64,000 nt of DNA from Chloroflexota bacterium (GTDB taxonomy: Bacteria > Chloroflexota > Dehalococcoidia > SZUA-161). The notes under the pieces were generated by a model that made no database searches, had not been told where the DNA came from, and saw only the letters and a list, made by a program, of their open reading frames with translations. The translations under genes and the position numbers were made by a program. The stretch lies in the NCBI GenBank assembly GCA_021787935.1, contig JAJYLC010000001.1, positions 4,598 through 68,597 on the forward strand, in the 5' to 3' direction. Below, piece after piece: positions 1 through 64,000 of the stretch. Every line of letters begins with the position of its first letter. The first letter of the stretch is position 1.

Positions 1-1206
1 ATATTCCTGCGATAGCCTGAGCCACCTCATCGCCCCGCCAATCGCCGGTGTGAATCAGGAGGATTGCATCGACCTCATCGCTACTGCTTAATATTTGTAC
101 TGGTCTCGTGTATAAGCTGAGATTGGTTGCTACAGCTATGCTGACATCCACGGGATTTCTGGTACTTGTCCCGGTCGGGGGTATAAATTCCTTCAATTTT
201 GCTCTGATGGGCGCTGAAAGTGCAGGTATCGTCAGCCCGAGCTTCTGGCACAGATCCGCCGAAATAGTTATGGGGCCACCCGTTCCAGATACAATTGCAA
301 CCCGCTTGCCCACTGTACGGTGTCCGAAATAGCTAAACAGCATGACATGGTCTATAAGCTCCTGGTAACTATCAACAGAAATTATACCTGACTGCTCAAA
401 CACACAGCTCCATATATTCTGGTTCCCGGCCATTGAGCCAGTATGGGAACTCACAAACTGAGAGCCGGCGGAGCTTTTCCCTCCTTTTATCATGATAATA
501 GGTTTTCGACGCGTAATCTCTCTGGCTAGCTGGATAAATCTCGCTCCATCCTTAGCACCCTCAATGTAGCCTGCTATTATCTCTGTGTCCGGGTCATGGC
601 CCAGATACGCAAGGAAATCAGCCCAGGTCAAGTCCCATTCATTACCACAGGCAATAACTTTACTAAATCCTACTCCTCGATTGCCTAGGTAGTTAGAGAA
701 GGCATAAGCCAAAGCTCCACTGTGAGAAATAAAACCCACCGGCCCGGGTTTCTTTGGCATATTAGCGAATATGGCCAAGCCAGCGGACGGTGAATATAAC
801 CCCATAGAATTAGGGCCTATTATCCTCACTCCTTTTTGTCGGGCAAAGCTCAGTATTTCTTTAATCTCTGGCCGTTCCAGATTTACTTCCTCAGAAAAGG
901 CACTAAAAACAACAATTCCCTTTACCTCTTTCTCGATGCACTCCTTCACTATTGCGATTGCAGCGTCCGGAGGCAAAGTTATCACAGCCAGGTCAATCTC
1001 GCCAGCTACATCCTTCACGCTGGCATAAACGTTTAGATCGAGTATGCGCCGACTTGTGTCAGGGTTTATCGGATAAAGAGAACCGCTGAAATCCAGGTCG
1101 ATGAACCCTTTCAGCAGGAGGTAGCCTAGCTTATCGGGGTTACTGGAAGCACCGATAATAGCAACGGAACGAGGGTTAAAGATTCGGGTGAGTTCTTCTA
1201 TCACAC
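1..1206 (-). CDS. NDP-forming acyl-CoA synthetase alpha-like CoA-binding protein (partial; C-terminus lies beyond window start)
   Basis: Absent from the ORF track because the frame runs off coordinate 1. Manual minus-strand translation is stop-free from ~1206 down to 1 and reads ...IFNPRSVAIIGAS...VRIIGPNSMGLYSP...GPVGFISHSGALAYAFSNYLGNRGVGFSKVIACGNE...IMIKGGKSSAG... It is clearly paralogous to CDS 22831-24318. Start codon uncertain (first aligned in-frame candidate is GTG at 1204-1206). Confidence 0.55.
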
Positions 1207-1538
1207 TACTTTTTCTAATAGGTCTTTTCTTGGCTGCTACTTTCAGGCTGAGTGCACGCGCACTTTGCGTGGGACACTTTAGCTAATACATTCTACATTG
1301 CTACTACCTTCTTTTCAAATGGCTCACGAATTGAGGTCGTTTAGCAATGAGTCTACCATACCGACGAAAGTCGGTATCCAGATACCTCCACCGTAATTTT
1401 GAAGTTGGGTTTTCCGGATTCCGTGTCAAGCACGGAATGGTAATTGGGTTTCTACTCACGAATTTAGGAGTTCACTGGCTGACTTCGGGCTTGGAGCAGG
1501 CTGCCGGTCGAGGCAATTAAACTCTATGAATCAGCAGC

Positions 1539-2771
1539 CTAGTTTATTATTCCTGCCTTTCTTAGTACACTGATACGCGTGGCATCATAGCCAATGCTGT
1601 GCAGCACCTCTTCAGTGTGTTGTCCAAGTTGTGAAGCCCAGTTAGCAACCCGAAATGGCGAGTCTGAAAGCTTTACCAAAGGACCTACCTGCCTGGTGTG
1701 CCCTAAGATAGGATGAGGCATTTCCCTGATAGTGCCACGGTGGATCAAATGAGGGTCAGACACCAACTCATCAAAAGAATATACCGGTGCAACACAGGTA
1801 TCTTTTTGCCGCAGCAATTTTACCCATTCATCGCGGGTCTTGGTCAGAAAAGTCTGTTTGAAGAATTCAAATATCTGCGCCTGCTTATTATTCCCTGCAT
1901 ATTGATGCTCAATGAAGTCTTCACGTCCCAGAAGCTGACACAAATTGGCATAAAACCATGGCTCAACAGCACCTATGCTGATATACTTTCCATCCTTTGT
2001 TTCATAAACGTTATACCACGGCCACTGGCCAGTGAACATCGTCTCTCCTCTTTTAGGCAGCGGCCCTCCGTACAAGTATTCATTTATCCATTCACCCATG
2101 AGTCCAACTACCGCATCGGTCATAGATACATCCACAAATTGTCCAAGCCCTGTCCTTTGGCGTGAGGCAAGCGCAGCCAGAATCCCGATCGCTGCGGACA
2201 TTCCGCCTGCGGCGAAGTCTGCAACCAACGTACCGGGAAGTGCCGGAGCACCGCCGGCATTCCCCGTCATATCTAAAAGACCACCAATCGAAATGTAATT
2301 AATATCGTGACCAGCCACATCGCGGTAAGGACCATCTTGCCCAAAGCCCGTTATTGAAGCATATACAATTGCTGGATTGATTTTTCTAACGGTCTCGTAG
2401 CCGATGCCTAAGCGATGGGTAACGCCGGGCCTAAAACTCTCTACTATGACGTCAGCAGTTTTGACTAGCTCATAAAATATCTCGAGCCCGGCTTCCGCTT
2501 TTAGATTAATTCCCGCGAATCTGCAATTCCGTAAGCCGGGGAATTTGGGTAGGTCCGGGAACTGCAATTTTATGGGGCCTCCGCGACTTTCCAGGTGAGG
2601 CTCATGGATTTTTATAATGTCAGTGCCAAGGTCGCCCAGAATCCGAGCGCAAAAGGGTCCAGGGCCAAACAGAGCCATATCCAGTACTCTTATACCTGCC
2701 AAGGCCGCAGATTTCTCTTCACGGCCGGGCTGGGATTCCGCGCCATTGGTCTCCATATAACCTCCCTCCAA
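1539..2771 (-). CDS. CoA-transferase family III (CaiB/BaiF-like)
   Basis: 410-aa ORF; N-terminal GIRVLDMALFGPGPFCARILGDLGTDIIKIEP motif typical of family III CoA-transferases. Confidence 0.8.
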   Translation of the reverse strand: MEGGYMETNGAESQPGREEKSAALAGIRVLDMALFGPGPFCARILGDLGTDIIKIHEPHLESRGGPIKLQFPDLPKFPGLRNCRFAGINLKAEAGLEIFYELVKTADVIVESFRPGVTHRLGIGYETVRKINPAIVYASITGFGQDGPYRDVAGHDINYISIGGLLDMTGNAGGAPALPGTLVADFAAGGMSAAIGILAALASRQRTGLGQFVDVSMTDAVVGLMGEWINEYLYGGPLPKRGETMFTGQWPWYNVYETKDGKYISIGAVEPWFYANLCQLLGREDFIEHQYAGNNKQAQIFEFFKQTFLTKTRDEWVKLLRQKDTCVAPVYSFDELVSDPHLIHRGTIREMPHPILGHTRQVGPLVKLSDSPFRVANWASQLGQHTEEVLHSIGYDATRISVLRKAGIIN

Positions 2772-2837
2772 TTAAGAGCCAAGGGTAATAAATTCAATAA
2801 AATTCGCGTTACGATGACAGTCAGTGGATATGAGAGC

Positions 2838-4184
2838 CTACGCGGGTTGGATTCTATAAAATGTTTCGTCGAACTCAGGCCGCCCCACGTACTTTTTGTA
2901 GTAGCTTTCTGCCATTTTCTCCATTAGCTCGAGGAAGTTGTCTGGCAATTCTATCCCCAGTTGTCTATAAGCTTCTATCAGGTCTCGCCTGCTCGGTGGG
3001 CAACCCTTGATGCTTACACAATGGCTAATCAGGGGGTTGTTCTTGTTTCTCTTCACCTGACATTGTCCAACAAGGAGGGTGTGTTTATGCTCTCCTGAGG
3101 GATTAAGAATTCTACCATGCAACACTTCGATATCATCAAAGGGCTGGTCTTTATTCTTTGCCATCAAGATACCCCAAATAACGTAATAAATGAAATCCGT
3201 GCAATATGTACACATAGTCTTATCTGCCTGAGGGTATGTCAGTCCCTTTATTCCGGCCCTTTCAAAGAACTGGGGCAGCTCACCTGAGTCACTTTGTTTG
3301 AATTCCCACTCATGGGGAGCTAAAGCCGTCCTGATATCAATATCTCCCATGATATTTATGTCACTCAAATCAATCGGCCTACCTTTACAATCAGCCGTGT
3401 ACACAATGTACGGAATAGTATGTGGTTCTATACCAAGTATTGTTGCCCCCACCTTGTCGGCCGAGAGGACATCCTTTGAAGCTATGATGATGTTAGAGCG
3501 ATGTGCCAGACCAGTATAAAGAGGCCCTCTCTCTAACGAATAAATGCCATCTATGATAGTAAGTGACGGCGAGAGTATATCTGGCAATCTGGACAAGTGA
3601 TAATCCAGATCGATGCTACCTTCCGGGGTGTGGCATTTTTTTCTGGAAGGTATGCTGAGCACACCTTTCAAGTTTTTGATACCCAGGGAAACCATAGTCT
3701 GGGCATGAGTCTTAAGTGCCGGCATATTGATTATAAAGTCGGCTTCAAGGATATCCTTGCTGACTGATAGCGTCACCCCATCTGCAGTGACATTGGTGAA
3801 TCTTCCTCTCAGTGCGTCGATAATCTTGATGCCGTAGCGCTTTGCTAAAATATCGAGCCCCATGCCTTTGGCTACGCGCTCAAGTGTTGATTCCGGTTTC
3901 TTCTCTATTTCAACTACGCCCTCTATTATTGTGATGTCTTTAGCCCCGTGCTCCTTCAGCAGGATTAGCATATCCTCAATAAGCCGTGCCGTAGTGAGAA
4001 CGCCATACTTGGGAAAGTTGACTCCTTCATGCCAGACACAGAAGTTAGGTTTGATAAAAACCCTGGATTGGGCGGAAATTCCTGCAAGCCCTCCAATGAG
4101 GTCCACTGTTTTCTTCAACGACTCAAGGGGCTTTTCATATCTCACGACTGCGACATCGTGCATTACACTTCCCATCCTTGTCAA
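2838..4184 (-). CDS. DUF362 domain protein (putative Fe-S associated)
   Basis: 448-aa ORF. N-terminal VAVVRYEKP...VFIKPNF resembles the DUF362 signature. Cys-rich C-terminus. Confidence 0.6.
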   Translation of the reverse strand: MTRMGSVMHDVAVVRYEKPLESLKKTVDLIGGLAGISAQSRVFIKPNFCVWHEGVNFPKYGVLTTARLIEDMLILLKEHGAKDITIIEGVVEIEKKPESTLERVAKGMGLDILAKRYGIKIIDALRGRFTNVTADGVTLSVSKDILEADFIINMPALKTHAQTMVSLGIKNLKGVLSIPSRKKCHTPEGSIDLDYHLSRLPDILSPSLTIIDGIYSLERGPLYTGLAHRSNIIIASKDVLSADKVGATILGIEPHTIPYIVYTADCKGRPIDLSDINIMGDIDIRTALAPHEWEFKQSDSGELPQFFERAGIKGLTYPQADKTMCTYCTDFIYYVIWGILMAKNKDQPFDDIEVLHGRILNPSGEHKHTLLVGQCQVKRNKNNPLISHCVSIKGCPPSRRDLIEAYRQLGIELPDNFLELMEKMAESYYKKYVGRPEFDETFYRIQPA

Positions 4185-4395
4185 TACGCAATTTCATATA
4201 CAATGAAGAGCTTAATTGAGGCTTTATAATGTAGCTGCTATAGAGTATGTTAAGAGCGCTGCAGCACGGTTGTCAAGAGCGTTGAGAAGTCGAAAGCGAC
4301 AGAGAGGCAGATTCATCCTTTCTTCATTGTCACCTTTTCATTCTTTGTGATAGAATTAGATTCACCATCACGAGCGATGCTGCGGAGGAGAGTTA

Positions 4396-4803
4396 ATGGA
4401 TAAACGTAAAATCCGTGTATTGCTTGGTAAGATAGGGCTTGATGGCCATGATAGAGGGATAAGGATGATCGCCACATGGCTCTCCAAAGGTGGCATGGAA
4501 GTAGTGTATATGGGAACCCATCAGACAGCAGAGCGCATGGCGCGAACGGCGATCGATGAGGATGTAGATGTTATTGGCCTGAGTTTCCAGGGGGCAGACC
4601 ATGTTCCCTTGATCAGAATGATGGCTGACCAGATAAAGCGCAACAACCTGGAAGACAGACTGCTTGTAGTCGGTGGCAATATTCCTCGCCGTGATATCGA
4701 AGTGCTAAAGCAGATGGGGGTTGATGAGGTGTTCCCCAGCGGCACAGCTATGAGCAAGTGCGTGGCCTACGTCCGGGAGAATGCTTTCAAGAGGAGGAAT
4801 TGA
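4396..4803 (+). CDS. acyl-CoA mutase B12-binding small subunit (methylmalonyl-CoA mutase C-terminal domain-like)
   Basis: 135 aa; canonical cobalamin-binding DxHxxG motif (GLDGHDRG) and MCM B12-domain-like sequence. Confidence 0.85.
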   Translation: MDKRKIRVLLGKIGLDGHDRGIRMIATWLSKGGMEVVYMGTHQTAERMARTAIDEDVDVIGLSFQGADHVPLIRMMADQIKRNNLEDRLLVVGGNIPRRDIEVLKQMGVDEVFPSGTAMSKCVAYVRENAFKRRN

Positions 4804-4804
4804 A

Positions 4805-6538
4805 ATGGTAGGGCAGATGAAGGAGCAGATAAAGGGCGGTTACTTCGAGAAAGCAGAGAGGCAGGAGACCTGGTCTGGTATCCCGGTGAAACCACTTTAT
4901 ACCCCTGATGATGTCAAGAGCATAAAATATCCCGAGCAAGTTGGCGACCCGGGTCAATATCCATTTACCAGAGGTATATATAAGGACATGTATAGGGGTC
5001 GATTGTGGAGCCGGCGGCAGATTACGGGTTGCTCAACTCCAAAGCTGACTAACGAGCGGCTCAGGTATCTTATCAGCCAGGGAGAGAGCGCCATCAATGT
5101 CATCTGCGACCAACCCACTCAAATCCAGATTGACTCTGACCATCCCTGGGCGGAGGGAAGCGTGGGTCGTGCAGGTACTCCAATCAACACCATGCAGGAT
5201 GTATGGACCATCATGGATGGAATACGCCTGGATAAAACCAGCACCATGCTCACTGCACATTCACCACTTACTCTTCCATCCTACATGTTACTGGCAGACA
5301 AACAGGGAGTACCTTACTCTGAACTGAGGGTGAGCGGTGTAATCACACCCCCAACAGTATCAGCGCCAGTCTGTCTATATGGTGGCCGTGAATCAGCGGA
5401 TCAGCAGGGAATCCCGTGGAGTACAGTGGTGACGCAAGGCAACAATGAACGACTATTTGATGTACAACAGAAGAGAATGAAGGAGTTCGCTGACAAGCTG
5501 GAGTTCATAATAAAGAACTGCGATAAGATGTACCCAGCAAATTTCAACGGATACATCATTAGAGAAGTCGGCGTTGGGGCGGCTGAGGAGGTGGCTTGGG
5601 AATTTGCCAGGGCGTTCGAATCGTTTGATATGCTCACTAAACGCGGTATGGATATCAACCTCGTTGCGCAGAAAGTCAGTTTCACTTTCAGTGCTATGAT
5701 CGATATATTTGAAGAGGCAGTTAAATTCAGGACAGCCAGGCGGGTCTGGGCACGCAATCTCAAGAAGAAATTTGGAGTCACTGATCCACGCGCCTTGTGG
5801 CTCAAGTTCCACGTAAATACGGCAGGAGTCATGATGGAGCGCCAGCAACCGATTATAAATATCATTCGCGCTGCCTATGGTGCTTTGGCAGCGGTCCTGG
5901 GTGGCACACAATCACTTCAGGTAGCTGGCTATGACGAGGCAATAGCAATCCCAACAGAGGAAGCAGCAACTATTGCACTACGCACCCAGCAGATTTTAGC
6001 CTATGAATCTGGAGTTGCGACAGTAGCCGATCCTTTGGGCGGCTCCTATTACGTGGAGAGCCTGACTGAAAAGATGGATGAGAAAATGCAAAAGATAATT
6101 GATACGATAGATGCAATGGGTGGAATGACAAAAGCAGTAATCAGCGGATACATTGACCGTGAGATGGAAAAGGCCTGGCTAAAGTACCAGCAGGAACTAG
6201 AGGAAAAGAAACGCATTGTCGTCGGCGTTAATGAGTTTGCTATTCCTGAAGAGGAAGATGCTGATGTGGAGGCATATCACCATCAGGTTGATTTCGACTT
6301 AGTTCATAGATATATTGAGGACCTCAAAGAATTCAAGCGTACCCGCTCCCGAACGAAGGTTAAAAAAGCTTTGGAAAACCTGCGTCGTGCTGTTGAGACC
6401 AGCGACCCGGAGATACTCCGTTTTGAGATGGAGTGTTGCAAGGCCGGCTGCACTACCGGTGAGGTCGGGGGAGCTAAGAGGATAGGTGTAGGTTTGCCCT
6501 ATGACCCGATGGGGATTCTGGAGTACCCTTTCGACTAG
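4805..6538 (+). CDS. acyl-CoA mutase large (catalytic) subunit, methylmalonyl-CoA mutase family
   Basis: Track ORF 4781-6538. AGAGGAGGAA Shine-Dalgarno at 4789-4798 followed by ATG at 4805 gives MVGQMKEQIKGG... Homologous to the MCM TIM-barrel domain (…RTHTQTSG-like, SLQVAGYDEAIAIPTEEAA…). Overlaps the small subunit stop, suggesting translational coupling. Confidence 0.85.
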   Translation: MVGQMKEQIKGGYFEKAERQETWSGIPVKPLYTPDDVKSIKYPEQVGDPGQYPFTRGIYKDMYRGRLWSRRQITGCSTPKLTNERLRYLISQGESAINVICDQPTQIQIDSDHPWAEGSVGRAGTPINTMQDVWTIMDGIRLDKTSTMLTAHSPLTLPSYMLLADKQGVPYSELRVSGVITPPTVSAPVCLYGGRESADQQGIPWSTVVTQGNNERLFDVQQKRMKEFADKLEFIIKNCDKMYPANFNGYIIREVGVGAAEEVAWEFARAFESFDMLTKRGMDINLVAQKVSFTFSAMIDIFEEAVKFRTARRVWARNLKKKFGVTDPRALWLKFHVNTAGVMMERQQPIINIIRAAYGALAAVLGGTQSLQVAGYDEAIAIPTEEAATIALRTQQILAYESGVATVADPLGGSYYVESLTEKMDEKMQKIIDTIDAMGGMTKAVISGYIDREMEKAWLKYQQELEEKKRIVVGVNEFAIPEEEDADVEAYHHQVDFDLVHRYIEDLKEFKRTRSRTKVKKALENLRRAVETSDPEILRFEMECCKAGCTTGEVGGAKRIGVGLPYDPMGILEYPFD

Positions 6539-6555
6539 CATAGAGTATGGGTAAT

Positions 6556-6954
6556 CTAATTACGGGCAACCGATTTTATTAACTCAATGAGATAATTTGT
6601 GTCTGTGCCAGCACCAAAGACCTCTTTAATGCCCTGTTTCTTTAGCCAGTCGATATCCTCATCAGGGATCAATCCTCCAACCAGAACCATTACATTCCCC
6701 AAACCCTTTTCTTTGAGCAAACGCATCACCACAGGGACATGGTCATCGTAAGCACCTGTTGAGAAACTCATGCCAATAACACTGGCATCCTCTTGCACGG
6801 CCGAAGTGGCTACTTCTTCAGGCCGCATGTATACTATATAAACTACTTCAAAGCCTGCGTCTCTCAAAATCGTGGCGACACTCTTCACTCCTCTATCATG
6901 GCACTCCATCCAATGCTTGACTAAAAGTACTTTAGTTCTGCCTTGGGATTTCAA
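6556..6954 (-). CDS. acyl-CoA mutase B12-binding small subunit (second copy)
   Basis: 132 aa; B12-binding domain with ExHxxG variant (ECHDRG); homologous to CDS 4396-4803. Confidence 0.8.
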   Translation of the reverse strand: MKSQGRTKVLLVKHWMECHDRGVKSVATILRDAGFEVVYIVYMRPEEVATSAVQEDASVIGMSFSTGAYDDHVPVVMRLLKEKGLGNVMVLVGGLIPDEDIDWLKKQGIKEVFGAGTDTNYLIELIKSVARN

Positions 6955-6992
6955 TTTATCTACCTCCCGGTTTAATTTGGGCTTGGCTCCGT

Positions 6993-8699
6993 CTACATTT
7001 GCACTGCCATAGTGTACTCAGGTCCCCACTTGAAAACTTTTCTCAATGTCTTCGATATCTCGCCACAGGTAGCCCTTGCTCTGGCAGCTTCGACACATGC
7101 AGGCATAATATGACCGTACTCGCCTTTGTCCAACCGCTTAGCTGCTGCTACCAGAGCGTTGAGCGCTGCATCAGTTTTTGCCTGATCACGCTTAGCTTTA
7201 AATTCCTTAATGCGTTCTATAGCGACCTTGGCCACCTTGGGATCAGCTCTAAATGGTTTAATAACTTGTTTCTCCGGGACTGTATATTTGTTCCAACCCA
7301 CGACTACGCGCTCGCCCTTATCGATAGAACGGCGCCACTGGGCAGAGTGCTTCCGTAGTTCGGCCATTAGCATCCCATTCTTGTGGGCCTTAACAAATCC
7401 GCCAGCGTCCTCTATTTCCTTTAAAATCTTTCTCGCTTCCTGCTCCATCCGGTGGGTGAGCCACTCCACATAGTAGGAGCCTGCAAGCGGGTCGCTCACC
7501 TTAGTTATGCCCGTCTCATGACGTATTACCTGTTGTATCCTGAGCGCCAGAACAGCAGATTCTTCGGTAGGAATGCCAATCGGTTCGTCATATGCAGCAA
7601 CTTCCATGGCTGTTGTTCCGGAAAGCGCTGCCCCCAGGGCATGGAAGGAGCTTCGAATCAGGTTGACTAACGGTTGTTGCTTTGTCAGCTCAAAACAGGA
7701 GGTGTGCGTATGTGTTCTCAACTGCATTGACGAAGCTCTCTTACAACCATATCTATCATGTGCAATATTAGCCCATAACTTTCTCCAAGCCCTGAACATG
7801 CAGATATATTCAAAGAAATCATTGCACTGCGCTATTTGAAATCCTATCCCAGGCATAAATGCATCCGGGTCCAGCCCCGCTGCCACGCAAGAGTCTGCGA
7901 TAGCGATGGCAGTAGCTATACCATATGTCATCTGGTGAACAGCGTCTGCACCACTTTCCGACATGCCGTGGCCCTGAATGTTCGTATGATTCCAGTTAGG
8001 CATTTCTTTACTGCAGAACCAGATTACATCTGTAGCTAATTTCAAACCGCCTTCGGGTTCCCACATGTGGTTGGGGGCATACCAGGCTCCGAATTGCCAG
8101 TTCATGGTGTTTCCACGAAGCTGGCTGGGTTTGAGTCCTTGTGTCTCTGCATAAACTATGAAGTGCGCAAGGTAAGCAAGAGTATCGCCGTTTATCAGTA
8201 CAATGTTAGTCTTTGTCAGGTCCATGCCATGTAGCATTCGGCCGAAATCTTCGAAGGTAGGGCAACTTACTCCATCCTTGCCAATATACCCCTGCGCATC
8301 AGGCTCGTCTGGATCAACCCCAAAGTGGGTCGGTACATCGCACACAATATTGTAAGCCCTGCCGCCAAAATAGCCCTCCATCCCGGCCGCAGCGAGTTTG
8401 TCCATTCGCTCTCGTGTATGTTCAGGCAACCCATAGCCATGCACAGGCTGGTTTATCCAAGATTGAAATTGATAATGTATGGGATAGTTGCTCCTCATAT
8501 AAGGATATGCGCCAGGGAAACCGATGTCTTTCTCAAAATCGAGGTCTTGTAAATCCAGAGGAGTATATAAAGACTTTATCGGTATGCCGGAGGAGTCCGT
8601 TGTCGAAGAAAAGTCTTTACCCTGATATCTCTGAGCAATGGCTTCATCATATTGTTTCATGAGTTTGCGACATTGTTCCACTGTCTTTTCATCAAACAT
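6993..8699 (-). CDS. acyl-CoA mutase large subunit (second, divergent copy)
   Basis: 568 aa. Homology to the MCM catalytic domain (…LRTHTHTS…AMEVAAYDEPIGIPTEESAVLALRIQQVI…DPLAGSYYVEWLT…). Gene order large-then-small, opposite to the first pair. Confidence 0.8.
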   Translation of the reverse strand: MFDEKTVEQCRKLMKQYDEAIAQRYQGKDFSSTTDSSGIPIKSLYTPLDLQDLDFEKDIGFPGAYPYMRSNYPIHYQFQSWINQPVHGYGLPEHTRERMDKLAAAGMEGYFGGRAYNIVCDVPTHFGVDPDEPDAQGYIGKDGVSCPTFEDFGRMLHGMDLTKTNIVLINGDTLAYLAHFIVYAETQGLKPSQLRGNTMNWQFGAWYAPNHMWEPEGGLKLATDVIWFCSKEMPNWNHTNIQGHGMSESGADAVHQMTYGIATAIAIADSCVAAGLDPDAFMPGIGFQIAQCNDFFEYICMFRAWRKLWANIAHDRYGCKRASSMQLRTHTHTSCFELTKQQPLVNLIRSSFHALGAALSGTTAMEVAAYDEPIGIPTEESAVLALRIQQVIRHETGITKVSDPLAGSYYVEWLTHRMEQEARKILKEIEDAGGFVKAHKNGMLMAELRKHSAQWRRSIDKGERVVVGWNKYTVPEKQVIKPFRADPKVAKVAIERIKEFKAKRDQAKTDAALNALVAAAKRLDKGEYGHIMPACVEAARARATCGEISKTLRKVFKWGPEYTMAVQM

Positions 8700-8763
8700 T
8701 ACTATCCTCCTCGTTTCGTAGTATGATATTCATTCGTTTATGATTTAAGCTGCATCGCAATTA

Positions 8764-9555
8764 CTATTTCTTGTCCCTGGTTTCTCCTTTTAGAAAGCGG
8801 TCAAAGGCATTACTCATGAACTCTGTAGCGAATATTGAGGGCATCATTCGCTCAGCCTGCTGGTAATCGCACATAGCATTACGGTTGAGTACGCTTTTAA
8901 TGTAGGCTTTGGCCATGTAGCTGTTGGCGGCGATCCGCCTGGCTATCTCTTCGCATTTTGGAATCAACTGGTCGTCCTCGAAAACGTCCAGCACGATTCC
9001 TAGGCGTTTCGCTTCCTCTGGACTGAGTTCCACGGCTGACATACACAGATAGGCTATGACTTGCTTGCCAAGCTTCTCCAGTCCACGGGTCACCGCCCAA
9101 GCAGGCAGTGCACCGTGATTGATCTCCTTTAGAGCAAACTTAGCGCTTCTGGCAGCAAACGTCATATCACAAGCACCTGAAATCTCAAAGCCGAATCCGA
9201 AGGCTGCGCCGTTTACCGCGGCGATGACCGGAGTTTCGCTCAGCTCAATGGCCTTGAAAGGTTCGAAACATGCCTTGACGAAGTCGAATCCCGCTTCGGT
9301 CTTTCCAACCGTAGCGAATTGTTCGACATCCGCACCGGCGGAAAATACAGGGAAAGGGGTACCTTTCTTGGGATGAGTGAAGGTTTGTCCAGTTAGAATC
9401 ATGCAGCCGACATCTTTATCTCCATCAAGCTCCTGTACCGCAGCGGCCAATTCGCTAAAAATCTGCCTATTGGCGGCATTGAATTTGTCAGGACGGTTGA
9501 AAGTCATAATGGCAATGTTGCCCTTCTTCTCCACTTTCATTACCTCGTATTTCAT
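8764..9555 (-). CDS. enoyl-CoA hydratase/isomerase (crotonase family)
   Basis: 263 aa; crotonase-fold motifs (…FSAGADV…; N-terminal IAIMTFNRPDKFNA). Confidence 0.8.
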   Translation of the reverse strand: MKYEVMKVEKKGNIAIMTFNRPDKFNAANRQIFSELAAAVQELDGDKDVGCMILTGQTFTHPKKGTPFPVFSAGADVEQFATVGKTEAGFDFVKACFEPFKAIELSETPVIAAVNGAAFGFGFEISGACDMTFAARSAKFALKEINHGALPAWAVTRGLEKLGKQVIAYLCMSAVELSPEEAKRLGIVLDVFEDDQLIPKCEEIARRIAANSYMAKAYIKSVLNRNAMCDYQQAERMMPSIFATEFMSNAFDRFLKGETRDKK

Positions 9556-9597
9556 AGGCCTCCTTAGTGAAATAAATTAATTCAATAGAAGAGATTT

Positions 9598-11388
9598 TCA
9601 GGCGCTCTCCCATTCAGCCTGAATGATGGACGGGAGTTTGACAGCCCGTTCTTTCCCGCTCATGAAGTCAAGGTATCTGATGCCCTGCGGATCGATCTTC
9701 CTGATAAGTTCGAGTTCCTGCACTGTGGGTAATTTGGTAACTGGGCAATCAGAAGGTACTTCGACTTTGAATCCTGTATTATTGGCAACATCTTCTGCCT
9801 TAATACCCTTGTGCAGAGAGAGGGCTTTCCATTTGCCTCGCTCGACCATCTGCATGACACAGAGATTAGTCACCACAATCAGAGGACCAGGGCGCAGCCC
9901 CTGTGCCTTGCGTTCCTCGTCGGTAAAATAGTATCTCGTGCCCGTAATATAGTTAACCTTGGGTACAAATGTGTTTTTTGAGTGTCCGGCAAAATAGGCA
10001 ACTCCCTTTCGATGCAATCCGTAGACCACAGGTGCTCCGGCCCCTCCGGGAAGACGGATGGCGCGTGGGTTGATCTGGCCTGTTGGTTTGCCCTCTGCAT
10101 CTTTGACTGGCAGGGCTAGCCAGGAAATGTTGATGTCTCCGTTAGCATCCAGTTGCGCGCTGGAAACAGCTTCCACATCGCCCATACCTCTGAGGTGTAG
10201 TGCCTCAATGCATTCAGTCATAGACCAGAGTCCGGCCGCATACTCAGTGCACGCAGCCTCCGAGGAGTGGAAACTCAACTGGAATGGAAGAGGGTCAACA
10301 CCGCTATAACCAACGATGAAGGCATTGGGTGCGTGCGTCAGCTTGGCCAGCATGTATGCAGTGTACGCCAGTGGCGTGAACGAACCTAATATAATAGAAT
10401 CGCCATCTTCGATGGTGCGTGCCAGGCTGACCACCATCTGGTCCGCGGCATCAAACTCAAGTGCCGGTTCTTTGCTCACAGTAGAGGGAAATTCAATGTA
10501 CTTAGCATGTTTGGCCAGGCTGGAGAGTTTTCTTTTTGTTACATCCCCACCTACATTTCTTAGATACTCCTCCTCATTTTCACCAATGAGTTGCCGGATA
10601 TATTCTGGAGCCATTTTGGGGTCGCCAAGACCCTGGACATCTTTCATCATTTGCAACAGATGAGCGGAATAGTAAGGTACACAACTACAAGGAGCAGCAC
10701 CAAAGGGGCAATGGATTACCAGGTCCACTTCAGGTCTGAACAGCACGGTTGCCGTTTTATTTGTGCGAATTTGTTCTGGCGAGACAATCTCCTCCACGGT
10801 GACGATAACTGACCTGGCAGCCATTGCCATATCGAGGTCAGATGCTGACGTGCCGAAGATCTGTACATTGCCTTGCTCATCAGCCCTTTGTGCATGGATG
10901 ATCGCCACATCTGGTGATATAGCCTGTACGGCTGTAAGTTCTTTCCCGGTAAAAGGGCAAGTCACTGTTTTATATAGTTCAGGTGCTTCTTTGATGATAT
11001 CAGATCCCTTGGGCCCAGCGAATGCGGCAAAGGGCAGGCCTCTACCAGCGGCCTGTAGCCCCTTGACCATGCTGCAGCCCTCGATTTCGGTTAGTTTAAT
11101 CAATTTTCTCTCTGCGACTCTGCGGAAGTTGGGAGGCAATCCGAACGACTCCAGGCTCAAGAAGCTGAACACTAGATGGTCAACCGCACCGGCTGCCAAC
11201 AGCCATTCCATTTCCCATCCCCCAACGATAGACATCACTTTCAAACCAGTGATTTTCTGCCGGATGATTTCTCTGATGATTGCCATAGGCTTATTGCAGC
11301 TCCATCCACCCCCAATGCCCACAAAACTTCCATTTTTCACATATCCTTTGATGTCGCTCAATTTCCCCAGCTTGCTACGCAAAGTCAT
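9598..11388 (-). CDS. family I CoA-transferase, fused A/B subunits (glutaconate/3-oxoacid CoA-transferase-like)
   Basis: 596 aa. N-terminal KLSDIKGYVKNGSFVGIGGG resembles CoA-transferase subunit A. Length consistent with an A+B fusion. Confidence 0.6.
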   Translation of the reverse strand: MTLRSKLGKLSDIKGYVKNGSFVGIGGGWSCNKPMAIIREIIRQKITGLKVMSIVGGWEMEWLLAAGAVDHLVFSFLSLESFGLPPNFRRVAERKLIKLTEIEGCSMVKGLQAAGRGLPFAAFAGPKGSDIIKEAPELYKTVTCPFTGKELTAVQAISPDVAIIHAQRADEQGNVQIFGTSASDLDMAMAARSVIVTVEEIVSPEQIRTNKTATVLFRPEVDLVIHCPFGAAPCSCVPYYSAHLLQMMKDVQGLGDPKMAPEYIRQLIGENEEEYLRNVGGDVTKRKLSSLAKHAKYIEFPSTVSKEPALEFDAADQMVVSLARTIEDGDSIILGSFTPLAYTAYMLAKLTHAPNAFIVGYSGVDPLPFQLSFHSSEAACTEYAAGLWSMTECIEALHLRGMGDVEAVSSAQLDANGDINISWLALPVKDAEGKPTGQINPRAIRLPGGAGAPVVYGLHRKGVAYFAGHSKNTFVPKVNYITGTRYYFTDEERKAQGLRPGPLIVVTNLCVMQMVERGKWKALSLHKGIKAEDVANNTGFKVEVPSDCPVTKLPTVQELELIRKIDPQGIRYLDFMSGKERAVKLPSIIQAEWESA

Positions 11389-11480
11389 GTTTTGCCCTCT
11401 CTTATTTTGGATTCAGGGTGAGGTTCAGGGATATCGAAAATCGATACAAAAAGGTGCTATCATTCTAGGATTTGCGAGAC

Positions 11481-11518
11481 TGAATGTCAATCTTGAATGT
11501 ACTGAATGCTCTGAATTG
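11481..11518. promoter_or_regulatory. array of four TGAAT(G/T) direct repeats in a divergent intergenic region
   Basis: TGAATGT at 11481, TGAATGT at 11494, TGAATGC at 11503, TGAATTG at 11512 (spacing 13/9/9 bp). Lies between divergently transcribed CDS 9598-11388(-) and 11616-12605(+). Confidence 0.3.
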
Positions 11519-11615
11519 ACGAGTAATTGAGTGAGCTATATACTAATAACTACTTCTTAAGAGCTACAACGGTTCGTTTGGAGTAATCTAGAATTTAGAT
11601 AGAAAGAGAGTGAAT

Positions 11616-12605
11616 ATGGCCGAAAAGAAAAAGCGGTTTAGAGTACTCATCAGTGACCCTTTGCTTAAGGAGATGGTGAATGAGGCAAAGAAACAGTACC
11701 CGGAATACATTTCTAAGATAGATTTTGAGATTATGGAAAAAGCTGATGAACAGGAGCTTAGAGATAAGCTCCCTGGAGTTGATATTCTCATGTGCGCCAG
11801 GAGCAGGATAAACAGGAATGTGCTGGAGAAAGCGGATAAACTGTTTTTTATTCAGCAATGCAGTGCAGGATACGACAATATAGACCTCAAGGCAACAAGG
11901 GAGAAAGGTATCGATGTTTCAAATGCAGGTGGTGCCGGGGTTATTCCGGTGGCAGAGCATACGATAATGCTTATGCTGGCTATATCTAAGAACCTGATAA
12001 AGTCTGATAGAACCATGAAAGCGGGTGAATGGATATTCGGGGAGTGCGTTGGGAGGGTTTACGAACTGAGGGACAAGGTAGTGGGAATAATAGGACTGGG
12101 GAAAATCGGGGCTCAAGTAGCCCGGCTCGCCTATGCATTCGGTATGCGGATACAATACTACGATCCGTACCGAAAAGATACCAGCGACTTGGGCTTTCCT
12201 GCTAAAGCGGTATCATTGGAAGAATTACTGAAGACGTCAGACTACGTTAATATACATACTTTGTTGACACCTGAAACAAGGAGTCTCATCGGGCGAAAAC
12301 AACTGGAAATGATGAAGCCTACAGCATATTTAATAAATACCTCCAGAGGTGCTGTGGTTGATGAAGAGGCGTTGGCGGATATATTGCAGGCCAAGAAGAT
12401 AAGGGGGGCTGGGATAGATGTTTACGGAGAGCATGGTGACCCACCCCCAAAGAACAGCAGGTTGCTGAAGCAAGACAATGTGGTGCTAACGCCCCATATT
12501 GGTGGAGTTACCGCCGAGGACCTTTATCGTAACTTCTACGTTTCATCTTTGGGCAATGTTATCGCCGTGATCAAAGGGGAGAAGCCCAAATGGGTTATAA
12601 ATTAA
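11616..12605 (+). CDS. D-isomer-specific 2-hydroxyacid dehydrogenase (NAD-binding)
   Basis: Track ORF from GTG 11610; the ATG at 11616 is preferred. GLGKIGAQVARLA Rossmann motif and D-2-hydroxyacid dehydrogenase catalytic-domain similarity. Confidence 0.8.
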   Translation: MAEKKKRFRVLISDPLLKEMVNEAKKQYPEYISKIDFEIMEKADEQELRDKLPGVDILMCARSRINRNVLEKADKLFFIQQCSAGYDNIDLKATREKGIDVSNAGGAGVIPVAEHTIMLMLAISKNLIKSDRTMKAGEWIFGECVGRVYELRDKVVGIIGLGKIGAQVARLAYAFGMRIQYYDPYRKDTSDLGFPAKAVSLEELLKTSDYVNIHTLLTPETRSLIGRKQLEMMKPTAYLINTSRGAVVDEEALADILQAKKIRGAGIDVYGEHGDPPPKNSRLLKQDNVVLTPHIGGVTAEDLYRNFYVSSLGNVIAVIKGEKPKWVIN

Positions 12606-12707
12606 AAAGACTCCTGTATTCCTGACCTGGAAATAAACTCGTATATGGTGATGCAATTTATATCAGCAATTAAATGTAATTAGATATATGCAATATAGGA
12701 GGAAAGA

Positions 12708-14360
12708 ATGCTACAGACGAAAAAAGGTGACACACTCGGAACAATACTGGACCGAGTGACCGCAAAGTATCCCAAGAACGAGGCTATGATCCATGGCAGC
12801 GCAAGGATAACCTATGACACGTACATGGATAAGGTGAACTCGATAGCCAACGCCTTGCTGAAGCTGAGCGTGAAGAAGGATGACAAAGTATCCATCTGGA
12901 TGAGCAATAAGCCTGAGTGGGTCTACGCTCATTTCGCGGCAGTGAAAATAGGTGCGCCTGTCATACCGCTAAGCACTCGATACAAGACGCATGAACTCGA
13001 ATATATTCTCAAGAAGTCTGATACTACTACCCTCTTCATGATGGAACGTTTTCTAAAACTGGACTATATTCCTATGATTTACGAGCTATGTCCAGAACTT
13101 AAGACATGCAAGCCCGGAGACCTGCGAAGCGAAAGATTCCCGCTACTTAAGCGGATTATCATATTGAGTGAAAAAAGCTATGACGGAATGCTGGATTATT
13201 ACAAGGTACTGGAGTCTGGAAAGGATTATTTGAACAGCGCTGCATTGAAAAAAGCCCAACAGGCCATCAAGCCCGAGGATGTCTACATAATCCCATTTAC
13301 CTCGGGTACGACTGGTTTCCCCAAAGGAGTGGTTACCACCCATTCCCAGTATATAGGAGTCATAGAAGGCTTCAGTGAAAGATTCCAGATGACTGATAAG
13401 GATCGCATTCTGGTTGTATCCCCATTCAATAATAACATGGGTAATATGACCGGTCTTACGCTGGGAGCACTACACGGGGCCTGCATTCTACCTATGGAAA
13501 GCTTCGATCCAGGAGAGGCTCTGAGGCTGATAGATGAGGAAAAGGCTACGAACTTCACAGGCGCTCCAACGATGTATATTATGATGCTCGATCACCCTGA
13601 CTTCCCCAAGCGAAATACTAAGTCTATAAAAAGTGCCATAATCGGCGGAGCCGATGTTTCTCCCGATTTGGTAAAGACTATTATCGAAAAGATGGGCATA
13701 AAAGACATGATAGCCGGCTATGGCATGACCGAAAACACCGGTATCAGCACCTGTACAAGGCGAGGAGACCCGCCCGAGTTGGTCGCAAATACTGCTGGCA
13801 AGCTCATGTTCAAAGGTTGTGATCTAAGGATTTTCGATCCTGATACTGATAAAGAAGTACCCCGGGGCACCCAGGGTGAGATTCGTACAAAGGGCTGGTT
13901 TGTAATGAAAGAGTATTACAAGATGCCCGAAGAAACTGCAAAAGCCTTTGATAAGAGCGGCTGGTTCCACACCGGCGACCTGGGCGTGATGGATGAAAAG
14001 GGATATATAAAGATCACCGGCCGTTTGAAAGATATGTATATTTCAGGCGGTGTAAACGCATATCCTGCGGAGATAGAGAGCTTCCTTTATACACACCCAA
14101 AGGTGGCAATGGTTGCCGTATTTGGTGTGCCAGATAGGAGGATGGGTGAGGTAGGCGCAGCCTTCATAAAATTGAAGGATGGCCAAACTGCAACAGAGGA
14201 AGAGATTATAGCGTTTTCTAAAGAAAGGTTGGCCAATTACAAAGTCCCCAAGTATATAAAATTTGTAAAAGATTTTCCCATGACCCTTACAGGAAAGGTT
14301 CAGAAGTTTGTGCTAAAAGAACAAATCGTGAAGGAATTGGCGCTGGATAAGCAGCAATAA
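12708..14360 (+). CDS. AMP-dependent acyl-CoA synthetase/ligase
   Basis: 550 aa; AMP-binding motifs (PFTSGTTGFPKGV; YGMTE; GWFHTGDLG…ITGRLKD). Confidence 0.85.
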   Translation: MLQTKKGDTLGTILDRVTAKYPKNEAMIHGSARITYDTYMDKVNSIANALLKLSVKKDDKVSIWMSNKPEWVYAHFAAVKIGAPVIPLSTRYKTHELEYILKKSDTTTLFMMERFLKLDYIPMIYELCPELKTCKPGDLRSERFPLLKRIIILSEKSYDGMLDYYKVLESGKDYLNSAALKKAQQAIKPEDVYIIPFTSGTTGFPKGVVTTHSQYIGVIEGFSERFQMTDKDRILVVSPFNNNMGNMTGLTLGALHGACILPMESFDPGEALRLIDEEKATNFTGAPTMYIMMLDHPDFPKRNTKSIKSAIIGGADVSPDLVKTIIEKMGIKDMIAGYGMTENTGISTCTRRGDPPELVANTAGKLMFKGCDLRIFDPDTDKEVPRGTQGEIRTKGWFVMKEYYKMPEETAKAFDKSGWFHTGDLGVMDEKGYIKITGRLKDMYISGGVNAYPAEIESFLYTHPKVAMVAVFGVPDRRMGEVGAAFIKLKDGQTATEEEIIAFSKERLANYKVPKYIKFVKDFPMTLTGKVQKFVLKEQIVKELALDKQQ

Positions 14361-14528
14361 CTTCCGATTCTTGCTGAAATATGCTCAGTTCTGCGGCCAT
14401 TCAATGGAGAGCTGGGACTTTTGGAAATTGGCACCGCGGTACATTGTGCGTAGTTTTCAACTGAGTCTTTGTCGCAGGCTTATATCTGGATTTCGCATGA
14501 CTGGATAACAAAAAAGGGAGGGACAAGA

Positions 14529-15653
14529 GTGAATTTCAATCTAACTGAGCAGCAGGAGATGTTCCAGAAGTCAGTCAGGAGATTTGCTGAAGCTGAGTTA
14601 ACGCCGCTGATAGATGTGATGGACAAAGAGAATAGATATCCCTTCGAAATACGGCCGAAATTGGTTGCGATGAACCTCCTGGGGATCCCGTTCGACCCGA
14701 AATATGGCGGAGCCGGTGCGGACTATGCAAGCCTGGCTCTAGCTATGGAAGAGGTAGCGAAGGTATTGGCTCCCATGGCTATATCCATGCAAGTAGGAAA
14801 CGTCACTGCTGACAGATTCAATAAACTTGGCACCGAAGAACAGAAAAGAGAATTCATGATTCCGATCTGTGAAGGGAAGAGAGTCGTCTGCTTTGCATTC
14901 ACGGAGCCGGATACAGGCTCGAATCCCAAAATGATTAAAACAACGGCAAAATCGGCGGGCGATGGCTATGTAGTGAACGGCATTAAAAGATTCATCACGC
15001 ATGGGACGTTTGCTGACGCAGCATTAATCTTTGCTAAAGACGACGACGGAGACATCAGCCTATTCATAGTTGAAACGGATCGGAAGGGATTCTCTACTGA
15101 CAAGAAGATGGACAAATTGGGTCTGAGGGGAACGGAACTCTGCGACCTGATAATGAATGATGTTCATATACCTAAAAAGAATATTTTGGGAGGCAAAGGC
15201 AAGAAATTCGATGCTTTGAAGGATGCAATGACGATAGGCAAATTGTGTTTAAGTGCCCAGTGTGTTGGGCTAATGCAGGCTTCCCTGACAGAAGCCATTA
15301 GATACTCGGTGCATCGAATGCATTTCGACCATCCCATATTCGACCTGCAGGCTATTCACTGGCTACTTGCCGAGATGGCATCCAGACTGGAGGCAGCGCG
15401 CTGGCTCACTTACCGGGCTGCTTTCTTGAAAGACCAGGGTATGGACACCATAAAAGACATGGCAATGACCAAGTTATTTGTCACCTCAACGGCGGTAGAC
15501 GTGGTTAGATGGGGAATGCAAGTTCACGGCGCTTACGGTATTAGCAAAGAATATAAGATCGAGCGACTCTTTAGAGACGCTAAGATGTATGAGCTGCTTG
15601 AGGGCACTTCTGAGATACAACGGGAATTGATAGTTAAGCGTTTACCCAGGTAA
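14529..15653 (+). CDS. acyl-CoA dehydrogenase
   Basis: Track ORF starts at 14469. GGGAGGG RBS at 14514-14520 then GTG at 14529 gives VNFNLTEQQEMF…, the typical ACAD N-terminus. C-terminal …YEGTSEIQR… motif. Confidence 0.8.
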   Translation: MNFNLTEQQEMFQKSVRRFAEAELTPLIDVMDKENRYPFEIRPKLVAMNLLGIPFDPKYGGAGADYASLALAMEEVAKVLAPMAISMQVGNVTADRFNKLGTEEQKREFMIPICEGKRVVCFAFTEPDTGSNPKMIKTTAKSAGDGYVVNGIKRFITHGTFADAALIFAKDDDGDISLFIVETDRKGFSTDKKMDKLGLRGTELCDLIMNDVHIPKKNILGGKGKKFDALKDAMTIGKLCLSAQCVGLMQASLTEAIRYSVHRMHFDHPIFDLQAIHWLLAEMASRLEAARWLTYRAAFLKDQGMDTIKDMAMTKLFVTSTAVDVVRWGMQVHGAYGISKEYKIERLFRDAKMYELLEGTSEIQRELIVKRLPR

Positions 15654-15728
15654 CAAGTCTGTACGAGCAGCTTTGGGTCTACCACGGTAATGACATAGCG
15701 CTAACTGAACCGATGGGCCAGACAAAAC

Positions 15729-16946
15729 CTAGTCCACTTTAATTATGGCAGCATTGGCCTGGCCTAATCCTCCGCATATAGCACCCAAGGCATAGCCACC
15801 GCCTCTCCTCTGGAGCTCGTACATCAGGTTCATTATAATCCTGGCACCACTGGCTGTGTTGGGATGTCCTATAGCGATGGCACTTCCGTTAATATTTGTC
15901 CTGTCTCTTATATTTTGTAATTTCTTTTTGTCATCCCCAGCTATTAGCTTTGTAGAGACCAGAGGGACACAGGCGAAAGCTTCATTTATCTCCATAACAG
16001 ATAAATCATCAATACTCAGTTGGGCTTTCTTAAGCACACGCTGTATGGCATGGCCCGGCGCCTCAGCGATTCGGCTGGCTGAAATAGCAATCGATACTTG
16101 AGCAACCAGAGTTGCCAAAGGTGTAAGCCCGAGGTCTTCAGCCCGTCTCCGTGTCATCAAAAGAATTGCAGCAGCTCCGTCGTTCATCCCGGGAGCATTA
16201 CCGGCAGTGATAGCTCGAGTATTGTATATAGTCTTCAGCTTCGAGAGTCTCTCCAGGCTAGTATCAGACCGATATTGTTCATCAATGTTTAATAATTTAG
16301 ACACTCCACCCGGTTGCTGTATATTGAGCGATATTAACTCATCCTTAAATTTGCCGGCATTCCAGGCATCGCCATAGTTAACATGGCTTCGTAGAGCCCA
16401 TTCGTCCTGCTCACGTCTCTCTATTCCATACTCGGCGGCTACATTATCAGCATCAACAGCTACCGGATTAAAATCATTATAACCCAGCGCCTGCAGGGGG
16501 TCTTCCATCTTTACATCCCCTAGCCGATAGCCGCCGAATCGTAATCCTCTGACAATAAGAGGTTCCTGACTAAAAGAGGTGGCACCACCGGCAATGGCCA
16601 CATCGATTTCTCCCGAGGCAATGGTCATAGCAGCAAGTTTGACGGCATGCATTGCGGAAACACATGCCATGTCAAACGATATAGACGAAGTCTCATGAGG
16701 AAGTCCTGCCTTGATGAGCGACTGTCTGGCAGCAACAGGTGTGAAAGGGTCTTTACACGGCGACGTATCCCCTACCCCCCAGAAAACCCAGTCTACGGCA
16801 TCCGGGTTGATTTTAACTCGATTGAGCACCTCTTTGATCGGGATTGCCCCCAAGTCATAATAATCGAAGTCCTTGAGCATGCCACCGTATCTTCCAAAAG
16901 GTGTCCTGGCAGCACTGACTATAACTACATTATTTTCACCAGGCAC
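15729..16946 (-). CDS. acetyl-CoA C-acyltransferase (thiolase)
   Basis: 405 aa; thiolase N-terminal VIVSAARTPFGRYGG and C-terminal GLGQANAAII-like motifs. Confidence 0.85.
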   Translation of the reverse strand: MPGENNVVIVSAARTPFGRYGGMLKDFDYYDLGAIPIKEVLNRVKINPDAVDWVFWGVGDTSPCKDPFTPVAARQSLIKAGLPHETSSISFDMACVSAMHAVKLAAMTIASGEIDVAIAGGATSFSQEPLIVRGLRFGGYRLGDVKMEDPLQALGYNDFNPVAVDADNVAAEYGIERREQDEWALRSHVNYGDAWNAGKFKDELISLNIQQPGGVSKLLNIDEQYRSDTSLERLSKLKTIYNTRAITAGNAPGMNDGAAAILLMTRRRAEDLGLTPLATLVAQVSIAISASRIAEAPGHAIQRVLKKAQLSIDDLSVMEINEAFACVPLVSTKLIAGDDKKKLQNIRDRTNINGSAIAIGHPNTASGARIIMNLMYELQRRGGGYALGAICGGLGQANAAIIKVD

Positions 16947-17001
16947 TGTCTTACTCCGGTTGTTTAACTTCTTTTGAGAACAACCCTCACTTCAGTGATG
17001 A

Positions 17002-17862
17002 CTACGCAGAATAGCTGTAAAACCCTTTGCCGCTCTTTCTCCCCAGATGACCGGCTCGAACCATTTGTCGCAGCAGCAACGGCGGACGATATTTGGGATC
17101 GCTATACTCTCTGTACAGGTTTTCCATAACGTAAAGAAGTGTGTCCAATCCCACGAAATCCGCTAACTCCAAGGGGCCCATGGGGTGATTCATCCCCAGC
17201 CTCATGCTTTTATCGATATCCTCGGCGCTGGCTATGCCTTCAGCAAATGCATGAATCGCCTCATTCATCAGGACGGCAATAAATCTGCTGGTAGCAAAAC
17301 CCGGCGTGTCAGAAACGACTATCGGCGTTTTCCCCATCTTAACTGATAACTCTTCTATGGATTTAATGGTTTCCTCGCTAGTGCTGTATCCTCGAACTAT
17401 CTCCACTAGCTGCATCATAGGTACTGGGTTCATGAAATGCATGCCTATAAACCGGTCTGCTCTCTTGGTGGCGGATGCCATCTCAGTGATGCTCAGGCCC
17501 GAGGTGTTAGAGGCGAAAATAACGTGAGATGGACTCTCGTTGTCTATGGCTTTGAAGGTTTCTTTTTTGAGGGACAATATCTCTGGGATTGCCTCTATTA
17601 CGACATCAACATCTCTAACAGCTTCAATCAGCTTGTTTGTACATTTGATCCTTGACAGGGCAGTATCTGTGTCGGCTTGGGTAATCTTTCCCTTTTTAAC
17701 CATGCGCCCCAGGCTCTGCTTAACAGCAGCCATGCCTTTCTCAAGAAACTTATCCTCGATATCTCTCAACTTCACCTCGAGACCGGCTTGGGCTGCAACC
17801 TGGGCGATACCTGCACCCATAAGCCCTGCGCCCAACACACATACCTTACGTATTGCTGCCAT
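17002..17862 (-). CDS. 3-hydroxyacyl-CoA (3-hydroxybutyryl-CoA) dehydrogenase
   Basis: 286 aa; N-terminal VCVLGAGLMGAGIAQV Rossmann motif; HBD family. Confidence 0.85.
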   Translation of the reverse strand: MAAIRKVCVLGAGLMGAGIAQVAAQAGLEVKLRDIEDKFLEKGMAAVKQSLGRMVKKGKITQADTDTALSRIKCTNKLIEAVRDVDVVIEAIPEILSLKKETFKAIDNESPSHVIFASNTSGLSITEMASATKRADRFIGMHFMNPVPMMQLVEIVRGYSTSEETIKSIEELSVKMGKTPIVVSDTPGFATSRFIAVLMNEAIHAFAEGIASAEDIDKSMRLGMNHPMGPLELADFVGLDTLLYVMENLYREYSDPKYRPPLLLRQMVRAGHLGRKSGKGFYSYSA

Positions 17863-17962
17863 TATGCCCCTTTTGCCGGAATTATAGCAGCTTGAACGTG
17901 CGCCTGCAATTTCACATTCTCGTTATTCTCAGTAGCAGGTGAACAACAATCAATAGGATGTT

Positions 17963-17990
17963 TTGACTTCAAAACATGCTGTGTTATAAT
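17963..17990 (+). promoter_or_regulatory. sigma70-like promoter for the tRNA operon
   Basis: TTGACT (17963-17968), 16-bp spacer, TGT-TATAAT extended -10 (17982-17990). Lies about 24 nt upstream of tRNA-Trp. Confidence 0.45.
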
Positions 17991-18013
17991 CTGAAAACTG
18001 GGGCTGTGCAAAC

Positions 18014-18090
18014 AGGGGTGTAGCTCAGTCAGGTAGAGCGGCGGTCTCCAAAACCGTTGGTCGTGGGTTCGAATCCTGCCACCCCTGCCA
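18014..18090 (+). tRNA. tRNA-Trp (anticodon CCA)
   Basis: Cloverleaf folded by hand. Acceptor AGGGGTG/CACCCCT, D-loop with GG, anticodon loop CTCCAAA, T-loop TTCGAAT, discriminator G plus encoded CCA. Nearly identical in layout to E. coli tRNA-Trp. Confidence 0.85.
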
Positions 18091-18093
18091 TTT

Positions 18094-18181
18094 GCCGAGG
18101 TGGTGGAACCTGGTAGACACGCCATCTTGAGGGGGTGGTGAGCGAAAGCTCGTAGGAGTTCAAATCTCCTCCTCGGCACCA
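18094..18181 (+). tRNA. tRNA-Leu (anticodon GAG), long variable arm
   Basis: Acceptor GCCGAGG/CCTCGGC; anticodon stem CCATC/GGTGG with loop TTGAGGG; long variable arm TGAGCGAAAGCTCGT; T-loop TTCAAAT; ACCA end. Confidence 0.8.
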
Positions 18182-18205
18182 TGCTATAATAGTAACGTGA
18201 AGCGA

Positions 18206-18280
18206 GCGGAAGTAGTTCAGCGGTAGAATGCCTCCTTGCCAAGGAGGAGGTCGCGAGTTCGAATCTCGTCTTCCGCTCCA
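18206..18280 (+). tRNA. tRNA-Gly (anticodon GCC)
   Basis: Acceptor GCGGAAG/CTTCCGC; anticodon stem CCTCC/GGAGG with loop TTGCCAA; T-loop TTCGAAT; encoded CCA. Confidence 0.85.
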
Positions 18281-18282
18281 AT

Positions 18283-18354
18283 GGCGACGTAGCCAAGTGG
18301 TAAGGCGGGGGTCTGCAAAACCCCTATTCAGCGGTTCGAATCCGCTCGTCGCCT
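18283..18354 (+). tRNA. tRNA-Cys (anticodon GCA)
   Basis: Acceptor GGCGACG/CGTCGCC; 3-bp D-stem typical of tRNA-Cys; anticodon stem GGGGT/ACCCC with loop CTGCAAA; T-arm AGCGG-TTCGAAT-CCGCT; no encoded CCA. Confidence 0.85.
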
Positions 18355-18356
18355 CT
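18313..18356 (+). repeat. 44-bp direct repeat copy 1 (3' half of tRNA-Cys from the anticodon loop to 2 nt past the gene; putative attL)
   Basis: ctgcaaaacccctattcagcggttcgaatccgctcgtcgcctct is identical to 22750-22793. Confidence 0.8.
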
Positions 18357-18730
18357 CACATAAGGCCCATCTTACCCAGTATCCCTTTGACATGTGTGAA
18401 GATAGACACATCTTCTTTCATATCCCACCAGATAAACTTGTCAAGCTCGTGTCCTATGAGGCGTGGTTGACCTCGTGCTTCGACCAAGCAGACTTTATGA
18501 AGGCTGGCATAACCTTTGAAGTCGCAATCTCGCAACCGCGTTATTTTGGTTGGACTCAATCCCAGTTCCTCAAACAACTCCCTGCCAGCGGCACTTGCAG
18601 CAGGTTCATTCTCTTTTATTCCCCCGCCGGGCAACGAGAAGCGACGCCTACCTCTGTCTCGAACAAGCAGAACCTTGCTATCTCTTATTACGACTGCAGT
18701 ACCCCGTTGGCGTAGGTGGCGATTATTCAT
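18356..18730 (-). CDS. NUDIX hydrolase
   Basis: 124 aa; Nudix box GGGIKENEPAASAAGRELFEELGL (GX5EX7REUXEEXGU pattern). Confidence 0.7.
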   Translation of the reverse strand: MNNRHLRQRGTAVVIRDSKVLLVRDRGRRRFSLPGGGIKENEPAASAAGRELFEELGLSPTKITRLRDCDFKGYASLHKVCLVEARGQPRLIGHELDKFIWWDMKEDVSIFTHVKGILGKMGLM

Positions 18731-18801
18731 ATGGGCACCTTGCGTTTGTTGCGGTATCCTACAGCAATATGTACCAACATTTGAGTTTATCCATAGAGGT
18801 T

Positions 18802-20073
18802 TTAGTTATTCCAGTTTCCGTCCCAAGTCGTATAAACATTGGTGACTGTTCCTAAGCTGTCCCATGTGCTGTCCCACCCCACTTCTGGGAATAAACTGTG
18901 GGGGATATACTGTTGCCCCACTTGGACATTGACTGTTTTTACACATCTTGTGGGGCCTGGTGAGTTAGTATCATCCACATAGACCAAACCCATATCGGTT
19001 GTTTGGAATGCGTCAAGGGCATGTCCACCAGTGTACCCAGACAAGTCGATTGAGACATAGGCACATCTGATTCCCGCCATCTCGGCGTCATTGTGAAGCC
19101 TTTCGGCAAAATCAGCACACACTTGAGGAGGGCTAGGCTGCTCTGTGCCATCAATAATACCTTGAATACGAGTCAGGTCAACATAGCTCTCAGCGGAACC
19201 GTAATATGACCCTGGTACCGACAGGCTGTAAGTGTATGGAAACTGGTCCGTTCTATCTTGTTGCAGGAAGCTCACCATCTGAGCATAGGTCGGATTGACA
19301 GCGTCCTTATTATTGATGAGCACGATGAAATGGCCGCTGTCATCGTAGCAACCATTACCAGAAAGCGTTCCTTCTGGTGTGTCTACCAGTCCTAGGTAGT
19401 AATTCTTGTATATGCCTGTTCGGCTGTTTATGCCTGCGCGTGTCTGACTTGGCGCTGGCGCAGTGGCTCTGGTTCCAGTCGAACTCGGGATGGGATTTGC
19501 CGACGACGATTGTTCTCCTTGGGAATTTCCGCCCTTATGGAACCATTCTACGACTGCATTCTTGGCTTCGTATAATGGACTCACCTTGGCGTAAGCTGCG
19601 ACTGAACATCCTATCAGGGCTACAAGGATCAGGGAGACGAATATGGTACCGTATCTTCTGACTTTATACTTTCGCACATCGCTAAACGTAATGATATCCC
19701 ATAGAGCAACAATCCCAGCTGCTGTCATAATTCCTATGACGACTGGTCGTGCAAGCTCAGGAATGTGATAGTACGTATATGCAATAATTCCTATAGCCGA
19801 AGCTGTTAGCAAGAGCAATATTAAAGATTGACTCCAACGGGACTGTCTCCGAGAGCGTAACTTACCCAGTGCAGAATTGATAGGCTTACTACGATGCTGA
19901 TGTACATGACCCGCTCCATAACTGGGTGTGGGAAAACTGTATTCACACCGGCCACACCGCCAAGAGCGATAGTGCCTATTATAGTAGACCTTAGTGCTTC
20001 CGCATCGTGGACATAATGGTGCGCCCCTTGATTCCTTCTGGGCTGCCCAATATTCGTCTTCTCTCTTAGGCAT
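18802..20073 (-). CDS. zinc-ribbon / 3-TM / transglutaminase-like cysteine-protease-domain membrane protein
   Basis: 423 aa. N-terminal CPRCG…CGRC ribbon and three hydrophobic helices. C-terminal VCADFA…AGIR…GHALDAF…VDDT matches the transglutaminase-like core (C…H…D with the GxCxxFA-like motif). Paralogous to CDS 20096-21643. Confidence 0.6.
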   Translation of the reverse strand: MPKREDEYWAAQKESRGAPLCPRCGSTKVYYNRHYRSWRCGRCEYSFPTPSYGAGHVHQHRSKPINSALGKLRSRRQSRWSQSLILLLLTASAIGIIAYTYYHIPELARPVVIGIMTAAGIVALWDIITFSDVRKYKVRRYGTIFVSLILVALIGCSVAAYAKVSPLYEAKNAVVEWFHKGGNSQGEQSSSANPIPSSTGTRATAPAPSQTRAGINSRTGIYKNYYLGLVDTPEGTLSGNGCYDDSGHFIVLINNKDAVNPTYAQMVSFLQQDRTDQFPYTYSLSVPGSYYGSAESYVDLTRIQGIIDGTEQPSPPQVCADFAERLHNDAEMAGIRCAYVSIDLSGYTGGHALDAFQTTDMGLVYVDDTNSPGPTRCVKTVNVQVGQQYIPHSLFPEVGWDSTWDSLGTVTNVYTTWDGNWNN

Positions 20074-20095
20074 AGGGTAACCACTTATTATTGTA

Positions 20096-21643
20096 TTACC
20101 AGTATATCTCCACAGTACTAACGATACCCAACGGCAAAACGGTCCAGTCTGTGGGCAAAATGAATTGAGGCGTATATTCTGTGCCTGGCTTCACTGACAC
20201 GGTTGTGTCGTTGTTTGAAGGTCCTGCCTGTCCTGGTGGTATTCCAGTGCAATCTATATATTTCAATCCTTCGTCTGTTGTAACGAAGGCATCCAGAGCA
20301 TGACCAATGGTCTGCCCTTGGAAAGTGACAAAGACGAATGCTGTCCTGATTCCCGCTGCCTCCGCATGGTCGTAGACATCCCTGGCGAAGTCAGCGCATG
20401 TGTACGTTGGCATGATGTATGGGTTGCTGTCTGTCTTATCCGCAAGTATGAAGCTTTCAAGTTGTGCCCAAGTTGGGTTCTGCGCCGCGGAATTCCTCGT
20501 CAGGGTTACAGATACGCCCGCCGCGTCAGTGACTGCGGGTTGTATCCCGGAGTATACCGTGATTCCCGTATCCTGATAGAGTTTGAGTTGTGTTTGAAGC
20601 TGATTGACTGTATTCTGCAAGGAAGTTATTTGGCTGTTTAGGCCGCTAATCTCTGATTTGGTGTTGTTCAAATCGGCTGTGGTTGTGCTCAGCTTGCCTT
20701 GTACTGTGACTAGCTCATTCTCCTTTGCCTGCACCTTGCTGTGGGAACTTTCAGAAACCCAAAACACGCTGACTAAGACCAGTAGAATTATAATGAAAGG
20801 GAATGCAATAGTTGCATAGCGAATTCTGAGATTACCGAATTTCAACAAGCCAATCATAGCAGCAGCGCTCCAGATTGCGGCGATTGAGGCGACTAAGATT
20901 AACCCAATAGCGGCATATCCAAGCCCGCTAAACTGAAAAGTTGCATAACCTATGAGTGCCAGGCACGCGAAGATTAGAATCAAGTAACGCGCATTTCTAC
21001 GAACAGCACTTACGTTCCTAAGTCTACCTGGGGCAACCATCATATTGCATAAAGAATTGAGGCATTCATAGCCAGATGTATTAGGGTTCCAATAGAGTGT
21101 ACCTTGCCCACAACCCGGACATATCTTCATTATTTGCCTTACAAAATGCCTCGGCTGTTCAAGTTGCACTTCAGGCGGCCGCTGTTGTTGTACTGCTATC
21201 TCACCCACTTCACTCTTTTGAAAATTACGTTTACACGCCGGATTGAAACACTCATGTAGTTTGACGAAGTGGTTCCAGTACAGCGACTTTTCACTGCAGG
21301 CAGGACACTGCCGCATCTCTGGCTCGTTGCGCTGGCTACCTAATTGCCTTTCGCGCAAAGCCATTTGTTCGCACCGGCAAGTGTCACACTCATATTTATA
21401 ATACTTGTGGTGCTTATAGCAGTATTTCACGCTATCACCAAAGGCACTGGCATATTCTTCTCGTGGTGCTCGCCCTTCCTCGGTTCTGTTCTCTTTCCAT
21501 ATGGGGCTCTGTTTGCACTTCGGATTTGTGCATTCTTTGGCCCTAGTGAATGGATTCCAGAAGAGGGACATTTCCCCACAGGCAGGGCACCGTTGAAACG
21601 CTGGGGTGTCCATCTGGCTATGCGAAGATTCGTCCTCTTTCAT
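20096..21643 (-). CDS. multi-zinc-ribbon / TM / coiled-coil / transglutaminase-like domain membrane protein
   Basis: 515 aa. Three CPxCG…C ribbons with the repeated module CPACSEKSLYWNHFVKLHECFNPACKRNF. Two hydrophobic stretches (~45 and ~21 aa) that could each hold one or two TM helices; the ~45-aa one is long enough for two. Q/N/L-rich coiled coil. C-terminal TCADFARD…AGIRTAFV…GHALDAFVTTDEGLKYIDCT (C-x31-H-x16-D). Confidence 0.6.
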   Translation of the reverse strand: MKEDESSHSQMDTPAFQRCPACGEMSLFWNPFTRAKECTNPKCKQSPIWKENRTEEGRAPREEYASAFGDSVKYCYKHHKYYKYECDTCRCEQMALRERQLGSQRNEPEMRQCPACSEKSLYWNHFVKLHECFNPACKRNFQKSEVGEIAVQQQRPPEVQLEQPRHFVRQIMKICPGCGQGTLYWNPNTSGYECLNSLCNMMVAPGRLRNVSAVRRNARYLILIFACLALIGYATFQFSGLGYAAIGLILVASIAAIWSAAAMIGLLKFGNLRIRYATIAFPFIIILLVLVSVFWVSESSHSKVQAKENELVTVQGKLSTTTADLNNTKSEISGLNSQITSLQNTVNQLQTQLKLYQDTGITVYSGIQPAVTDAAGVSVTLTRNSAAQNPTWAQLESFILADKTDSNPYIMPTYTCADFARDVYDHAEAAGIRTAFVFVTFQGQTIGHALDAFVTTDEGLKYIDCTGIPPGQAGPSNNDTTVSVKPGTEYTPQFILPTDWTVLPLGIVSTVEIYW

Positions 21644-21714
21644 CAGCGTTACCTCCTCTAGCGGCTGCTTTTCTAACGGAAATTACTCGGCTAGCCTGCT
21701 GATAATAAATTCAC

Positions 21715-22446
21715 CTACTTGGGTAAGTTGCCTACTTGCTTTGAGTCATTGTCAGGCGGAAGCTGTTGCCCTATTCTTGCAGCTAATTCGCTTCTCGTAA
21801 AATTGAGTCTGCACCTTGGGTTAAAGCATTCATATACTTTTGTAAAATGATTCCATTGTAGCGATGGTTTTTCACAAACGGGGCATTGTCGCAGATCCCT
21901 GGCTTTCTGCACCTTATCCGCAGACTCTTGACGCAGAGTCTGTTGTTCCAGGCGGCATTTATCACACTCAGTGTTGTAGTATGTCTTATGCTTGTAGCAG
22001 TACATGGGTGTCTCTACCTGGGCAGCCCTTGGTCGCTCCTCTGACCTTTGAGGTCGGCTAGTAGATAAGTTTGTGAAGTTGGTAGCTATGAAAGTTGGTG
22101 AAGTCGATTTCGCCATGAGCTTGCGGCTGAGGTATCGGTTGGGAGAAACATACCTTACACGGTACTTGCCAAGCGGAATAATGGGTATGAATATCAGGCA
22201 GAAGTACTTGGTCTGTACGATAGAGGAACATACGGGGCAGCGTAACCCTCCACCGTATAACCTTGTTCCGATTCCGTTGAGGGTTGTGGTTGAGCCTGCG
22301 CTCTCAGCAGTGGTAGCATCTGCACATTTTTGGCAGAATCCGGGAAAATGCCGGAAGTTTTGACATTCCTTGGAACAATAGACACCGAGTTCATCCCGGG
22401 GGCCCCAGACAACGCGAGATCCGCAATTGCTACATTTTTCAAACAT
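21715..22446 (-). CDS. multi-zinc-ribbon protein (paralog of the N-terminal regions of 20096-21643; no TM or TGase-like domain)
   Basis: 243 aa. Modules YCYKHKTYYNTECDKCRLEQQ and CPVCEKPSLQWNHFTKVYECFNPRCRLNF are near-identical in pattern to YCYKHHKYYKYECDTCRCEQ / CPACSEKSLYWNHFVKLHECFNPACKRNF in the neighbouring protein. Confidence 0.5.
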   Translation of the reverse strand: MFEKCSNCGSRVVWGPRDELGVYCSKECQNFRHFPGFCQKCADATTAESAGSTTTLNGIGTRLYGGGLRCPVCSSIVQTKYFCLIFIPIIPLGKYRVRYVSPNRYLSRKLMAKSTSPTFIATNFTNLSTSRPQRSEERPRAAQVETPMYCYKHKTYYNTECDKCRLEQQTLRQESADKVQKARDLRQCPVCEKPSLQWNHFTKVYECFNPRCRLNFTRSELAARIGQQLPPDNDSKQVGNLPK

Positions 22447-22749
22447 GCTCAGACCTCCCTCAAGGATGCATCACTTGAGACATTCTACAGCGACATGGCA
22501 TAGAGTGCAAGATGACTCGCTATGACTTACTGTATCTGCTTATCACCCATCTTCTTGCACCCTGACTTCGTCAAGCGCCTGGCTGCCCCATACAAGCTCA
22601 GGCCAACGGAGATGCTGGGTAGGAACCTCTGAGGCCTGGTTACAGCTAACGGACAGCTAACCGTTTCAGCGGTTGCAAGCGGTGTTTTGCGGTTGTCAGA
22701 GGTGTGTTTTAGCTTCGGGTATGCCTGCAGGCGAGTGTGAAACGCGTTA

Positions 22750-22793
22750 CTGCAAAACCCCTATTCAGCGGTTCGAATCCGCTCGTCGCCTCT
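22750..22793 (+). repeat. 44-bp direct repeat copy 2 (partial tRNA-Cys 3' half; putative attR)
   Basis: Identical to 18313-18356. Not preceded by the 5' half of a tRNA, so it is not a complete gene. Confidence 0.8.
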
Positions 22794-22830
22794 TCTTTTT
22801 ACAGCCAGATTAAAAGCCTTCGCAAGAACC

Positions 22831-24318
22831 TTATCTTGATATGCCCAGGTATCCGCTGTACCGGACTACGTGGGAGAGCGCCCTAGCCGCCCTCTCGGGA
22901 GTGGGGTACGGGATAAGATGGTTCTGTTCCATCAAGCTGTACACTTCTCCCTGCTTCACAATCCCGATGCCCATAGAACAGAAGATTACAGGCTTATCAT
23001 ACCTGCCCATCATTTCTTTCACTCTGTTCAATTCCACCAGGTCTTTACTCTCCATCAGCTTTCCCATTTCGTCCAGATTAGTGACCCAGGGAGCATGCAG
23101 TGAAAACCACCCGACGAAGCTGCGTGTTGCCGCAGGAGAACCTATTACCAGCACGACATCTACGTTCTCGTCCTCTATCAGCGGCCAGAGACAGTCATAG
23201 TTGAAACGGTCGCCGCCAATGTCGACAGGGTTCCCGTGTGACCAACGACGTGACAGGACTGAGTTCAGCTTATCAATTGTTGCAGGCGACAGCGGAGGCA
23301 GTTCCAGACCATGCCTTGCTACTGTATCCGCGGTCATAACAGCCATACCTCCACCTATCGAGAGCACCCCCACCCGCTTTCCTTTGGGCAGCGGCTGTCC
23401 CAATAGAAGCAGCGCAACGTCAATCAGCTCGCCAATTTCTTCCACCCTGATGACCCCGGCCTGCTTGAACGCCGCATCGCTGACTATGTCCGAACCTGCC
23501 AGAGCAGCAGTATGAGACCGCGCTGCTTTAGCGCCAGCCTGCGTTCCACCTGCCTTCACTACAACAATAGGTTTCTTTTTGGTAATCTCCCTTGCCAGCT
23601 CTAAAAAGCGGCGGCCTTCCCTGAGACCCTCGATGTAGCCGAGAATGACCTTGATTTCGTCATCCTGTGCCAGATACTCGAGGTAGTCCTCAAAATGCAG
23701 AGCAGCCTCGTTCCCGCTGCTGACGTATTTGCTGAATCCCAGGCCGCTTTCCAGGCCCGAGATAATAATCGATTGACCGGAGTTCCCGCTCTGAGATATG
23801 AGCCCCACCGGCCCTCTCCTCAACGGCGGCAGAAAAATGACGGTATTGAAGTTAGAGTAAGTATCGAAAAGCCCCATGCAGTTTGGCCCTACGAACGGTA
23901 TGCCCCCGCGCTTCGCGACCTCGACTATCTGCGCCTGGACCTTCGCACCTTCTTCGCCTGTCTCGGCAAGCCCTCCTGAGATAACCACCACCCCTTTTAC
24001 CTGCTTCCGGATGCAGTCCTCCATAGCTGACGGGACATCCTTAAATGGCACCGTAATGACCGCTAAATCTACAGGACCAGGCACGTCCAATATGCTCGGA
24101 TAAGCCTTCAACCCGAGCACTTCAGCCTCTCTATTATTCACAGCGTATATGTCTCTGCTTTTGTCGCCTAACAGCAGGGCAAGAATATTAAAGCCCCACT
24201 TGCCCAGCGTATTGGACGCACCGATCAAGGCTACTGAACGCGGATTGAACATGCTGTCCAACTGCTCTTTAAATGTCATTTCTCCGTATCCTGAATATAA
24301 TTTTTCCTGAACGTTCAT
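22831..24318 (-). CDS. NDP-forming acyl-CoA synthetase alpha subunit-like (CoA-binding + CoA-ligase domains)
   Basis: 495 aa; FNPRSVALIGAS…GPNCMGL…GPVGLISQSGN… succinyl-CoA-synthetase-alpha-like motifs. Confidence 0.75.
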   Translation of the reverse strand: MNVQEKLYSGYGEMTFKEQLDSMFNPRSVALIGASNTLGKWGFNILALLLGDKSRDIYAVNNREAEVLGLKAYPSILDVPGPVDLAVITVPFKDVPSAMEDCIRKQVKGVVVISGGLAETGEEGAKVQAQIVEVAKRGGIPFVGPNCMGLFDTYSNFNTVIFLPPLRRGPVGLISQSGNSGQSIIISGLESGLGFSKYVSSGNEAALHFEDYLEYLAQDDEIKVILGYIEGLREGRRFLELAREITKKKPIVVVKAGGTQAGAKAARSHTAALAGSDIVSDAAFKQAGVIRVEEIGELIDVALLLLGQPLPKGKRVGVLSIGGGMAVMTADTVARHGLELPPLSPATIDKLNSVLSRRWSHGNPVDIGGDRFNYDCLWPLIEDENVDVVLVIGSPAATRSFVGWFSLHAPWVTNLDEMGKLMESKDLVELNRVKEMMGRYDKPVIFCSMGIGIVKQGEVYSLMEQNHLIPYPTPERAARALSHVVRYSGYLGISR

Positions 24319-24366
24319 ACTTTTGCCCCTTCATCCGGGAGATTTCGTCTCTTAATACCTAATTAT

Positions 24367-25218
24367 CTACCTTGCAATGTTGGGATACAAGCGTGCTGAT
24401 ATTATAACCAAAATCACTGTCGCGAAAATCAAGACGCCGAAATCAAGTCCTAACCCGTACTCGCTCACCCCGTGAGACAACATCAACGTCCGTAGCGCAT
24501 CTACCTGATAGGTTAGCGGGTTTATATGTGCGATTACCTGCAGCCAGCGAGGCATCACAGAGATAGGATAGATTGCGCTGCTGGCGAAGAAGAGCGGCAT
24601 CGTCAGGACCTGGCCAATACCCATAAAACGTTCGCGCGTCTTAACCAGAAACGCTACAATCATGGAAAGCGAGGAGAAAGCAGTGGCTCCGATAAGAACG
24701 GCAGCCAGTACCCCTAATAGGGCCAGCGGGTTCCAGTTAATATCTACCCGGAGGATTACCGCCAGGATAAATATAAGTACAGCCTGAGGCAAGCCGCGCA
24801 CACCCCCTGAGAGCGCTTTGCCCAGTGCCAGTGCGCCGCGTGAGGTGGGGCTGACCAGAAACTTATGGACTATGCCTAAATCCCGCTCCCAGATAAGAGC
24901 TATGCCGCTGAAAATTGCGATGAACAGCGTGCTCTGGGCCAGAACGCCCGGGGTCAGAAAGTCTATATAGCGCAGGTTCCCCGTTGGTATGGCCCTGATG
25001 TGAGTAAAAACCTCGCCGAATACCAGAAGCCAGATAACCGGCTGCACGGCGCGCATGATAAGCTCGGTCGGGTCGTGGCGTATTTTGCGCACCTCAAATT
25101 CGGACATGGCCAAAGTCTTGTCAACGAACCCGCGAATAACTGATAAAGGATTCCTAGGCCTGGGCAGAGCGGCCTCAGCCGAGCCGCTTGGCCGTGCGCC
25201 TTGTCCTGGAGACGTCAC
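24367..25218 (-). CDS. ABC-2 family transporter permease
   Basis: 283 aa, six predicted TM segments. Overlaps the upstream ATPase gene. Confidence 0.7.
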   Translation of the reverse strand: MTSPGQGARPSGSAEAALPRPRNPLSVIRGFVDKTLAMSEFEVRKIRHDPTELIMRAVQPVIWLLVFGEVFTHIRAIPTGNLRYIDFLTPGVLAQSTLFIAIFSGIALIWERDLGIVHKFLVSPTSRGALALGKALSGGVRGLPQAVLIFILAVILRVDINWNPLALLGVLAAVLIGATAFSSLSMIVAFLVKTRERFMGIGQVLTMPLFFASSAIYPISVMPRWLQVIAHINPLTYQVDALRTLMLSHGVSEYGLGLDFGVLIFATVILVIISARLYPNIAR

Positions 25219-25978
25219 GATAGTTTCCTCCCGATTCTAGTTCGCTTCCTGTATAATGGATAAACACGTCCTCTAGGGTTGCACCATCTCGCCCTATAGA
25301 TGCCTTAAGATCATCCGGCTTACCTATTACAGCCACCTTGCCCCGGTGCATAATCGCCACCCGGCCGCACATGCTGTCGGCTTCCTCCATCAGGTGTGTA
25401 GTCATCAATATAGTTGTCCCGTACTCGTTACGTAATCGCTCGATATGTTCCCAGACTGCTTTCCGCGCCAATGGGTCAAGACCCACTGTTGGCTCATCCA
25501 GAAACAGCACCTGAGGGCGATGCAATATGGACTGAGCGATCTCTAGGCGCCGCACCATACCGCCGGAGTACGTGCGCACGAGTCTGTTTGCGTCTTCCTC
25601 CAAACCCATAAACTTAAGCGCATTGTGTATCCGCGTCTTCCTCTCGCTCCGCGGTATATCGTAGAGCCTGGCAAAGATAAGCAGATTTTCGTAGCCCGTA
25701 AGCGTGCCCTCAGTTGACAGCATCTGCGGTACGTAACCTATCAAACGACGAACATCTCCGGCACGACGGAGAATGCTGTATCCTGCCACGCTGGCATCTC
25801 CAGAAGTAGGCGGCAGCAGGGTGATTAGCATCTTAATTGCTGTGGTCTTGCCGGCGCCATTTGGGCCCAGCAACCCGAAAGTCTCTCCCGCCTCCACCGA
25901 AATGGTCATCGTGTTTACAGCGATGAGCTCTCCAAAAGAGCGAGTGAGCGCATTGGTTTCTATAATTGCAGCAGTCAT
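25175..25978 (-). CDS. ABC transporter ATP-binding protein
   Basis: Walker A GPNGAGKTT, signature LSGGMVRR, Walker B LFLDEPTVGLD. Confidence 0.85.
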   Translation of the reverse strand: MTAAIIETNALTRSFGELIAVNTMTISVEAGETFGLLGPNGAGKTTAIKMLITLLPPTSGDASVAGYSILRRAGDVRRLIGYVPQMLSTEGTLTGYENLLIFARLYDIPRSERKTRIHNALKFMGLEEDANRLVRTYSGGMVRRLEIAQSILHRPQVLFLDEPTVGLDPLARKAVWEHIERLRNEYGTTILMTTHLMEEADSMCGRVAIMHRGKVAVIGKPDDLKASIGRDGATLEDVFIHYTGSELESGGNYRDVSRTRRTAKRLG

Positions 25979-26475
25979 TGAACTGACATGCCTCCTTTGC
26001 TTGCAGGCAACCCCTCCGGCGCGAAGACCTGGCCTAACATTTTCAATGCTTCCGCAACTCTGCCTTGTTGCTCAGGCGGGAGCAGCCCCAATGACTCAGC
26101 CAGTCGTGTCTCGGTCATTTTGCGCGTTCGCTTGAGCTCGGCAAGACCATGCGCACTCAGCCTCAAGCTAACGTACCGTCGGTCATCGGCAACTGCCCTG
26201 CGTATGACCAGTTTCCTCGCAACCAAAGCATCAACAGTCTTGGACATAGACGGCAGCTTCAAGCCAATGTGTTCTGCCACCTCCGACAGCGAGGCCCCTT
26301 CATTTCGATAGATATACACTAGCGTTCGCAATTGTGGCACCGTAAGACCCGGTGCACGATGGCTCCGCATCTCCATGCGGATGCGGCGCATCACCCTGGG
26401 GACTACTTCCATCAAAAGGGAAGCGCCTTCGAGGTCAGGAGTTAAAGAAATAGTTTCCTCTTGCAACTGTTTCAT
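25975..26475 (-). CDS. MarR family transcriptional regulator
   Basis: 166 aa with a winged-helix MarR-like core (…LTVPQLRTLVYIYRNEGASLSEVAEHIGLKLPSMSKTVDALV…). First gene of the ABC operon; 4-bp overlap with the ATPase gene. Confidence 0.75.
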   Translation of the reverse strand: MKQLQEETISLTPDLEGASLLMEVVPRVMRRIRMEMRSHRAPGLTVPQLRTLVYIYRNEGASLSEVAEHIGLKLPSMSKTVDALVARKLVIRRAVADDRRYVSLRLSAHGLAELKRTRKMTETRLAESLGLLPPEQQGRVAEALKMLGQVFAPEGLPASKGGMSVQ

Positions 26476-26599
26476 AAATAAAGTATAGACCTCTCAGCAG
26501 GAAAAGTCAATAGATTTGAACAAAAAAGGCTTAAAAATTTGTAACATTCTAGAGGGTGACCAGCCTGTAGATAGTTCCTAAGGCAGTTCATTCAGACCG

Positions 26600-27139
26600 T
26601 CAGGTGCTGAGCCTGAAAGGTGGATAGCGGTCTGTAGCTAGCAGGAAAGCGTAAGCCATGACTCTCAAGTCCCATCTTAACACACCTTCCACGAAATTGA
26701 ACATACTTTTCGGATAGCGTCCTGTAAACAGGATAGAGAACCAGGCGATCACCACCATTGCCAGAGCAACGATGCCCAGGGAAAAGAGCGCAACATAATG
26801 TGGAATAGCCAGCAGCCATTTAATCAGAGGCAGCCAGCGATGCAGCTCCTCCTCAGCCTTTGGATAAGGGATTTCGATATGATACAACCGCTCGTCGTCT
26901 GTTGAGGGATATTCGTCCCTCAATAGCGCGAGGTAGGCCCAGACACGGGTACTGAACTTGGTTAGAGCCAGATACCAGTCGAACCACCACTTGGGGTACT
27001 TTTGCAGAAACAGCAACATCAACACCGTAGGGATGAAAACAAACCCGCCTGCGAGAACCATGCCGCCGCTTATAAAAATGAAGACTATGAAAATAGGAAT
27101 TGCTATTAGCAGCCTGAAAAAGGTAGTTATCCGGTTCAT
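26600..27139 (-). CDS. DUF4389-like integral membrane protein
   Basis: Track ORF extends to 27337, where it would abut the divergent gene. The internal Met (MNRITTFF…) at 27139 is preferred. Several TM helices and a C-terminal …GRYPKSMFNFV…DRYPPF motif. Confidence 0.45.
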   Translation of the reverse strand: MNRITTFFRLLIAIPIFIVFIFISGGMVLAGGFVFIPTVLMLLFLQKYPKWWFDWYLALTKFSTRVWAYLALLRDEYPSTDDERLYHIEIPYPKAEEELHRWLPLIKWLLAIPHYVALFSLGIVALAMVVIAWFSILFTGRYPKSMFNFVEGVLRWDLRVMAYAFLLATDRYPPFRLST

Positions 27140-27300
27140 GTTCTTATCAGGGTAATCAACAGACAAGTCAATCGGGTATGCCTTTACTGCCTCTGTCACA
27201 CTAAGACCTCCAGATAAGACTCTCGCTGTTCCTGCGCGGAGCGCAAATCTTCCGCAATTGTAACACAGAAAGCGCATTTCTAGTATGATCTGCCCCCCCA

Positions 27301-27329
27301 TTGACATCGGCTCTCTCTGATTGTATCTT
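27301..27329 (+). promoter_or_regulatory. sigma70-like promoter giving a near-leaderless transcript for CDS 27338-27718
   Basis: TTGACA (27301-27306), 17-bp spacer, TATCTT (27324-27329). The ATG at 27338 lies only ~8 nt downstream of the -10 element. Confidence 0.35.
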
Positions 27330-27337
27330 GATAGCAA

Positions 27338-27718
27338 ATGGCACAGAATATTAAATGCCCCCGCTGCGGCAGATATACAGCCGATGCAACTTACTGTCAG
27401 TATTGCGGCAAGGCTTTACATGCTTGTCCAGTCTGTGGCGCCAGGATATCCCGAAACGCCATATTCTGTCCTGAGTGCGGAGCACCTATCTCTAAGGACC
27501 AAAGAGATATAGTAGCCACAGAGCGCACCTCATGGGCCTGGTGGATACTTCCCCTGCTATTAGGCTGGATAGGCGGCGTCATTGCCTGGGCTATGAACCG
27601 ATACAGAGATCCCGCTAAAGCTAGCTATATGCTCTGGTTTGGGGTATCGTTGACCGTGATAGAGATCATCATCACCATAGTGGTAGACGTGACACAACAT
27701 GGTCACACCGCACCTTAA
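27338..27718 (+). CDS. double zinc-ribbon domain membrane protein
   Basis: 126 aa; CPRCG…CQYCG and CPVCG…CPECG ribbons followed by two TM helices. Confidence 0.6.
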   Translation: MAQNIKCPRCGRYTADATYCQYCGKALHACPVCGARISRNAIFCPECGAPISKDQRDIVATERTSWAWWILPLLLGWIGGVIAWAMNRYRDPAKASYMLWFGVSLTVIEIIITIVVDVTQHGHTAP

Positions 27719-27752
27719 CCCTTGTCCATGAACCAACGCCAGCATCTAAAAT

Positions 27753-27839
27753 GCCGAGGTGGCGGAACCGGCAGACGCGACGGACTTAAAATCCGTTGGG
27801 CTTCGGCCCTTGCGGGTTCAAATCCCGCCCTCGGCACCA
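27753..27839 (+). tRNA. tRNA-Leu (anticodon TAA), long variable arm
   Basis: Acceptor GCCGAGG/CCTCGGC; anticodon stem ACGGA/TCCGT with loop CTTAAAA; variable arm GGGCTTCGGCCCTTGC; T-loop TTCAAAT; ACCA end. Confidence 0.8.
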
Positions 27840-28154
27840 GGGTTTGATAATATCACCAGCTTGGCCCAACTACGTACCCCAGGCAAATAAAATTGCCCCG
27901 AAAGGGACTGTGGGCCGCTATTCTGGCACTTGTACTACTGGCATTTTGCCCAAAATGTGATAATTTCTTAACCTTTTCCCGCCCGCTTTTATGATTTCTT
28001 TATCCCTGGGGCTTATTATGATTTCTGCATAGCCGATTGCAAGATGTGATATTCTATTGTAGTGCAAAGTGCAAAATATTACAGGCCAGGTTGACACCAG
28101 GGATTAATCGGTCAGCATCTAAGAACGAGGCTAAGAAAGTGAGGAAATGCAGCC

Positions 28155-28763
28155 ATGTGGAAGTGTACCAATTGTCATCATGTAGAACTCGCCGAAGCTA
28201 GACCTTTACATTGTCCCGTATGTGGCGCTGATGCAGAGAAACTCATCCCGCATGAGGTCCCAGGTATAAAAGGAACGAAAACCCTGGGGGACCTGAAAGC
28301 TGGCTTCGTCGCTGAGTCTCAGGCTCACCAGAGGAACCTGGCCTTCGCCTTCAAAGCAGAGCAGGAAAACTTTACTCAGGTCGCCAAACTCTTTCGGGCT
28401 ATCGCCGAAGCTGAGGGAATACACGCCTTCAACCATCTACGCTTCCTTGGAGGAGTGTCAGACACACAGGAAAACTTGGAGGCCGCTTTCGAGAGAGAAA
28501 ACCTGGCAAGCAGGTCATACCCTCAGTTCATCAAAGACGCAAATGAGGAGGGAAATACAAGCGTAGCGAAAATCTTCAGCTATTCCAGAGATGTAGAGGC
28601 AGGCCATGCCAAGCTTTATAAGAAGGCTTTGGACCACATGGTACAGGAAACAGACACCAAGTACTATGTTTGCGGCGTCTGTGGCTATGTTTCGGATGGG
28701 GAACTGCCTGACCAGTGCCCGATTTGCGGCGCTCCTAGAGAGAAGTTCAGAAGTATAGACTAG
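28155..28763 (+). CDS. rubrerythrin family protein with Cx2C…Cx2C rubredoxin-like motifs at both termini
   Basis: 202 aa. N-terminal CTNCHH…CPVCG, central ferritin-like diiron region (E…EGIHAF…E…AGHAKLY), C-terminal CGVCGY…CPICG. Confidence 0.75.
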   Translation: MWKCTNCHHVELAEARPLHCPVCGADAEKLIPHEVPGIKGTKTLGDLKAGFVAESQAHQRNLAFAFKAEQENFTQVAKLFRAIAEAEGIHAFNHLRFLGGVSDTQENLEAAFERENLASRSYPQFIKDANEEGNTSVAKIFSYSRDVEAGHAKLYKKALDHMVQETDTKYYVCGVCGYVSDGELPDQCPICGAPREKFRSID

Positions 28764-28807
28764 CCTAAGCAGTAGAAGGCCGCTCTAAAATAACCGGAGG
28801 TCAACAA

Positions 28808-29155
28808 ATGGCATCCAGTGAGAAACAAACACGAGCCGAGAAGCTGATAGGGAAAGTAACAAGGCTAACTGATTTAGTGGATTACCAGGATGGCGCCGTG
28901 GTGAGCAGGGAGATTATAAACAAGAATACGGGAACTGTGACACTTTTTGCCTTCGATGAAGGACAGGGGTTGAGTGAACATACAGCCCCCTTCGATGCCC
29001 TAGTATACATCTTCGATGGCGAGGTTGATATCACTATATCGGGTAAAGTTCTTAGACTGAAAGAAGGAGAAATGGTCATAATGCCAGCCAATCAACCCCA
29101 CGCATTGAAGGCAGTGACTAGGTTCAAGATGATATTGACCATGATAAGGTCTTGA
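28808..29155 (+). CDS. cupin domain protein
   Basis: 115 aa; small beta-barrel cupin-like sequence (…HTAPFDALVYIFDGEVDITISGKV…MPANQPHAL). Confidence 0.55.
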   Translation: MASSEKQTRAEKLIGKVTRLTDLVDYQDGAVVSREIINKNTGTVTLFAFDEGQGLSEHTAPFDALVYIFDGEVDITISGKVLRLKEGEMVIMPANQPHALKAVTRFKMILTMIRS

Positions 29156-29316
29156 CATTAATAGTACTAGCAACTTACCTGTTTTTGTTATAAAACATGT
29201 GATGGATTGATTAATTTCTCTGAAGCTAATCGCTGGCCCAACGGGGTACAGTCGATTGACAATGGTCTAAACCAGTGTTTAAAATTATCTCCAGAAGGGA
29301 GATTTAAATAAAATAG

Positions 29317-30129
29317 ATGGCTGATGAGCATAACCTGAGTATCAATGAGGCTGTAACCATGTATCTTGCCACTCTGCCGCCAGAGCAGAGGCAAGAAAGC
29401 CAGCAGGAGCTGAATAGGTTCGTTCGGTGGTATGGTGGAGATCGCCGGATGAGCGAGCTCGGCCCCAGAGAGATCGGAGAATACGGCGAGAGCGTAAGTA
29501 AAAGCATCAGATCCTCAGTAACTGACCCTGCTAAGAAGATCGAGCCGGTCAGAAATTTCCTCACTTACGCCAAAAAGGCAAAACTGACTGAGGTAAACCT
29601 CGCCCCCAATCTCAGAATCAGCAAGACCAAAAAAGGCCCGGTGAAGAATTCTCACAAAGAGGCTGAACAAGTTCATCTAACCTCGGAAGGTCACGCTGCC
29701 CTGAAATCGGAACTGGAGGCCCTTAAAAATGAGCGCCCCCTCGTTGCTGAGCAAATACGCCACGCTGCGGCAGATAAAGATTTTCGGGAAAATGCCCCCC
29801 TTGAGGCTGCCAAAGAGCACCAGGGGCATATCGAGGGACGAATCAGGGAACTGGAAGCCACCATCCAGGGAGCTACTATTTTAGAGGAAAAAACGAGCAT
29901 CACGGTTAGAGTAGGCATTGGTTGCACGGTAGACCTGTCCGACCTTACTTCCGGTGAGCAGTTGCACTACACTCTTGTCAGCCCCAGTGAATCCAACCCA
30001 ACCAAAGGCAAACTCTCTATTGCGTCACCCACCGGCAAAGCTTTGTTGGATCAAGAAATAGGCGCTGTAGTAGAAGTCTACGCGCCCGTGGGGACATTTC
30101 GCTACCGGATCGAGAGCATAAAAGGATAA
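29317..30129 (+). CDS. GreA/GreB family transcript cleavage factor homolog with ~110-aa N-terminal extension
   Basis: The C-terminal ~160 aa show a Gre coiled-coil plus FKBP-like domain pattern (LTSEGHAALKSELEALK…RENAPLEAAKE…GCTVDL…VSPSESNP…SPTGKALL). Confidence 0.6.
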   Translation: MADEHNLSINEAVTMYLATLPPEQRQESQQELNRFVRWYGGDRRMSELGPREIGEYGESVSKSIRSSVTDPAKKIEPVRNFLTYAKKAKLTEVNLAPNLRISKTKKGPVKNSHKEAEQVHLTSEGHAALKSELEALKNERPLVAEQIRHAAADKDFRENAPLEAAKEHQGHIEGRIRELEATIQGATILEEKTSITVRVGIGCTVDLSDLTSGEQLHYTLVSPSESNPTKGKLSIASPTGKALLDQEIGAVVEVYAPVGTFRYRIESIKG

Positions 30130-30187
30130 ACTCGAGGAATTTCATCAGGGGCATCCTTCCGCGGAAGGACGCCCCTCGCAGTCAACT

Positions 30188-30643
30188 CTAAAGCTCTGCC
30201 TGCATATCTGTCAGATCGCCCCGTGAAAAACCTTGCGATTCAAAGAAAGACAGCATCCACCAATCACGCCAGTTAACCATAACGTGCACCTTTTTAATGC
30301 CCTTTTTGTGACAGCGCTCCTTCCAGGTTTCAACCATCTTCCTGCCAATGCCCTTGTGCTGATACTCAGGTAAGATACCGATCAATTCGATCCAGGCAAC
30401 ATTGCGTAATTCAGTCGGTGAACCTACAACCCTGCCCAGTACAAAGCCTACTATCTTGTCCCCCGCTTCCGCCACTACGCTGGCATCCATCTCGCCGCCA
30501 ATACAACTGTCGGGGACCGGCGCGTAGGTCACAGCTCTGCTATCCTCCTTGGTCTCCCTCTCAATAGCCAGGACACCTGCGAGATCCTCCACTCTCATCT
30601 CGCGTATCTTCACCTTGCTTTTCGGTTCAGCAGTTCTAACCAC
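30188..30643 (-). CDS. GNAT family N-acetyltransferase
   Basis: 151 aa; acetyl-CoA-binding-like motif …QHKGIGRKMVE…. Confidence 0.65.
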   Translation of the reverse strand: MVRTAEPKSKVKIREMRVEDLAGVLAIERETKEDSRAVTYAPVPDSCIGGEMDASVVAEAGDKIVGFVLGRVVGSPTELRNVAWIELIGILPEYQHKGIGRKMVETWKERCHKKGIKKVHVMVNWRDWWMLSFFESQGFSRGDLTDMQAEL

Positions 30644-30792
30644 TTACCAGCCTCCTTCGATAGAAAAATGCCTCGCGCCTGAGATGCGGTAGCTACGTTT
30701 ATAGCACGGACACCTGGGGTTGTCAATCGGGGCAATTGCTAAACGCTCTACGGTGGGGCTGCCTGGGGTCCAACACAAAATAATATGAAGGC

Positions 30793-31710
30793 TTAATCTT
30801 GTATTGTCTTTCCTGTGAGCCTGCGATATGCCTCCCGGTACCTCTCCGATGTCTCCTTAACAATCTTTGGAGGAAGCTCAGGGGCGGGGGGCTCCTTATT
30901 CCAACCAGACTCAGTGAGCCAGTCTCTAAGAGGCTGTTTATCGAAGCTGGGCTGTGATTTCCCCGGAGAGTATTTCTTGGCATCCCAGAATCGGCTGGAG
31001 TCCGGAGTGAGAAGCTCGTCAATCAAAGACAGCTTGCCATCTATCATGCCGAACTCCATTTTGGTGTCCGCTATGATTATGTCCCGGCTGCGAGCATATT
31101 GGACAGCATAATTGTAGATAGCAATGCTTTTCTCCATAATCTCCTGGGTCAGCGACTTGCCCACAAGCTTCTCCATCTGTTTGATAGTAAGCGGACGGTC
31201 ATGGCCTGCGGCCTCCTTAGTAGTGGGAGTAAACAGTGGTTGGGTAAATTGTTCCGATTCCTTGATGCCTTTGGGCAAAGACATGCCCGATACTGTGCCG
31301 CTCTGCTTGTATTCGGCCCACGCCGAACCTGAAAGGTAACCCCGGACCACGCACTCTATGTCGATGCGCTCTGCCTTCTTTACAATCATGGAACGTCGCT
31401 CCACATAGGTGGGATATGAATAATAGGAGACGCAGACCCGCTCCCCATAAACACGATTGAGCCAGTTGACATCGTTCACTATCTCGACCACGTGATTGGG
31501 CACTAGGTGAGAGGTCTTCTCGAACCAGAAGGCCGAGAGCTGGTTTAGAACAATTCCTTTATCCGGGATTCCGCCAGGCAATACTACATCGAAAGCGGAT
31601 ACCCGGTCGGTAACTATGATGAGCAACTGGTCATCGCCCATCTCGTAGGTATCGCGCACTTTCCCCCTGTGATATAAGTTTGGCAGATTGGACTCACGCA
31701 GTATGGACAT
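30793..31710 (-). CDS. purC: phosphoribosylaminoimidazole-succinocarboxamide synthase
   Basis: 305 aa; SAICAR synthetase N-terminus LYHRGKVRDTYEMGDDQLLIIVTDRVSAFD. Confidence 0.85.
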   Translation of the reverse strand: MSILRESNLPNLYHRGKVRDTYEMGDDQLLIIVTDRVSAFDVVLPGGIPDKGIVLNQLSAFWFEKTSHLVPNHVVEIVNDVNWLNRVYGERVCVSYYSYPTYVERRSMIVKKAERIDIECVVRGYLSGSAWAEYKQSGTVSGMSLPKGIKESEQFTQPLFTPTTKEAAGHDRPLTIKQMEKLVGKSLTQEIMEKSIAIYNYAVQYARSRDIIIADTKMEFGMIDGKLSLIDELLTPDSSRFWDAKKYSPGKSQPSFDKQPLRDWLTESGWNKEPPAPELPPKIVKETSERYREAYRRLTGKTIQD

Positions 31711-31751
31711 ATAGTTCTTTCTCCTTGACTTTCGCCTCTGTGGACTTCCCC

Positions 31752-33044
31752 CTATCCCAACCCCACCCTCTGGAAAATCTCGTCGATGTAGCGCAGGAAG
31801 TAGTTATAGTCGAAAATGCCCTTGAGTTCCGATTTGGAAAGATGCTTGGAGACATCCGGGTCGCTTTCGAGCAGGCCGAGGAAGCTCACCCTTTCCTTCC
31901 ACGCCCTCATAGAGTTGCGCTGCACCATCTTGTAAGCTGTTTCTCTGGAGAGCCCCTTATCAATCAAGGACAGCATCACCCTCTGCGAGAAGATAACTCC
32001 CTGCGTTATCTCCAGGTTCTGTTTCATCCGCTCAGGGTAGACCTGAAGCCCTTTCATGACATATGTGAAGATGCTCAAACCATAATCGAGAACAAGACAA
32101 GCATCAGGCAAGATAATACGCTCCGTGGAGGAATGGCTGATATCGCGTTCGTGCCACAGGGCAATGTTCTCCATAGCAGTCACTGCATACCCTCTCACGA
32201 GGCGGGCCAGCCCGCAGATACGCTCGCAAAGCTCCGGGTTCCGCTTATGCGGCATCGCTGATGAACCTGTCTGCCCCGGTTCGAAAGGCTCCTCAGCCTC
32301 CAAAACCTCGGTGCGCTGCAGACCACGTATCTCGGTGGCAAACTTCTCCAGCGAACTGGCAATGATAGCTAAGGTGGTGACGAACTGAGCATGTCGGTCG
32401 CGCTGAATGATCTGGCTTGATACCGGTGCCACTCCCAGGCCCAGCCTGGCGCAGGCTATCTCTTCCACCTTCGGCGGCACCGTGGCGTGAGTCCCCACAG
32501 CGCCCGATATCTTGCCCACTGCGACCATCTTCCTTGCCTCATCGAGCCTGTGGGAATTCCTCTTCATCTCCTCAACCCAGATAGCGAGCTTGAGTCCGAA
32601 GGTAATCGGCTCGGCATGGACGCCATGAGTACGTCCCATCATAATAGTATGTTTGTGCTCCAAAGCCCGCTTTCTGATAACATCGGCTAGCTCGTCAATA
32701 TCTTTAGCCAATATATCTGATGCCTCGACCAACTGGAGAGCAAGCGCCGTATCCATGACATCCGAAGAAGTAAGACCGAGATGGATGAAACGACTCTCAT
32801 CTCCCAGGCTTTCTGATACAGATTTCAGGAATGCTGTTACATCATGATGGGTCTCTTTAAGCACCTCATCCATACGTTTCAGGTCACAGCTTGCCTTCCT
32901 TATTTTGGGAATCGCCTCTTTGGGAATAACGCCCTGCTCCGCCCACGCCTCGCAGGCAGCGATCTCCACCTTCAGCCACTTGTCGAACTTGTTCTCGTCC
33001 GACCAGACTTTCTTCATCTGTGGCCTGGAATAGCGTTCAATCAT
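31752..33044 (-). CDS. purB: adenylosuccinate lyase
   Basis: 430 aa; MIERYSRPQMKKVWSDENKFDKWLKVEIAA… typical PurB; fumarate-lyase signature region GSSAMPHKRNP. Confidence 0.9.
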   Translation of the reverse strand: MIERYSRPQMKKVWSDENKFDKWLKVEIAACEAWAEQGVIPKEAIPKIRKASCDLKRMDEVLKETHHDVTAFLKSVSESLGDESRFIHLGLTSSDVMDTALALQLVEASDILAKDIDELADVIRKRALEHKHTIMMGRTHGVHAEPITFGLKLAIWVEEMKRNSHRLDEARKMVAVGKISGAVGTHATVPPKVEEIACARLGLGVAPVSSQIIQRDRHAQFVTTLAIIASSLEKFATEIRGLQRTEVLEAEEPFEPGQTGSSAMPHKRNPELCERICGLARLVRGYAVTAMENIALWHERDISHSSTERIILPDACLVLDYGLSIFTYVMKGLQVYPERMKQNLEITQGVIFSQRVMLSLIDKGLSRETAYKMVQRNSMRAWKERVSFLGLLESDPDVSKHLSKSELKGIFDYNYFLRYIDEIFQRVGLG

Positions 33045-33085
33045 GCCTTAACCCCTTTTCAGTGATATATCAGCTTCCTTTTCGC

Positions 33086-34573
33086 TCATTGCTTCACCAT
33101 CTGCCTGTACCGTGGCATCCGAATCACAGCAGCCGCAGCAGATATCGCCGCCATCCTCTTCCTCTCGTCAAATACCTCGGATAGCTTTTCCTCGAGCGGT
33201 TTCTCGCGCTTCATAATCCTCTTCATGTCCTCAATCAGAGTACCTTCAACATCCAGGAATTGTGTAGCCAGATTTCCTTTCACAAAACGTTCGTTCTCCA
33301 TGACTGCTTTATGAAATGGGATATTCGTCTTGACGCCTACAATGATATACTCATAGAGAGCGCGGCGCATCCTGATAATGGCTTCGTTTCTATCCCTGCC
33401 CCAGACCACTAGCTTCGATATCATCGAGTCATAAAGATGAGGTATCACATACCTGGTATGTACGCCGCTATCCACACGAACTCCGATTCCGCCCGGAGAG
33501 CGATAGCCTCTCAGCTTGCCAGGGGAGGGCATGAAGTTGTTCAAAGGGTCTTCGGCGTTAATGCGGCACTCTATCGCCCAACCATTCAGTTGAACATCTT
33601 TTTGTTTGATGCTCAGAGGCAACCCCAGGGCTATCCTCAATTGCTCTTTGACAATATCCACGCCTGTTACCATCTCAGTAACCGCATGTTCTACCTGGAT
33701 TCGAGTATTCATCTCCAGGAAATAGAAATTCCCCTCTGAGAAAAGAAATTCCACCGTCCCTGCACCTTCATAGCCTACCCTTTTAGCGACTTTCACTGCA
33801 ATGTTACCCATCTCCCTCCTGAGCGCCGGGGTGAGCGCCGGTGAAGGGCATTCCTCGATCAGCTTCTGATACCGGCGCTGTATGGAGCACTCGCGTTCAC
33901 CTAGATGGATAACATTTCCATGAGAGTCGGCCAATATCTGAAACTCAATATGGCGTGAATTCATCAGAAATTTCTCGATGTAGACATCCGGCAAACCAAA
34001 AGCGGAGCTGGCTATTCTCCGTGCGGATTCAAGTGCTTTCCTGAGTTCCTCCTCATTATTGGCACGTATTATGCCGATTCCACCCCCTCCCCCCGATGGC
34101 TTGATCATTACCGGATAACCTATCTCCTGGATAATACTTTTTGCCTGCTCGAGATCTGATACCGCCACTTCAACTCCAGGTACCAAGGAAAGCCCTGATT
34201 TCTTAACCTCACGGCGGGCTGCCTGCTTGTCGCCCATCAACTGCATCACGCCACTCGATGGGCCGACGAACTTTATTCCATTTACCTCACAGGCATAGGC
34301 TAATGCCGGGTTCTCGGCAAGAAAGCCATAGCCAGGATGGATGGCAAAAGCGCCGCTTTCTTTAGCTACCTCAATAATCTTATCTATGTTCAGATAGCTC
34401 TCGGTTGCGGGGGCAGGGCCAATGTAGTATGCGTCGTCAGCATATCGAGCAAACAATGCATCCTTGTCCGCCTCAGAATATACAGCAACCGAATTCAAGC
34501 CAAGCTCGCGGCAGGCGCGCATTATGCGAATGGCTATTTCGCCCCGGTTGGCTACCAGTACTTTTTTTCTCAT
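33086..34573 (-). CDS. pycA: pyruvate carboxylase subunit A (biotin carboxylase)
   Basis: 495 aa; biotin carboxylase / ATP-grasp motifs (MRKKVLVANRGEIAIRIMRAC…; EMNTRIQVEH). Adjacent to the carboxyltransferase/BCCP subunit. Confidence 0.8.
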   Translation of the reverse strand: MRKKVLVANRGEIAIRIMRACRELGLNSVAVYSEADKDALFARYADDAYYIGPAPATESYLNIDKIIEVAKESGAFAIHPGYGFLAENPALAYACEVNGIKFVGPSSGVMQLMGDKQAARREVKKSGLSLVPGVEVAVSDLEQAKSIIQEIGYPVMIKPSGGGGGIGIIRANNEEELRKALESARRIASSAFGLPDVYIEKFLMNSRHIEFQILADSHGNVIHLGERECSIQRRYQKLIEECPSPALTPALRREMGNIAVKVAKRVGYEGAGTVEFLFSEGNFYFLEMNTRIQVEHAVTEMVTGVDIVKEQLRIALGLPLSIKQKDVQLNGWAIECRINAEDPLNNFMPSPGKLRGYRSPGGIGVRVDSGVHTRYVIPHLYDSMISKLVVWGRDRNEAIIRMRRALYEYIIVGVKTNIPFHKAVMENERFVKGNLATQFLDVEGTLIEDMKRIMKREKPLEEKLSEVFDERKRMAAISAAAAVIRMPRYRQMVKQ

Positions 34574-34574
34574 T

Positions 34575-36293
34575 TTAATCCACTACTCCCAGGACATCAC
34601 CGGCTCCCACTCTCTGTCCCTCACGCATAAATATCTCCCTCACCACCCCTGTATGAGTCGCGGATACTTTATTCTCCATCTTCAATGCCTCAATCACTGC
34701 TATTACGCCGCCCTTTTTCACCTTCTCACCCACTTCCACCTCAATCCTGAGCACCATACCACGAAGAGGAGATACTATGGCGCCTCTGGATATCTTCTTA
34801 GCAACTCTGGTCTGCTCAACCTCTAATGCCTTACCCAGCGGCGGCGACACCTTCACATTGAACACCTCGCCATCTACATCCACACTCAGCTCTACGGGTG
34901 ACTCCAGTGGTGAAGCACTTGAATCCGCAGCTTCAAGAATGTCCGGCATCGCTTCTTCCTCAAGTTCGCCGCGCAGAAACCTGACTGCTAATTGAGGGAA
35001 CAGGGCATAAGTGACAAAATCTTCCTCATCGCGGAGTACCCCCAGCTTTTGACCGGCATAGCGCGTCAGTTCCCATTCCGAAGCAATTAGCTCGGCAGGC
35101 CGGGCCTCAATAGGCTTCCTGTCTCCGACCACAAATTTTTTCACTTCTTCATTTACATCAGATGGAGGTCTGCCATAGTAGCCGAGAAAGTAATTCTTCA
35201 ACTCCTCAGTTACTCGTTTGTATCTCTTGGCAGAGAGTACGTTTAGCACTGCCTGTGTTACCACAAGCTGACTTACCGGAGCTGCCAGTGGCGGATAACC
35301 AAGGTCAGCTCTCACGCGGGGGATTTCCTCCATTACTTCACCGAGTCTATCCAGTATGTTCTGCTCCCGGAGCTGATTCACCAAGTTAGAAAACATCCCT
35401 CCAGGGATTTGATGCGTAAGCACGTCTACGCTGGGATGAATCAATTCGGTAGTGAATAGTGGCCCATACTTCCTGCTCAAGGCAACGAAATATTCCCCTA
35501 TCTCATATAGCAGGTCCAGGTCCAGACCTGTATCGAAAGGGGTATCTCTAAACGCTGCCACTACTCCCTCCGTAGGTGGAAGGGATGCCCCTCCTCCAAA
35601 GGCAGAAAATGCAGTGTCGAGGATATCGACACCAGCCAGTACCCCTGCGTGATAACCCATGTGCGCCATTCCGCTGGAGCAGTGAGAATGAAGTGCAACA
35701 GGGATGCTCACCCTCTTTTTTATCGCTTTTACCAGTTCACTCGCAGTCCAGGGAGAAATCAATCCGGCCAAATCCTTTATGCAAATCGAGTCGCAGCCAA
35801 AAGACTGCAATGTCCTTGCCATTTCGGCAAACTTCTCCACGGTGTGCACTGGGCTGGTAGTGTAGCAAATCGCGCCCTGAGCAAATGCACCCTGGTCCTT
35901 TGCTACTTCTATCGCCAGCTTGACATTGCGCATATCATTAAGGGCATCGTATATGCTGAAGACATCCACCCCGTTCTTCACCGCGAGGCAGATGAACTCA
36001 CGCACTACATCATCCGAATAGTGGCGGTAGCCCACGAGGTTCTGCCCTCTTAGAACCATTTGAAGTCGAGTGTTTTTAACCTTCTCCTTCAGGTCTCTCA
36101 GCCGCAGCCAGGGGTCTTCGTTCAGAAACCTGAGACATACGTCGAAAGTAGCCCCTCCCCACACATCGAGAGCGAAGAAACCCACCTTATCCAGCATCTC
36201 GGCGATGGGCAGCATATCCCTGGTGCGCATCCTGGTGGCGATGAGCGATTGATGAGCATCTCGCAGTGTGCTGTCAGTTATGAGAAGACCCAT
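34575..36293 (-). CDS. pycB: pyruvate carboxylase subunit B (carboxyltransferase + biotinyl carrier domain)
   Basis: 572 aa; N-terminal ITDSTLRDAHQSL carboxyltransferase motif; C-terminal biotinylation motif EALKMEN. Confidence 0.8.
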   Translation of the reverse strand: MGLLITDSTLRDAHQSLIATRMRTRDMLPIAEMLDKVGFFALDVWGGATFDVCLRFLNEDPWLRLRDLKEKVKNTRLQMVLRGQNLVGYRHYSDDVVREFICLAVKNGVDVFSIYDALNDMRNVKLAIEVAKDQGAFAQGAICYTTSPVHTVEKFAEMARTLQSFGCDSICIKDLAGLISPWTASELVKAIKKRVSIPVALHSHCSSGMAHMGYHAGVLAGVDILDTAFSAFGGGASLPPTEGVVAAFRDTPFDTGLDLDLLYEIGEYFVALSRKYGPLFTTELIHPSVDVLTHQIPGGMFSNLVNQLREQNILDRLGEVMEEIPRVRADLGYPPLAAPVSQLVVTQAVLNVLSAKRYKRVTEELKNYFLGYYGRPPSDVNEEVKKFVVGDRKPIEARPAELIASEWELTRYAGQKLGVLRDEEDFVTYALFPQLAVRFLRGELEEEAMPDILEAADSSASPLESPVELSVDVDGEVFNVKVSPPLGKALEVEQTRVAKKISRGAIVSPLRGMVLRIEVEVGEKVKKGGVIAVIEALKMENKVSATHTGVVREIFMREGQRVGAGDVLGVVD

Positions 36294-36373
36294 TTAGGTT
36301 TCTCCAGTAAGTTCTCAGAACTCTAACATACAAGGGGGTTGGAGCATCCACTCCATGCTACCCTATTATGAAC

Positions 36374-36826
36374 CTAGCCGCTAGCCAAGTCCTGGCGATA
36401 CTTTTCGTAGCTTTTTTTAATTTTATCATGCTTGAGCGCCAGAATCCCAGCAGCGAAGTAGGCAGCGTTTTTCGCCCCGCCAATGCCAACGCTGGCTACC
36501 GGGACACCTACGGGCATCTGGACGATGGAGAGCAAAGCATCAATACCTTTAAGTTCGCTGCTTGGCAAGGGTACAGCAATGACAGGGATAGTTGTCCAGC
36601 TAGCGAGGACGCCGGGCAAGTGCGCTGACATACCTGCCCCGGCGATAATGACATCGATACCACGCTTTCCGGCACTCTGACCATATTCCCTGGCCTTCTC
36701 AGGGGTACGGTGGGCCGAGATTATGGATACCTCATATTCAATCCCTAGCTGGTCCAGGGCCTGCAGCGCTGGTTTCATCAAACTGGTGTCCGATTCACTG
36801 CCCATTACTATTCCGACAAGTGGCAT
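36374..36826 (-). CDS. purE: N5-carboxyaminoimidazole ribonucleotide mutase
   Basis: 150 aa; MPLVGIVMGSESD…SAHRTP…AGMSAHLPGV typical PurE. Confidence 0.9.
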   Translation of the reverse strand: MPLVGIVMGSESDTSLMKPALQALDQLGIEYEVSIISAHRTPEKAREYGQSAGKRGIDVIIAGAGMSAHLPGVLASWTTIPVIAVPLPSSELKGIDALLSIVQMPVGVPVASVGIGGAKNAAYFAAGILALKHDKIKKSYEKYRQDLASG

Positions 36827-36828
36827 AG

Positions 36829-38088
36829 CTATCCCTCCTCGGCGGCGATGTCTTTCCTGTAATGACAGTTCTCAAAATTGATGTGTGGCAGGTTAAGATA
36901 AACCTTTTCCCGTGCTTCTGCAACAGACTTTCCAGTGGCGACCACAGTGAGCACTCTTCCCCCGGCAGTACATACCTTTCTCCCATCTGATTTGGTTCCG
37001 GCATGAAAAATAAGAATATCAGGGTCAACCTTATCCAAGCCAGTAATAGGAAATCCTTGTTTATAGCTGCCGGGATAACCTCCCGAGGCCATCACCACCC
37101 CGACACATGCTCCTTCGCTCCATTCAACCCTGGTTTGGGCCAGATTGCCATCTATCACCGCCATCATTATGTCTAGTAAATCAGTTTTCAGCAGAGGAAG
37201 CTGAACTTGAGTCTCTGGGTCACCAAAACGAGCGTTGAACTCCAGGACCTTCGGGCCATCCTTGGTCAGCATCAGCCCTGCGTAGAGCACCCCTTTATAG
37301 GATTTTCCCTCTTGAGCCATAGCCTTCACCACAGGCTCTATGATAGTTTTAATAGCCCTGTCCCTAGATTTCTTATCAAGGAACGTCGAAGGGCTATAGC
37401 AGCCCATGCCGCCTGTATTGGGACCCACGTCTCGGTCGAATGCCCTTTTATAGTCACGGGCAGTCACCAGAGGGACAACAGTTATGCCATCGGTGAAAGC
37501 TAAAAGGCTTGTCTCTCGTCCCACAAGGCATTCCTCAACCAGCACCTGATTGCCGGCATCGCCGAAAACACGCTTTTCCATAATATCGGAAAGCGCCATC
37601 AAAGCCTCGTCCACAGACTGGGCGACGATTGCCCCCTTACCTGCTGCCAGCCCGTCGGCCTTGATTACCATCGGGACAGGCTGCTTTTTGACACAAGCCT
37701 CCGCCTCTTGAAAAGAGGTGAAGACAGCATCTTTAGCGCAGGGTATGCCGTACTTATGCATCAGCTGTTTGGCGAAGACCTTGCTCGATTCGATAAGCGT
37801 GGCTTCCTTGGTGGGTCCGAAAGCCAGTATGCCCAGGCTCTGGAGTTTATCAACGAGCCCAGCAGCCAGAGGAGCCTCAGGTCCCACCACTACCAGGTCT
37901 ATCTTATTCTCCTTAGCTGCCCTTACTACAGCATCCAGGTTGGTCGGAGACATATCGAGGTTAACGGCGGTCCGGGCCGTGCCGGCATTGCCCGGGGCGA
38001 CAAATATTTGTTTAACTTTTTTACTAAGGGAGAGCTTCCAAACCAACGTATGCTCCCTGGCTCCCCCGCCTACGACCATTACCTTCAT
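36829..38088 (-). CDS. purD: phosphoribosylamine--glycine ligase
   Basis: 419 aa; MKVMVVGGGAREH… ATP-grasp PurD pattern. Confidence 0.9.
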   Translation of the reverse strand: MKVMVVGGGAREHTLVWKLSLSKKVKQIFVAPGNAGTARTAVNLDMSPTNLDAVVRAAKENKIDLVVVGPEAPLAAGLVDKLQSLGILAFGPTKEATLIESSKVFAKQLMHKYGIPCAKDAVFTSFQEAEACVKKQPVPMVIKADGLAAGKGAIVAQSVDEALMALSDIMEKRVFGDAGNQVLVEECLVGRETSLLAFTDGITVVPLVTARDYKRAFDRDVGPNTGGMGCYSPSTFLDKKSRDRAIKTIIEPVVKAMAQEGKSYKGVLYAGLMLTKDGPKVLEFNARFGDPETQVQLPLLKTDLLDIMMAVIDGNLAQTRVEWSEGACVGVVMASGGYPGSYKQGFPITGLDKVDPDILIFHAGTKSDGRKVCTAGGRVLTVVATGKSVAEAREKVYLNLPHINFENCHYRKDIAAEEG

Positions 38089-38194
38089 TAATTAATTGCC
38101 CCCACAGCAACCTCTCCATATATTTCTGACTAACTTCACGACCCACACCTTTTCCGTAGAATCAAACTAGTTTTGCCTTTCGTTGCAAGAGGGT

Positions 38195-39871
38195 TCACTC
38201 CCACTCTATGGTAGAGGGAGGTTTCGAAGAGATATCGTAGACCACGCGGTTTACTTCAGTCACCTCGTTGACTATGCGGTTGGAAATTCGTGCCAGCACA
38301 TCGTAAGGCAGGCGCGCCCAATCGGCAGTCATAGCGTCTTCAGAAGTCACTGCGCGTATCGCCACCATATAGCCGTAGGTTCTGGCATCTCCCATCACAC
38401 CCACGCTCCGCACCGGTGTTAGCACGGCGAAGCTCTGCCATAACTGGCGATACAGCTTAGCCTTCTTGATCTCATTCATCACAATCCAGTCTGCGGCTCG
38501 GAGTATCTCCAGCCTCTCTTTAGTGACATCACCGATGATGCGAATAGCAAGGCCGGGTCCCGGAAAAGGCTGGCGGTATACCATGTCCTCTGAAAGTCCC
38601 AATGCCAACCCCACCTCCCGCACCTCGTCCTTAAACAAATAGCGCAGGGGCTCGACCAGAGAGAGCTTCATCCTGCTGGGCAGCCCGCCGACATTGTGAT
38701 GGGTCTTTATCGTGGCCACCGCTTTGCTTCCGGAGGATGCGCTTTCGATCACGTCGGGATACAGAGTGCCCTGAGCCAAAAAATCGACTTGACCTATCTT
38801 GGCCGCTTCTTCCTCGAAGATCTTAACAAACTCCTCGCCGATAATGTGGCGCTTCTCTTCTGGGTCAATTACCCCCTTTAGGCGCTTCAGGAATCTTTCG
38901 CTGGCATCCACATACACCAGATTCATCTTCATATTCTTCTGGAAAGTATTAAGCGTGCGTTCCACCTCTTCCCTGCGCAGCAGGCCGGTATTAACGAAAA
39001 TACAGGTCAACTGGTCGCCTATAGCACGATGGATCAGCGTCGCCACCACCGAAGAGTCAACACCCCCCGAAAGAGCGCAGATAACGCGTCCCTTACCTAC
39101 CTGCTCCTTAATCCGCTCTATACTCTCGGTAACAAAACTTCCCGGAGTCCAATTCCCATTGCATCCACAAATCTTGTAAAGAAAGTTCTGCAGGATTGCT
39201 TTGCCTTGAGGGGTATGAGCTACCTCAGGGTGGAACTGCAAGCCGATAATCCCGTACTCATTGCCCATGGCAGCAATAGGAGAATTCTCCGTATAAGCCA
39301 GAGAGACAAAACCCGGGGGCATCTCCTCGATCCGGTCGCAGTGGCTCATCCATACCGGTATCTCAGGAGGAAGACCTGCGAATAAAGGGGTGGTCGTCGT
39401 GTTCTGGTGAAGAATGGCAAGTCCGTACTCACGTTTAATTCCGCGAGCCACTTTACCACCAAGCTGGTAGGCGATAAGCTGCATCCCGTAGCAGATGCCC
39501 AGCACGGGCAGGCGGCTTTCGTAGACATAGGCTGGAGCCTGGGGTGCTCCAGGCTCATAAACACTGCTGGGCCCACCGGAGAGAATGAATCCTTTGGGAC
39601 GTAGAGCAGCCACAGTATCCCAGGGAGCATCATGAGGCACAACCTCACAGTAGACCCGGCATTCTCGTACCCTGCGTGCAATGAGCCAGCTATATTGAGA
39701 GCCGAAGTCGATGACCGCCACTGCCTCCCGCTCCGTCCCCAGTTTCCCTTGAGGCTCAGCTTGTGGCTGTGCTCCTTTTCGTTCCTTGGCAATCTCCAGG
39801 TAAGCAGAGACTTCTACGTCACCACTGATAGCAACACGGTGACTCTCTTGCTTGTCTTTTTCCGTCGTCAA
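38195..39871 (-). CDS. guaA: GMP synthase (glutamine-hydrolysing)
   Basis: GATase domain (VIDFGSQYS…CYGMQL…), ATP-PPase SGGVDSSV motif, C-terminal …PPSTIEWE. The track start (TTG at 39871) gives a ~45-aa N-terminal extension; the true start is probably downstream. Confidence 0.85.
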
Positions 39872-40173
39872 GACCCGCCTCCTGCCACCGACCTAAGCTT
39901 ACCAAATGGTATCCGTGTAGTTTTAGCTTCAAAAATTTGGTAAATAGGTCGAGACAATGAATTACACAATTTTACACAAACCCCAGACGGTAGTCAATTT
40001 GAGAGAAGTTCAATCCAAAAGATAGCAACTAGGAGTAAGTAGTAAAGGACAATATGAAGCACTACATGAGAGAAGAGCAGTTGAACTATTTTCCAGTTTT
40101 ACCGAAATTCCCCGCAGGATTAGTTAAATAAGTTAACTGCCCACTGTTCAAACGGCATTAAAACTTCTTATTT

Positions 40174-40698
40174 TCATTGATATGGCAAAGTTGTTTTGGT
40201 AATTCGCCGATTATGAACGTTTACTCCGGTATCATTTTTAGCGTGTTTGCTCTTTCTGTATATTCTACTAAGAAAGTCCGGCTTCGCACACTGGATTCCC
40301 ATTTTGCTTGCTGATTCTATTAAATCTGTTTTTGGTCTTTTCTCCAACTTTGACATGGTCTCTGCCATCAGGAATACAAATTCGCCTCCGTGCCAGCATC
40401 GTGATAATCCATAATACATAAATAAAATTGCATGTATTGACTCATGGCAACATATCCACAGATTATTCTGTCCTTTGTTGATCGATATCTTATTTGCTCC
40501 AAAATCGAACCCAGGATATAGGTATCCATTATTTGAGAAAGCTATTTCCGGTGTTAAATCTTCCGGCATTTTATAGAGTTCACATATTTTCTTTATTGTC
40601 CTTTCACATTCAGCTTCGGTAAGGACTTTAGATTTTAGGAAATTTTTTCTCTCCCATCTGTAAACTTTAGACCTTTGAAAATCCCTTAACTCTCTCAT
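40174..40698 (-). CDS. hypothetical protein with HExxH zinc-metallopeptidase-like motif (AT-rich islet)
   Basis: 174 aa; CCHESIHAILF contains HExxH. Local GC is clearly lower than the flanks. Confidence 0.4.
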   Translation of the reverse strand: MRELRDFQRSKVYRWERKNFLKSKVLTEAECERTIKKICELYKMPEDLTPEIAFSNNGYLYPGFDFGANKISINKGQNNLWICCHESIHAILFMYYGLSRCWHGGEFVFLMAETMSKLEKRPKTDLIESASKMGIQCAKPDFLSRIYRKSKHAKNDTGVNVHNRRITKTTLPYQ

Positions 40699-40987
40699 TA
40701 TGTTTTCACCCCGTTCAAATAAAAATCAATTAACTGACCGCACAACCGGTTTCTGCTCTTTCCGGAATCTCAGTAGTTCCGTTAACCCCCTTATTTTACC
40801 ACAGGCTGGTAGAGAGGCAAGTGAGATTTTATCTCGGATTAGGTTCGATTTTATGTAATTTTAATACGATATTCGTAGTTGATTAGCTGACAAGATATCA
40901 TAACTATTAAGCAATTGTTGACCTTCCTGATACACGATGATAGAATTCTCACAGCCAGGGTTGTAACCTACTATATGACGGAGTCCG

Positions 40988-41404
40988 ATGGATTATAGAC
41001 AAATGACCTCCCCCTGTGGACTAGATTGTTTCAACTGTCCGATGTATCTGGCAAGCAGGGACGAAAAACTTAAAAAAACAATTTCCCAGAAAAGAGATAT
41101 CCCTCTTGAAAAGGCGATGTGTCGCGGATGTCGCAATGAGAAAGGTACCATAACTGCCTTCGACATGTCTGAACCCTGTAAGGTCTATAAATGCATCGAG
41201 AGTAAAGGAATCGATTTCTGCTATGAGTGCTGTGACTTCCCGTGCGACTACCTTCATCCGTACGCCGACAAAGCTTCGGAGGTGGCGCACAATACAAAGG
41301 TCTTCAACTTGTGCCTCATAAAAAAGATGGGGCTGGCATCCTGGGCAAAAACCAAGGCCGAAAGCGTAGGTGATAAATATTTTAAAGGTAAACTCGAACT
41401 TTAA
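40988..41404 (+). CDS. DUF3795-like cysteine-rich protein
   Basis: 138 aa; N-terminal CGLDCFNCP plus further Cys clusters (CRGCRN, CYECCDFPCD) typical of DUF3795. Confidence 0.5.
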   Translation: MDYRQMTSPCGLDCFNCPMYLASRDEKLKKTISQKRDIPLEKAMCRGCRNEKGTITAFDMSEPCKVYKCIESKGIDFCYECCDFPCDYLHPYADKASEVAHNTKVFNLCLIKKMGLASWAKTKAESVGDKYFKGKLEL

Positions 41405-41508
41405 AGTGAACTGGCTTCAATCGTTAAGCAGAAATGAGCCAGCGCAGGCCGAGAGGACGTAAGGATACCAAAGTGGTATACTGAAGTCAAGTGGATAGCC
41501 GAGTATGC

Positions 41509-41539
41509 GGGTAGCCTGGAGCTGTGCTCCAGGCTACCC
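41509..41539. other. perfect 13-bp stem / 5-nt loop hairpin
   Basis: GGGTAGCCTGGAG-CTGTG-CTCCAGGCTACCC, 29 nt upstream of the tsaC ATG; no U-tract follows. Confidence 0.5.
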
Positions 41540-41567
41540 AGAATCCGTCTGCTCTGGGTTAATCCAA

Positions 41568-42200
41568 ATGCCAGAACAAGCTACCATCGAAAAACAAATC
41601 AAACTCGCTGTAGCTATCCTCAAAAAAGGCGGAATTGTGGCCTTCCCTACCGATACCGTTTACGGCCTCGGGGCAGATCCCCTTAATGCACGGGCAGTAG
41701 ATAGAATCTATGACGTGAAAAAACGCCCCCGCAACCTACCGCTCCCTCTCCTGCTAGCTGAGAAATCTGATCTCCCGAAAGTTGCCGACGTTGTGCCCGA
41801 GGTAGCATGGCGATTGGCTGAGCGATTCTTCCCGGGCGGTCTCACGTTGGTCTTGAGGAAAAGCTCCTGGGTGCCCGATACCGTGACTGCTGGCGGCGAT
41901 ACCGTTGCGGTGCGAATTCCCGATCACCCTATACCCATTGCGCTTATTCGAGGGCTGGGCACCCCCATAGTTGGGACCAGCGCCAATCTCTCGGGCAAGC
42001 CCAGCCAGGTCACCTCCGAGGAAGTTCGCCATCAGTTGGGCGATGCGGCAGACCTCATCATCAATGGCGGCAGGCGTCCCGGCGGTACCGAGTCCACCGT
42101 ATTGGACGTCAGCGGCAAAGTGCCCGTCCTAGTCAGGGAAGGTGCAATACCCAGGGCAGAGTTGAAGAAGGTTTGCAGCTCCATTCTGGTAAATATGTAA
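41568..42200 (+). CDS. tsaC: L-threonylcarbamoyladenylate synthase (TsaC/YrdC/Sua5 family)
   Basis: Track ORF 41505 includes the hairpin. ATG at 41568 gives MPEQATIEKQIKLAVAILKKGGIVAFPTDTVYGLGADP, the YrdC signature. Confidence 0.75.
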   Translation: MPEQATIEKQIKLAVAILKKGGIVAFPTDTVYGLGADPLNARAVDRIYDVKKRPRNLPLPLLLAEKSDLPKVADVVPEVAWRLAERFFPGGLTLVLRKSSWVPDTVTAGGDTVAVRIPDHPIPIALIRGLGTPIVGTSANLSGKPSQVTSEEVRHQLGDAADLIINGGRRPGGTESTVLDVSGKVPVLVREGAIPRAELKKVCSSILVNM

Positions 42201-42296
42201 TTCAAGGTCTTCACTAATCTTCATGGCGTCGTTTGCAGCAGATTGTGATATAATATCTATATTTCCTCCGGGTTACCGAAACTAGAGAACAAAAGA

Positions 42297-42734
42297 ATGC
42301 GCATTGCAATTGGCTCTGACCACGCTGGGTTCGCCATGAAACAGGCGATAGTTGGTTTGCTTTCCGAGTTGGGACACAGCTATGAGGACTTCGGCTGCTT
42401 TAACAGCAACTCCGTAGATTACCCAGACATCGCGCGGCCTCTGGCAGAGGCGGTATCACAGAATAAATTCGATCATGGCATTCTAATTTGCAGCACGGGC
42501 ATCGGCATGTCAATCGTCGCCAATAAAGTACCCGGGACCAGGGCTGCGGTATGTCATGACACATTCAGCGCCCGACGCGCTCGGGAGCATAACAATGCCA
42601 ATGTGCTGTGCCTCGGCGAATGGGTAATAGGTCAGGGGCTGATGCGCGACATCGTTAGTACCTACCTCAGCGCCGACTTTGCAGGCGGCAGACACGCTCG
42701 GCGTGTGGAAAAGATACAAGCTATGGAGCATTAA
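42297..42734 (+). CDS. rpiB: ribose-5-phosphate isomerase B
   Basis: 145 aa; MRIAIGSDHAGFAMKQAIV… LacAB_rpiB family. Confidence 0.85.
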   Translation: MRIAIGSDHAGFAMKQAIVGLLSELGHSYEDFGCFNSNSVDYPDIARPLAEAVSQNKFDHGILICSTGIGMSIVANKVPGTRAAVCHDTFSARRAREHNNANVLCLGEWVIGQGLMRDIVSTYLSADFAGGRHARRVEKIQAMEH

Positions 42735-42780
42735 TACATACATCGTCCTATCGGAAGGCTTATGACCTGGAGCAGATACT

Positions 42781-44667
42781 GTGGCGAAAATACTAGACAA
42801 TATAAAAAGCCCTGCTGATCTAAAGGGACTCACATACCCTGAACTCAGTGAGCTTGCCAATGAGATCAGAAGCGAACTGGTTAAAGTTGTGAGCAACAAC
42901 GGCGGGCATTTGGCCTCCAGCCTGGGAGCAGTCGAACTCTCCATCGCCCTGCACAGGGTATTCAACACTCCTGTTGACAAAATTATATGGGATGTGGGGC
43001 ATCAGAGCTATGCACACAAACTGCTGACCGGACGGAGGGAAAGATTCGATACGCTCCGCCAGTATCATGGCCTATCTGGATTCCCGGACCGTTCCGAGAG
43101 CCCACACGATGCTTTCAGCACAGGACATGCCTCTACCTCAATCTCTGCAGCTTTAGGCATGGCCGCGGGTCGGGACTTAGCGGGTGAAAATTTTCACGTC
43201 GTCGCTGTCATAGGCGATGGTTCTCTGACCGGAGGTATGGCTTTAGAGGCCCTGAACCACGCCGGACACCTGGGCAAAAGGATGATAGTCGTCCTCAATG
43301 ACAATGCCATGGCTATCTCGCCCAGTGTGGGCGCGCTATCACAGTCGCTGAATAAGATTACGCTCGACCCGAGATACTATCTGGCCAAAGAAGGGGCCGA
43401 GCGTGTGATACCGATGCTGCCCGGAGGTAAAACAGTCTGGTCCGGAATGAAAAAGTTCAAGACGGGTATCAAAGGCGTGGTTCTGCCTACTATGCTCTGG
43501 GACTCTCTCGGATTCAAATATATCGGTCCCATTGATGGACATAACATAGCCGAACTTGAGACAGCACTGACAAAGGCTCGCGATTATACTCCAGGGCCCG
43601 TTTTTGTTCACACCATCACCACAAAAGGAAAAGGCTATGAGCCTGCTGAGGAAGATAGCATAAAGTTCCACGGAATATCGGGAAAGAATAGCGGAAGCAA
43701 TGGTATTCCATCATACAGCGAGGTCTTCGGCAAGACCATGCTGCGCCTTTTCCAGGAAAATGAGAGGTTGATAGCGATCAGCGCAGCCATGACCGAAGGG
43801 ACAGGATTGAGCCTGGTAGCCCAAAAGTTCCCCAAACGAGTCTTCGATGTCGGTATCTGTGAGCAACATGCCGTAACCTTCGCCGCCGGTCTTGCCACTC
43901 AGGGCTATATACCTGTTGTCGCTATCTATTCCACCTTCTTGCAGCGCGCATTCGACCAGATTATCCACGATGTTTGTATCCAGAATTTGCCAGTTATTTT
44001 TGCTCTCGATAGGGCTGGCATCGTTGGTGAGGACGGCAAGACTCACCAGGGCACTCTCGATCTTTCATACCTGAGTTGCATTCCCAATCTGATAGTTAGT
44101 GCGCCCAGCGATGAAAACGAACTCGGGCACATGCTCTATACCGCAGTAAGACATGGAGGCCCTATAGCCATTCGTTATCCCCGGGGCACAGGCAGAGGGG
44201 TGTCTCTCGACGAAAAGCTCAAAGAGCTACCCATAGGTAAAGGGAACGTTATCAAGAAGGGAGGCGATTTAGCTGTCATAGCCATAGGTTCTGCTGTGGG
44301 TCCCTCCCTTGAGGCAGCCTGGATCCTCAATAAAAAGGGCATAGATTGCACCATAGTGAACGCCCGTTTTGTCAAGCCCCTCGATTCCGACCTTATCTTA
44401 GAAACTGTGAGCACGAATAAGAGACTGGTTACTATAGAAGAAAATGCTCTTGCCGGCGGCTTCGGCAGCGCAGTGTTGAGCCTTCTCTCCAGTATCGCTG
44501 GCGTTCGTGCCTTACGCATTGGGATTCCCGACGAGTTCGTAGAGCATGGCCCCCAAGAACTCCTCCGTGCCAATTACAGCCTTGATGCCGAGGGCATAGC
44601 GCAGCGTATCCTCTCCTTCTTCCCTGAGCTTGCCCACAATCATTTCCATTCTAGGGCTAAGGGGTAA
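42781..44667 (+). CDS. dxs: 1-deoxy-D-xylulose-5-phosphate synthase
   Basis: 628 aa; typical DXS N-terminus (ILDNIKSPADLKGLTYPELSELANEIR) and TPP-binding GDG…N motif. Confidence 0.9.
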   Translation: MAKILDNIKSPADLKGLTYPELSELANEIRSELVKVVSNNGGHLASSLGAVELSIALHRVFNTPVDKIIWDVGHQSYAHKLLTGRRERFDTLRQYHGLSGFPDRSESPHDAFSTGHASTSISAALGMAAGRDLAGENFHVVAVIGDGSLTGGMALEALNHAGHLGKRMIVVLNDNAMAISPSVGALSQSLNKITLDPRYYLAKEGAERVIPMLPGGKTVWSGMKKFKTGIKGVVLPTMLWDSLGFKYIGPIDGHNIAELETALTKARDYTPGPVFVHTITTKGKGYEPAEEDSIKFHGISGKNSGSNGIPSYSEVFGKTMLRLFQENERLIAISAAMTEGTGLSLVAQKFPKRVFDVGICEQHAVTFAAGLATQGYIPVVAIYSTFLQRAFDQIIHDVCIQNLPVIFALDRAGIVGEDGKTHQGTLDLSYLSCIPNLIVSAPSDENELGHMLYTAVRHGGPIAIRYPRGTGRGVSLDEKLKELPIGKGNVIKKGGDLAVIAIGSAVGPSLEAAWILNKKGIDCTIVNARFVKPLDSDLILETVSTNKRLVTIEENALAGGFGSAVLSLLSSIAGVRALRIGIPDEFVEHGPQELLRANYSLDAEGIAQRILSFFPELAHNHFHSRAKG

Positions 44668-44742
44668 GCGAAACGTCTCTGTTACCTACTCAGCGGCATA
44701 TCTGGCACCTGGCAAGCCTAATCTTTATGACCGAGATGAGAA

Positions 44743-45771
44743 ATGGCCGATCTTGACACTATTTGGCGGCGATACAGGTCAGAATTAGAGGCAGAGTTAA
44801 GATTCGCTGTGGGTGAAGCTTCATTACCCATGTATGATATGATGCGCTACCACCTGGGGTGGATAGACGAACGAGGTAATCCTCAATCGGCATCAATTGG
44901 CAAAAGGCTTCGTCCCATTCTCTGCCTGCTCGCCTGCCAGGCAGTGGGAGGTGAGTGGCGGGAGGCACTCCCTGCAGCAGCAGCCGTGGAACTGGTTCAT
45001 AATTTCTCCCTGATCCATGATGACATCCAGGACAAAAGCTCGTCGCGGCGAGGGCGGGCTACCGTGTGGCACATCTGGGGACAGCCTCAAGCGATAAATG
45101 TTGGCGATGGCATGCACGCCCTGGCGCTATCGTCATTACTGAGGCTCGAGGATGTTGGCGTACCGCACCAAAAGGTAGTGCGCGCCGCCCGAATTCTAGG
45201 TGAGGCTAGCCTCAAACTTTGCGAAGGACAATATCTTGACATCAGCTACGAAAACCGCCTCGACATCGGTATCAATGACTACTTGGAAGTTATCGGCTGC
45301 AAGACTGCAGCCCTGTTCCGTTGCTCCCTGGAGATTGGGGCACTTCTCGGCACAGACGACGAGTCTTTGCTCGCGCGTTTGAAACTGTTTGGCCATAATC
45401 TGGGAATGACTTTTCAGGTGCATGATGACGTCCTCAGCCTTTGGGGCGACGAAAAGACCACCGGCAAATCCAATACTTCCGATATCCTGATGAAGAAAAA
45501 AACATTGCCCATCGTCTATGCGCTTGAGAAAACGAAGGGTGAGGACAGGGAACTGTTACGGTCAATCTATCAAAAAAAGGTGATTGAACCAGCTGACATA
45601 GAAAATGTCCTGCACATACTTAACAGACTGGACGCACAGGGATATGTTCAAGGGATGAGCGACAAACACTATCGCCAGGCGATATCCGAATTGAACGCTG
45701 TAAATATACCAGAATCAGCCAAAGAAGAGCTCAGAGCAATTGCAGCCTTCCTCCTGAAACGCCAGTACTAG
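44743..45771 (+). CDS. polyprenyl diphosphate synthase (trans-isoprenyl diphosphate synthase family)
   Basis: First DDxxD-type motif LIHDDIQD and second FQVHDDVLS. Confidence 0.8.
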   Translation: MADLDTIWRRYRSELEAELRFAVGEASLPMYDMMRYHLGWIDERGNPQSASIGKRLRPILCLLACQAVGGEWREALPAAAAVELVHNFSLIHDDIQDKSSSRRGRATVWHIWGQPQAINVGDGMHALALSSLLRLEDVGVPHQKVVRAARILGEASLKLCEGQYLDISYENRLDIGINDYLEVIGCKTAALFRCSLEIGALLGTDDESLLARLKLFGHNLGMTFQVHDDVLSLWGDEKTTGKSNTSDILMKKKTLPIVYALEKTKGEDRELLRSIYQKKVIEPADIENVLHILNRLDAQGYVQGMSDKHYRQAISELNAVNIPESAKEELRAIAAFLLKRQY

Positions 45772-45874
45772 CAGCCGAAATACTTGAAACTCTCCCCCTA
45801 GACCGTAGCACTTTTGACTGAGCCATTGTATAATCAGAAAGTCACACAGGATTGTAAACCAGAAGGAGTCAGAA

Positions 45875-46654
45875 ATGTTGAAACTGGCGATCACAGGGAA
45901 AGGCGGGGTAGGCAAAACTACCCTGGCAAGCCTGCTGTCTCGCCTTTATGCTGCCGAAGGCAATACTGTGCTGGCTATAGACGCCAATCCAGATGCCAAC
46001 CTGGGGACAGCCCTAGGTATCTCCTCAGAGGAACTCAGTCGTATCACTCCCATTGCAGAAATGAAGGAATTGATAGAGGAGCGCACGGGAGGCAAGCCTG
46101 GCACCACGGGTGGTATCTTCAAACTCAACCCCAAAGTGGATGATATCCCTGACCGCTTCTCTATAAAGAAAGATGGATTGAGACTGCTCGTTATGGGTAC
46201 AGTGAAGAAGGGCGGAAGCGGCTGCATGTGCCCTGAGAGCGCTCTGCTCAGAAACTTGCTGAATCACCTCGTTCTCCGGAAGTCCGAGATCGTGATTATG
46301 GACATGGATGCTGGCATCGAGCACCTGGGGCGAGCCACAGCTACTGCCGTGAACGCCTTCATAGTGGTGGTGGAGCCAGGTCAGAGAAGTGTGGAAACGG
46401 CGAGGGCTGTAAAGAGGCTGGCCCAGGATATAGGCATAAAGAAATGCTATGTCGTGGGCAATAAGATTGCCAGCGATGCTGACCGCCAGTTCATTACGGA
46501 GAACCTACCCGATTTCGAGCTTCTTGGTTACATTAGCTTCAATCCCAAGATCGCCGAGGCTGACCGCAAGGGCATCAGCCCCTATGACAATGACAACAAA
46601 GTAATATCCGAGGTAAAATCGATTAAAGAACGGCTGGAAGCTATCTCGAGGTGA
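45875..46654 (+). CDS. CooC/AcsF-family P-loop ATPase (putative Ni-insertion accessory protein)
   Basis: 259 aa; deviant Walker A GKGGVGKTT and the CooC-characteristic CxC metal motif (GSGCMCPES). Confidence 0.55.
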   Translation: MLKLAITGKGGVGKTTLASLLSRLYAAEGNTVLAIDANPDANLGTALGISSEELSRITPIAEMKELIEERTGGKPGTTGGIFKLNPKVDDIPDRFSIKKDGLRLLVMGTVKKGGSGCMCPESALLRNLLNHLVLRKSEIVIMDMDAGIEHLGRATATAVNAFIVVVEPGQRSVETARAVKRLAQDIGIKKCYVVGNKIASDADRQFITENLPDFELLGYISFNPKIAEADRKGISPYDNDNKVISEVKSIKERLEAISR

Positions 46655-46658
46655 TAGT

Positions 46659-47852
46659 ATGGACAAGCAGACAGTCCGCGACATCGAGCTTAAAGGCAAG
46701 AGGGTGCTGGTCAGGGTCGATTTCAATGTACCCCTCGACCCCCAGACCAAGGCCATCAGCGATGACAGCCGCATCCGTGCCGCGCTGCCCACCATAAAAT
46801 ACCTGCTTGATAAAAAGAGCAAGGTCATCCTTTGCTCCCATCTGGGTCGTCCCAACGGCAAGATCGTCGAGGATATGCGCCTAGCCCCTGTAGCCAAGCG
46901 CCTCTCGGAACTCCTGAAGCGGCCCGTGCCCTGTACCAGGGATTGCATCGGGCCCGAGGTGGAGGAAGCGGTCTCCAAAATGAAAGAGGGCGACATCCTT
47001 ATGTTGGAGAACCTCCGTTTCCATGCTGAGGAAGAGAAGAACGACCCAGCTTTCGCCCAGGCCCTGGCTAAGCTGGCCGATGTTTATGTCAACGATGCCT
47101 TTGGCACCGCGCACCGCGCCCACGCCTCCACAGAGGGCGTAACTAAATATCTCCCTGCGGTGGCGGGCTTCCTGATGGAGAAAGAGATAGATTTTCTGAG
47201 TAAGGCTCTGACCGGAGCTGCCCATCCTTTCGCCGCCATCGTTGGCGGGGCTAAGGTAAGCGATAAGATGGCTCTCCTAGATAATATCCTGAGCAAAATA
47301 GATTATTTGCTTATCGGCGGCGGCATGTGCTGCACCTTTCTCAAGGCTCAAAACTACGGTGTGGGCAAGTCTCTGGTTGAAGATGGTAAACTAGGCGTCG
47401 CCAGGGATCTAATGAGTAAGGCCGCTGGTGCACACGTCGAAGTGGTGCTGCCCGAGGATGTTGTGGTCGCCGATAAATTTGCCACCGGCGCTCAATATAA
47501 GACGGTGCCTATCAGCGGTATACCATCGGACTGGTATGTTATGGACATCGGCCCTAACACTGTCAAGAGCTTCAGTGACAGGCTCAAAAAATGCAAAACA
47601 ACCTTCTGGAACGGCACCATGGGAGTTTTCGAGTATAAAGAGTTCAAAGCAGGCACCGAAGGCATAGCGAAGCAACTGGCAAGCCTCAAAGCTACCACCA
47701 TCACCGGCGGCGGCTCCACAGCCGAGGCTGTGATGGAACTCGGACTGGAAAAGAAGATGAGCCATGTCTCCACCGGCGGAGGAGCAGCCCTGGAATTCCT
47801 TGAGGGCAAGACCCTGCCCGGCGTAGCAGCCCTACTGGATAAGAAAAAATAA
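46659..47852 (+). CDS. pgk: phosphoglycerate kinase
   Basis: 397 aa; RVDFNVP…; GGGASLE-like C-terminal motif (TGGGAALEFLEGK). Confidence 0.9.
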   Translation: MDKQTVRDIELKGKRVLVRVDFNVPLDPQTKAISDDSRIRAALPTIKYLLDKKSKVILCSHLGRPNGKIVEDMRLAPVAKRLSELLKRPVPCTRDCIGPEVEEAVSKMKEGDILMLENLRFHAEEEKNDPAFAQALAKLADVYVNDAFGTAHRAHASTEGVTKYLPAVAGFLMEKEIDFLSKALTGAAHPFAAIVGGAKVSDKMALLDNILSKIDYLLIGGGMCCTFLKAQNYGVGKSLVEDGKLGVARDLMSKAAGAHVEVVLPEDVVVADKFATGAQYKTVPISGIPSDWYVMDIGPNTVKSFSDRLKKCKTTFWNGTMGVFEYKEFKAGTEGIAKQLASLKATTITGGGSTAEAVMELGLEKKMSHVSTGGGAALEFLEGKTLPGVAALLDKKK

Positions 47853-47863
47853 CGGAGACGACA

Positions 47864-49069
47864 ATGCTCAGCTTAGAGCAATTAAAGGAAATCACGAGGC
47901 AATCCGACTCAAAGATAGTGCTCCTGGTAATCGACGGTTTGGGGGGGTTGCCCAGGCCGGAGACCGGCAAGACCGAGCTTGAGACTGCCCATGCTCCCAA
48001 CCTGGCCGAGCTGGCGAGTAAAGGGAATTGCGGCTTGACCGAGCCGGTATCGCCGGGCATCACACCAGGCAGCGCGCCGGGACACCTCGCCCTGTTCGGG
48101 TATGACCCGGTAAGGTGCCTTGTAGGGCGTGGCATACTGGAAGCTCTGGGCATAGACTTCGACCTCAAGAAGGGCGATGTTGCCGCCAGGGGCAACTTCT
48201 GCACCGTAAATAAAAACGGGCTTATCACGGACCGCAGGGCAGGCCGAATCCCAACCGAAGAAAACGCCAGACTGTGCGAGAAGCTGAGTAAAATAAAGCT
48301 CGAAGGCACTCAACTTTTTGTAGCTCCGGTCAAGGAGCACCGATTTTTATTGGTGTTTCGCGGAGAAGGACTTACCGGCGACGCCAGCGACTCCGACCCC
48401 GAGCAGGTAGGAGTAACCCCGCTGAACGTAGTCGCGCATTCGCCGAAAGGTAAGAAGACCGCCAAGCTGGCCAATGATTTCGTAGCTCAGGCTAAAGTGG
48501 TCCTGGCCGATTCACATCCGGCCAATATGGTGCTGCTTCGCGGCTTCTCCCAGCATCCCAACCTGCCCACCATGAACGAAATCTTCAAGCTGAATCCTGC
48601 TGCCATAGCAGCTTATCCCATGTACCGCGGGCTGGCCAAGCTGGTGGGTATGAAGCTTTTAGACACAGGCAGCAGCATAGAGGAGGAGTTCGACACACTG
48701 GCTAAGCACTACGCTGAGCATGACTTCTTTTTCGTACATGTTAAGAAAACTGATTCATCAGGCGAGGACGGCAATTTCGACGCCAAGGTTCACGTGCTGG
48801 AGGAAATCGACAGATTCCTGCCCAAGATAACAAGCCTCAATCCAGATGTCCTGATAGTCACCGGAGACCATTCCACACCTGCCATGCTTAAAGGGCATAG
48901 CTGGCACCCCGTGCCTCTCGTTTTATACTCTAAATGGTGCCGCGCCGACAGTGCGAGAGAGTTTGGGGAGACGGCCTGCGCCTCCGGCGGTCTGGGAAGG
49001 TTCCCCGCTCTTGAGGTCATGCCTCTGGCAATGGCCAATGCCCTCAAGATGACTAAATTCGGCGCTTAG
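47864..49069 (+). CDS. apgM: 2,3-bisphosphoglycerate-independent phosphoglycerate mutase, archaeal type
   Basis: 401 aa; …VLLVIDGLGG…TGDHSTP… typical of the ApgM family. Confidence 0.8.
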   Translation: MLSLEQLKEITRQSDSKIVLLVIDGLGGLPRPETGKTELETAHAPNLAELASKGNCGLTEPVSPGITPGSAPGHLALFGYDPVRCLVGRGILEALGIDFDLKKGDVAARGNFCTVNKNGLITDRRAGRIPTEENARLCEKLSKIKLEGTQLFVAPVKEHRFLLVFRGEGLTGDASDSDPEQVGVTPLNVVAHSPKGKKTAKLANDFVAQAKVVLADSHPANMVLLRGFSQHPNLPTMNEIFKLNPAAIAAYPMYRGLAKLVGMKLLDTGSSIEEEFDTLAKHYAEHDFFFVHVKKTDSSGEDGNFDAKVHVLEEIDRFLPKITSLNPDVLIVTGDHSTPAMLKGHSWHPVPLVLYSKWCRADSAREFGETACASGGLGRFPALEVMPLAMANALKMTKFGA

Positions 49070-49081
49070 GAGGAATGCCAA

Positions 49082-49846
49082 ATGCGGACACCTATAATCG
49101 CTGGCAACTGGAAAATGAACACCACCATTGCCGAGGCCGCCGAGTTGGTCAAAGCCTTGAAGGAGAAACTGAACCCAATCGCAGGGGTGGAGAAGGTGCT
49201 TTGTCCTCCTTTCGTCTCACTAACCACGGTCAAAGAGTTCATCAAGGGCACCTCTATTAAACTGGGCGCGCAGAATATGTACTTCGAGCGCAGTGGCGCT
49301 TATACAGGCGAGGTGTCCCCAGCAATGCTCACCGGGCTTTGCGAGTTCGTTATCCTGGGGCACTCTGAGAGACGGGGATACTTCGGGGAAACCGACCAAC
49401 TGGTCAACAAAAAGGTTAAAGCTGCACTCGGAGTAGGGCTCACCCCCATCGTCTGCGTCGGCGAAAGCCTGGAGCAGAACAATGCCGGCGAGACCGTCGC
49501 TGTCATCACGAGGCAGGTCAAGGCAGCTTTCGATGGTATAGCTTTACCTAAAGGAACGGTTATAGCGTATGAACCCATCTGGGCTATCGGCACAGGCAAG
49601 TCAGCCAGTGGTGAACAGGCTAACGCAGTTATCAAAGTCATTCGCGACACAGTTGCCCGGATTTACGGCGACTCGGTAGCACAAACGATGCGCATCCAGT
49701 ACGGCGGCAGTGTCAGCAGTGCCAACATAGCTGAGTTCATAAAACAGCCTGAGATAGATGGTGCGCTGGTAGGAGGCGCGAGCCTCAAGGCAGCCGAATT
49801 CCTGGGCATCGTGGAGCAGACCGCCAAGATAAAGAAAACAGGATGA
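49082..49846 (+). CDS. tpiA: triose-phosphate isomerase
   Basis: 254 aa; IIAGNWKMN…GHSERR…YEPIWAIGTG. Confidence 0.9.
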   Translation: MRTPIIAGNWKMNTTIAEAAELVKALKEKLNPIAGVEKVLCPPFVSLTTVKEFIKGTSIKLGAQNMYFERSGAYTGEVSPAMLTGLCEFVILGHSERRGYFGETDQLVNKKVKAALGVGLTPIVCVGESLEQNNAGETVAVITRQVKAAFDGIALPKGTVIAYEPIWAIGTGKSASGEQANAVIKVIRDTVARIYGDSVAQTMRIQYGGSVSSANIAEFIKQPEIDGALVGGASLKAAEFLGIVEQTAKIKKTG

Positions 49847-50757
49847 GCCCTCTTGTTGCAATCGTAGGCCCAACTGCCGCAGGCAAGAGCAACCTGGCCC
49901 TCGAACTCTGCCAGACCTTCAATGGTGAGATAATCAGCGCCGACAGCCGCCAGGTCTACCGTTATATGGACATCGGCACCGCCAAGCCTACAAAAGAAGA
50001 GCAGGCTGCAGTCCTTCATTACCTCATCGATGTAGTTGACCCCGATGAGGATTTCAGCCTTGCCATGTTTCAAAGCAGGGCGCTAGAGGCAGTGCAAGAT
50101 ATTCAGCGAAGGGAGAAGACAGCGTTTCTGGTAGGCGGCAGCGGACTCTATGTATGGGCTCTTCTGGAGGGCTGGCGCATACCCTCGGTCCCGCCCGACC
50201 CTGACTTGAGAAGGGAACTCGAAGCCAAAGCCCAATCCGCAGGGGGTGGTGAAGCGCTATATGAGAAGCTTAAAGAAATCGACCCCGCCGCGGCAGAGCG
50301 CATCGACCCCAGAAATGTACGCAGGGTAATTCGGGCGCTTGAGGTCTGCCGGCAGGGTACCCAATTTTCAGAGCTTCAGGTGAAAAAGCCTTTTGTAGAT
50401 TCAGTAATTATAGGATTAACAACTGACAGGGACGACCTATATAAGAGAATAGACACTCGAGTGGATAGTATGATAGAGCAAGGCCTGGTTCAGGAAGTTG
50501 AAAACCTGGTGGCAAGAGGCTATGGACTCGGCCTGCCCTCAATGTCAGGGCTGGGCTACAGGGAAATCGGACTGTATTTGCAGGGCAAGACAGACCTGCC
50601 CACCGCTATACATCAGATAAAGTTCGATACCCATAGCTTCGCCCGTCATCAGTACAACTGGTTTCGTCTTAAAGACAAACGCATCAACTGGTTCGAAGCC
50701 GGAGGGAGCACATCCGAAGCCGTTTATCGTTTTGTGCACCAATTTGTGGTAAATTAG
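49843..50757 (+). CDS. miaA: tRNA dimethylallyltransferase
   Basis: 304 aa; P-loop IVGPTAAGKS and IPT-family pattern; 4-bp overlap with tpiA. Confidence 0.85.
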   Translation: MSPLVAIVGPTAAGKSNLALELCQTFNGEIISADSRQVYRYMDIGTAKPTKEEQAAVLHYLIDVVDPDEDFSLAMFQSRALEAVQDIQRREKTAFLVGGSGLYVWALLEGWRIPSVPPDPDLRRELEAKAQSAGGGEALYEKLKEIDPAAAERIDPRNVRRVIRALEVCRQGTQFSELQVKKPFVDSVIIGLTTDRDDLYKRIDTRVDSMIEQGLVQEVENLVARGYGLGLPSMSGLGYREIGLYLQGKTDLPTAIHQIKFDTHSFARHQYNWFRLKDKRINWFEAGGSTSEAVYRFVHQFVVN

Positions 50758-50775
50758 GTAATACATGTACACTAT

Positions 50776-50801
50776 GGGGAGTGCAGAGGGGCGAAGCCCC
50801 T
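50776..50801. repeat. GC-rich hairpin motif copy A (GGGGAGTGCAGAGGGGC-GAA-GCCCCT)
   Basis: 25-nt motif with AGGGGC/GCCCCT stem. Recurs at 52219-52244 with 3 substitutions and a different loop. Confidence 0.5.
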
Positions 50802-50874
50802 TTGCCAGGGGTTTGGGGTGTCCCCCAAGATTGGGGGATTTAGGGGGTTGATTGAGATAATCTGGAGGTAACTC

Positions 50875-51243
50875 ATGGCTAAGCTTTCCGAAGAACTCAA
50901 GACAATGATCGCGGAGATCCGTCCCGGCATAATAGCTACCGCGAGCAAGGATGGGAAACCCAACGTCTCAGCTAAGGGCTCGTTCCGGGTGCTCGACGAT
51001 GACCATGTTCTGTTCGCTGACATCAACTCGCCGCGCACCATCGCTAACTTGAAAGAAAACCCTTTCGTATCCGCACTGGTAGTGCATCCGCGCACTCTCA
51101 AGGGCTGCCGCATCTGGGGCAAGGGCGAAATAATTACCTCAGGCCCGCTGTTCGACCAACTGAGCAAAGAGTTCACCGAAAAAGGCCTAAAGGTAAACCA
51201 CGTGGTTAAAATAACGGTAGATAAAGTGCAGGAGAGTCCCTAG
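50875..51243 (+). CDS. pyridoxamine 5'-phosphate oxidase-like FMN/F420-binding split-barrel protein
   Basis: 122 aa; …IATASKDGKPNVSAKG…VLFADI… pattern of the PNPOx-like family. Confidence 0.55.
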   Translation: MAKLSEELKTMIAEIRPGIIATASKDGKPNVSAKGSFRVLDDDHVLFADINSPRTIANLKENPFVSALVVHPRTLKGCRIWGKGEIITSGPLFDQLSKEFTEKGLKVNHVVKITVDKVQESP

Positions 51244-51346
51244 TAGATTAGATGTCACCCTGAGCGTCCGCGAAGGATCTCAGACACCGTCCTGAGCAAC
51301 TCGAGGAATTCTTCGCCCCGCCCAGAATGACAAATGGAGTAGCTAG

Positions 51347-52186
51347 GTGGATTTTGTCAAATTTCAAGCCACAGGCAATGACTTCATATTGATAGACAGC
51401 CGCCGGATAAAGCGGCGAGAGTGGCCGGTGCTGGCTAAAGCCATGTGTCACCGTAATTTCGGCGTGGGCGCCGATGGAATTCTGCTGATTTCGCCTTCCA
51501 AGGTAGCTGACTTCTACATGCGCATGTTCAACCCTGACGGCTCCGAGGCGGAGGCCTGCGGCAATGGGCTGAGGTGTGCTGCCAGGTACGCTAAGGAAAA
51601 CGGATTATCGAGTGGCGCTGATATCAGGATAGAGACCGCAGCCGGTATGAAGATAGCGAGAATCAAGGGTGACAACAGCATTCAGGTAGCCATGGGCAAA
51701 CCCGAATTAAAGCCGTCCGCAATTCCTGTCATTGTGAATAGAAAAGGCGTCACCGAGGCTTCGCCTGTGATAGATTACCCGTTGACCATCGATAGAACGA
51801 AGCTAAAAATCACCTGCATCGCTATGGGCAATCCGCACGCTGTATGTTTCCTGGAGCAGCCGGTCGCTGGTTTTCCCCTGGCTGAAGTTGGCCCCAAAGT
51901 GGAGCGCCATTCCATGTTTCCCAACAGGGTGAATTTCGAGATAGTGAACGTTATCAGCCGAAAAAAGCTCGGAGCACGGGTATGGGAGCGTGGGGCAGGA
52001 GAGACGCTCTCCTGTGGCACCGGCGCATGCGCTATAGCAGTGGCGGCCCGACTCAAAAAGCTTACCGATAACCCGGTCGATATAATATTGCCAGGCGGTA
52101 CACTGGCTGTAGACTGGGGTGGCAAGGGAGAGGTGCTGCTCAGCGGGCCTGCCGAGGTGGTGTTCGAGGGAAAATGGAAAGACTAG
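51347..52186 (+). CDS. dapF: diaminopimelate epimerase
   Basis: 279 aa; MDFVKFQATGNDFILID…; catalytic Cys motifs (GNGLRC; SCGTGACA). Confidence 0.9.
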   Translation: MDFVKFQATGNDFILIDSRRIKRREWPVLAKAMCHRNFGVGADGILLISPSKVADFYMRMFNPDGSEAEACGNGLRCAARYAKENGLSSGADIRIETAAGMKIARIKGDNSIQVAMGKPELKPSAIPVIVNRKGVTEASPVIDYPLTIDRTKLKITCIAMGNPHAVCFLEQPVAGFPLAEVGPKVERHSMFPNRVNFEIVNVISRKKLGARVWERGAGETLSCGTGACAIAVAARLKKLTDNPVDIILPGGTLAVDWGGKGEVLLSGPAEVVFEGKWKD

Positions 52187-52218
52187 CCAATCTGAAACAG
52201 ATGGGCAAACCTTAACCG

Positions 52219-52244
52219 AGGGGTGTGCAGAGGGGCATAGCCCC
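52219..52244. repeat. GC-rich hairpin motif copy B (GGGGTGTGCAGAGGGGC-ATA-GCCCCT)
   Basis: See copy A at 50776-50801. Both lie in the short spacer just upstream of a plus-strand gene start. Confidence 0.5.
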
Positions 52245-52314
52245 TAGCATATTGAAGCCCCCCTTTTCTAAAGGGGGCAAGGGGGATTAGGTAGCCCCTA
52301 ATAGGAGGGAAACA

Positions 52315-53055
52315 ATGAGTTTCGTCATAGCTGTCTACGTTCCTGAAGGCATCGTCATGGCTTCGGACAGCCGCCAGTCGGTGACCATCGAGGGTAAGAA
52401 CCCCGAAGGCAATCCCTTCAAAGTTGAAACCGTCAACTCCGACGCTGTAATAAAAACATATCTCCTGGAGAAACAGCAAATTGGCGTCTCTAGCTTCGGC
52501 CAGGATTTACTCGGCGGCATACCTACAGCCAGTCACATCAAGAGATTTATCGAGGAGGAGTTGAAAGCTAGCGACGATGTGACGACCGTCCCTAAGAAGC
52601 TGGTCGAATATCTACGTAAGTCATTTCCCAATGCTGACGCCGGTTTCCATATTGCCGGCTACAGGAAAGAGGGCAAAAGCAGCATACCATATGTCTATTC
52701 CTGCCATATTGCCAAGAACGAGGTTGGGCGGAGAAACACCAAGCCCGACGGTTCGCTGGCTTATGGTGCCACCTGGTCAGGCCAGGGCGACATCCTCAGT
52801 TCTATCCTCATCCCTGTAACAATCAAGGACGAAAAAGGCAACGATAAGGTCATTCGTTCCCCTGCGCCCATTATCTGGGACGCTATGTCGCTTCAGGATG
52901 CCATAGATTTCGCCATCTACGCCATCCGAACCACTATCGACACTATGCGTTTTCAGGCGCGTCCCAAAAACGTCGGCGGCCCCATAGACGTCCTTGTTCT
53001 CACACCCGATGAGACCAAGTGGATTCAAAGAAAGGAACTTCGCGGCAGCACCTGA
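52315..53055 (+). CDS. proteasome beta-subunit-like Ntn-hydrolase (Anbu/BPH-like) with Ser at position 2
   Basis: 246 aa; N-terminal MSFVIAVYVPEGIVMASDSRQS parallels proteasome/HslV (T)TIVAV…GVVLAADSR. Stand-alone, with no PAN/ARC-type ATPase neighbour. Confidence 0.5.
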   Translation: MSFVIAVYVPEGIVMASDSRQSVTIEGKNPEGNPFKVETVNSDAVIKTYLLEKQQIGVSSFGQDLLGGIPTASHIKRFIEEELKASDDVTTVPKKLVEYLRKSFPNADAGFHIAGYRKEGKSSIPYVYSCHIAKNEVGRRNTKPDGSLAYGATWSGQGDILSSILIPVTIKDEKGNDKVIRSPAPIIWDAMSLQDAIDFAIYAIRTTIDTMRFQARPKNVGGPIDVLVLTPDETKWIQRKELRGST

Positions 53056-53266
53056 TATTGAAAATAACTGAAACGCGTTCATGCTTCGACAAGCTCAGCA
53101 CGAACGCGCCAGAAAGTAGGCTCAAGTCTCAATTCATAGATTGACTGGATAAGGCAGTAGATATTATGACAAAACAACTCCTGATTATATCTAGGGACAC
53201 TTCTGAGGGAACTTAATGACTTTTTAGGCAAAGCCCAAAAGATGAGAAGGGGGTGAATACTGAGTT

Positions 53267-53959
53267 ATGTACGGAGGAGAACAGAATGATCTTAAATATT
53301 GGCGCAAAATATTCTTTGTCGAGATTGGTGTTGGTTTACCATATCCATCGCAAGAAGAGCGCTGGAAGAAATATGGGGAACCATTGGGAAGAATCTTCTC
53401 AATGTTTTTTGAGCCTACTACTCTATTCACTTGGTTCAAGGATAAGAAATCTCAATCTATACTAGAGGGAGTGAATGCTACTTGCCTACAATCTAGATTT
53501 AGATGGAGAGAATCTCAAAATGACCTGGTGGATTTGGGATTACTTGCAATTCTAACTAGTAAAGTCAATGAATTATTTACTGGATTAGGAGCACCTTGGG
53601 CATTTGTAACGGGGGTGTTTACTCATCCAGACCCTACAAATGAGGTGTTTGCAACTCTTTCACAGACTAGTATTCCAGTAACACTTGACTCACTCATCAG
53701 TGATTATCCCCTATATCTTGTTCTACAATCTGAACCACGACAAATCTTTGCCTTCTACATCGGTGGTACAACATTATGCAGAAGACTATACCCGTTCCCA
53801 GAGCAGCAAGTGCCAGAACTAATAGCAAAGGCCAAAGAAATTCATATTTTAGATGGATTTCCCTCTCTAGAGTTCGGGCAAAAAGAAAACCCAATCGTGA
53901 CTGTTCTTTCCCAAGAGATAGGTTATGAACAGGCTAAAAAGATTCTAGAAAAGAAGTAG
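53267..53959 (+). CDS. hypothetical protein (ORFan in AT-rich segment)
   Basis: 230-aa ORF in a region of visibly lower GC (53.06-54.2 kb); no recognisable motifs. Confidence 0.4.
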   Translation: MYGGEQNDLKYWRKIFFVEIGVGLPYPSQEERWKKYGEPLGRIFSMFFEPTTLFTWFKDKKSQSILEGVNATCLQSRFRWRESQNDLVDLGLLAILTSKVNELFTGLGAPWAFVTGVFTHPDPTNEVFATLSQTSIPVTLDSLISDYPLYLVLQSEPRQIFAFYIGGTTLCRRLYPFPEQQVPELIAKAKEIHILDGFPSLEFGQKENPIVTVLSQEIGYEQAKKILEKK

Positions 53960-54215
53960 AATTATTTTGAGGCGGGAAATAGATAGTCTTTCGACTTTTG
54001 GAGCAGAAAGATCAGTTGCTCCAAAAATAGGTCAAAATTAGGACCTTTGGAACAAAGCTCTAAAGGGGGAGTTGCTTGACCAAGGTGTACGATAATTGCT
54101 CAAAGGTCAAGTTGGCAATTAGAAGCGGCGTCGCCACTCCTGTGGCAACGAATTTCTCGTCGTGACAGGAGTCACGACGCTACAAAACTAGAGATAAGAG
54201 AGGATTTAACAGCAC

Positions 54216-55388
54216 ATGCAACTAGCCAACCGCATCGACAAATTGCCACCGTATCTCTTTGTTCAGATCAGCAAAAAGATCGCCGAAAAGAAGGCCCAGG
54301 GAATAGACGTGGTCAGCTTCGGCATCGGCGACCCCGACATCCCCACCCCTCCCCATATCATCAAGCGCCTGTGCCAGGCTGCTAAAGACCCGGCAAACCA
54401 CCGTTACCCCGAGACCGAGGGGCTACCCCAGTTGAGGCAAGCCATCGTCGAATGGTACGAACGCCGCTTCAACCTGTCCTTCGACCCCAATAAAGAGGTG
54501 CTGCCTCTCATCGGCTCCAAGGAAGGTATCGGACATATCGCACTGTGCTTCATCGACCCCGGAGATATTGCCCTTGTCCCCGACCCCGGATACCCCGTCT
54601 ATTCTATAGGAACTATGTTCGCCGGCGGTGAGAGCTACTTTATGTCTCTCACTGAGAACAACAATTTCCTGCCTGACCTGGGCAGCATCCCTCCCAGGAT
54701 AGCCAAAAAGGCCAGGCTGATGTGGATAAACTACCCCAACAACCCCACCGGGGCTGTAGCCGACCTCCGTTTCTTCGAGAAGGTGGTGGCCTTCGCTAAA
54801 AAGTACGATATAGCAGTCTGCCACGATGGCCCTTACTCGGAGGTCGCCTTCGATGGCTACCGTCCGGTGAGCTTCCTCCAGGCACGCGGAGCAAGAGATA
54901 TAGGAGTGGAGTTTCATTCGCTCTCCAAGAGCTATAATATGACTGGGTGGCGGATAGGCATGGTAGTAGGCAATGAAAAGATAGTCAACGCCCTCATGCG
55001 GGTAAAGTCGAATCTCGATTCGGGGATTCCCCAGGCTATCCAGTATGCCGCCATCGAGGCCCTGCTGGGGAAGCAGGACTGTATCGCCGAGCATAACGCT
55101 ATTTATCAGCGCAGGCGCGACCTTGTAGTGAAGACGCTCAACAAGATAGGTCTCAAGGTAAAGCCGCCCAAAGCTAGCCTCTACATCTGGGCTAAAGTCC
55201 CTGATGGATATACCTCACTTGATTTCTGCGCCAGGCTGCTGGAAGAGGCCTCGGTGGTAGTCACCCCAGGCACCGGCTATGGCAAATGCGGGGAGGGCTA
55301 TGTCCGCCTGTCTTTAACCACTCCAGATTATAGAGTCAAGGAAGGGCTCGCCAGGCTAGAGAAATGGGCTGGCAAACACACTCTATAA
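54216..55388 (+). CDS. dapL: LL-diaminopimelate aminotransferase (class I aminotransferase)
   Basis: 390 aa; N-terminal [36 protein letters not shown] typical of DapL; PLP-lysine region [14 protein letters not shown]. Confidence 0.75.
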
Positions 55389-55394
55389 AGACCC

Positions 55395-56570
55395 ATGTGT
55401 CTGCCCTTAACTGAGGGAGGAAATACGAAGAGGCAACCGATCTCCACCCTGCCCCCTGTAGAGAAGGCTTTCCTGGTGGGCGTCCAGGTGAGAGGAGAAA
55501 GAAATACCTGGTCACTGGAGGGCTCAGTTAAGGAATTGGGGCAACTGGCGCGCACAGCAGGTGCTGAAGTAGTTGGTACCATAACCCAGCGTCTGTCAGA
55601 GCCTAATCACTCCTATTATATGGGCAAAGGCAAGCTTGAGGAGCTGATTTCCCTCAAAGACAAGGTCGGATATAGTCTGGTCGTTTTCGATGACGAGCTA
55701 TCACCAGCGCAGCAGCGCAACCTGGAGGAAGAGCTGGGAGTCAAGGTAATAGACCGCTCCGCTTTAATCCTCGATATCTTCGCCCAGCGGGCCAAGACCC
55801 ACGAAGGCAGACTTCAGGTCGAGCTCGCCCAACAGGAGTATCTCCTGCCCCGCCTGGCGGGGCGCTGGCCTCACCTGGAACGCCTTGGCGGCGGTATCGG
55901 CACCAGAGGCCCGGGCGAGACGCAGCTTGAGAGTGACCGCCGTATCATTCAGCACAAGATTCAAAGACTCAAAGCAGAGCTAGAGTCGGTTAGAAAACAT
56001 CGAGCACTCTACCGCCATCGCCGCGACGTTCAAGGTATCCCCGTTGTGGCTATCCTAGGGTATACCAACGCCGGTAAAAGCACCCTGCTCAACGCTCTAA
56101 GCGATGCTAATGTATTAGTTGAGGATAAGCTGTTCGCCACCCTCGACCCCACCACGCGCCGCCTCACCCTGCCCGATAAAAAGCAGGTGCTCATCACGGA
56201 CACCGTGGGATTCATCCAGAAGCTCCCTCCTACTGTTGTCGCGGCTTTCAGAGCCACTCTCGAAGAGCTATCCGAAGCAGACCTGCTGCTCCATATAGTG
56301 GACATCTCCAGCGAGACCGCAGCCCAGCAATGCCATACCGTTGAGGACATCCTCAAAGACCTGGGTCTAGCTGACAAGCCAACCTTACTAGCCCTCAATA
56401 AAATCGATTTGCTCGGGGGAGAAATCGAACCCGGCGATGCCGAGGCGGTGCGAAAATATATCGACCAGCTTTGCGTCAGGGTCCAGACAGCAGCTTTCAT
56501 ATCTGCCGCCAAAGGCTGGGGGCTGAACAGAATGCTGGAACTTATTGCAAACATGCTGGACAATAGATGA
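55395..56570 (+). CDS. hflX: GTPase HflX
   Basis: HflX N-terminal domain (AFLVGVQV…) and G-domain motifs (GYTNAGKSTLLNALS; DTVGF; NKID). Confidence 0.85.
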   Translation: MCLPLTEGGNTKRQPISTLPPVEKAFLVGVQVRGERNTWSLEGSVKELGQLARTAGAEVVGTITQRLSEPNHSYYMGKGKLEELISLKDKVGYSLVVFDDELSPAQQRNLEEELGVKVIDRSALILDIFAQRAKTHEGRLQVELAQQEYLLPRLAGRWPHLERLGGGIGTRGPGETQLESDRRIIQHKIQRLKAELESVRKHRALYRHRRDVQGIPVVAILGYTNAGKSTLLNALSDANVLVEDKLFATLDPTTRRLTLPDKKQVLITDTVGFIQKLPPTVVAAFRATLEELSEADLLLHIVDISSETAAQQCHTVEDILKDLGLADKPTLLALNKIDLLGGEIEPGDAEAVRKYIDQLCVRVQTAAFISAAKGWGLNRMLELIANMLDNR

Positions 56571-56632
56571 GATAGACAGAGCGCCTATCCCTTGCTACCT
56601 TACAAGACCTCATGTAGAATAGCGTGGGAGGT

Positions 56633-57505
56633 ATGATGAAGATCCGTAAGGCAGTGGTAACTGCTGCAGGCTGGGGCACCAGGTTCCTCCCTGCCACCAA
56701 GGCACAGCCCAAAGAGATGCTTCCTCTGGTGGACAAGCCCATGATCCAGTATGTGATAGAGGAAGCTGTTGCATCCGGCATAAAGGATGTCATCATCGTC
56801 ACTGCCATAGGAAAACGCGCTATCGAAGACCATTTCGATCGTTCATTTGAGTTGGAACATATCATTGAGAAGAAAGGCGATGGGCAACTTTTGCGCAAAC
56901 TGCAAAATATCTCCGAACTCGCCAATATTTGCTACATTCGTCAAAAAGAGCAGCTTGGCCTGGGACACGCTATTTTAGTCACCAAAGAACTCATCGGCGA
57001 CGAACCTTTCGCAGTCTTTCTCCCCGACGACCTCATCCAGGCAAAAGTGCCGGCAATGAAGCAGATGATTGAGGTATACAACCGTTATCAACACAGCGTA
57101 ATCGCGGTTGAGCCAGTTGCAAAAGAGGAAACCAAAGCCTACGGTATCATCAAGCCAAAGCAAGTAGAGGACAGGGTGTATCAAGTGCTGAGCCTGGTGG
57201 AAAAGCCGGAGCCCAAAGACGCCCCATCCAATCTGGCGATAGTTGGCAGATACATCCTTACACCGGAGATATTCCGTATGCTGGAGAAGACAGCCCCTGG
57301 AAAGGGCGGAGAAATTCAACTGACAGATGGCTTGAGGCTACTGCTGGAGAAACAGCCAATATACGCCTACCAGTTTGAAGGGGTACGTTACGATACGGGC
57401 ATGCCACTGGGTTTTCTGAAGGCATCCGTAGAGTTTGCCCTCAACCGACCCGATATCGGGGCTAAGTTCAGGGAATACCTGCGCCAGCTAAACCTGTGCG
57501 ACTGA
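56633..57505 (+). CDS. galU: UTP--glucose-1-phosphate uridylyltransferase
   Basis: Track ORF from GTG 56624; ATG 56633/56636 preferred. KAVVTAAGWGTRFLPATKAQPKEMLPLVDKP is the GalU signature. Confidence 0.85.
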   Translation: MMKIRKAVVTAAGWGTRFLPATKAQPKEMLPLVDKPMIQYVIEEAVASGIKDVIIVTAIGKRAIEDHFDRSFELEHIIEKKGDGQLLRKLQNISELANICYIRQKEQLGLGHAILVTKELIGDEPFAVFLPDDLIQAKVPAMKQMIEVYNRYQHSVIAVEPVAKEETKAYGIIKPKQVEDRVYQVLSLVEKPEPKDAPSNLAIVGRYILTPEIFRMLEKTAPGKGGEIQLTDGLRLLLEKQPIYAYQFEGVRYDTGMPLGFLKASVEFALNRPDIGAKFREYLRQLNLCD

Positions 57506-57732
57506 GAAATAACCTCGGGAATCCGATTGCAATCTGCAGCATTACCCACAACTAATTTCCTCATACCGTTATATGAACATTGGAGGTAGAGTGAAGGTAT
57601 ATTATTAAACGTTATGTTGACTTTCGTGAGTACGTTCCCTACGATTATTACTAGCAGTAATACCAGTACCATTGCTTGACAATCAAGCACCTTAGTTACC
57701 AGCGGTTCATTTAATTAAGGTGACTTCAAAGC

Positions 57733-58071
57733 ATGCTTACAAAAGATGTGGGACGTAAACAACTGAATCTGGTGAGCCTAACCAAGGCTCTTGCGGTCGT
57801 CTGGGTTATCCTGTCCCTGGCCGAAGCTGGTGTCACCTACATAGCCTTAAATGATGTTGCCAACATCGAAGGCAACCCATTCGCCAGATTGTTGCTATCT
57901 CACAACGCAGCACTGTTCTACGGGGCAAAACTTTTGGTTACCGCCGCTGTGGGGCTAGGGTTCTGGCGGCTCGCCGACAGGACTAAACACCTCAAGCTGA
58001 TGCTCGCTTGTCAGATACTGTTGGTCGTAATCTTTGCAGGTATCCTCGGCAACAATATTCTGCATATCTAG
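57733..58071 (+). CDS. small integral membrane protein (hypothetical)
   Basis: 112 aa, three to four predicted TM helices, conserved-looking EGNPF motif. Abuts the archaellum-like cluster. Confidence 0.4.
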   Translation: MLTKDVGRKQLNLVSLTKALAVVWVILSLAEAGVTYIALNDVANIEGNPFARLLLSHNAALFYGAKLLVTAAVGLGFWRLADRTKHLKLMLACQILLVVIFAGILGNNILHI

Positions 58072-58113
58072 GCTGAAAGCTGTCTGATAACACGGCTAAA
58101 GCATCCCCAAGGG

Positions 58114-58770
58114 CTATTCAGGGCGTTCCTTTTTTATCTTCTTGGCAATCTGAGCGATCTGTTTACTTTCCTCCAGCAGCGAATACACGCTCGTGTCACT
58201 CAGCTCTTTAGATAGAGTACTGGTTGTTTCCAAGGTAAGCTCCTCGCTTCTGAATATGTCCAGCACACTTTCAATTTTCTCATCCCCTGGAGGGCTATCT
58301 GCGGATGGCTTATCAGCCGCTTCAATCTTCTGGCTGCCCGACTCAAGTACCGGGGGCACCACTTCAGTTCCCGATGGAACTCCACTTGCCTCACCTTCAA
58401 CCTGACTGACTTCCTCCTTTTCACTATCGTGAAGCATGGTTACAGGAGTCTCTACCTTTGAATCAGGGTGAATCGGGTTTTCCAACTGGCCCCCCGCTGT
58501 CTGAACTGCTGCTTCAACTTTTTCTGCGCCGACCACACGCTCGTTGTTAGCCTCGATAGGCGGGGCGACACCTTGCGATGGCACACTGGCTGCATTGGGT
58601 GCATCGCTCACTTCATCCTCAGACTGATTGGTTGCCAGCTTCTTGCTCTCAAGGAATTCCCCTACCGGATCATGTTCCAGAGGAAGCTCCCCTTCATCCC
58701 CTTTGACCGACCCCGTAAGGGGACTTAATGGTCGTTTCACTACTGACTGAATCCATTGGATGATGTTCAT
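58114..58770 (-). CDS. acidic low-complexity protein (hypothetical, last gene of fla-like operon)
   Basis: 218 aa, rich in E/D/S/P/V with a predicted disordered middle. Immediately downstream of the flaJ-like gene on the same strand. Confidence 0.4.
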   Translation of the reverse strand: MNIIQWIQSVVKRPLSPLTGSVKGDEGELPLEHDPVGEFLESKKLATNQSEDEVSDAPNAASVPSQGVAPPIEANNERVVGAEKVEAAVQTAGGQLENPIHPDSKVETPVTMLHDSEKEEVSQVEGEASGVPSGTEVVPPVLESGSQKIEAADKPSADSPPGDEKIESVLDIFRSEELTLETTSTLSKELSDTSVYSLLEESKQIAQIAKKIKKERPE

Positions 58771-58790
58771 AAATGTCCTCCCCAGATCGA

Positions 58791-60305
58791 CTAAGACATC
58801 TTGGGTATCGAAGAGAATATCTTCTCTGCCATTATGGGCACAAAAACCAGCATTGCGCCTGATACGCCCAGAGTCACCGCAAGGTAGTTGTAAAGTTTAT
58901 ACTTGTTGCCGCCATCAGCCGCCTTGATAGCGAAGGCGTTGGCACCGGCCAGAGCTAAAATGACTGGTACCACCAGAGTGCCCAGCATGTGAACGTTCTT
59001 GAAGCTGAAACTGAATATTTGAACTGTGCTCATGGGAGCACTTGCCACCGCTTGGTTATAAACCCCCTCCACTGTTTTGGAAAAGATATTAATCACCTGT
59101 GTCACGAACAACAGCAGAGCCACAAGGGCAACGTGCATGCCCAGCACCAGTATCACGAATGAAGACGATACCTGCGCCCTCTTGGCACGAAGGAAGTCCA
59201 GGCTCATCGCTATTATAGAAGAACGATTCCCCACCTCCTCAGGATCGCCTCCCAGCCTGGTGGCATCGTTAAACATCTTCACGCTTCGGTATATCGTTTC
59301 ACTGCCTGTCTCCAGAGAAAAACGCTGCCAGCAGAGCTCCGGCTTAAGTCTGGAAATCAACCTGGAGCGAAGGCGTTTCACATCGTTAGCCAAGTTTGCT
59401 GTCGATCTCAGGTCTAACCTATCCAGAGCGTTGGACACGGTAACCCCAATCGCCGATGCCACGTTCCCCAGCGACCTGAGAAAAGTGCTGATGTCAGAAT
59501 CTTTCTTGGTCACCTGCCGGTCGAAAATTGTGCCTGCTATACCTATAGGAAGCAGCAGCGCACCTGCTACCATTAGCGCCCACCCCAGACCAACGCCTGC
59601 CATCATAAATACAGCAAAAGCTGCTATGGAAACCGGAATCAATATCCTGGCTAAATGTTGAGCGCGACTGTGGGCGGCGCAATTCAAGACTTGAGGGTGT
59701 ACCCTGATCTCTTTAGGCGATACCCTATATATTGCCCAAGCCCCCAGTATTGAAATAACGATGGTAACTCCTACTAGCGACACTGCGATCCAGGTTGCCA
59801 CGGGGTATATAAGCATGGAGATAGCAGCTACCATAACAATCAGGGCAGCAGACACGATGAGAGCCCCATATGCTTCCGTCCACTTTTTCAGCGATTCCAC
59901 CCCGCGCTCGTATTCATTCTTAAAGGCTTCTGCCTGAATCTGCGCTTCCTGAGCCAGGAATTCTGACTCAGGCTCTCCCGAACCCAGCGAACTGGAAAGG
60001 CGCAATAGCAGGCCTTTAACCGACTCCTCCTTGGCCGATTCTCCGACGATGCGGCAAGCCACGGCATAGTCATATCGCATCTTCTTTGCCAGAAGATGAA
60101 TCTCAGCAAAATAATGCGATGAGGCGCAGGGGAGTTGAGAGGCGAACTCGAATATCTGACTGCGCGGTATCCCTGCTGCAGCAATAGATGACATATACGC
60201 CAGTTGGTAAAACAGGTCGTAACTCAGGTAATCGCTGTTACCACTGCTTTTATTGTTAGAAAAGTCTTTCTTGCTGCGCTCTGGCAAGAACTTTGAGAAG
60301 TTCAT
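58791..60305 (-). CDS. flaJ: archaellum/type IV pilus assembly membrane protein (FlaJ/TadC, GspF-like)
   Basis: 504 aa polytopic membrane protein with a cytoplasmic N-domain. Size and position after the FlaI-like ATPase match FlaJ; 50-nt overlap with the upstream gene. Confidence 0.6.
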   Translation of the reverse strand: MNFSKFLPERSKKDFSNNKSSGNSDYLSYDLFYQLAYMSSIAAAGIPRSQIFEFASQLPCASSHYFAEIHLLAKKMRYDYAVACRIVGESAKEESVKGLLLRLSSSLGSGEPESEFLAQEAQIQAEAFKNEYERGVESLKKWTEAYGALIVSAALIVMVAAISMLIYPVATWIAVSLVGVTIVISILGAWAIYRVSPKEIRVHPQVLNCAAHSRAQHLARILIPVSIAAFAVFMMAGVGLGWALMVAGALLLPIGIAGTIFDRQVTKKDSDISTFLRSLGNVASAIGVTVSNALDRLDLRSTANLANDVKRLRSRLISRLKPELCWQRFSLETGSETIYRSVKMFNDATRLGGDPEEVGNRSSIIAMSLDFLRAKRAQVSSSFVILVLGMHVALVALLLFVTQVINIFSKTVEGVYNQAVASAPMSTVQIFSFSFKNVHMLGTLVVPVILALAGANAFAIKAADGGNKYKLYNYLAVTLGVSGAMLVFVPIMAEKIFSSIPKMS

Positions 60306-62013
60306 AGAAGTCGCGCACTCCCTTTTCTTTATGTAGTTTTTCCAGAATCCTCGCCCTCCGCTCCACTAAGGAGTATATCTGCATCTTCTTGTCGGGGGGG
60401 ATGCCACGCTTTAGGGCAATCTTGTCCTCGAGGAGGTAGCTATTTCTTTTGCCCACAAAATCAAAGGTATCGGTCACCGGGCTCCAACGAAATACCTCTA
60501 CATAGGAGAAGGTATTTGTAACCGGGTCATAGCCGACTATCTCGCTGATGCTTGTGGCGCGGCGCCCTATTTTCCCGCTGGGCAGTTTTACCGCATTCTG
60601 ACAGACTACAACGTTCAAGTTATCTATATAGGTCTTGGGTACGTTGATCGGATTCCCCGTGAGACGTTGAATTAACTTCTCCACATTAGCTGCGTGGAAA
60701 GTGCTCATCACTTCATGGCCTGTCTGCATCGCTCCAAAGGCAATGTTCCCTTCCTCTCCTCTGATTTCACCCACGATTATTACATTAGGACGCTGTCTCA
60801 AGGCAGCCTTCAACAGGTCAAACATACTTACGCTGGCCCCTTTGTCTCCCTGTCCCGGTGCTCGAGATACCTCTCGAAGCCAGTTGGCATGGGGCACCTG
60901 AAGCTCGGGGGTATCTTCGATGCTCACTATTTTGTGGCTCATCGGGATGAAGGTAGTTACAGCGTTGAGCAATGTAGTCTTGCCTGATGCTGTTTCGCCG
61001 ACGACAAACAGATTCATGCCATCTTCTATCACCACAGAAAGGTAGGCTGCCATTTCGTAGCTCACGCTTCCAAACTCGATAAGCTCAATGATACTGAGCG
61101 GAGTCTCACTGAACTTTCTGATGGTGAAATTGCTGCCGCGTCGCGAGACCTCCCTGCCAAAGACTATGTTTATGCGTGACCCATCCGGCAAGGTGGCATC
61201 TACTATCGGATTGCGCAATGTTACAGGCCTCTTTATCTGCTCGGAAAGGCGCAGCACGAAATCGTCCAGGTCCTCATGAGTTTCGAAGGTTATGGCCGAT
61301 TTAACGCCCTTGAAAATCTTGTGCTCCAGAAATATGGCCCCCAGCCCGCTGCAACTGATGTCCTCTATATATGTATCCTTAATCATCACGTCAATGATGC
61401 CCATTCCCACCTTGTCTCGGACGATAAGGTACTTCAGGGCTTCGAGTTGTTCTGGAGTGACCTGCACCTTAGCTTTAGTAGCAACCTTGCTCCCGTTGCC
61501 ACCATTGCCCTTGCCATCTTTAGTATTAGAAGAAGGTGCAGCAGAGCTGCTTCGGTGCACTATACACACGACATCAATCAGTTTCAGGATGGCTTCTTTT
61601 CTCTCCGCCTCGGACTCCGCCTGGCTCATTCCACCGGCTACATCGACCAGTTTGCCCTCCACCGCTGGCAATACCTGGCTTATCTCCTGAGTTAGACTTG
61701 GCTCTATCGGGATATAAACAGGCCTGCTGCTGCCGGGCTCGGAATAAACATGAACATAGATATTGTCCGATACCCGATAAATGAGGTTTTTTTGCGGCAG
61801 GTCGCCCTGTGCCCGCGTGATCTTGGTATAGTATTCCGGCACGCCGATCTCACTGACAGGAATCATGCGCAGGTAGTCCAGAAGATGCTTATCCTGCTTA
61901 CAAGCCTCCTGCAGCTCCTCGGGCAGCAACTGCAAGAGGTCTCCCTCAGACATGCTGTTCTGGGGAGACCCTGCCTCGCCCTGTCCGCTAAAGGGCAAAA
62001 TTATCTTGGGCAT
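60256..62013 (-). CDS. flaI: archaellum/type IV pilus assembly ATPase (FlaI / VirB11-TadA superfamily)
   Basis: 585 aa; Walker A GETASGKTT, T2SS-E family motifs (…SIEDTPEL…), long N-terminal domain typical of FlaI. Confidence 0.7.
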   Translation of the reverse strand: MPKIILPFSGQGEAGSPQNSMSEGDLLQLLPEELQEACKQDKHLLDYLRMIPVSEIGVPEYYTKITRAQGDLPQKNLIYRVSDNIYVHVYSEPGSSRPVYIPIEPSLTQEISQVLPAVEGKLVDVAGGMSQAESEAERKEAILKLIDVVCIVHRSSSAAPSSNTKDGKGNGGNGSKVATKAKVQVTPEQLEALKYLIVRDKVGMGIIDVMIKDTYIEDISCSGLGAIFLEHKIFKGVKSAITFETHEDLDDFVLRLSEQIKRPVTLRNPIVDATLPDGSRINIVFGREVSRRGSNFTIRKFSETPLSIIELIEFGSVSYEMAAYLSVVIEDGMNLFVVGETASGKTTLLNAVTTFIPMSHKIVSIEDTPELQVPHANWLREVSRAPGQGDKGASVSMFDLLKAALRQRPNVIIVGEIRGEEGNIAFGAMQTGHEVMSTFHAANVEKLIQRLTGNPINVPKTYIDNLNVVVCQNAVKLPSGKIGRRATSISEIVGYDPVTNTFSYVEVFRWSPVTDTFDFVGKRNSYLLEDKIALKRGIPPDKKMQIYSLVERRARILEKLHKEKGVRDFYELLKVLARAQQERLF

Positions 62014-62021
62014 AGCAACCC

Positions 62022-62750
62022 CTAAGCCTTGGCCTTAGAATATGGTATCACTCTGATACCCCAGTTAGGTTCGACATCAAAAGAGATGATATTGCCTGTG
62101 TTGAGGTCGGCGCCCCGCACCTTGGCCACTTCCAGAATTTTTATCATCTTGCTTCCCATGGTTTCTATACGCAATCTCAAGTGAGCGTCACACATCGACC
62201 CCAGCCTGACCATGGCGGTTTCATCGAAGGCATACGAGTGCGCTACGCAGACAATACCCATCCCCTTGGCGGAAAGCCTCTTACAGTCTTCGAAGAAGGA
62301 TAGCACTTCCTCCATGGAAGCATGGGTCACGTAGTAGGTAATGGAATCGATTATCGCCATATCGACGCCCTTATTGGCATAACTTTCGAGCATGGGCAAT
62401 AGACCTGTGCCCAGGCTGCGCCTCGTTTTCTTGGTGTCTATAGGGTAGACCCACAATCGGGAAAGCAGGAGATAGTCCATGATATCCAAATTCAAGCTCT
62501 GCATCTGACTCACCAGACTCTTCACCGTGTTCTCGGTGGTAAAGACCACAGCACTGCACCCCTTTTTCAGAGAGCCCCAGACCATTTGCTGGGTGAGCAC
62601 CGATTTGCCTGAATCGGGCTGGCCCTCAACAAGGCTGAGCGACCTTAGCGGTATCCCGCCGCCTATCTTCTTGTCCAACTCATCATTCCCTGTGGAGATT
62701 ATTCTAGGATCATTCTCCGAACCTGTCCTCATTGGAATCCTCCTAACCAC
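62022..62750 (-). CDS. flaH: KaiC/RecA-like ATPase, FlaH-like
   Basis: 242 aa; ISTGNDELDKKIGGGIPLRSLSLVEGQPDSGKSVL is a close match to the FlaH N-terminus; KaiC-like fold. Confidence 0.7.
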   Translation of the reverse strand: MVRRIPMRTGSENDPRIISTGNDELDKKIGGGIPLRSLSLVEGQPDSGKSVLTQQMVWGSLKKGCSAVVFTTENTVKSLVSQMQSLNLDIMDYLLLSRLWVYPIDTKKTRRSLGTGLLPMLESYANKGVDMAIIDSITYYVTHASMEEVLSFFEDCKRLSAKGMGIVCVAHSYAFDETAMVRLGSMCDAHLRLRIETMGSKMIKILEVAKVRGADLNTGNIISFDVEPNWGIRVIPYSKAKA

Positions 62751-63276
62751 TAAATTGTGCTGAAGTCGCCACTCCGTTGTCGGTGGATACAGTCACGAAG
62801 TTAGTAGTACCCATACCTGGCAGCGGAGCAAGGCTCAACCTCATTAACATCACCTCACCCGGGTCCAGTATGCCGGGCTCGAAAATCTCTTTTTGTGTCA
62901 GACTCGCGTCTGTATATATGCCAACGATAGTCCACTGGCCACTAGCTGGGCTTGGGTTTTCAGTATACGTTAGATCGCTGATATGATAGCCATTGCTCGC
63001 ATCATAGTACTGCACCAGCACATCCCACTTATCAAATTGGGCCAGGTGCACCTCACCGCTATTAAGAACAGATATTTGAACAAAGCCCCCTTGCATTTGG
63101 GCACCGACAATCTTGATATCAGTCCTCGACACATCCTGTGTTACCTGTGTCGTCTGCTTCAAAGCTTGAGAGACAGAGTCAAATGAAGTGTAAGCGGTCT
63201 GTGACCAGGTCAAAACCGCCGTCAGCATTAACGCTATAACAACCAGTGCCACAATTGCATTGCTCATAGTAATCAC
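62743..63276 (-). CDS. FlaF-like protein (N-terminal TM helix + beta-rich domain)
   Basis: 177 aa; single N-terminal hydrophobic helix then a beta-rich domain. Position (G-F-H-I-J order) as in archaeal fla operons. Confidence 0.4.
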   Translation of the reverse strand: MITMSNAIVALVVIALMLTAVLTWSQTAYTSFDSVSQALKQTTQVTQDVSRTDIKIVGAQMQGGFVQISVLNSGEVHLAQFDKWDVLVQYYDASNGYHISDLTYTENPSPASGQWTIVGIYTDASLTQKEIFEPGILDPGEVMLMRLSLAPLPGMGTTNFVTVSTDNGVATSAQFSG

Positions 63277-63788
63277 ATACTGAAATCGTATTCATCAGAC
63301 ACACCATTAGGGATCATGACCTTGACATTGTATAGTCCTGACGGAAGAGGACTGTTATAGCTTATCTCAATCATCAAGGTATTTGCTATGCCCCATTCAG
63401 TGCTATTACCCAACACATAGCTCCAGCGTGGAAATGTGCTCCCTGCGTAATCAACGTAGGGTATCCACGTCCAGATAGTGTTGTTGCCAGCCAGAAAGAC
63501 ATCACAATGTTTAATGTCATCCACAGGTACCGTGCCTATATTCTTTACCCACACAAACACATCGAAGTAGCCATTGGAATTCGTATCCTGCCAGTTTCCA
63601 TTCTTATCCAGCTCACCGGTAGCATTGATAATCTTGATCTGGCTTTTTATACGTTCGTTCATACTGGCAGAAACGCTGCTCAGTGCCCCGCTGGAACTAG
63701 TAATAGCCGGATATACAGCGTTGATTACCAGAACAACACATACCACTGCTGCAACCACCAATAATATGGTGCTTAGCACTTTATCCAT
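63273..63788 (-). CDS. FlaG-like protein (N-terminal TM helix + beta-rich domain)
   Basis: 171 aa; MDKVLSTILLVVAAVVCVVLV helix then beta-rich domain. GAAGGAG RBS upstream of the ATG at 63788. Confidence 0.4.
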   Translation of the reverse strand: MDKVLSTILLVVAAVVCVVLVINAVYPAITSSSGALSSVSASMNERIKSQIKIINATGELDKNGNWQDTNSNGYFDVFVWVKNIGTVPVDDIKHCDVFLAGNNTIWTWIPYVDYAGSTFPRWSYVLGNSTEWGIANTLMIEISYNSPLPSGLYNVKVMIPNGVSDEYDFSM

Positions 63789-63790
63789 GG

Positions 63791-64000
63791 CTAGCCGCTC
63801 CTTCTATTTTTCTGCCCCTTATCGAGAAGCATTGACAGGACAACTGACTCAAGCGCCCCCGTGTGGTAGCGCAGAAGGCTATCGAGTTCTATCAGCAGTT
63901 GCATACTTGCCGTCGCCGGTAAATTTTCACCTTCTTCAGTATGACTGCCATTGTCATAGAGGTCTGCCAGCAATAGGATAACCTGCTTCAGCCGGGGCGG
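63791..64000 (-). CDS. 3' end of an upstream minus-strand gene running off the window (unknown product)
   Basis: Reading frame of ORF 63791-63973 stays open to the window end (…PPRLKQVILLLADLYDNGSHTEEGENL…KGQKNRRSG*). Would lie upstream of the FlaG-like gene. Confidence 0.3.
   Translation of the reverse strand, partial: PPRLKQVILLLADLYDNGSHTEEGENLPATASMQLLIELDSLLRYHTGALESVVLSMLLDKGQKNRRSG

Follow-up and report, generated by a model that had tools for sequence, protein, structure and literature searches.

The gene described here encodes a proteasome-like Ntn hydrolase that is probably an active, ATPase-independent peptidase with an N-terminal serine and a non-canonical assembly, useful by itself in the genome that contributed the window (the whole 64,000-nucleotide stretch of DNA that was analysed) and serving, in sister genomes, as the obligatory upstream partner of a HEPN gene. 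The family to which it belongs is very large (more than 1300 clusters at 50% identity), is entirely uncharacterised, and mostly has serine where 20S subunits strictly have threonine; it is constrained like core metabolic genes, yet is also found on phages and mobile islands. To our knowledge, no function has been established for proteasome homologs beyond 20S, HslV and Connectase. What is new is the near-obligate HEPN pairing in the sister genomes, which provides a testable clue to the function of an orphan proteasome homolog.

A preliminary description made from the sequence had reported the reading frame and an N-terminus of MSFVIAVYVPEGIVMASDSRQS, both of which were recovered unchanged, and had placed dapF upstream, an AT-rich reading frame downstream and a GC-rich hairpin before the gene. 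These are likewise present, the hairpin proving to be two. The gene and its surroundings are laid out as follows.

51347..52186, + strand: dapF, the conserved neighbour 5' of the hydrolase gene (Pfam DAP_epimerase in syntenic loci)
52231..52277, + strand: two GC-rich hairpins in the spacer between dapF and the hydrolase gene (inverted repeats)
52231-52245: hairpin 1 of this spacer, AGGGGC-ATA-GCCCCT
52259-52277: hairpin 2 of this spacer, CCCCCTTT-TCT-AAAGGGGG
52303..52308, + strand: Shine-Dalgarno sequence AGGAGG, read from the sequence, 6 nt before the ATG
52315..53055, + strand: hydrolase coding sequence, 246 aa plus stop, ATG start
53056..54130, + strand: AT-rich inserted segment (GC 39-41%) with a 230-aa ORFan at 53267..53959
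54216..55388, + strand: aminotransferase class I/II, the conserved neighbour 3' of the hydrolase gene (Pfam Aminotran_1_2)

The start at 52315 is supported because the AGGAGG box precedes it and because about 130 full-length homologs open with Met-Ser or Met-Thr at the same position. The spacer hairpins do not form a canonical terminator, since no T-tract follows them; two copies of the AGGGGCNNNGCCCCT motif are present in the window, where 0.29 would be expected. Also upheld was the earlier statement that neither an HslU or ARC/PAN ATPase gene nor an alpha-subunit gene adjoins the hydrolase gene: the surrounding 8 kb or so contains no AAA+ or HslU-type gene (window reading frames, and Pfam annotation of the syntenic locus L001), none recurs beside the gene in about 90 related loci, in which surrounding genes were called and clustered, and no alpha-subunit gene is nearby. 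A hidden ATPase or unfoldase among the recurring neighbours was considered and rejected, all of these being unrelated housekeeping genes.

The relationship to the proteasome was reached by a diverse profile only, and single-sequence and shallow-profile searches failed to find it. Pfam PF00227 (Proteasome) scored 13.5 bits against the protein (E 0.058), below the gathering threshold of 22.4 bits, with the match falling on the C-terminal helix; there was no match in NCBIfam and no meaningful match in PHROGs, and nothing usable was returned from the PDB either by phmmer with the single protein or by hmmsearch with a profile of close relatives. A shallow alignment compared by hhalign with the T. 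acidophilum beta subunit and E. coli HslV gave weak matches. Homologs are nonetheless abundant, with 1941 at E<=1e-3 in a 90%-clustered database and 1336 clusters in a 50%-clustered library, and nearly all are 225-275 aa long, align from residue 1, are annotated as 'hypothetical' and carry no Pfam domain. A profile of 113 diverse relatives (the set used for all family residue counts given here) matches active 20S beta1 chains in the PDB with E-values from 1.2e-4 to 7e-4 and in a register that agrees with Thr1, and the proteasome-like N-terminus is therefore not a chance resemblance. The same profile matched T. acidophilum beta at 92.9% probability and E 3.8e-7 (hhalign), and the register of the hhalign alignments was later confirmed on PDB sequences. 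Individually, 19 of the 113 relatives match PF00227 at E<=0.01, weakly, and three give weak matches to the Connectase N-domain PF09894; the E-value of the profile against Anbu was only 0.43.

Structural prediction gave an alpha-beta-beta-alpha Ntn fold with proteasome topology. The fold searches used a first model with a pLDDT of 83.5, its four sibling models being at about 50, whereas in a second prediction, built on the 113 diverse relatives, pLDDT was 97.3 and pTM 0.92 for each of the five models, with secondary-structure elements in the same order as in the first. Comparison figures for the protein were 17.3 for designed Anbu (22% identity), about 16.5 for alpha subunits, 13.2 for HslV, 12.9 for BPH and 11.3 for Connectase, with other Ntn hydrolases at 11.7 (acid ceramidase) and 10.2 (penicillin acylase). 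Among viral structures, an uncultured siphovirus supplied the best match, a 'proteasome beta type-2 subunit' (TM 0.70/0.78). The proteasome-like Ntn hydrolase identity first proposed from the sequence is supported both by the profile matches to PDB beta1 chains and by this predicted topology, and placement of the protein in the proteasome (T1) branch of the Ntn hydrolases, as a distinct and uncharacterised variant, is likewise supported.

The residues that would form the active site were assigned from family conservation and from the alignments to proteasome subunits, and correspond to the following codons.

52318..52320, + strand: Ser2, the predicted N-terminal nucleophile (Ser1 after Met loss), from family composition and the Thr1 register
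52366..52374, + strand: Asp18-Ser19-Arg20, equivalent to proteasome Asp17-x-Arg19, from conservation and alignments
52453..52455, + strand: Lys47, the predicted general base (proteasome Lys33), Lys in 109/113 and aligned by hhalign
52498..52500, + strand: Gly62, the probable oxyanion-hole glycine (Gly47), Gly in 108/113, alignments ambiguous
52777..52782, + strand: Ser155-Gly156, possibly equivalent to Ser129-Gly130, at the end of the strand 151-156 and before helix H3

Position 4 of the profile pairs with residue 3 in the 196-aa mature chain of yeast beta1 and with residue 22 in its 215-aa precursor, and therefore position 2 corresponds to Thr1; the same register follows from the T. acidophilum beta alignment. 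That a serine directly follows the methionine at the nucleophile position, as the preliminary description had it, is borne out by this alignment and by the family, in which 93 of the 113 relatives have Ser at position 2, 18 have Thr and two have Ala (Ser or Thr in 111). Asp18 is found in 110 of them (Glu in the other three), Ser19 in all 113 and Arg20 in 110. Asp18 and Arg20 pair with Asp17 and Arg19 by both hhalign and HMMER, the triplet falling opposite ADSR in yeast beta1 and opposite T-E-R-R in the T. acidophilum subunit. The spacing from Lys47 to Gly62 is 14 residues in 93 of 113 relatives, the same as from Lys33 to Gly47, and Gly62 closes strand S4 (56-62) directly before helix H1, a position on which hhalign and HMMER differ. 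Since the HMMER local alignment is shifted around Lys33 and Gly47 relative to that of hhalign, the assignments of Lys47 and Gly62 are likely but fall short of proof.

The 20S 'second triad' residues (Ser129/Asp166; Huber 2016), which with Ser169 make up the proton-shuttle network, are not conserved across the family as a whole. Gly156 is invariant (113/113), and the preceding position, an invariant Ser among close relatives, is Asp in 36, Gly in 30, Ser in 13 and Asn in 12 of the 113; position 209 is an invariant Asp among close relatives and Asp or Glu in 74 of 113 family-wide. Ser155 and Asp209 are plausible equivalents of the second triad in the close relatives of the hydrolase. A catalytically dead scaffold, comparable to the proteasome alpha subunits, is scarcely credible in view of the conservation of S/T2, D18, S19, R20, K47 and G62, each present in at least 95% of the 113 relatives (the two with Ala2 being the only ones of their kind), and of the lack of any N-terminal extension over the nucleophile.

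The protein has no propeptide and begins with Met-Ser, and methionine aminopeptidase prefers small second residues. By analogy with Anbu, in which methionine aminopeptidase exposes the nucleophile (PMC5666114), this enzyme would remove Met1 and free the serine as the N-terminal nucleophile. Cleavage of peptide or amide bonds, with no dedicated ATPase, would then depend on Ser1 acting with Lys47 and Asp18, and probably with the backbone NH of Gly62, the counterpart of Gly47. In the 20S proteasome Thr1 is strictly conserved and a T1S mutant loses 40-45% of activity (Huber 2016); a Ser1 nucleophile has a precedent in the Connectase of M. jannaschii.

The predicted structure carries two extra hairpins, which are located at the following positions.

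52375..52440, + strand: long beta-hairpin, residues 21-42 (AF2 strands 21-28 and 34-42)
52810..52869, + strand: beta-hairpin inserted between H3 and H4, residues about 166-185 (AF2 strands 168-171 and 177-181)

Strands S1-S10 and helices H1-H4 are kept in the model (AF2 helices H1 71-81, H2 92-103, H3 159-165 and H4 193-211), and H5 is absent, with no helix beyond the strand at 234-238. The first hairpin, which lies between the equivalents of Asp17 and Lys33, is about 14 residues longer than its counterpart in 20S beta as judged by the hhalign gap, and the loop after H4 is also longer. An H3/H4 insertion has been described for PMI-2 to PMI-6, members of a group of orphan proteasome homologs, and it was argued by Fuchs et al. 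that such insertions could prevent double-ring stacking (PMC8665760). Given the two extra hairpins and the missing H5, the modelled protein probably assembles in a manner unlike the double-ring stacks of 20S, HslV and BPH.

Comparison with the named proteasome homologs excludes identity of the protein with HslV, Anbu, BPH, 20S subunits and Connectase. The 20S beta subunits (beta1/beta2/beta5) have a propeptide, a strict Thr1 and H5, and come with an alpha subunit, whereas the hydrolase has a serine and neither propeptide nor H5, carries the two extra hairpins, matches PF00227 below threshold and has no alpha gene near it. HslV and BPH are bacterial proteasome-like Ntn subunits that share the absence of H5, and BPH likewise has no ATPase partner; identity with HslV was rejected, as there is no adjacent hslU and the protein is not a compact subunit of about 175 aa. 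Anbu was rejected for want of the long C-terminal helix that Anbu dimer and complex assembly needs (PMC5666114), and none of the Anbu operon genes (transglutaminase, ATP-grasp, Alpha-E) was found among the neighbours examined. Connectase (MJ0548) is also a proteasome-like Ntn enzyme, ATPase-free and directed at one specific partner protein; it was rejected as an identity because H1 and H2 are present in the hydrolase, the S3/S4 helical insert is not, and PF09894 is matched only weakly and in three relatives.

[quoted passage not shown] Like the hydrolase, the PMI proteins have no propeptide, carry an H3/H4 insertion, share a Thr1/Ser1-Asp17-Lys33 core, probably with Gly47 as well, are similar to both alpha and beta subunits, lack an AAA+ partner, and are distributed patchily over bacteria, Euryarchaeota and phages (PMC8665760); the two are alike, too, in having no experimental characterisation. 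[quoted passage not shown] Cluster look-ups revealed no coincidence between the accessions of sampled family members and published PMI representatives (e.g., WP_137109689.1, HDY66466.1), and judged by the published description the hydrolase probably falls within or near the PMI group.

A Connectase-like mode of action is to be distinguished from Connectase identity. The hydrolase could be a sequence-specific processing enzyme or transpeptidase, probably a monomer or small oligomer and not a degradative compartment, and the absence of both an ATPase partner and H5, a hairpin at the H3/H4 site where insertion could prevent double-ring stacking (PMC8665760), the Ser1 of the M. jannaschii enzyme and the few weak PF09894 matches would all agree with this. 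In addition, the invariant, non-catalytic motif PD[NDE]P[KR]x[RK]PF of the HEPN partner loosely recalls the Asp-Pro recognition site of Connectase, which is offered as a lead only. We consider such an enzyme improbable, if not negligibly so; if the hydrolase turns out to be a specific peptidase or ligase that works without ATP, it might become a tool, as Connectase has been.

Genomic distribution and selection bear on whether the hydrolase is useful by itself. Relatives are present in at least 422 species-representative genomes, in a scan seeded with a tighter alignment than the most diverse one. Within Dehalococcoidia the order miaA-PNPOx-dapF-hydrolase-aminotransferase-hflX-galU holds while the identity of the hydrolase drops from 94% to 52%; dapF is at position -1 in 16 loci (18 in all), the aminotransferase is at +1 or +2 in 20, and in one locus (L004) dapF and the hydrolase gene overlap by 4 nt. 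The stable order and the overlap therefore indicate vertical inheritance of the gene between dapF and the aminotransferase in this class, and in the window it probably shares a transcript with dapF, the aminotransferase and hflX. Other arrangements include folD-ahcY-hydrolase in Caldiserica and acyl-CoA dehydrogenase-hydrolase-PBP2 in another Dehalococcoidia clade. Such neighbours might suggest a small-molecule amidohydrolase of diaminopimelate or cell-wall metabolism, given that in about 20 Dehalococcoidia loci dapF and a DapL-like aminotransferase gene tightly flank the hydrolase gene in the same direction, that it overlaps dapF in L004 and that PBP2 is directly 3' of it in the other clade, although we regard this as very improbable.

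Selection on the gene is strong. The dN/dS of the hydrolase against syntenic relatives is 0.035-0.056, with or without a HEPN gene, dS being near saturation for the more distant pairs; relative to locus L014, the hydrolase has a dN of 0.03 and its neighbours have higher values at similar dS (dapF 0.089, aminotransferase 0.059, hflX 0.054). The low dN/dS of the solo copy means that it is functional, and it is the most constrained gene of its neighbourhood. The solo hydrolase is thus under housekeeping-level constraint and useful on its own, and in the window's genome it would serve such a function by itself.

Beyond the Dehalococcoidia, copies with 60-75% identity to that of the window are found in Calditrichales, Saccharibacteria/Patescibacteria, Aminicenantes, Gammaproteobacteria, Bdellovibrionales, Cloacimonadota, Thermoplasmatales and Methanocellales, the last represented by one protein recorded under four MAG accessions. 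The island that carries the Methanocellales copy also contains a serine recombinase, an OLD-family nuclease, an RM system, cI/cro-like HTH genes, RepO and TraG. More distant members are located on phage contigs, between portal and large terminase genes, beside an endolysin and a tail gene, or beside capsid genes; tblastn of the hydrolase and a distant member against cultured plasmid and phage collections gave no match.

The HEPN association was revealed by clustering of neighbours. In six loci, drawn from four phyla, the gene directly 3' of the hydrolase gene and on its strand encodes a protein of 239-263 aa, and this cluster was identified as Cthe_2314-like HEPN (PF18730, 35.8 bits against a cutoff of 27.1). 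These proteins have an invariant R...H-E (Rx4H) motif, a second motif LAHE, and the invariant PD[NDE]P[KR]x[RK]PF segment mentioned above. In a reciprocal test, a metagenome scan seeded from the HEPN alignment alone yielded 65 loci, and the hydrolase gene is immediately 5' of the HEPN gene, on the same strand, in 61 of them, or 61 of the 63 that are informative, two having less than 35 nt of upstream sequence. The only HEPN genes without an upstream hydrolase are those of L101, in which HEPN is partial, and L110. The gap from the hydrolase stop to the HEPN ATG is most often 23 nt. Pairwise distances of the two proteins are correlated (r=0.80, Mantel p<=5e-4, 45 pairs), a correlation that could arise from linkage alone, and the HEPN protein diverges about 1.8 times faster than the hydrolase. 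Small reading frames downstream of the hydrolase in three further loci (L031, L034, L039) were suspected from their sequence to be PIN-like, an identity without Pfam support.

Seen from the hydrolase, the association is far from general, a HEPN gene being present in 7 of 80 species-genome loci. HEPN-linked and HEPN-less copies are interleaved in the crown of the hydrolase tree, including the clade of the window's copy, and the basal lineages (Caldiserica, Bacteroidales and phage copies) have no HEPN gene, the sampling of the two kinds in this tree being biased by mode of discovery. The slot between dapF and the aminotransferase itself holds 12 hydrolase-HEPN pairs, namely ten metagenomic loci together with L022 and L072, and in six HEPN-linked loci the hydrolase is 91-94% identical to that of the window; in the pairs of L129 and L136 this identity is 92-94%. 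No HEPN gene or remnant was found in the 64-kb window, and the link therefore says nothing direct about the window's copy; among IMG/VR viral contigs, the HEPN partner had no relative. In a 2013 survey of HEPN proteins the entry for Cthe_2314 gene associations was 'None detected', no link between HEPN proteins and proteasome homologs was found in the literature searched, and the hydrolase is the first reported partner of this HEPN family.

The sister pairs resemble known HEPN-toxin modules (e.g., the HEPN/MNT type VII toxin-antitoxin) in that the partner gene comes first in a tight bicistronic operon, that the second gene encodes a fast-evolving HEPN protein with an intact Rx4H, and that the contexts are mobile or defence islands. 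They differ in that the HEPN/MNT partner is a nucleotidyltransferase, whereas here it is a predicted proteasome-like peptidase; the window has no HEPN gene. The HEPN gene needs the hydrolase and the hydrolase does not need the HEPN gene, which fits a neutralising or regulatory function for the hydrolase. The strong constraint on solo copies and their stable synteny argue against this being all that it does. In the sister genomes the hydrolase gene is the upstream member of a two-gene operon with the Cthe_2314-like HEPN RNase, and the pairing suggests that control of a toxin-like RNase, by proteolysis or by binding, is one role of the family. A more specific proposal, less likely than not, is that the two genes constitute an unrecognised conflict module of toxin-antitoxin or abortive-infection type in which the hydrolase neutralises or activates an RNase toxin by proteolysis, with the solo copies domesticated or conferring immunity. 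If this is true, an orphan proteasome homolog would have a physiological role for the first time, and a new class of protease-type antitoxin or regulator would be defined.

It has also to be weighed whether the hydrolase is mainly the antitoxin-like or regulatory half of a toxin-antitoxin or abortive-infection module, so that the solo copy would be an anti-addiction orphan, retained for immunity to HEPN genes that arrive from elsewhere, and not a housekeeping enzyme. Antitoxin genes are usually upstream, as the hydrolase gene is. The asymmetry (61/63 against 7/80) is that expected of a toxin and its neutraliser, and the interleaving of linked and unlinked copies, the faster divergence of the HEPN protein, the spread of 60-75% identical copies over bacterial phyla and archaea, and the occurrence of copies beside RM systems, OLD nuclease, TraG, recombinase and NYN genes and on phages all point the same way. 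However, retention of a solo gene at one chromosomal slot through the deep divergence of Dehalococcoidia, to 52% identity, is unusual for an orphan antitoxin, the solo copy is more constrained than its housekeeping neighbours, and HEPN is absent from the basal lineages. Moreover, no PADLOC-DB v2 defence model matched the hydrolase, three of its homologs or two HEPN partners. On balance this account appears unlikely, and a peptidase useful by itself, which in sister genomes has a HEPN partner, is preferred.

The AT-rich segment that separates the hydrolase gene from the aminotransferase in the window has a different origin. Its ORFan is 39.5% GC, against 52-55% in the flanking genes, and the segment is absent from the syntenic loci L001, L004, L006 and L014. 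The ORFan has no Pfam domain, and identity with a Cthe_2314 HEPN was rejected by hmmsearch, as was the notion that it is a partner of the hydrolase in the 'HEPN slot', its family of 14 homologs standing alone in other operons and never beside a hydrolase gene. The segment is an independent insertion, unrelated to the hydrolase, and homologs of its ORFan are found inside fabD/fabG and purD/purE operons and near coaE.

Relatives of the proteasome-like Ntn hydrolase are carried on mobile elements and in phage genomes. In metagenome-assembled genomes (MAGs) of Methanocellales (loci L002 and L003, 1-12500), a copy 74% identical to the window protein is flanked by divergent cI-like and cro-like HTH genes, within an island that also holds a serine recombinase, an OLD-family AAA-TOPRIM nuclease, a type I/IIG RM system, RepO, Hjc and TraG. 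Because of this island context, and because four Methanocellales MAG accessions record the identical protein, the archaeal copies indicate a bacteria-to-archaea transfer by way of a mobile element. Family members were also found on real phage contigs, as follows.

L008, 5971-6714: family member with portal on one side and large terminase on the other
L010, 1414-2100: family member adjoining endolysin and minor tail protein genes
L007, 35-712: family member adjoining capsid genes, 56% identical to the window protein

An internally placed nucleophile is rare in the family, being seen in P0127, which has a signal peptide-like N-terminal extension of about 26 residues, and in P0253, a protein of 535 residues in which the hydrolase domain occupies residues 303-534. 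These two proteins, in contrast to other family members, would need to be cleaved before the Ser/Thr is exposed.

In some sister genomes the gene directly downstream encodes a Cthe_2314-like HEPN RNase. At other loci, with cross-phylum copies of the hydrolase, small ORFs on the same strand come next:

L031, 6732-7307, same strand as the hydrolase: ORF of 191 aa, overlapping the hydrolase gene by 4 nt
L034, 6770-7462, same strand: ORF of 230 aa
L039, 6844-7335, same strand: ORF of 163 aa
L044, 7063-7728: same-strand arrangement downstream of a further cross-phylum copy

No Pfam domain was found in the ORFs of L031, L034 and L039, and position +2 relative to the hydrolase at L044 is a NYN-domain protein. 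These arrangements hint that the hydrolase may also pair with non-HEPN effectors.

Several other features of the window were also noted.

53267-53959, within segment 53056-54130: AT-rich ORFan of 230 aa
53068-53106, just 3' of the hydrolase stop codon: element able to fold into a hairpin, roughly 35 nt long, CGCGTTC...GAACGCG
50787-50801 (after miaA) and 52231-52245 (after dapF): GC-rich hairpin AGGGGC-NNN-GCCCCT
58114-63788, minus strand: T2SS-F-like membrane protein, T2SS-E/PilB-type ATPase and KaiC/RecA-like ATPase
18283-18355: tRNA-Cys, final gene of a Trp-Leu-Gly-Cys tRNA cluster

The ORFan belongs to a small family (14 homologs, 49-100% identity) whose members in other genomes are each inserted alone into differing housekeeping operons (fabD-ORFan-fabG, purD-ORFan-purE, and near coaE); its behaviour is that of a single mobile gene. 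The CGCGTTC...GAACGCG element is a small dispersed repeat, occurring also in related genomes, inverted, at unrelated intergenic sites (L004, 5055-5085; L015 and L016, ~6770-6808; L020, 391-421). The AGGGGC-NNN-GCCCCT hairpin occupies two spacers, both intergenic, within one gene string (2 observed versus 0.29 by chance), with no T-tract following either copy. The T2SS-like cluster, present also in the downstream region of syntenic relatives, is unrelated to the hydrolase. Finally, the 3' 44 nt of tRNA-Cys (18313-18356) are repeated exactly at 22750-22793, and the ~4.4 kb between the repeats contains three minus-strand ORFs (422, 514 and 242 aa), with no clear Pfam domain in any of them and no integrase within the interval; the region 18283-22793 has the appearance of an integrated element, or of what is left of one, bounded by att-like repeats.

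Follow-up and report, generated by a model that had tools for sequence, protein, structure and literature searches.

An apparent arl2-type archaellum operon on a Dehalococcoidia (Chloroflexota) chromosome

How does a gene set resembling the rotary motility machine of Archaea come to lie among bacterial housekeeping genes, and does it encode an archaellum at all? The question was raised by the initial annotation of the 64,000-nucleotide stretch analysed here (the window), which described five co-directional minus-strand reading frames in a bacterial context and gave their coordinates and lengths correctly. Window reading frames and family scans yield the minus-strand gene order arlG-arlF-arlH-arlI-arlJ at 58791-63788, which we read as the distal two-thirds of an archaellum operon of the arl2 type. 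All five genes are real, but two further operon genes had been overlooked, namely the 3' part of p216 and p218. The suspicion that the window truncates the locus was also justified, since p216 is cut at 64000 and the archaellin genes lie beyond it on L001, a metagenome contig from an independent ENA assembly that supplies an 8-kb extension. Because L001 and the window agree at each of their 8,074 shared bases (0 mismatches), continuing the locus past 64000 is valid. The complete gene order is then HTH(excisionase/BldC-like)-arlB1-arlB2-p216-arlG-arlF-arlH-arlI-arlJ-p218; all nine genes are uninterrupted, and their junctions are tight or overlapping. The features are as follows.

L001 6220-6822 (extended window 65192-65794): archaellin gene.
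L001 6890-7474 (extended window 64540-65124): archaellin gene.
L001 7573-8223 (extended window 63791-64441): full p216 gene, 216 aa, in the ArlCDE/ArlX slot.
63791-64000, minus strand: C-terminal 69 codons and stop of p216, the gene being cut by the window end.
63273-63788, minus strand: arlG, 171 aa, ArlG (FlaG), N-terminal TM helix and beta-rich domain, predicted stator component.
62743-63276, minus strand: arlF, 177 aa, ArlF (FlaF), N-terminal TM helix and Ig-like domain, predicted stator component.
62022-62750, minus strand: arlH, 242 aa (236 aa from an alternative ATG), ArlH (FlaH), KaiC-like ATP-binding protein and predicted ArlI regulator.
60256-62013, minus strand: arlI, 585 aa, ArlI (FlaI), predicted assembly and rotation ATPase, Walker A GETASGKT.
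58791-60305, minus strand: arlJ, 504 aa, ArlJ (FlaJ), polytopic membrane platform.
58114-58770, minus strand: p218, 218 aa, uncharacterised acidic protein, last gene of the operon.
57733-58071, plus strand: small DUF5658 membrane protein (PF18902, 40.2 bits), convergent with the operon.

[quoted passage not shown] Its bacterial nature follows from Dxs, MiaA, DapL, DapF, HflX and GalU, all of which exceed their NCBIfam equivalog cutoffs on the same contig; the three named beforehand as typical bacterial neighbours reach 621 bits (DapL, cutoff 593), 468 bits (HflX, cutoff 217) and 394 bits (GalU, cutoff 327). All 16 of 16 genome matches are MAGs of Dehalococcoidia or other Chloroflexota, among them a closed 2.1-Mb chromosome and a 1.75-Mb contig. 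The organism is known only through metagenome assemblies. One could perceivably argue from this metagenomic source that an archaeal fragment was fused to bacterial sequence during assembly or binning. However, independently assembled genomes from different studies, the closed chromosome among them, show these junctions to bacterial flanks again, the likewise independent ENA assembly matches the window without a difference where the two overlap, and there is no GC break, the GC content of the cluster (0.48-0.51) matching the remainder of the window. We thus give an artefact practically no credence.

The whole cluster and its flanks keep their arrangement in 13 further MAG loci from Dehalococcoidia/Chloroflexota, even where ArlI identity falls to 67%, with an abhydrolase and a radical SAM gene on one side and the DUF5658 gene and galU on the other. 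Such conserved chromosomal flanks speak for a long history of vertical descent in the lineage. Every gene is under purifying selection (dN/dS 0.04-0.3; core genes 0.04-0.2). We therefore consider it very likely, as part of our overall explanation, that the cluster was not inserted recently and has been inherited vertically within the lineage after an ancient transfer, for which Methanotecta-like Euryarchaeota have been proposed in the literature as the source.

The family assignment is clearest for ArlI. It scores 666.5 bits against the FlaI equivalog model NF058587 (cutoff 550; model positions 2-520 of 527), compared with 155 bits for TadA (cutoff 373), 181 for the bindosome ATPase BasE (cutoff 1000) and 59 for PilB, which bears out the claim of a FlaI-type ATPase; in the PDB it matches FlaI of S. 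acidocaldarius (4ii7) with 445 bits. ArlJ matches the ArlJ/FlaJ model NF004703 over residues 18-498 (E=3.4e-124) with 415 bits, and since this falls under the equivalog cutoff of 570, we regard it as a divergent member of that family; it contains multiple hydrophobic segments and its match to PF00482 (T2SSF) is weak. The two genes overlap by 50 nt, and a similar overlap of 47-50 nt recurs in single-copy arlI loci. A divergent bacterial Tad/Cpa pilus locus, which shares distant ATPase and platform ancestry with the archaellum in the type IV filament superfamily, could be suspected from the relatedness of the ATPases (CpaF is the third-best PDB family, at 154 bits) and from a ParA/MinD-like ATPase at 45875-46654. 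Yet the TadA score is far below that of FlaI, the locus has one FlaJ-type platform where a Tad system would have TadB plus TadC, and the ParA-like gene lies 12 kb away among glycolysis genes and reaches only 28 bits with the CpaE-homologue model (cutoff 154). The window gene map contains no CpaE, no TadB/TadC pair and no Flp pilin, so that the original statement that no Tad/Cpa order is present stands, and the chance of such a locus is negligible in our estimate.

ArlH contains IISTGNDELDKKIGGGIPL...GQPDSGKS, in which GQPDSGKS is the Walker A motif. It scores 263 bits with the FlaH subfamily model NF004723 (cutoff 194) and 194.7 bits with the ArlH equivalog model NF052589, slightly below the cutoff of 215. 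A generic KaiC protein is ruled out, as the KaiC model gives 63 bits, and the best PDB match is FlaH (4yds, 135.7 bits) with the best KaiC entry (8zn5) at 57 bits; the earlier FlaH call was thus sound. The two smaller proteins, proposed to be FlaG- and FlaF-like, both exceed Pfam gathering cutoffs, ArlG with 33.3 bits against PF01917 (cutoff 29.5) and ArlF with 30.6 bits against PF22201 (FlaF_Ig-like; cutoff 28.4), and are likewise recognized by the NCBIfam ArlG (E=1.8e-9, 37.8 bits, equivalog cutoff 110) and ArlF (E=4e-7, equivalog cutoff missed) models. The only PDB match of the ArlG orthologue profile is the soluble domain of S. acidocaldarius FlaG (6pbk/5tug, E=0.003), and the sole match of the ArlF profile is FlaF (4p94, E=3.5e-10); the TM helix of ArlG spans residues 1-33. 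ArlJ, ArlF, ArlG and ArlH (the latter with its equivalog model) all fall under NCBIfam equivalog cutoffs, which we counted as points against.

The archaellin genes were predicted just past 64000, and two were indeed found there on L001, outside the window. Both encode class III signal peptides and match PF01917 (85 and 91 bits) as well as TIGR02537 (archaellin/type IV pilin N-terminal domain). ArlB2 aligns with PDB entry 9i5h over 176 columns at 55% identity (156 bits). The chain in this entry is of archaellin type, was deposited under the name 'Flagellin' and has the mature start ITALETAI, which aligns to query residue 14; the text of PMC12488501 does not mention the accession. These matches bear on the possibility that the product is an archaeal-type type IV pilus that does not rotate and serves adhesion or uptake, as do Aap, Ups and the bindosome. 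That ArlI also matches the BasE model, that the ArlF and ArlG scores are modest, and that an archaeal pilus is reported to have been transferred separately to a few Chloroflexota (PMC12488501) would all be consistent with it. Nevertheless, the FlaI equivalog score exceeds that of BasE by far, the archaellum-specific ArlH, ArlF and ArlG are all present, each matched to FlaH, FlaF and FlaG structures, and the filament proteins resemble archaellins, among them the solved chain. We thus deem an adhesion pilus very unlikely.

The prepilin peptidase, also expected just past 64000, is not found within 8 kb; neither the gene content nor an A24 motif scan of the 64-kb window and the additional 8 kb revealed one, and the same sequence contains no che genes. 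According to PMC12488501, the Chloroflexota archaellum peptidase sits outside the locus, a bacterial-type PilD occurs in non-SAR202 Chloroflexota, and Chloroflexota as a whole lack CheF. A locus left inactive since the ancient transfer, producing no functional filament in this lineage, would fit with the lack of peptidase and chemotaxis genes nearby and with the uncultured state of the organism. It is at odds with nine intact genes whose junctions are tight or overlapping, with core-gene dN/dS values of 0.04-0.2 and with synteny kept in 13 related loci, while the peptidase is expected elsewhere in the genome. We therefore hold decay of the locus to be highly improbable.

Judged from these family matches and the gene order, the locus is thus very probably an arl2-type archaellum operon, with genes of archaeal origin, on a Dehalococcoidia chromosome. 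The proposal of an archaellum-type set in bacterial surroundings is upheld in that all five Arl families were identified and the flanks are bacterial. The order G-F-H-I-J had been equated with that of archaeal fla operons, which holds for the arl2 order but not for classical euryarchaeal fla operons, where F precedes G. The arl2 order, with G before F, is that of Thermoproteota, Archaeoglobus and Methanotecta. With archaeal arl2 loci (S. acidocaldarius flaB-X-G-F-H-I-J; Archaeoglobus, Methanotecta), the present one shares this order and the core proteins, and its ArlF, ArlG, ArlH and ArlI match the S. acidocaldarius structures; it differs from them in its bacterial host and its slot protein p216, which is not ArlX. 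With euryarchaeal arl1 loci (Methanococcus, Haloferax: arlB-C-D-E-F-G-H-I-J), it has the core components and the archaellin N-terminus in common, whereas the F-G order is reversed and separate ArlC, ArlD and ArlE genes are lacking. The closest likeness is to published Chloroflexota clusters (PMC12488501, PMC10444878), which have the arrangement arlB-[arlCDE slot gene]-arlG-arlF-arlH-arlI-arlJ and occur in the same host class, Dehalococcoidia, the latter report describing SAR202 isolates that carry them. The present locus differs from these in belonging to a different uncultured lineage and in having a conserved 218-aa acidic gene after arlJ. Unlike Litorilinea aerophila, which has pilN/pilO-LysM genes, it carries a conserved excisionase/BldC-type HTH gene upstream of the archaellin genes.

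The p216 gene is always found between the archaellins and arlG, holding this arlB/arlG position in the 13 related loci and in distant ones; at the latter, bacterial regulators and an A24 peptidase of bacterial type are also encoded. Its family is large but carries no family annotation, and p216 itself has no sequence match in Pfam, NCBIfam or the PDB. Both its position, between arlB and arlF/arlG, and its predicted solubility agree with what is expected of ArlC/D/E. In the AF2 model, an N-terminal helix (residues 2-32) is joined by a disordered linker to a C-terminal helical bundle (112-210), an architecture resembling that of ArlD with its N-terminal coiled coil, linker and C-terminal helical domain. 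Neither PF04659 (Arch_fla_DE) nor PF05377 (FlaC_arch) matched p216 or 10 orthologues, even at E<=10; among distant relatives, 2 of 86 show weak PF04659 matches (E=0.0035) and none matches NCBIfam models. These relatives contain an NPF motif after the coiled coil, which may resemble ArlC/ArlD. Remote homology of p216 to the ArlC/D/E switch proteins is thus no more than possible. The alternative of a thermoproteotal ArlX was rejected, given that no TM or hydrophobic segment was found, hence no N-terminal TM helix of the kind that precedes the coiled coil of ArlX, and that the helix in the model is a soluble one.

The second unannotated gene, p218, begins 20 nt downstream of arlJ and keeps this position in 10 loci. 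Its product is acidic (pI 4.5) and mostly disordered; conserved are the N-terminal motif E.DPVGEFL and a three-helix module at the C-terminus, which are separated by ~105 aa of disordered linker. The dN/dS of p218 is ~0.3. All 131 relatives are unannotated, p218 has no Pfam, PDB or fold match, and no description of it was found in the literature on Chloroflexota archaellum clusters. The DUF5658 gene adjoins the operon in every related locus that reaches that far and also occurs near one distant arl cluster; we regard its product as a conserved neighbour whose membership in the archaellum system is uncertain.

Homology with archaeal systems and with the L. aerophila archaellum, which has been studied experimentally, suggests the following mechanism. 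An A24 prepilin peptidase encoded elsewhere would cleave the pre-archaellins ArlB1 and ArlB2 after Gly, between ..DERG and ITGLETAIILIAFVVVASVFA.., and an ArlI hexamer on the ArlJ platform would spend ATP first on filament assembly and then on rotation, with ArlH modulating ArlI, ArlF and ArlG acting as the envelope-anchored stator, and p216 presumably filling the cytoplasmic ArlCDE/ArlX position. We tentatively suggest, while considering it rather unlikely, that p218 and the p216 family are Chloroflexota-specific archaellum subunits adapting the archaeal motor to a bacterial cell. Possible roles would be that of the missing CheY-motor adaptor, which is conceivable because CheF is absent from Chloroflexota, or that of a tether to the bacterial envelope. 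If this were true, the upstream excisionase/BldC-type HTH protein would be a bacterial regulator recruited to control the operon.

The transfer of the archaellum from Archaea to Bacteria is real and was already described in 2023-2025, also in Dehalococcoidia. The initial annotation was right that such loci are known in Chloroflexota, but its "few" genomes was too low a number, as 243 genomes with archaellum clusters in arlGF order have been published together with a filament structure at 2.7 A (Sivabalasarma et al., Nat Microbiol 2025, PMC12488501), archaellum-driven swimming having been demonstrated only for L. aerophila. Because the arl2-type archaellum has been reported in so many genomes, this locus is another case of a known cluster type, and its genome is possibly among those already counted. 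Taken together, we argue that it represents a well-resolved example, with conserved chromosomal flanks, of an entire rotary motility machine having passed from Archaea to Bacteria, an event that is remarkable even though documented. It also brings to attention two conserved, unannotated operon genes, p216 and p218, whose products are reasonable candidates for factors that may couple bacterial signalling and the bacterial envelope to an archaeal motor without CheF.

An ORF scan near the 3' end of the window recovers, exactly as the initial annotation had described them, five co-directional minus-strand genes of the archaellum (arl) type, arlG to arlJ. Two further genes that were absent from its list, encoding the proteins that we call p216 and p218, belong to the same transcription unit:

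58114-58770, minus: gene of p218 (218 aa), starting 20 nt past arlJ
58791-60305, minus: arlJ, 504 aa
60256-62013, minus: arlI, 585 aa
62022-62750, minus: arlH, 242 aa
62743-63276, minus: arlF, 177 aa
63273-63788, minus: arlG, 171 aa
63791-64000, minus: last 69 codons of the p216 gene, cut by the window end

The junctions among the five genes are tight: from arlG onward, the first two are overlaps of 4 and 8 nt, the third is a gap of 8 nt, and at the fourth arlI and arlJ share 50 nt. A promoter and terminator scan gave counts no higher than the shuffled expectation. Next to the 3' end of the operon, this lineage consistently encodes a small DUF5658 membrane protein (57733-58071, plus), and a DUF5658 gene also lies near one distantly related arl cluster.

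The motor ATPase identifies the type of machine. ArlI scores 666.5 bits on the FlaI equivalog of NCBIfam (cutoff 550), as against 155 on TadA and 181 on the bindosome ATPase BasE, so that both a Tad pilus locus and a non-rotary archaeal pilus are poorly supported; PilB yields 59 bits. Among solved structures, it matches S. acidocaldarius FlaI with 445 bits and CpaF with 154, and the original assignment to FlaI rather than to TadA/CpaF thus holds. Likewise, ArlH is a FlaH homolog and not a generic KaiC: NCBIfam gives it 263 bits with the FlaH subfamily model, where the cutoff is 194, and 63 with KaiC, and FlaH 4yds ranks first among solved structures. ArlJ matches the ArlJ/FlaJ model at E=3.4e-124 (415 bits, under the equivalog cutoff of 570). 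For the two small proteins, the FlaF_Ig-like and Arch_flagellin Pfam scores barely exceed the gathering thresholds, and ArlF and ArlG are their top NCBIfam matches, far under the equivalog cutoffs. They are told apart by orthologue profiles, that of ArlF having FlaF as its sole match among solved structures (E=3.5e-10) and that of ArlG the FlaG soluble domain (E=0.003). Because family scans and structure comparisons agree in assigning them, the order is G before F, known as the arl2 arrangement, which confirms the proposed G-F-H-I-J series. Elsewhere in the window, a ParA/MinD/CooC-like P-loop ATPase (45875-46654, plus) stands amid glycolysis genes; its matches are all weak (archaeal MinD 45 bits, a CpaE homologue 28 bits), and on the latter score we rejected it as a CpaE.

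The window itself is bacterial DNA. Dxs, MiaA, DapF, DapL, HflX and GalU on its contig each score above their NCBIfam equivalog cutoffs, which bears out the bacterial surroundings, with hflX, galU and dapL as neighbours, that had been noted. GC content does not break at the arl locus, and contamination of a bacterial assembly by an archaeal fragment is poorly supported. The same DNA carries a Trp-Leu-Gly-Cys tRNA cluster (18014-18355) and, beside it, three functionally unassigned minus-strand ORFs in a row (423, 515 and 243 aa; 18802-22446) that bear Cys motifs like those of zinc ribbons.

An exact-protein look-up of ArlI retrieved an ENA metagenome contig, L001, that shows 0 mismatches to the window in 8,074 common bases and therefore serves as an extension of the locus (window coordinate = 72014 minus L001 coordinate):

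L001 7573-8223: p216 gene, 216 aa, upstream of arlG
L001 6890-7474: archaellin ArlB2, 194 aa (PF01917, 91 bits; TIGR02537 match)
L001 6220-6822: archaellin ArlB1, 200 aa (PF01917, 85 bits; TIGR02537 match)
L001 5858-6136 (extended window 65878-66156): excisionase/BldC/MerR-type HTH protein, 92 aa, directly upstream of arlB1
L001, beyond the HTH gene: alpha/beta hydrolase, radical-SAM protein and, more distant, an integrase

TIGR02537 models the N-terminal domain of archaellins and type IV pilins. In the archaellins here, the N-terminal sequence is ..DERG, then the predicted cleavage position, then ITGLETAIILIAFVVVASVFA. ArlB2 shares 55% identity over 176 aligned columns with PDB 9i5h, a filament chain of archaellin type that was deposited under the name 'Flagellin' and whose mature start ITALETAI aligns to ArlB2 residue 14; cleavage is therefore predicted after Gly13. 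Of the two components expected just beyond 64000, the archaellins are thus present, but the prepilin peptidase is not: gene content and an A24 motif scan reveal no A24 peptidase in the 64-kb window or the 8-kb extension. An Rfam scan of L001 matched nothing. The HTH protein may be a regulator of bacterial type that controls the operon; among those related loci that reach far enough, its core is highly conserved (67-95% identity), and dN/dS is about 0.08-0.15.

When species-representative genomes were scanned with ArlI, 16 loci emerged at 95% to 48% identity, every one in a MAG of Dehalococcoidia or other Chloroflexota; one chromosome of 2.1 Mb and one contig of 1.75 Mb are among them. As far down as 67% ArlI identity, 13 of these loci (L002-L010, L012-L015) keep, whole or in part and as far as the contigs reach, the order abhydrolase / radical SAM, HTH, arlB, arlB, p216, arlG, arlF, arlH, arlI, arlJ, p218, DUF5658, galU. 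In pairwise comparisons with three relatives, the core genes show dN/dS values of 0.04-0.2, whereas p216 has about 0.2 and p218 about 0.3; the locus genes are therefore kept by selection, and a decayed relic of an archaellum cluster is poorly supported. We also considered a recent mobile-element origin of the cluster and rejected it, since the tyrosine integrase (L001 1587-2765) lies beyond the radical-SAM flank and, together with a 327-aa ORF (both within L001 573-2765), occurs only in the source genome and in none of the relatives. Collinearity with the closest relative, L002, starts at L001 3041, which leaves both genes outside the conserved block as a strain-specific mobile element separate from the arl cluster. 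Upstream of its radical-SAM flank, L002 encodes a 261-aa multi-pass membrane protein (2241-3026), a possible heliorhodopsin.

Several relatives vary the theme. In the Dehalococcoidia bin1158 chromosome (CP070819.1; L013 10001-13567), two full-length arlI genes, paralogues of 581 and 583 aa, stand in tandem ahead of arlJ, a motor-ATPase duplication within an otherwise syntenic cluster. A Thermoflexus MAG (L016) has a tandem pair of ArlF-like genes (198-1475), a 668-aa ArlI with an Ala/Pro/Lys-rich insertion (2334-4340) and, where p218 would stand after arlJ, a hybrid histidine kinase/receiver; its locus is without a p218-like gene. An orphan ArlI-like ATPase (48% identity; L017 9929-11629) is encoded on a GC-rich contig of Dehalococcoidia, and the 10 kb around it contain no further arl genes.

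p216 has no sequence match in Pfam, NCBIfam or PDB. Its AF2 model, built from 32 homologues, predicts an N-terminal helix (residues 2-32), a disordered linker (44-106) and a C-terminal five-helix bundle (112-210), with pLDDT of about 86-90 over the first three helices (112-162) and falling from about residue 160. Word-indexed profile searches matched unannotated Chloroflexota proteins only, the second yielding candidates mostly from the close family; when 1.84 billion representatives were searched exhaustively with a profile, 878 relatives emerged at E<=1e-3. Distant members have in common a coiled coil, ..LKNEIK.VLLDIRE..L...NPF, and a C-terminal motif, DL.T.A.L..W....G.ER.E...Y..G.L. Six of their contigs were inspected, one too short to judge; in all five others the gene immediately follows one or more archaellin genes, immediately precedes arlG/arlF, or does both, and arlH-arlI-arlJ come next wherever the contig extends so far. 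These neighbourhoods are otherwise bacterial and include an A24 peptidase of the bacterial type as well as response regulator/GerE genes. p216 is thus, by gene position, the protein that fills the ArlCDE slot between arlB and arlG in Chloroflexota. It resembles ArlD in architecture, and the absence of a TM helix sets it apart from ArlX; any homology to ArlC/D/E would be remote, Arch_fla_DE matching weakly (E=0.0035) in only 2 of 86 distant relatives. In one distant cluster (L020 1488-2258), a 256-aa Glu/Ala/Arg-rich coiled-coil protein with no counterpart in the window's lineage stands between the p216-family gene and arlG.

The last operon product, p218, is acidic (pI 4.5) and combines a conserved N-terminal motif, E.DPVGEFL, with a disordered linker some 105 residues long and a confidently predicted C-terminal three-helix module (residues 163-215; AF2 pLDDT 80-95). 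None of the 131 relatives detected carries an annotation, nor did Pfam, a profile search of PDB or Foldseek yield any match by sequence or fold. A 177-aa gene in the equivalent position of L020 aligns to the C-terminal module (hhalign E=1.8e-4, probability 49%), which is only suggestive of a relationship.

In every tested respect, the locus agrees with published Chloroflexota archaella, which were found in 243 of 3,780 genomes, Dehalococcoidia included (Sivabalasarma et al., Nat Microbiol 2025, PMC12488501). Those clusters also have the arlG-arlF (arl2) order, with a gene named arlCDE between arlB and arlG; their class III peptidase is encoded outside the locus, so that neither they nor our locus have a peptidase beside the arl genes, and the hosts are without CheF (PMC12488501). 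A search of the paper's supplements for locus tags of p216 orthologues, which would tell whether these are the genes named ArlCDE, yielded none. L. aerophila swims by its archaellum, the filament structure of which was determined at 2.7 A, and phylogeny indicates a single transfer, from Methanotecta-like Euryarchaeota into the ancestor shared by Dehalococcoidia and Anaerolineae (PMC12488501).

Taken together, the initial annotation was correct in observation and interpretation, the biology is real, and the locus is a further, possibly already counted, member of the published set. Since the transfer of archaella has already been described, what is new here is only this one member and two uncharacterised conserved operon genes, p216 and p218, which are plausibly lineage-specific accessory subunits, a function that we infer.
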